A stretch of DNA of 64,000 nt from Saccostrea echinata (taxonomy: Eukaryota), in contig NW_026889785.1 of assembly GCF_033153115.1 (NCBI RefSeq), forward strand, positions 7,068,001 through 7,132,000, read 5' to 3'. The translations under genes were made by a program, and so were the position numbers. Positions 1 to 64,000 of the stretch are shown here, in pieces. Below the pieces are notes generated by a model. The model did no database searches. It saw nothing but the letters and a program-made list of their open reading frames with translations, and was not told where the DNA came from. Positions within the stretch are counted from its first letter, which is position 1, and each line of letters begins with the position of its first letter.

Positions 1-13161: not shown

Positions 13162-14655
13162 GGCCAAAATAAAAAATACCTTAGTTTCCCCTAACGCGAC
13201 CGACCCCATTAAATCGTGCCGACTGAAAAGTTTTTTTAAGAAGATTATTCAAATATTTTTTTTATTGCTTATCAACTTTATAAAATACAATCTCATCGAA
13301 ATCCGTTTTTTTCCAGAACGGCGGCTTCTGTTTTACTCTCATTTGGCGCCCACAATTAAACATGTGGCCACAGATGGTTAGTTCGTGTTATAAAACAATG
13401 GGGATGTATCAGTCTTAATATATATCTTTAACCTATCACAATCCTACACTCTTGAAACATTTCGTGAATTAAATATACCATGACTAAGGTGTATTAAGAT
13501 GTTATTTACAAATTTGTCTTCCAAAATTAACGTACGTAGTAAGCATGGCAAAGCCTGCCTCATGAGCAGAAGAGGGGCCCACCTTGTTTATGCTTATCAA
13601 TAAATTTCACTGCATTTCATTCGTTTCGATGTAATTTACACTTCAGGTATGATTCTATTTGTACTATACAGGACCGTAAGATTTGTAAATATGTCTTTGT
13701 ATAATTATTTCATCTTTACAAATATAATTTATATGTCGTTTCTTCCTTCCTTTCATTTATGGGGTAAATTTCGTGGCTATAACATTAGATATATAAAACT
13801 TTAATCATTTTATATATGATGTAGTTGAATTAAATAGTTTATACAGGTACACTCTTTTCAAATAGTGTGTGTTGAAATCTTTAAAATTGGCTGATGGTAC
13901 GGCTTCCTGAGACGTCTAGTGTAATTTTCTTTAGGTAGTACCTTGAAAATAGGTTGTTTCCTTGCTTTAAAATACCTTTTAAATTGTTGGATCGACAACA
14001 TTTGAACACCTGCCTGCTGGAAAGCTCCAAATTTAGACTTTTTATCGGCACTTATGGCCATTGATAATAAAGCATCAGTAAGGGATCTTTTTCGTGCCGA
14101 CATCTACATGTATATTTCGACACTGCATGGACCTACGTTTTTTTTACCGTCTCATTCGACTGAGCAGTCTCCACGTCCCACGTCAGGACCTGCGACTTAC
14201 AATGCAATAAGCTCCTGAATTATGTCGTTACTCCAAAAACAACACTAGAATTACTGCACCACGCGAGGCCCTTGACATTTTGTCTGTGTAAGCACTCGAA
14301 GATGATAATAGGTTTGAAAAAATATACTCGGATGGCCGATGGTTGAGTATTTGCGAATTTTGTCTTTTTGTAAAAATTCGATAAATTTACGCTGGCTTGA
14401 GATATTTCACAAGTTCAAATGAATAATATTTGAGAATTAACTAACCATACATGTTGCTTTTAAATTTTATTTGTATGATATTCAGTTTAAAAATCGGTTT
14501 CTTTTCTTCTTTCTTCTTTATAAAGATATTATTCAATTTTTCAGAATGTATTTTCAAAACTGCTGTCAGAAAAAAAAATAATTTACCTACCTACCTACCC
14601 AACTTATAATTTTAGGGTCGGGTTAGGGGAAACAAAGATATTTTTAATGATGGCC
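13162..14655. mobile_element. Non-autonomous TIR DNA transposon with TTA target duplication (PIF/Harbinger-like)
   Basis: Left end GGCCAAAATAAAAAATACCTTAGTTTCCCCTAACGCGACC matches the reverse complement of the right end, GGCCATCATTAAAAATATCTTTGTTTCCCCTAACCCGACC. Both ends are flanked by TTA. Confidence 0.75.
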
Positions 14656-17600
14656 TTACAGTGTGATAAATATTATATTAAAAAGAATCTTCTATACACA
14701 TATTAATGAATAAGCAATCAAATCTTTAAATCCATATTGGCATGTTTTTATTTGCTTCAATATACATTTATACATTAAATAATTCTACAAATCCAGGGGG
14801 GAGTTTTACCCCCCCCCCCCCCAACTGCGCATGCTGTTCTTTTTTTCCCTAAGCGGGGGACACAAATTCTCTGAATTAGCTTGTTCGAATTGTTTTAAAT
14901 CCTTTATCATCGAATCATCGAAGTAAATATTCTTACTTTATAAGATATTCGGCAGAAAAAATAAATTAATGATACTTCTGGTACATTTATCGTTAATGAA
15001 GAAAAATAAACTCAATTATTTCCCAAACAAAGACACTTCTGGAATACGGATTGGATAGTTTTCGCTTTGTTCTTGGATTGGCAGGATCCCTCTCACGGAC
15101 ATTTGGTGGATGACACACTCTGTCTGTCCGATGTCGGGAGGTTGGTGCGCTGTCTATTAAAAATACAGTAATAAGAGTAATTCAATAGAAGGAAAAATGC
15201 AAACTCATGTCTATATTACAGTAGTCCAATCCACACTTTACAACTGTTGTTTGCGCGGTCAACCAAGACTCTTGTTTACACTACCAAATGTTAGGGCATG
15301 CTGCTACAAATTTACTTTGTGCAAGTTTTGTTTTCCTGTGTAGGTACCAAAATCACTGGGCAATCAAATTACTACATGTTAAGGTAATTTTAAAATTAAA
15401 TGACAAAGATACAAAGTCGAAAGTTACATGTCCTAAAGATGGCGACCAAAGGAAATAACTTTTGGAAAGTTTGGATTAAACTATACTTAAGAAAATGTTG
15501 ACTGACATAACATATAACTGTATTCAATGGTTAAGTCTTTGTCTGTAATATTATGTGAGTATTCAAAATCCAAAATTTTATAATATAATGAAAGATATAT
15601 ATTTTTTAACATTGTACACATTGCTTTAAATGTTTAAAATTATTAATGATAAGAAATCAACATATATTTCAATGATACTGTCACGTGGTCAAGCTGGCTA
15701 TCTCCAAAAATCACACAAATTCAACTAAGTTTTGACAAATTTATTTACAAATAATAATAATAATAAAGAAGATTTCAAACAGACAACCACACTCTGATCC
15801 ACACTATTAAACAAAAAAATAATAATAGCAATTGGTAACCAATAATCGGACAATTAACCAAGAGTATAGATTTCACTCAAAGTATCAATGGCAAACATAT
15901 CCCACTGGAGTCGTCATCTCCATATCAATGATTATCATTGTCATCATCAGCATCATCGTATGAACGAAAACCATGTCAGGTTTGCCAATACGTCAGTGTT
16001 CCTATATCGAGCTACACAATGTTACGTGGATTGACTTATCTGTATCTGTCCACCATCACTGAATCTTGAACCACACACAGCATCCTTCCGGGCTTTAGTC
16101 CTGGAACCTTTCGCTGTGTCTCGACGATCCCCTCAGCTTAGGGCATGTATCCAGCACATGTCATACCAGTGTCCTTGAAGCTACAATGACGAATATTTTT
16201 AAGTCACATGTTTCACTAAATAATGTTTGGCAACACTACTATGTTTGGCAATTCATTCTCATAAATAAATAATTCAATACGTATAAATTATAATGGTTAC
16301 CAGTTAATATAAGTCAAAACAAATTATTGCCAACATGGCGCACCTTACTTTCGACTTCCGGTCATTCACTTCCGCCCAGACATTTAAACCAAAATTTAAA
16401 TGGACAAAATATTTCACATAATGTAACAAATCTGAATACAAGAAAAATTGAATTGCGTACAATAACACCTTTAAACTCTATCGATATAATACAAAAGCCA
16501 TTCGAACACTCGCTAACCGTCACACCTGACTGAACAACGGGTAAAATGGTGAGAGCTGGCCAAGTTCAGAAATAAGAACGAATACGTATTCAATAATAAA
16601 TTTATCTAAAAAAAAAACTATATACATAACGAATATTAATAATATTATAAGTAAATACTTACCACGGACCTGTCTCCGTGCCAAAGTCAAGATACTGATT
16701 GTATGGCAGCTATTTGCATGTACACTAGCTGCTTCAATTGTAGAAACGTGTCTGCAGCTACGCTTCTCTGCCGGGAAGGACCAGGCCTCAATTGTTCTGG
16801 TCGGCCAAGCTATTTTGCAAGGTCTTATGGGTAATTAGGGCATAGGGACAAAACGCCGGAAATACAAATAATATGTACAAGTATTATAGTGATTGTTACA
16901 GATACAATAAAAATAATTAAAAATAGAAATATAATGGTTTATTGTGAAAAAATACCTTCCTTATACTCTCTTGAATGTAACAGTTACGGATCCACTTTGT
17001 AGCTTCAGTTTTACTGGACCCTTGAACATTTCCTGAAGAAACCTGGGCTCCCCCTAAGGTGCAAGACAAGGTTAAACCCATTATTATTCCCATTAGCATT
17101 TCTATTCTGCAAAAAATAGTCAATAAATTGACGGTCAATGCAATTATTATATTTTATAGGAGAAATGGATGTACCTGATCTACCAGTTAAGTGGTGTCTG
17201 CATATCTGATTCTCTCTCTCTCTGTCGGAATTGATGACTATGGGAGCAGATTCAGCACCTACTAGTTCACCAAGGGTGTAAACACATAGGTAATATGAAA
17301 TGTATTGCTAAACTTCGCTGGTATATGTGTAACATCATTGCATCCATAGTAAGGAAATACATATTTAAACTTAATCTTACTTGATTCAGTTTGTCAGAAG
17401 TTGGTGCGATGTCAGGAATATCTGTATTTTAAAAATGTAAATGTATTTTTCTGCAATACGTAATTTCTATATAAATTGAATAAAAGAAAAAGAATAATTT
17501 TTAGTAGTGGAAAGTGAAACGTATTTGCGTAAATTTCCTTATTCCATATCTTTCTTAAGATTTACCTGGAATTGGCGTCAATGTTTTATCCAAATCCGAC

Positions 17601-19547
17601 CCCTAAAGCAATTCATCCAAAACGGATTCTTCTTCATCCTCTTTCCTTCTCCTTTGGATGGTATTTTCGCTGGCTGTTTTGTTTCTTGGGATTGATTCCG
17701 TGTCTTCAGAATCTGGTAATAGGCTTGGAAGGGATGAACTGTCCGGTGTGCTTAAGACTTCGGAGTCGCTTTCAGCATCTTTGTTTCCTTAAATCATAGT
17801 TTATTATTTTTATTTTATGAAATAACACAGGAAGTTATTTTTTTCAATATATGAACTCTAACATTATTCTATTTTAAACATATTTTTCATAAGAAAAATA
17901 TTTTCAGTTAAGTATACTAACTTCTTAATTAATGTTTAAAATTCCTTACTTTTTATTTCCTACTAATACTATTGTATTAAACATATCATTTTTTACAGCA
18001 AATTATATTCAATTAATTATACCGACTTCTTCATTAATGTTCGAAATTTTTTTACTTTTTTAATTTTCTTCTAATATTGTAAATTTACCAATTAATTATA
18101 CATTAATGTTTAATTATTTTTACTTTTTATTTTCTACTAAAATTGTATATTTATCTGGTCTAATATCCCCGTCTCCCAACTCATTTGTAGGAACACCAGC
18201 CCACGTGTCAAATAACGGTGTTGTGTACTTGTATGATGGTTGGACATCCAATGGGTATACTGATCTATGATAGTATAACATTTTTTTTTAACCTTAAACG
18301 AAAATTATACCTTTCAAATATTTTTTCACAGAACACAAGTATATAAATTCTTACTTGATAAGGTTGAAGAAAGCATCATACAGGTTGTGTTTTCCACATA
18401 ACCTCTGTCATGTGACCCTCAAACTGTGAAAGTTTTGTTCCCGACATCTTAAAATGACCCTTTGCATGTTTCCATGCACCTTCGATACGATTGGTGTGTA
18501 TGTCGACTTCCATTGACGTAAGTTTTTTTTTGAAAGAATACCTGGAAATGACTGTAAAGCGTTCAAAAACGATGTCATTCAGGGGCCAATATGCCGACCA
18601 GCCGTCACTGTAGATGGTGCTGCCTGGAATACAATGGCGTTGAATGATGGGTAGCAGTGTCTCCTCTGTCCAGTCTGCTACTTTATACAATATAATTGTA
18701 TTCGTTTATCTCTCAACTATTCCAAACACCCATATCTGAAATGTTACAAGGAAAAATCATTGCATCAATAATCAATTGTATTTCTGTTAAAAAATGGAAT
18801 AACTCTGAATTTCTTTTTTTTTTAATGATTTCTTTTCTTGAGTGTTTGTATTGTTGTTTTAATTTGTTTTTCTTGTATGTGTTTTTCAATTAAAATTAAA
18901 ATAATTTTTATATTATTTTGAAGGTATGCAGTTTAAAGGTCCATTGTTATCGAGGAATAATTTGTTTACCATTTTCTAAAATGTTTATATTTACTAAACA
19001 AATACAAAGGTATGATATTTAGCCTTTTGTTATCATTGATCCATTTTCCACTTAATTAAGGTTTTAAATTTATTTCCTTTTGTACATTTTTGCAAGATAT
19101 GCTATCTGAATATATTACCTTTAGTCCAGAGTTGGGATTACCCCTGTTGTGCTTGACTCGTCAATCTCTATGACACCAGGCGGTTCTTTGTTTTTATGTG
19201 GGTCTGAAAATGTTCCTTAAACAACTCCCTTATATAGGAACCCAGTGGACTGCTGTGGTGTTGTGGGAAACCCCTGAAAATCGCGCGCATTGGGCGAGAA
19301 AACAACCATCCAAAAAAGATTTAAGAAATAAAATTATGTCTTGAATAGCCAAATTAGTTTTCTCAAAAAGGGAGTTTGCCCTGCAATTTCTGGTATGTAG
19401 CCTCTGTACGTTGAACCTGAAAAGGGAACCTCCTGGGTTATTAGCAGATGCTCGTAAATGCATTGTCCCTCCGCAGTTGGCAGCTGTACAAGGTACTGAA
19501 GTCGCTAATATACCCTGCCTTCTTAACCATTTATAAACTAACCCATC

Positions 19548-19770
19548 AGTCGCTCGCGTGGCGCAGTGGTTAGAGGGTCCTTTGGACGAGACCGTATAAA
19601 CCGAGGTCCCGTATCGCAGTAGGTGCTGGCACGGAAAAGATCCCTCACTGCTCAATGGCCCCGAGTGCCGAGTATGGGTCAAAATGTGTAGCTCTCCACT
19701 GGCAAGTGGTGGCGTCTCCATATCAGTGAAAAATTCTCGAGAGGGACGTTGAACAATAAACAAACAAACA
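19548..19770 (+). mobile_element. SINE family A copy with internal deletion of the B-box
   Basis: A-box joins directly to the core. TSD AAACTAAC(C/T)CATCAGT at 19535-19550 and 19771-19786. Confidence 0.9.
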
Positions 19771-20055
19771 AAACTAACTCATCAGTTAGAGTCATTAAGG
19801 AATAAAAATTCCACGGATTTTCCAAATCTGTTGGCTGTTAATTTCCATGAGGTTCTCCCTCTTCCATTCTCTGTAATTACCGCCGCCCTTTCTACTTGCC
19901 ATTTCTAACCCTGTGTAACCCGTTTCTTAAAGGGAACCTCCTGGGTTATTAGCAGATGCTCGTAAATGCATTGTCCCTCCGCAGTTGGCAGCTGTACAAG
20001 GTACTGAAGTCGCTAATATACCCTGCCTTCTTAACCATTTATAAACTAACTCATC

Positions 20056-20278
20056 AGTCGCCCGCGTGGCGCAGTGGTTAGAGGGTCCTTTGGACGAGAC
20101 CGTATAAACCGAGGTCCCGTATCGCAGTAGGTGCTGGCACGGAAAAGATCCCTCACTGCTCAATGGCCCCGAGTGCCGAGTATGGGTCAAAATGTGTAGC
20201 TCTCCACTGGCAAGTGGTGGCGTCTCCATATCAGTGAAAAATTCTCGAGAGGGACGTTGAACAATAAACAAACAAACA
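20056..20278 (+). mobile_element. SINE family A copy (duplicate of the 19548 copy)
   Basis: Same deletion and the same 16-bp TSD AAACTAACTCATCAGT. Confidence 0.9.
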
Positions 20279-20767
20279 AAACTAACTCATCAGTTAGAGT
20301 CATTAAGGAATAAAAATTCCACGGATTTTCCAAATCTGTTGGCTGTTAATTTCCATGAGGTTCTCCCTCTTCCGTTCTCTGTAATTACCGCCGCCCTTTC
20401 TACTTGCCATTTCTAACCCTGTGTAACCCGTTTCTTAAAGACCATACCCTTAAATATTGCTAATTAAAAACCACGTGACCATGATTATTTCTCATCAGTA
20501 GACAAGCAAACAATCGCCCCTGGAAATAAAAAAGAAAGGAAAATTTATTTTTAACGATTTATTTTTTTTTCATGTTTCCATAATGTCTTGTAGAACCATC
20601 CAAATACTGGTATTGCCGCATTGTTACATTCCATGCATACAAGGCATAATTTCTTCCATTCTCAAATAATCTGAAAATTATCATTTTATTAACGTTGTGA
20701 TAATTTCTGTCCAACTAACAAACATATTTTATTTTTTTTTCAAATATTTCTGGGGTTTACCTGCAGA

Positions 20768-20768
<1 letters not shown>

Positions 20769-20808
<40 letters not shown>
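20769..20808. repeat. (TA)n microsatellite
   Basis: Seen directly in the sequence. Confidence 0.97.
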
Positions 20809-20811
<3 letters not shown>

Positions 20812-22059
20812 ATATTAAATATTGAATTAACCTAAATAGTACTTCCAAGTGATTCCTTGCAGCTCTGTTTCTTGCCAGATAAATAACATTATACATTCCA
20901 AGAAAATGGCGGGATTCAAACCGTTAACAAAAACGAAGGTGGCAATTAGAGTCCTCTGAAAATGACGGAGATGAGGCGTCCAGAATAGTCTTCTAATCCA
21001 ATATTGCCATTCCCTTGCTGGACCTATAATGTCTTGTATATTAGACCATAAGTTATATTCTTTCTGTCTATGGCGATTGTTTAAATGTACATGTTCCTTT
21101 ACAGAGACTTATTTTATGTATTATCATTAAAATGTGCTTATTTTTATTTAAATTATTTTTGTTCCTTTCATATTATTCATTGTGGTGTTAAGAGTGTTCA
21201 CTGCGTTCACCAGCAAATTGCCTTCATAGGCCTCGTACAGTGTATGTTTAATGTGAATGAAGAGTACTCAGATGCGTAGATCAGAGTTGCCGTTCGTTGA
21301 CGGAGTGGGCTCGAAAATGAAAAAAAAATTGTGTAATGTAGATATTGAAGAAGTTTATATATATTTCCCTTTTCGGGAAAAATGCAATTTACTTGCACCC
21401 GTATTATAAATTTGCAACCTATTTTTAAAGTTATGTCGGTATAATATGTATCTACTGGCGTTAATATTTATTTTAGTGACATTCTTGAAATTTATAATGA
21501 ACTTTAAGAGCTCACCAAGAATATGTATTATTTACGGAATAAATGAATATGTACTCGTGTTAATGAATTCCCTACCTGAATTATATTCAAAAATGGAACT
21601 TGCGTCGGTATACACTCATGTTATTCAATTCGCTCTATTCAATTCCATCATTATTTCAAGTATGAATTAAGAATGAAAACCCCTCAAAAAATCCACGCCC
21701 CATTTGTTATCTGTATGACCCCAAAGAAACCCTTTTCCGGGGAAAACCTCCGCTTTCAGAGACTTTTAGAATGTTGCCTCTGTATATATATACTCATGTT
21801 ATTCAATTCTCTTTCTGTGAAAAGTCAATTTAAGAATCTTGTCTCCCTATATATATACTCATGTTATTCCATTCGCTCTTAATACCTGGTATTTATTCCG
21901 GATTTGGATCACTTGCTTTTTATAGAAAGGAAAAAATGACTTGCGTTGGTATATACTCATGTTATCAATTCGCTTTCTGTGAAAAAGCCAATTTTAGACT
22001 TAATGGTTATCGTTAAAATCAGATTTATATAACTACATAGTGTTTCTTATTAATTTTAA

Positions 22060-22650
22060 TACTAAGGTTTCATATTTGGATATTTTACTTGAAAAAGACG
22101 TTAATGGTAATCTAACAACCAAGCTTTATGATAAACGTGATGACTTTAACTTTTCAATCGTCAACTTCCCTTACTTATGCAGCAATATACCTTCATCACC
22201 TGCATACGGGGTATATATCTCTCAGTTGATTCGATAGGCAAGAGCATGCTTTACGTATGTACAATTTCTTAAACGAGGTAAATTATTGACAAATAAGTTA
22301 ATGAAACAAGAATATCAGCTGTCTCGTTTAAAGTCATCATTTCGTAAGTTCTATGGTCGATACAATGACCTTGTCAGCAAATACAATTTATCATTGAGTC
22401 AAATGCTGACTGACGTTTTTCATACTAATTGTTAGGCCATTATTTACACACTGAATTGTCGACGGATTTTTCTGTTATTTCCCGATCATGACAAGGAGCA
22501 CACGGCGGGTGTGACCGGTCGGCAGGGGATGCTCACTCCTCCATGGCCCCTGATCCCACCTCTGATGTTTGGAGGTCCGTGTTTGCTCTGCTCCTATTTT
22601 GTATTGTATAATGGACTTTTGAGCTTGAATACTGTTCGTTATCTCCACAT
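22060..22650 (+). mobile_element. Penelope-like retroelement, RT C-terminus/thumb and 3' region (5'-truncated)
   Basis: SYLDILL...LTTKLYDKRDDFNFSIVNFPYLCSNIPSSPAYGVYISQLIR*ARAC...FRKFYGRYNDLV. The ORF ends with no C-terminal GIY-YIG domain. Confidence 0.85.
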
Positions 22651-22793
22651 ATTTCATTTATTTATAATTAAAATGTTTTATAAAGGTAATGACCTATTTT
22701 GTATTGTATAATGGTCCTTTGAGCTTGAATACTGTTCGTTATCTCCACATATTTCATTTATTTATAATTAAAATGTTTTATAAAGGTAATGAC
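22593..22793. repeat. 100-bp tandem duplication at the 3' end of the Penelope-like element
   Basis: CCTATTTTGTATTGTATAATGG at 22593 and 22693. Confidence 0.93.
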
Positions 22794-22845
22794 GTTAACG
22801 TGTACAACGTCAAACTTAATCCATTTCCGAATTGAATAACATGAT

Positions 22846-23066
22846 CAGGCCCGTAGGACGCAATTTCAGTTTGGGGGGGCACAGCCAAACATTTTTCAGT
22901 TGACAGTTGAGGGGGCACTACCAAAAATTTTCTGACAAGCCAAAAAAAAAAAAAAGTCATCAGGCGGTTATTGAGGGGGCACAAGCTTATAGTATCCATG
23001 TTTATTATAGTAATCTATATATTGGCAAAAATATTGGGCCCCCCCCCCCCGGTTCCTACGGCCATG
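22846..23066. mobile_element. Short MITE with hAT-like termini
   Basis: CAGGCCCGTAGGA...TCCTACGGCCATG form an imperfect TIR, flanked by ATGAT on both sides. Confidence 0.65.
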
Positions 23067-23110
23067 ATGATTATGCCATTAGTAGCAACCTAGAAAGCAT
23101 AGATAATAAA

Positions 23111-23400
23111 GAATCTCGGCCGCGACTGACCTAAATCGATAAAAAAAATTGGGTAGCAACTGTTCCTTGGCCATGGGCTCGGCACTTTGAAGTGAAAGTT
23201 GCGGGTCCTTCGGATGAGACCTTAAAAACCGAGGCCCGTGTCACGACAGGCGTTGGCACGATTAAGATCTCACTGCTCAATCGCCCCGAGTGCCGAGTAA
23301 AGGTATAAAAAATTTGAAGCCCTTCACCGGTAAATGGTGACGTCTCTATATGAGTGAAATATCCTCGAATAGGACGTCAAACAACATGCAATCGATCAAT
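23111..23400 (+). mobile_element. SINE family B, 5'-truncated
   Basis: Matches the reverse complement of 46112-46457 from the B-box region onward, with the shared core and tail. Confidence 0.88.
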
Positions 23401-23699
23401 AAAACCCGAAATCCGGGACAGTCGGGCGTCGGGACGACTAGATTAACCGCTTGCACACGAGTCAGTTAAAGAACGACTTGACTTAAACAAAATGCAAGCA
23501 GTTTTACAACACGTACTCATTTTATTCGGATAACGAATTGGACATGAAGATTTCGTTAGAAGCCGTGTCCCTTTGCGGGGTCAACTGAAAGATCATAATG
23601 GAAAGGAAATATCTCTACTTTATGCTTCTAAACATTTTGGCATGCTCCGTTAAAGCCACTGCATTTAACTATGTTTTCTTTCTATGTATGGGTAGCCCT

Positions 23700-23990
23700 T
23701 ACCTGCACAAAGACTAATGTCTCTCGGTCTGTCCTTACATGTAAGAGGAGGTCCTAACCTATATGTGGTGCTGATAGCACCTATTTTCAGAGAACACAGT
23801 TGTTGATAGTGTTCCGAATAACTTTGATTGTATTCTCAATTTGAATTTCAGGAATTCCTGTAAATTTAAAACAAGTCTTTCGAGAGTATTGCTAATCAAG
23901 TCGAGACTCAAAATCAGATACCTGTTTTCTAAGATCACGAACTTCAAATGCAACTTTTTCTATTATGCTATTATTGAAAGCTGGTTTGCC
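23700..23990 (-). pseudogene. LINE ORF1-like fragment (coiled coil followed by RRM-like region)
   Basis: EVRDLRKQVSDFESRLD*QYSRKTCFKFTGIPE..ENT...RLGPP...RPRDI resembles the EQYSRRxxLxxxGIPE motif. Confidence 0.6.
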
Positions 23991-23999
23991 TGATGTAAT

Positions 24000-25810
24000 T
24001 AAGCATAAAAATAGGTATGTCAAGACAATTGAATATTTTTTCATTATTTCTCACCTTCTCCATAACCATCCTGAAATCATCATCCTTGTCTACAGCCACA
24101 AAATGTTTGTTTTTTCTGTCATGAAAGTCATTCTTTGGAATTTTATCATCCTTGCCTGTTGTAAAATCATAGTTGAATTCTGTTACCTCGTAATTTCCAC
24201 GAAATATTTCTTCAGCATTCTCGGATTAGTGAAATGTTGATACTCGTCTTCTGTTAAACTGTCTCCATGACAGATTTCTGAAGAAGTCTGTACCAAGTTG
24301 GTAACATACTGAACGGTACAAGGGGACTGTAATTATACAGTAGGAGCATCCAGGTATTTCCCTTCTACCATTTTTACACACTTGAGTTAAATTTTTTCTT
24401 CCAATTACCAACATTTCATGGGCTGAAAAAGAATGTCTTACTGTAAATGATCCTTTAATAAATAAAACTCGCAATTGTTTTGGATCAGCTCTTTATTGTT
24501 TCTCAATAATTCTGATATACAATCAGTTGATTCATCCATTCTATAATAAACTAAACCCATCCTACATTCTCCCATTATTTGACAAGAACTCCATAAAGCA
24601 TCTCCAGAAGGCAATGCATATTTCATTCCGGATAAAAATCTCTGCTCCGCTAACAAATTCTGTAGTTTAGCAGTCTTCGTCGCGTGTTTGGAATCCATTG
24701 TACCAAGAAGGATAACTGGTTTTCCCCCCCCATAAAGTGTTTCTTTCGATTTCATACCCATGATAAATTTTACTGTTAACCATAATGACTGTAGCGCTGA
24801 TAATGGACAATGGTTCTTTGCTGCCGTCTATAAAAATTAACGTTGCGGTGTAGAAGCTCTTTGTTGCTGACGACGTCTTTTGTCTTTTCTGTTATTTTAT
24901 CCAAAGCTTCATGAAATTCAAATTCCGGAGTGAAAACTTCTGATATGTATCCTTTTTAAAAAATTATCATAGCCCTACGTATTTTATTAATATTATCATA
25001 ATATGAAGAAATATTCTGAGCCAGTAATGTCAAACTAAACGTTTTCTTTGCATTATTCTGTACATCGGCTATATGTTTAGCAACTTTTACAGCCTTTTCA
25101 AGTTTTCCCGAGTGCCGTTGATAAGTTGTTCACTTTGTATCGATTGTCTTCGATTTGAAATTCTTTGAGACTTAGTTAGGTTCAGTTAGATTCTGGTCTC
25201 GTCTAATGATGCTGTAAACCCGACTGGCAACCATTTGTAAATCCTCCGAGGTGGCAGTTCGAATATGGATTAAGAAAAATCTCTAATGAAAAATAAAGGA
25301 GCACTGCGTCCTGAACCTGTAAATTTTTGAAATTGTTTTTAATTAAATGTGGAGAGCTTTTTGATTTCGTATTCCATTTCAATGTCCATCGTCTTAAGCA
25401 ATTTAAATAAAGGATGCCTCTTGTATCTCAAACAGACGTCCTACAATTTCTGCCCGTTGTCAAAACTTCAAAGATTTTAAGACATAAATATTTTTAAAAA
25501 TGTTATAAGATGAAAGTAAAAATATCTTCCCTCTCGTCTCATTGAGTAAAAATGATATAAAACACATAAAAGATAGCTCTACAAGTAATAAGAATTCATT
25601 CCCAAAAAAGGAATTATTTCAAAATGGAAATTAGAGTCACAAGTATCTCTAAAAAATGAAAGAAGATTTTCCCTGTCAGAAGGAATATGTTGTGACCAAA
25701 CACATACCAATCATGGTTTTCGTTATGGTAATATAACTCCAGAGTGAACAAAAGAACAGTAGGATGATGGGAAGATTTGTCTTGTCGAGTATTTATACTA
25801 TTTCTTCATC
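24000..25810 (-). pseudogene. env-like (F-protein-like fusion glycoprotein) ORF of a Ty3/Gypsy element, decayed
   Basis: GRSAPLFFI.DF..IF(G)TATSEDLQMVASRV at 25311-25220 resembles a cleavage site followed by a fusion peptide. Further on are a heptad-like region, CISELLRNNKELIQNNCEFYLL and GCSYCIITVP. It lies directly 3' of an integrase. Confidence 0.65.
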
Positions 25811-25869
25811 CTCTGTATTTTTGTAAGAATAATGTTTATTTTAAAAGTTTGTCTCCAAGAAAAGTAGCA

Positions 25870-26200
25870 AAGTCCTTGGGGACTTCTGTTGGTTTCATAT
25901 GTAATTGACAACAGGGAATTCAGGGCTATACCCAAATACAATCTCATATAGAGAATATCCAAGACTCGTGTTCACAACAGATGATAAACAATTTTCCCAA
26001 TTACTTTTATCTGGAGATACGTAAGGTGTTAGTCTCTAAGCAAGTGTCGCATGTATTTTTTCACAAGCTCCAAGGCAATGGTGTGCAAAGGCTGGAGTTA
26101 ATTGTTAGGCAATATGTAGCATCCTGCAGAGTTCAGACGTAACTTTGGATATAAACTCACTTCATATTCGCATATTTGTCGTTAATAGAAAGGTTGACAT
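25870..26200 (-). pseudogene. Ty3/Gypsy integrase core fragment
   Basis: SEFISKVTSELCRMLHIA*QLTPAFAHHCLGACE..HATLA*RLTPY...NWENCLSSVV..LGYSLYEIVFGYSPEFP. Confidence 0.8.
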
Positions 26201-27249
26201 TTCAAACTTGTAGGGGTACGTGTACTAGGGGAATCACCTAGATTCATCGCGTATTACGTCATCAGTTTTTGTGACGACAAGGTTTCTATGCGTTCTCTTA
26301 ACTTGTAGAGTGTCGTCTACACGTCGTAAGTACAAACTTGTATCTTTTACAACAAAAATAATCTAACTGATGAGTGGATATATTCTTGTGAAACATTAAA
26401 TAGATTTCCAAACTTTATTTGCATGCAGATTGGTAAGAAATTAACCATTTATTTGAAGTGAAGTAAATTCCTGTACACGATTATATCCTACACGTTATGA
26501 AATCTCAACTGATATATTACAAAAACGGGTACGTGTACGTGTAGTTATATAACACGTACCCGTACACGTTTTAAATCTCAACCTCTCTATTTTCACTGTT
26601 TATACATGTACACGTAGGTGTCGCTGCGCTGCAAATGAGGTCCATTACGCACTTTTCAAACTCTTTGGTTCTGTAACGTATAAATCAATATTAATTTGAT
26701 CGAAATATTATATTCAAATCAAGTTAAAAAAAAATCGCGAGAGTAAATAAGCCGACACAGAAGCCAAATTTAATCAATACAAATTACTGCGCATAGAAAG
26801 TGCGTGATAACCTAGGGAGATGGAACACAGTCCTACTCCTATAAATCAATCTAAACTAGAATACTAATTATTTGTACGAAACATTTCTCTGGGTACGAAA
26901 AACTATCTCTAATTGTCTTTCAGCATTTATGCTTGTCAGTGGTTCATGTAGTCATTTTATTGTGTTTGGTTTAGATTGACTCCTTAGTATCTTTTTGTTT
27001 TGGTTCATTTATCGATCCAGGTGTTTGAGAAAATATGGCATGTCCAGTAGACTCATGCTGTACAAGTGTGAGCATATCTGATATGCGGTTTGCTATGGCC
27101 CTTTGTAGCATTGTTTTTGTTACAAATTTGTTCGCCCTGGTGGAATTTGATTTCTCTGTCATTGGTATTTTTACGTTGACGATACACTTTAAAAACCCTG
27201 TATTAGGACGACGGATGGCTAGTGAATGTTTGAGCTGATAGCCTTAGCT

Positions 27250-27620
27250 GTTGGCTGCAGTTGGTTTCACTTGCCATTTGTTGTACTCTTGAAATGTTCT
27301 ACTTAGATATTCGTCCAAATGTTGTTTAATGTCAAGGAAATCTAAGTCAAAGGTATTCTTGCCATTGCCGAATCGTTCAAGAAAAGTCGTTTCCAGGTTC
27401 ACAAGACTGTTCTTTGCAGTTGGCACCATTGGTGGACAATGTCACTCAGGTAAAACACAAATGGCCCGGTAATGTCAGTCAAGTGAAACGCAAAGCTTTT
27501 CCAGAATTTGTCGCTCGAGAAGGCATGCAGGGTACACAACTGCATGTAAACAGTTACTTTTTCTTCCAGAGTTTTTTGAGAGATTTACGGAGACATAATC
27601 TCTCCAGTGGATAACTTCTT
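27250..27620 (-). pseudogene. Probable Gypsy gag fragment
   Basis: YMQLCTLH...FAFHLTD...LETTFLERFG...LDEYLSR. Same orientation as, and upstream of, the integrase and env remnants. Confidence 0.45.
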
Positions 27621-28810
27621 AATTTCCTGTATTGTGGTTATTTTAAAACTACGCGGCTAGGATAAGGCTGTCCGTAACATATCAAACTGTTTCAACTCTA
27701 GTAACTTCTCTAAACTACCTATATATGACGTCATAATAGCATATGACGTCAAGTCACATCATACTTGAGCTGACATGACGGGGAAAGTGTCATAACTTTT
27801 ACATTCCTTTCACATGACATGCAGGATTTCTTAGCGTTGTTGTTTGATTCAAGTGTCTGGATTGTTCTTTAAGCTTAAGTGTGCTGTTATGATGTTGAAC
27901 ATTTGCAATTTAATATCATTATTCCTTTAACTTGTCCGATATACATATATTCGAACAATAAAAAAAAACTGAATGTGAATCGCTCCGCCTTACACGTCGG
28001 TGGACTGAGTTAGAACTTATGAATCGTGTATATATTTGACTGGCACAAGTGATTAATAAGGATAAATCAAAGATATTCTGTGTTAATCTACTACAGAGGT
28101 ATATCCTCTTACTGAATTTTACTGGGGGATTGTATGTAATTTATCCTATTTTGTATAACTTGCGATAAAGAGTGGAAAATGCCCCCTTGTATGCGGGTAA
28201 GTTGAATTTCTCGTGGAATATTTTCTCAAGAAGTAAAATTCAGACTTGCCCCCAGCACTTTATATGTACCAAAGATCACGATGAAATGACTTATATGACA
28301 ATTTTTTCTCAACAATGTTTTGCACTTGTGCCGATACGATTTTTATGAACCATTTAGGAATTTATAAGTGTCCGTCACGTGATCAACAAAGTAATGTGAC
28401 ATCGCAAAAATGCATTATTATAATACCTGATTACACTCTCATCACAAGTTGACTGCAAATTCATACATAGATTACAAATTGAAATTAAAATCTAGCTTAA
28501 AATAAAATGTTTATATTTTAATGCATATTGAGCCTTCGGACAGCCGTTAGCAGTTAGGTGCGTAGTTGTTGTTAATGGGGATACTGCGGTTGATGCTGTT
28601 CTAGGACATTTCTGAACTTACGATCGTCTGATGACTGATGATTCTGGCTTGATGTTGAACGTAAACCTCTTGTCTTTTCCCTTAATTCTATAACACTCGG
28701 AATTCTAGAGTTACCGACTTGGTGTCGTTTCTGCATCACTTCCCTAATTTCTACTTTGACTTTAAAAAATCTTCAATGAGTTAAGAAATTCAGTGTAGGT
28801 AGGTTAGAGG

Positions 28811-29030
28811 GATTCGATTTCTCGTCAGCAGTGGCACCGTTTCTGACAGACTATATATCGCATGCGCAGACATCACTTCAACCTGTACCAATCGATTTTC
28901 AGAAGCTCATGCAGCAGATAAATTTGTTAGGGGCAGTCTTATCTGAAAACACTTGAAGGGTTTATCAAGTTGGTTTTAAGAGCATAGTTCAGTTGCTGCA
29001 TGCAACAAGGATTAGGTTCACTTTGGCCAC
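28811..29030 (+). mobile_element. DIRS/Ngaro fragment: end of RNase H and start of tyrosine recombinase
   Basis: DSISRQQWHRF...QPVPIDFQKLM overlaps NLLGAVLSENT*RVYQVGFKS...QGLGSLWP. Confidence 0.6.
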
Positions 29031-29812
29031 AAATATTTTTTTACTTTGACCTTCCATGTTTTTCAACTATAATTTCAAGATATTATCGTCTTTCCTTCCT
29101 ATTTGGCGATTTTCTCTAGTTGTCGGTCTGTAGACTCGATCGTCAGTTACCAGGCCAACAAAATTACCTGATATCAGTTGAGTGTTCTCTTTTTCATGAA
29201 ATTTTTCTAAGAAGTGTTTCAAAGATTATGCCCAATTTCTTAATATTCTTACAAGACATATCTATCTGCTTTTCTGATGAATCTTGCATGTTCTTCCGTT
29301 GTTTTGTATTTTATTTGTACCTTGTATTGAAGTACCCCAAACTCTCAATTATTTCTAATTCAACAGGACAATCAGCAAATTTATTTGTTTTAAGATAAAA
29401 GAAAGGTGCGTCTGGTTTCTGGCGTCGAATATGAATACTACTTACATTGTGAAAATCGAACATTAAAAAAAAAAACCATTGCACTCCTTTATTTTGGGGG
29501 CAAAAAAATGCAACCATTGTCACCCTCTGAAATATCTACCATTATGAACACTTTTCAAATGAGCTACTTTATCAAAAGAAAGGACTGACGTAGGTTCCGA
29601 TTCAATATCAGCAGTTTAGAAATCTGTTATTTTGCAGTGCAGCATTTCTTCAATGTCCGATCTTGGTAAAGGCATTTGTTACCTTTGAATTGCTTGTAGC
29701 AAGCTCTCTGGTATCTGTTGTAGATGCATGTCCAGATTTCTGTATAGAAGAGTGGTCTGTATTGTCAGATGAGATATTGTCGTGAAAAGATGTTGACAAT
29801 GATTGGGCAGGT

Positions 29813-29995
29813 GCCTGTGAGGGGGTAGGGGATGTCTGGATGGTTTCTTGAGAAGGCGCGAAGGATTGTGGGACGGAAGTCTGTGAGGGGGTAGGGGAAG
29901 TCTGGATGATTTTGTGAGAAGGTGTGGATTGTGGGACAGATGCCTGTGAGGGGGTAGGGGGAGTCTGGATTGTTTTGGTTTTGTGAGAAGGTGCT
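29813..29995. repeat. ~63-66-bp minisatellite x3 (encodes TPSQ-rich repeats on the minus strand)
   Basis: CTGTGAGGGGGTAGGGG..GTCTGGAT occurs three times. Confidence 0.85.
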
Positions 29996-30797
29996 GTTGG
30001 TTCTCCAGTAAACAGGTTGTCCTATGTGCTGGATTTCTGAAGAGAGGGATTCTCGAGGGAAGATTGCCCAGCTGTATCAGTTGTAGTTTACTCAGAAGAT
30101 ACTTTCTCTGAAATGTTCAGAACAATGAAAAAAGTACTGTAAATACACTGCAATTTTGCAGAATAACATTTTATTTTTGTTCATTTAAGTTTATTCCCAA
30201 ACTTGATTTAATTAATGGAACTTCATGTAGTACTGCACAAATAGTAATTCAAGCTATGTGGCTGTTATCAGGTTTACAAGCTAACATTCAACTGCATATG
30301 TATTTTACATTCAAGCCAAAATAGTTGATGGATTATAATAATCCATAACAGTATTTAATTAAATTGGCTTCGATAAGGTTCCTCCTATTTTTGTTTGTTT
30401 CTCTCTTTGTTTCTCTTTGAAAGCCATGTAGATAAGAAAAGTTTTCACAAGAAGTCCATGTACATTTTATGATATTTGTTAGAGATGACTTAATCTTCAA
30501 CATCAGTGCAAAAAAGGAATGCTGTTAAGCATTACATTGAATTCAAAATAAAGCATCCAGAAAGAAATTTTAACTCAGAATTTAAACCTGCAGCTATCAT
30601 GAATATTGCATTTCTTTTAAAAATTTCATTATCATAACTGCTTGCCAGTTAAATGTTTTTATTAAACATCTAGGTACTTCCTGATTATAGATCTTAAATA
30701 TAGCTAGATATTAAGTATTAAGTTAAAAATGAGACAAGTATTTAAAGGTGTGAAGTGCAATGCATTGCTATAAAAGATAATTTTACATATATCTCTC

Positions 30798-30896
30798 CTC
30801 ATTCTGTATAGAATTTTATGGGTATTACACCCCTTGCGTGATTTCTTCTCATTCTGTATAGAATTTTATGGGTATTGCTCCCCTTGCGTGATTTCT
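30798..30896. repeat. 50-bp tandem duplication
   Basis: CTCATTCTGTATAGAATTTTATGGGTATT...CCCCTTGCGTGATTTCT x2. Confidence 0.93.
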
Positions 30897-33239
30897 CCCC
30901 TCTCAAGATCAAAATGTCGGTTTCCACTGTTTTTGTTGGAAAGGCAAATCCACAATTTTTGCACACCATCACTTTTACGTAATCCTCATAAATAACAGCT
31001 GGGACATCGTCTGGGAAACTTTTTTACACTGTCTGTTAAACAAAATTTTTTATATCATAAAATGTATATATCAATTACTGCAAGTTATATATGTATGATT
31101 CACATAAATATTAGGGTTTGAGAAAAAACATTAAGGCAGAAAGAATGGGTAAATTTCATTCTTTTCAAATACTGAACAATGCAAAAAAAAAGGGGGGGGG
31201 GGATTACTAAGTACTACAGTTTGTTTTTGTCTTCTCTTTATTTACTTTATGTTGAACAGTGTGCAGTGCTTGCTTGTGTTTCTGATATGCCTTAATTTAT
31301 ATAAGAACCAAGTTGGCCCTCGTCACAATATAATTATGTATTAAAAATCAAAATAAACTATGATAATCAGGGTTTGATCTTAATATCATTGCCACCTGCT
31401 TCGAAAAAAATATAAATCAAATCATTGACTTTAGTGACAATGTTTCCGATCACATCATCTTTCACATAGTAAAAGCAAATCTTAGTAGAACACATCTTTA
31501 CAAATGACTGTACATCCCATACAACAAATAAGAAATTGAAATGAACAATGCAATGACCCTTGCAAGGTGAGTTTTGATTTCCTTAGAATTATATTATTGA
31601 TTTTTGATCTTCACTCCTTCTGATCTTTCCCTTTAAAATTTGAATTTTCTCAGCATTTCTAATATCAATTGTTGTAATATTGGACTTTGACTGTATCTGC
31701 AACTTCCTTCTTCACTTGTCCACTTTGTTCTTTAATGCCTGTAATCAAATTTGACTCTGTCATTGACATTCATGGTTGAGGGCATTATAAGACAAATACG
31801 CCAGTCAAATATTGTTCATATATCATAAACAGTTTAGAGTGCAAGAAAATCATGTCCACTTTGATGCAAAGATTTCATTTATTTTTTTCATTCCTTACAA
31901 TATTTGATGTACTTTCTTTATGATTTTGTGACCAGTTTTTAAATTGATTTTTGTATAATTTGCATTGTTTTATTAAATATGTTTACAAAAAATTGTATTG
32001 TTATAAATAGTTTTGAAATGAGAGATTCTGACTGAACCTTTCCTAAAAGCTGAATAAACATACCTTAAGGAAAGATGATACAAACATACTTTTATCAAAG
32101 ATTTTCAATTAAACTGATTTCAGCAAACAACAGTAAGTAGTCCTTAAAAGGATGCTTGTTCTGTGACAAGGGAGCCTGTGTGATGGTCTCTCTCCGCATG
32201 GCATCCACTAACCAGACCACATATCCCAGACAGTTCTCGACCATCCAAGAAAAGGTATGACCCCTATACTTTCCAAACTGAACAATGTATTGGCCCAAAA
32301 CATATTTCTCTTTTTTAACATCCCAACTATGGGACCTTACAGCCCCAAAGCCCTTGCCTTCACTTGGAATGTATTAAGTTTGGTGAACTTTCCAAACCTT
32401 TCTCGACATCTTCCTTCCTATGATACAGCAGATCACCACCTCTTGTTCGTCTTAATCGTGGCAGCATATTGTAGTTAATAATAAATATAAACTGTTTCAG
32501 ACAAATGAATTAGAATATGTTGCAGTAAAAAACAATCCTTCATTGTTGTCATGCATCTGCATTATGCTCAGTTATGTTCTGAATTCCTTAAAAAATATAC
32601 CCTTGTCAGATAATAAATTCAACGTATATATTCACATGCTTAAAATAACACATACTATTGATTCATTGAAGGGAATAATTAAGATGACTGGTGTAATATC
32701 TGGACAAGATAAACAAAAACTTATGCATATCACACGTGTTGTACATTTGTAAATAGGGGGACTTATAGACATTTATTACTTCTGTTCTTCATACATCTAA
32801 TTAAAGCCACGTGTAACTTGATGTCGGTAATCAATATTTATTTTAACATTTTATTGGCAGAAACGCTGATGTTTTTTCCAGGGGAAATCACTGTTGAAAA
32901 GATTTGATTAATGTGTATAGAATATGCATTTTCTCAAACACAAAAGTGATCAAGATTAGGATATTTAATAGTGAAACCAGAATTGTTCAATTCTGAAAAG
33001 ATATAGGTGGATACATGTTTCAAATAGCTCGTACATTTTAGCGTCGTCAAGAACCGTAAACACACTATTTATTTATCTAGGCCTTATCTTAATGTTAGAT
33101 GCAGAACATATTGGTCAACTCCAATGGAAAGGAATGTAGTCCCTATGCAAAAGCTTGTTAATATGTCACAATATTTAAGTTATGATAGTTTACCAGATTA
33201 CTGACTACCATATAGAGATGTTGACAATTGACAGTTTCT

Positions 33240-34029
33240 TCCCTGTTGTACTGTTCAAAACAGGACACCCTTCTCTCTCCAATAGGGCTAGAGGTGGGTC
33301 ACAATAAGTGATCAGATTCTTACATAGTTGTAATATACAGGAAAATATCTTTTAATGTCCTCTTCTTAAGAATAGCACGACCATAATTAGCCGTATTAAG
33401 GGGTAAACCATCCTAAGATAGTATAGATTTATGTTTGTATAAATCATGAACCTAGGGGGGTGTAAGGTGGGTCCATAATAAGAGATCAAAGTTTTACATA
33501 GGAAGTGTTACAAAGGAATATGTAGTTGAAATCTTTAAACATTTCCTCAAACACAAGAAAGTCGTGATTGCTCATATTTATATGGAAGCATCAAATTTGT
33601 GTACTTTAAGTTTGTTCAAATCTTGACTCCCTGGGGTAGAGAGGGGGCACGACAGGTAACCGGAATTTTATTATGAATATGTAAGAAAGATCATTAAAAA
33701 TCTTCTCAAGAACAACAAAACCATGATAAGTCATTAATATAGAAGCGTCCTCGAGTAGTGTAGATAAAGATTGTTCAAGTCTTGTCCTCTGGAGACAGGC
33801 TTGCAGGCCAAAATACAGGATAAAATTTTAAGGAAATAAATCTTATAAAATCATCAAATGTCAAATATGAGAGCATCGCCAGTTAGTGATGTTCAAATGA
33901 TACCCCCCCCCCCCCATTCCCTGCTCCCTTAAAAGTAGGTTTCGGAACACTTTTAAATTTAAATATTTTCAATACTGAACTACTAGCCAAAGAGCTTGGG
34001 TGAACGATGTGGCCCAAGGGTCTCTTGTC
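33240..34029 (-). mobile_element. HINE-type element with degenerate Cg170-like repeats
   Basis: Ends GGTGAACGATGTGGCCCAAGGGTCTCTTGT on the plus strand, with internal GTTTGTTCAAATC..GAC.CCCTGGGGTAG-type monomers. Confidence 0.7.
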
Positions 34030-34098
34030 TTTACAGTGAAGGGCCTTGAATCTCTTGTTTAAGATATCAACTTGAACTATTTTAATACATTTAATATT

Positions 34099-34640
34099 TT
34101 ACCTACCATATTCATGCAGTTTCTTTATTACAGCTGCAGGTGGAAGAGAGCTGTATTCCTCACCTGATGTACTCCTCAAGACTCCCAGCGTTTCCTGTTC
34201 GTTGAGTGATTGCTCCCTGATCTTAAGAAGTGTAAACTTCCGACCATATATCTCTTCCTGATTCACAACAAGCTCACCCGTGTTGTTTATTTTGTTGGTA
34301 TCAAAAACTTTTGGGGCAATACAAATACCAATATCGTAGATACCATCGTAAATTTTTTGCTGTAGGGTTTTTCTGATTTTTTTGGGTGGTATTTGATGAG
34401 GCACAGCTAGTCCACGTACTCTGAGGTACTTTCTCCTGACTCTTTGTATAATGTCCCTACCACTTACAATTTTTTGTGGATTGAATATCTGTGTATTAAT
34501 ACCATTTTCAGAAGCAAACTGCTTGAGAATTTGACCAGCATTTGAAGGAAAAATTCCTGCCTTGTTAGTAATATAGTATTTTTCCCTAATGCTGCCCAGT
34601 TCACCATTGTTTCCTTTTAATTCAAGTAGAAAAGCTTTTT
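34099..34640 (-). pseudogene. Unclassified TE-derived coding fragment
   Basis: SNAGQILKQF...GIYDIGICIAPK...IYGRKFTLLKIRE. Bounded by an intron donor and truncated. Confidence 0.35.
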
Positions 34641-34905
34641 GTCAAATGCTGCAATAGTGTCTGTATAGCCCCCTGCTGTGTCCGTATAGCCCCCATGAAT
34701 AGAGGTCTTTGTACCCACAAATATATTCGGATAGCCCTCATAAATAAAACGGGGGAGGGTCTAACTTTAAAAAGGCGGAGCAAATAAACGTCAGGGCAGT
34801 TGGAGAGGGGTATTATTAATATTTATTAATAAGTCTAAGTTAAGAATGCAAATAGTAATTTATTAAAGGAAAAGTTTTAGAAAACAAGAACGAGAAAAAA
34901 AAAAC

Positions 34906-35334
34906 ATGGTGGAATTGTATTCTGTAGATATTGGAAACAACAGAGATGTAAGAATTTTAAAAGAAGAGAGCAAAATGTCTATCGTTATACGAGAATTATC
35001 TGATAAGCAAGAAGAAAATCCAGTAGGAATTGTGTTAAGCATTCATCAGTGGAATAACTTAAATTTGTTGGTAGGATTTGCAACGGAGGCATTACATCAG
35101 CTGATAAATGAAGAAAGTGAAATAAACTTTTTTCGTCGATTAGGTGATGATACGTACATCCAAGTGTACTCGCCATACAAATGTGTAACTTTAAGAAAAT
35201 TTGTTTCAGTTCCATACTATAACCCACATCTACCGAAACCATATTGCCCCACATATAACCAGGTTAAACTCTGTCCTACTAAAGACGGTATTAGTTTACG
35301 AGTTTTAGAGTGGAATCATGAGGATCATCAATGA
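34906..35334 (+). CDS. Tandem PC4-like ssDNA-binding protein (Polinton/Maverick-associated type), probable C-terminal frameshift
   Basis: Two PC4-like units: IGNNRDV...IVIRE...GIVLSIHQWNNL and LGDDTYIQVYSPYKCVTLRKF...PTKDGISLRVLEW. The ORF is intronless. Confidence 0.7.
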   Translation: MVELYSVDIGNNRDVRILKEESKMSIVIRELSDKQEENPVGIVLSIHQWNNLNLLVGFATEALHQLINEESEINFFRRLGDDTYIQVYSPYKCVTLRKFVSVPYYNPHLPKPYCPTYNQVKLCPTKDGISLRVLEWNHEDHQ

Positions 35335-36934
35335 AATTATCAGACAGCATTCTTAAAAGTTTTGTGACAATATCTTGGATTTCATAAAAAAAACAATGTT
35401 GACAGTATCAGTATTTATCAGTTAAAATACAGGATCTTAATGGATAAAGAAAGAAATATACACGGACAGACATATGAAGAACAAAAATAGGAATTATATT
35501 TCGATTTTAATAGACGGAAAGGTTAAAGATTTCAAGATGGAATTCATCAGAACGTTCAGTTGTTTTAACAAGAAAATCAAAAACTAATAAATTGAAAGAA
35601 AGTAATGACTTAATATTTTTTTTCATTCAAATTGGGATTTGATGCAATAGTTTTTATATAATGAATATGGTCTCAAAATGTATATTACAAACAAGTAATA
35701 CATTTCGTGTATCAAAACGTATTTGACAAACAATGAAACTTTGTTCATGGTATATATATGAATAAATAAGTAGGTGTTTCAATAAAAGGTTCACACCTTA
35801 GTTTGTACATATAAAGGAAAAATAAAACAGTCAATCAAATACGGGTGAATAGCGATAGATATATAAATAAAAATCGAAGGGTATGTTTGACTTTCAAAAA
35901 AAGTTGCAAATGAAGGAGAGAAAAAAGGAAAGGAGGTGGTGTTCTCTGTAAGCAGATTGGATTATAAAGGATGCCTTGCACAGGTGGCAGATTACGGCGT
36001 CATATAACAGGCGTTGATAAAGGCTGTGACGTCTACCATCACAACATATAAACATCTACTGTCTTTCCTCTGTTGTATCTTTTAATTCCTCCGTGGATAC
36101 CAATTTGCCGAAGAACCAAAGCTACTGTTTCGTTGTTGTCGGGGTTGACGAAGGTCGGCATCCCTTCAGTAACATCAGCTGCGGACGTGTGATTAGTTGG
36201 CACACATGAATATCGCTAACTTGATTCGCCTGTGTTTTCCATTTGACCTTCTACATTTTGTGCACAGCTTTTAGAATTGTTTTGCTTAGAACCCGACGGT
36301 GCTGTTCTTTTCTTCCTTATGCTTCTTTCAAACCTTCTCGTTTTGACAGCCTGTGCAGATTAGTTTTTGTCTTGCATTTTCAGATCTTCATTAAGTGCAG
36401 ATCAGATCAAAACACCCTTCATTCTTCCCTCTATGTGGATTGTTTCATTTGTGTTGTCAGTGAATTGGCTTGAATCGGAAAACTTTTAAAATAACTGTGT
36501 ATAGTGCATTTTGTATGAAATGTTGGAAGTTAATAGTGAATTTGTTCTAGTTTTTCGTAATCAGGTGATGCTTGGTCTAGGATTTCTTTTTCAAACGTTT
36601 GTTTTTCATGCAGTATTTCTTCTCTGACATGATTCATTTGATGTTACATGCCGTATTCTGAAATCGAAATATTGACTGGAAAACAGTCGGAAGGTTTTAG
36701 ATCTTCCCACATTTGCAATCTGTCAGGTGTCTCGGTGTTTTCTGAGGTTGACAAGGGAACAAATACTTGGATAATGCTAATTAAAGATCGAGGTTTTTGG
36801 TGTTGACCAATATCCTTTTCTAACCGATAACTTGTTTGTTGTCAAAACCAGCAATGACGGATCTAGACGGGCATTTAGGAATCGACGATCCAGACTTGGG
36901 ATACTATCCAGCTTGATAATGAGGAATAAGAACC

Positions 36935-37313
36935 CACTCGGAGATGATTTGCTCAGCATATCAACAACCTGTCTACTGCTTGATTTAGTGTAGATATTTA
37001 ATGACAGCAGGAAGGACATAGGAGCAACCAGTGTTTGAAAACGGAGTGAATAAATCTGTTCTATTGTCCTCCAAAAAGTAATTCTGTCTTGCCCTGTCTA
37101 AGTTTTAATATTAAAGACAGTCAATGCGTTGATAAATCTAACTAATGTTTTGTTTCTTTGTGTTGTATAAGAATTACTTTTGAAATTTAGTAGCTCAGAA
37201 TGACTTAGATATTCTTTTGACACTCCTACGATGTCTTCCCCTATGTTTTTCTCTTCTCTATTTCCTAGATAAAATGCCAAATTTGAAATCTCTTTCGAAA
37301 TTGATGATTCCAA
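36935..37313 (-). pseudogene. Unclassified TE-derived coding fragment
   Basis: One reading frame with a single stop: RNKTLVRFINAL...IEQIYSLRFQTLVAPMSFLLSLNIYTKSSSRQVVDMLSKSSPSG. Confidence 0.35.
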
Positions 37314-37470
37314 TACAGAAAAAAGTCCTTTTTTAGGTCACCTCAGTCACTCAGGTGACCTATTGCTATATGTTTTCGTCCGTCAGTAGTATAGCCGACA
37401 TATGGGGGGGGGGGGGGGGTTAAACAATGGGTCTATTGTTGAGAGAACAATGGGAAGGACAATGGGGGAA

Positions 37471-37667
37471 CAATGGAGCAAGGTCATGGATGACCTCTTG
37501 GTGACCTAGAGGAGACATTACCGTGACCGAGATCAATGGAGCAAGGTCATGGATAACCTCTTAGTGACCTGGATGAGACATTACCGTGACCGAGATCAAT
37601 GGAGCAAGGTCATGGATAACCTCTTAGTGACCTGGAGGAGACGTCACCGTGACCGAGAACAATGGAG
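37471..37667. repeat. 63-bp minisatellite x3
   Basis: CAATGGAGCAAGGTCATGGAT at 37471, 37534 and 37597. Confidence 0.93.
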
Positions 37668-38564
37668 GGAGGCCGTGAATAAATATATATATAAGCTGTC
37701 ACTTAGAGTTCATCAAAATACTGAAGTAGATATAATGATATCCTTATCTAATTCATGAAGAACATCATAATCAATGAAGTAGATTCTTTTACACACAACG
37801 AATACCCTTTGTACTTTTAATACCCCCTCGTAATTTATCCATGCATGAAGACATCTCTGTGCCCGTCACGACAATATGGGGGGAAGATAGCTTAAAATTT
37901 ATTAACTGTCGCATAGAATACCTTAAAATACATGAAGACATCTCCGTGTCCGTCACGATAATATATAGGGGTAAGGAATACTAAAGTAGATTTAATGATA
38001 CCCTTATCTGATTCATGGATTCCTGTGTATTAGCTTCAAAATATATTAACTGTCGCAAAGAGTACATTAAAATACATGAATACATCTCCGTTACGATAAT
38101 AAGGGGAAGAAAGGGTGAGATTTATTATGATTTATTTACTTATATGTAAGGAAGGGTGAGAACAATAGAATACGATCATGGATTGTACATAAAGTACATG
38201 GTATAGATTTAAATATAAGCCGTCACATAGAGTACTTTAAAATACTGAAGTAAATTTAATGATACCTTCGTCTAATTCATGCTGCGTATTAGCCATATTC
38301 TTCACGCAGCAGTTATCAAACACGACAGTGCCTAAATTGGTACCTTTAACAGTATTAGAGAGAGCATACTCGTAATGGGCTAAACATGAAGATATTTACA
38401 AAGAGTGGATAGATTTAATGCTAACATGTATCATGAATCTATGTGCATTAATCATAGCCGATCTCCTCTCTTTAAAAAAATACACATGCAGATAAATTCC
38501 AAGCATCGACATGGTTTGTCACTTCTTTTCAATGAAACCCTTTACATAAATAAACTGATTTAAA

Positions 38565-38890
38565 AAAAAAATACATGTTTTCTAACAATCAAATAAAGCC
38601 CAAACATCGACATGTTTTGTCACTATACTCAAAGTTTATCTTTTCGATGAAACCCTTTACATGAATAAACTGATTGTTTAAAATTCGGACATACTGAAGT
38701 TCGGATGTTAAATGACTGATTACAACTTGTGTATCTTTTTAAAAAATACACGTTTTCTAACAATCAAATAAAGCCCAAACATCGGCATGTTTTGTCTAAG
38801 ATACTCAAAGTTTATCTTTTCAATAAAACCCTTTACATGAATAAACGGATTGTTTTGAAATCTCTGGCATACCGAAGTTCGGATGTTAGG
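38565..38890. repeat. ~176-bp tandem duplication
   Basis: TTTTCTAACAATCAAATAAAGCCCAAACATCG...AAACCCTTTACATGAATAAAC occurs twice. Confidence 0.85.
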
Positions 38891-63957: not shown

Positions 63958-64000
63958 TATATATTTAAAAAAATTATATTTTTTAAGTAACACACAACAT

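What the first reader, a model, noticed from the sequence alone, without database searches (positions are those of the whole stretch)
24000..27620. Envelope-bearing Ty3/Gypsy (endogenous retrovirus-like) remnant in an oyster
Seen: manual minus-strand translation across frameshifts gives the order gag-like (27.6-27.25 kb), integrase (26.2-25.9 kb), then an extra ~1.8-kb ORF that the ORF track shows only as short fragments. That ORF has a basic residue followed by a hydrophobic segment (GR/SAPLFFI.DF..IF(G)TATSEDL), a heptad-like region, and Cys clusters (C..LLRNNKELIQNNCEF, GCSYCIITVP). Known: errantivirus env and baculovirus F proteins have a cleavage site followed by a fusion peptide with an FGT-like motif. 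Inference: this was a potentially infectious, env-carrying lineage in a bivalve, which bears on horizontal spread of retroelements in seawater. No transmembrane anchor is visible because the ORF is cut by a LINE-ORF1-like fragment.
Basis: partly seen in the sequence, partly recalled or inferred. Interest (0 to 1): 0.72.

Follow-up and report, generated by a model that had tools for sequence, protein, structure and literature searches.

The report
Recombinase transposon carrying three fusion genes
The envelope-like gene in this window is a broken piece of a 39-kb jumping DNA element that carries a likely recombinase and three intact predicted membrane-fusion genes, which would let a DNA transposon pass between cells; it does not belong to the retrotransposon scraps lying beside it.

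Summary
The gag, integrase and envelope-like pieces are real, but they are not one element. The gag and integrase scraps come from two different Gypsy families (pol 29% alike), neither with an F-type env. The F-like piece is 79.5% identical to one of three intact class I fusion-protein genes inside a 38.6-kb element on contig C28. That element has no gag or pol. It encodes a probably spliced tyrosine-recombinase-like + SET protein, three F proteins and a separate gene for the cytoplasmic tail domain of Gypsy env. It also has palindromic tandem repeats and sharp att-like ends. Seven gene-less copies with both ends lie elsewhere in the genome (six 98-100% alike at the left end), so the family moved recently. 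The window holds the element's 17-bp palindrome and the start of its tail gene just upstream of the F piece. Intact gag-pol-env Gypsy elements with a distant (23-27%) F env also exist in this genome; that is a published kind. A recombinase DNA element with fusogens was not found in ten paper searches. Excision circles, expression and fusion activity are not shown.

The parts
27267..27645 (-). gag fragment of Gypsy family A (gag-pol-ORF3; ORF3 is an env lacking its F ectodomain)
   Evidence: 65-69% nt to 6 loci (L218-L223), 45% aa, E 7e-24; ORF3 vs env termini
25816..26163 (-). integrase fragment of Gypsy family B, cut inside the pol frame; family has no env
   Evidence: 80% nt to L215 and L216, E 5e-42; longest sense ORF after pol 47-66 aa in 3 of 3 elements
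25670..25806 (-). upstream region and start of the recombinase element's 200-aa 'tail' gene
   Evidence: 72% nt to C28:594595-594730; gene identified
25459..25671 (-). one unit of the element's 557-bp tandem repeat, with its 17-bp palindrome at 25534
   Evidence: 74-78% nt to 12 units on C28; palindrome 25 times in the element, 0 in L041 and L046, once in the 64-kb window
24004..25460 (-). broken copy of the element's fusion gene F2 (codons 69-578 of 633; no signal peptide, no anchor)
   Evidence: 79.5% nt over 1535 columns, 10 frameshifting gaps; substitutions at codon positions 1/2/3 = 57/51/95, p 2e-4
23790..23975 (-). fragment of an unrelated dispersed repeat ORF just beyond the end of the F piece
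   Evidence: 40 matches in the genome, most in 200-340-aa frames
27651..28563 (.). later insertion of a high-copy ~915-bp repeat; not an LTR of the remnant
   Evidence: 2297 candidates; absent from sister copies L110 and L113

Best explanation
The window holds a decayed three-part chimera, and its envelope-like part comes from a 38.6-kb DNA element that likely moves by tyrosine-recombinase excision and re-insertion and likely uses its three predicted fusion proteins to pass its DNA from cell to cell. Shown: the origin of each window piece; the element's limits, genes and repeats; recent dispersal of gene-less copies; F genes beside the recombinase gene in three diverged copies. Inferred: (1) the recombinase binds the 9-bp inverted arms at the two ends, excises a circle, and inserts it where the target shares 2-4 bases with the end of the 9-base core; (2) recombination between tandem repeats deletes the genes and yields non-autonomous copies, and one such deletion gave the window piece; (3) the F module was taken from, or shares an ancestor with, long Gypsy env and was split into ectodomain-anchor genes and a tail gene; (4) F proteins fuse cells or circle-bearing membrane vesicles, no capsid gene being seen, which would give the element a soma-to-germline or animal-to-animal route; (5) the SETD8-like domain marks the element's own chromatin.
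For: Window piece 79.5% nt to F2 against 23-27% aa between F2 and 3 Gypsy envs tested; no nucleotide match of 20 env loci to the piece. F1-F3 are intact (622-635 aa), 31-47% alike, with furin-type site, fusion-peptide motif, cysteines and anchor. Atlas Baculo_F clusters score 0.95; Foldseek RSV F E 1e-9. No gag or pol ORF in C28:575-635 kb. Eleven left and nine right ends, eight copies with both. Left 330 nt 98.2-100% in 7 of 8 comparisons. A flank match of 2-4 nt to the core in 8 of 9 left junctions. The C29 copy sits cleanly inside a common repeat. Recombinase: SET E 7e-11, Phage_int_SAM_5 E 0.002; R, K, R, H, Y motifs kept in relatives; every non-SET Foldseek hit listed is a tyrosine recombinase; 230-286-residue VIA alignments to them at Z 5.8-8.0, rmsd 7-16. 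F next to the recombinase gene also at C36:5563-5573 kb (80-91% nt) and C33 (69-85%; F3 residues 21-41). Tail gene 27.2 bits against a best 7.2 among 500 shuffles. F1-F3 plus 8 database proteins form a clade apart from all 10 Gypsy envs, support 1.0. An older copy of the same deletion (L108/L109) lacks the integrase.
Against: Only one gene-bearing copy was found. Seven of 9 other recombinase loci have no F in the stretches fetched, though all are truncated pieces. All seven recently moved full copies lack F genes, so F is not needed in cis. One raw oligo-dT RNA run gave only 7 partial reads under 95% identity on F3 and the recombinase. Both structure models are weak (pLDDT 59 and 44). The recombinase Foldseek E-values are only 0.01-0.09, and the second-motif histidine position reads D or M. 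F1-F3 themselves have no Pfam Baculo_F hit (3 of 13 clade members do). The atlas recognition score was low. Linkage in other species was not shown.
Confidence: 0.6

Rival explanations
1. The element is a large Crypton- or Starship-like transposon and the F genes are cargo: captured from an errantivirus, triplicated, and kept for a host benefit such as blocking receptors or fusing cells, not for the element's own spread.
For: Gene-less copies moved recently without F. Only one intact F cluster. The tail gene points to capture from Gypsy env.
Against: F sits beside the recombinase in copies 69-91% alike on three contigs. Three paralogues 31-47% alike and the split tail gene are all intact inside a polymorphic mobile unit. 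The third-position excess between element lineages points to selection while the element was moving.
Confidence: 0.2
2. The element is the integrated, reduced genome or a satellite of an enveloped DNA virus; capsid and replication proteins come from a helper or from a fuller copy absent from this assembly.
For: Integrase, several glycoproteins, a small membrane protein and interspersed palindromic repeats recall virus genomes (baculovirus hr repeats, recalled). The best viral fold match is an 801-aa abalone herpesvirus protein, E 1e-24. Polinton-like genes lie 14 kb from a recombinase fragment on C6.
Against: The C28 copy has both ends and no capsid, polymerase or helicase ORF. No relative in viral contigs in 3 scans. 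No other fetched copy adds genes.
Confidence: 0.15
3. One reading: the window is one decayed gag-pol-env Gypsy provirus and the F piece is its env.
For: The order gag, integrase, F on one strand. The integrase-F junction recurs in nine other copies on C5 and C36. The gag family descends from env-bearing elements.
Against: gag and integrase come from families 29% alike in pol, and family A pol does not match the window integrase. The integrase family has no env. The element's repeat, palindrome and tail gene lie between integrase and F. No LTRs. The junction copies share one F truncation point and lie on two contigs, as segmental duplicates would.
Confidence: 0.05

Closest known systems
Errantiviruses with F-type env (Chary and Hayashi, PMC13524379)
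   Same: F-type ectodomain with furin site and fusion peptide; mollusc hosts listed. The genome's 800-850-aa env elements (L076-L093) fit this kind.
   Different: The window's F clade lies in an element with no gag, RT or LTR, has three paralogues of 620-635 aa, and carries the tail domain as a separate gene.
Crypton DNA transposons (Kojima and Jurka, PMC3212892; PMC13465315)
   Same: Tyrosine-recombinase-like gene with probable introns; short target microhomology rather than a duplication; proposed circular intermediate.
   Different: 38.6 kb, fused SETD8-like domain, no DUF3504 or GCR1_C hit, 9-bp inverted arms, fusogen genes, long repeat arrays.
Starship elements (as summarised in PMC13465315)
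   Same: Large recombinase-mobilised unit with cargo genes and cargo-less derivatives.
   Different: Animal host, no DUF3435 captain, recombinase gene internal, cargo is a membrane-fusion module.
Archaeal Fsx1 integrated mobile elements (PMC9259645)
   Same: A fusogen inside a XerC/D-recombinase mobile element, proposed to spread by cell fusion.
   Different: Class II fusexin in archaea against class I F in an animal; an analogy only. Pleolipoviruses and fusogen-bearing nematode Mavericks are further analogies, recalled and not checked.

Membership tests
Errantivirus (window locus) | gag, pol and env from one element | tested here: not met
   three sources
Errantivirus (window locus) | flanking LTRs | tested here: not met
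   no long dispersed direct repeat in 15-36 kb; the 915-bp repeat is a later insertion
Errantivirus (window locus) | env groups with Gypsy envs | tested here: not met
   separate clade, FastTree support 1.0 on 88 sequences, no outgroup; same topology in an IQ-TREE run that timed out before support values
Errantivirus (dispersed loci L074-L093) | gag, pol, F-type env in order | tested here: met
   14 of 20 with zinc-knuckle gag and pol of 900 aa or more, 4 with broken pol, 2 with none; terminal direct repeats seen in 6 of 20 within the 10-kb stretches; Baculo_F in 1 of 4 envs scanned
Class I F-type fusion protein | hydrophobic N-terminus, furin site, fusion peptide, cysteines, C-terminal anchor | tested here: met
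   intact F1-F3; the window copy lacks both ends
Class I F-type fusion protein | paramyxovirus/baculovirus F fold | tested here: met
   Foldseek RSV F E 1e-9, baculovirus F E 3e-13, on a model of pLDDT 59
Class I F-type fusion protein | membrane fusion activity | not testable with these tools
   bench test
Crypton | tyrosine recombinase | tested here: met
   moderate only: motifs, weak Pfam SAM-like hit and fold matches on a poor model
Crypton | 4-6-bp terminal direct repeats, no inverted termini | tested here: inconclusive
   2-4-nt microhomology in 8 of 9 junctions, but 9-bp inverted arms are present
Crypton | DUF3504 or GCR1_C domain of described groups | tested here: not met
   no such Pfam hit in the protein or 6 relatives
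Crypton | circular intermediate | tested here: inconclusive
   not among the 15 joints shown; 468 not shown; contigs only
Starship | DUF3435 captain as first gene | tested here: not met
Enveloped DNA virus | capsid and replication genes | tested here: inconclusive
   no such ORF of 70 aa or more in the C28 copy; short spliced genes are not excluded

The most novel reading that the evidence does not exclude
An unrecognised class of animal mobile DNA: capsid-less, recombinase-integrated elements that travel as circles in membrane vesicles or through fused cells, using class I fusogens taken from errantiviruses. It would be an animal counterpart of archaeal fusogen-bearing elements, able to move between oysters and to mobilise gene-less satellites.
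Probability: 0.3. Interest if true: 0.92.

Novelty: new variant of a known kind. Interest (0 to 1): 0.76.

Why it matters
How DNA transposons cross cell and species boundaries in aquatic animals is an open question. A recently active recombinase element that keeps three intact fusogen genes and no visible capsid gene offers a testable route. It also shows F-type env passing between RNA-based and DNA-based elements in molluscs, with a structural match in a mollusc herpesvirus. The recombinase-SET protein resembles an unnamed 197-member, mostly chordate cluster, so the family may be widespread and mis-annotated as host methyltransferases.

Tried and rejected
Pfam on 12 window fragments: nothing useful. 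PDB sequence searches with F2 and the recombinase domain: no real hit. PHROGs: none. Viral contigs: 0 in 3 scans. Metagenome contigs: 0 for F; 4 short recombinase-SET loci of 1.5-7 kb without F, too short to test linkage. Tail-gene homologue search: none. Sequencing runs: no RNA holder listed. Contigs of runs X1 and X2 cover F3 and the recombinase at mostly 95-99% identity, but their RNA nature is a guess and one contig spans the predicted introns. Small shares in X3-X10, including a seawater run, were not used as evidence. Circle junction not seen in the rows shown. IQ-TREE timed out. The 915-bp repeat as an LTR: rejected. A domesticated host locus on C28: rejected once shared ends were found. 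Earlier scan notes: 0 by words, 0 by sequence, 4 by place, none on this element.

Full report
Observation. A search of the own genome with window 24150-25500 gave 25 matches, all on C36, C5 and C28. Of the 20 loci fetched, one held a long open frame: G000:C28:603334-605235, here called F2. The window piece is 79.5% identical to F2 over 1535 columns, with 20 gaps of which 10 shift the frame. It covers codons 69-578 of 633 and so lacks the signal peptide and the anchor.

The protein. F2 and two paralogues within 17 kb (F1, F3) have a hydrophobic N-terminus, a furin-type site at residues 113-123, a fusion-peptide motif, conserved cysteines and an anchor near 580-615. Pfam does not call them. The ESM Atlas gives Baculo_F clusters at 0.95, with a low recognition score. 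A model of pLDDT 59 matches pneumovirus and paramyxovirus F (best E 1e-9) and, among viral models, an abalone herpesvirus protein (E 1e-24) and baculovirus F (E 3e-13). A profile finds 3590 representatives at E 0.001. The F-type fold is supported; activity is untested.

Where the intact genes lie. C28:575-635 kb has no gag or pol ORF. It has tandem arrays of 184, 557, 154, 929 and 374 bp and an 899-aa frame with a SET domain (E 7e-11) and a weak integrase SAM-like hit. Upstream frames and GT-AG sites suggest two further exons (by eye). The SET domain is closest to SETD8/KMT5A. Recombinase-type R, K, R, H, Y positions are kept in relatives. On a poor model (pLDDT 44) every non-SET Foldseek hit listed is a tyrosine recombinase, at E 0.01-0.09. 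VIA aligns 230-286 residues to such enzymes at Z 5.8-8.0 with high rmsd; two short helical matches rank above them. The call is moderately supported. A 200-aa gene between F1 and F2 is homologous to the cytoplasmic tail of long Gypsy envs (27.2 bits; best of 500 shuffles 7.2).

It is a mobile unit. The left end at C28:587421 and the right end at 626023 are shared with dispersed loci. I found 11 left ends and 9 right ends; 8 copies have both. Seven of these, of 2.7-30.2 kb, hold only repeats (three also a piece of the recombinase upstream region). The left 330 nt are 98.2-100% like C28 in 7 of 8 comparisons and 92.9% in one. The left end begins CTTGACCTTT; the right end carries the inverted arm AAAGGTCAA followed by a 9-base core. 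The left flank matches the end of the core by 2-4 bases in 8 of 9 junctions and by 9 in one. In C25 the core lies inverted at the left end. The C29 copy interrupts a common repeat cleanly. This fits recombinase insertion of a circle, the model proposed for Cryptons (PMC3212892, passages). The circle itself was not seen. Of 42 recombinase matches only C28 is whole. Of 9 other recombinase loci fetched, two keep F sequence in the same arrangement: C36:5563-5573 kb (80-91% nt) and C33 (69-85%). Seven truncated ones do not.

The window is a chimera. Between integrase and F lie the start of the tail gene and one 557-bp repeat unit. The unit carries a 17-bp palindrome found 25 times in the element, not in the two flanking stretches, and once in the whole window, at 25534. 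The integrase piece is 80% identical to a Gypsy family with no env after pol in 3 of 3 elements, and it stops inside pol at 25816. The gag piece is 65-69% identical to another family, 29% alike in pol, whose third ORF is an env without ectodomain. The integrase-F junction recurs in nine other copies, all on C5 and C36. An older copy of the same deletion lacks the integrase. Substitutions between F2 and the window favour third positions (57/51/95, p 2e-4), so the two lineages diverged partly under selection; 3 of 7 F2 comparisons reached p 0.05 or less clearly, and none of 4 short F3 ones did.

F3 finds 70 matches. I fetched 20 high-scoring dispersed loci: 14 have gag, long pol and env, 4 a broken pol, 2 none; 6 show terminal direct repeats of 96-100%. 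Their envs are 23-27% like F2 (3 tested). In a tree of 88 sequences (F1-F3, 10 of these envs, and the 75 of P0001-P0079 with 480 aa or more) F1-F3 and 8 database proteins form a clade apart, support 1.0, midpoint-rooted. Env-bearing Gypsy elements in molluscs are described in PMC13524379 (abstract, passages, first parts of sections 6 and 9 read; supplements not read, and they may list these families).

Other hosts. The recombinase is 95% like a protein named Saccostrea cucullata and 39% like one named Ostrea edulis, and scores 0.98 to a 197-member mostly chordate cluster. One short-F cluster includes a protein named Bonamia ostreae on a 2.4-kb contig, probably host-derived (inference). Linkage outside this genome was not shown. 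Contigs of two other runs cover F3 and the recombinase; one raw RNA run shows almost nothing.

Literature. Ten searches (listings) returned no paper on a recombinase-SET element with fusogens. Passages of PMC13465315, PMC6431247, PMC9259645 and PMC13030845 were read. Repbase and subscription papers were not searchable. Baculovirus hr repeats, pleolipoviruses, fusogen-bearing Mavericks and the host of Bonamia are recalled, not checked.

Verdict. The finding as stated is an ordinary decayed chimera next to a known kind of element. Followed up, it exposes a recently active recombinase DNA element with an intact three-gene fusion module. The origin of the window piece is about 0.9 sure, recombinase-driven movement about 0.8, and use of F for spread about 0.6.

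Noticed in passing
window 52138-55704 (+): A second, unrelated Gypsy pol broken into three frames (RVT_1 E 1e-28).
   Followed up: partly
window 43846-44487 (+): RT/RNase H scrap of another LTR element.
   Followed up: no
L218-L220, L222 (for example L218:2062-3078): Young Gypsy family (LTRs 99-100%) whose open 339-aa third ORF (263 aa in L220) is an env that has lost the F ectodomain but keeps the termini and tail domain; this suggests the tail domain has a role of its own.
   Followed up: partly
L117 (G000:C6:9455053-9462015): Polinton-like gene block (A32-type ATPase E 2e-6; capsid labels recalled) 14 kb from a recombinase-SET fragment with the element's right end.
   Followed up: partly
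top hit: An 801-aa uncharacterised abalone herpesvirus protein is the best viral fold match; ranid herpesvirus proteins also match. It may be the unknown fusogen of mollusc herpesviruses.
   Followed up: no
L224-L227: Four copies of the integrase-F junction are 92-93% like the window in the integrase but 83% in the repeat and F piece; unexplained.
   Followed up: no
L185-L190: Isolated 660-855-bp pieces of the element's repeats lie on six other contigs without the ends, five of them about 855 bp from the 929-bp array; possibly a miniature mobile form.
   Followed up: no
window 34099-35334 (-), 59076-59693 (-), 3033-3572 (+): Further open frames of 155-205 aa, not examined.
   Followed up: no
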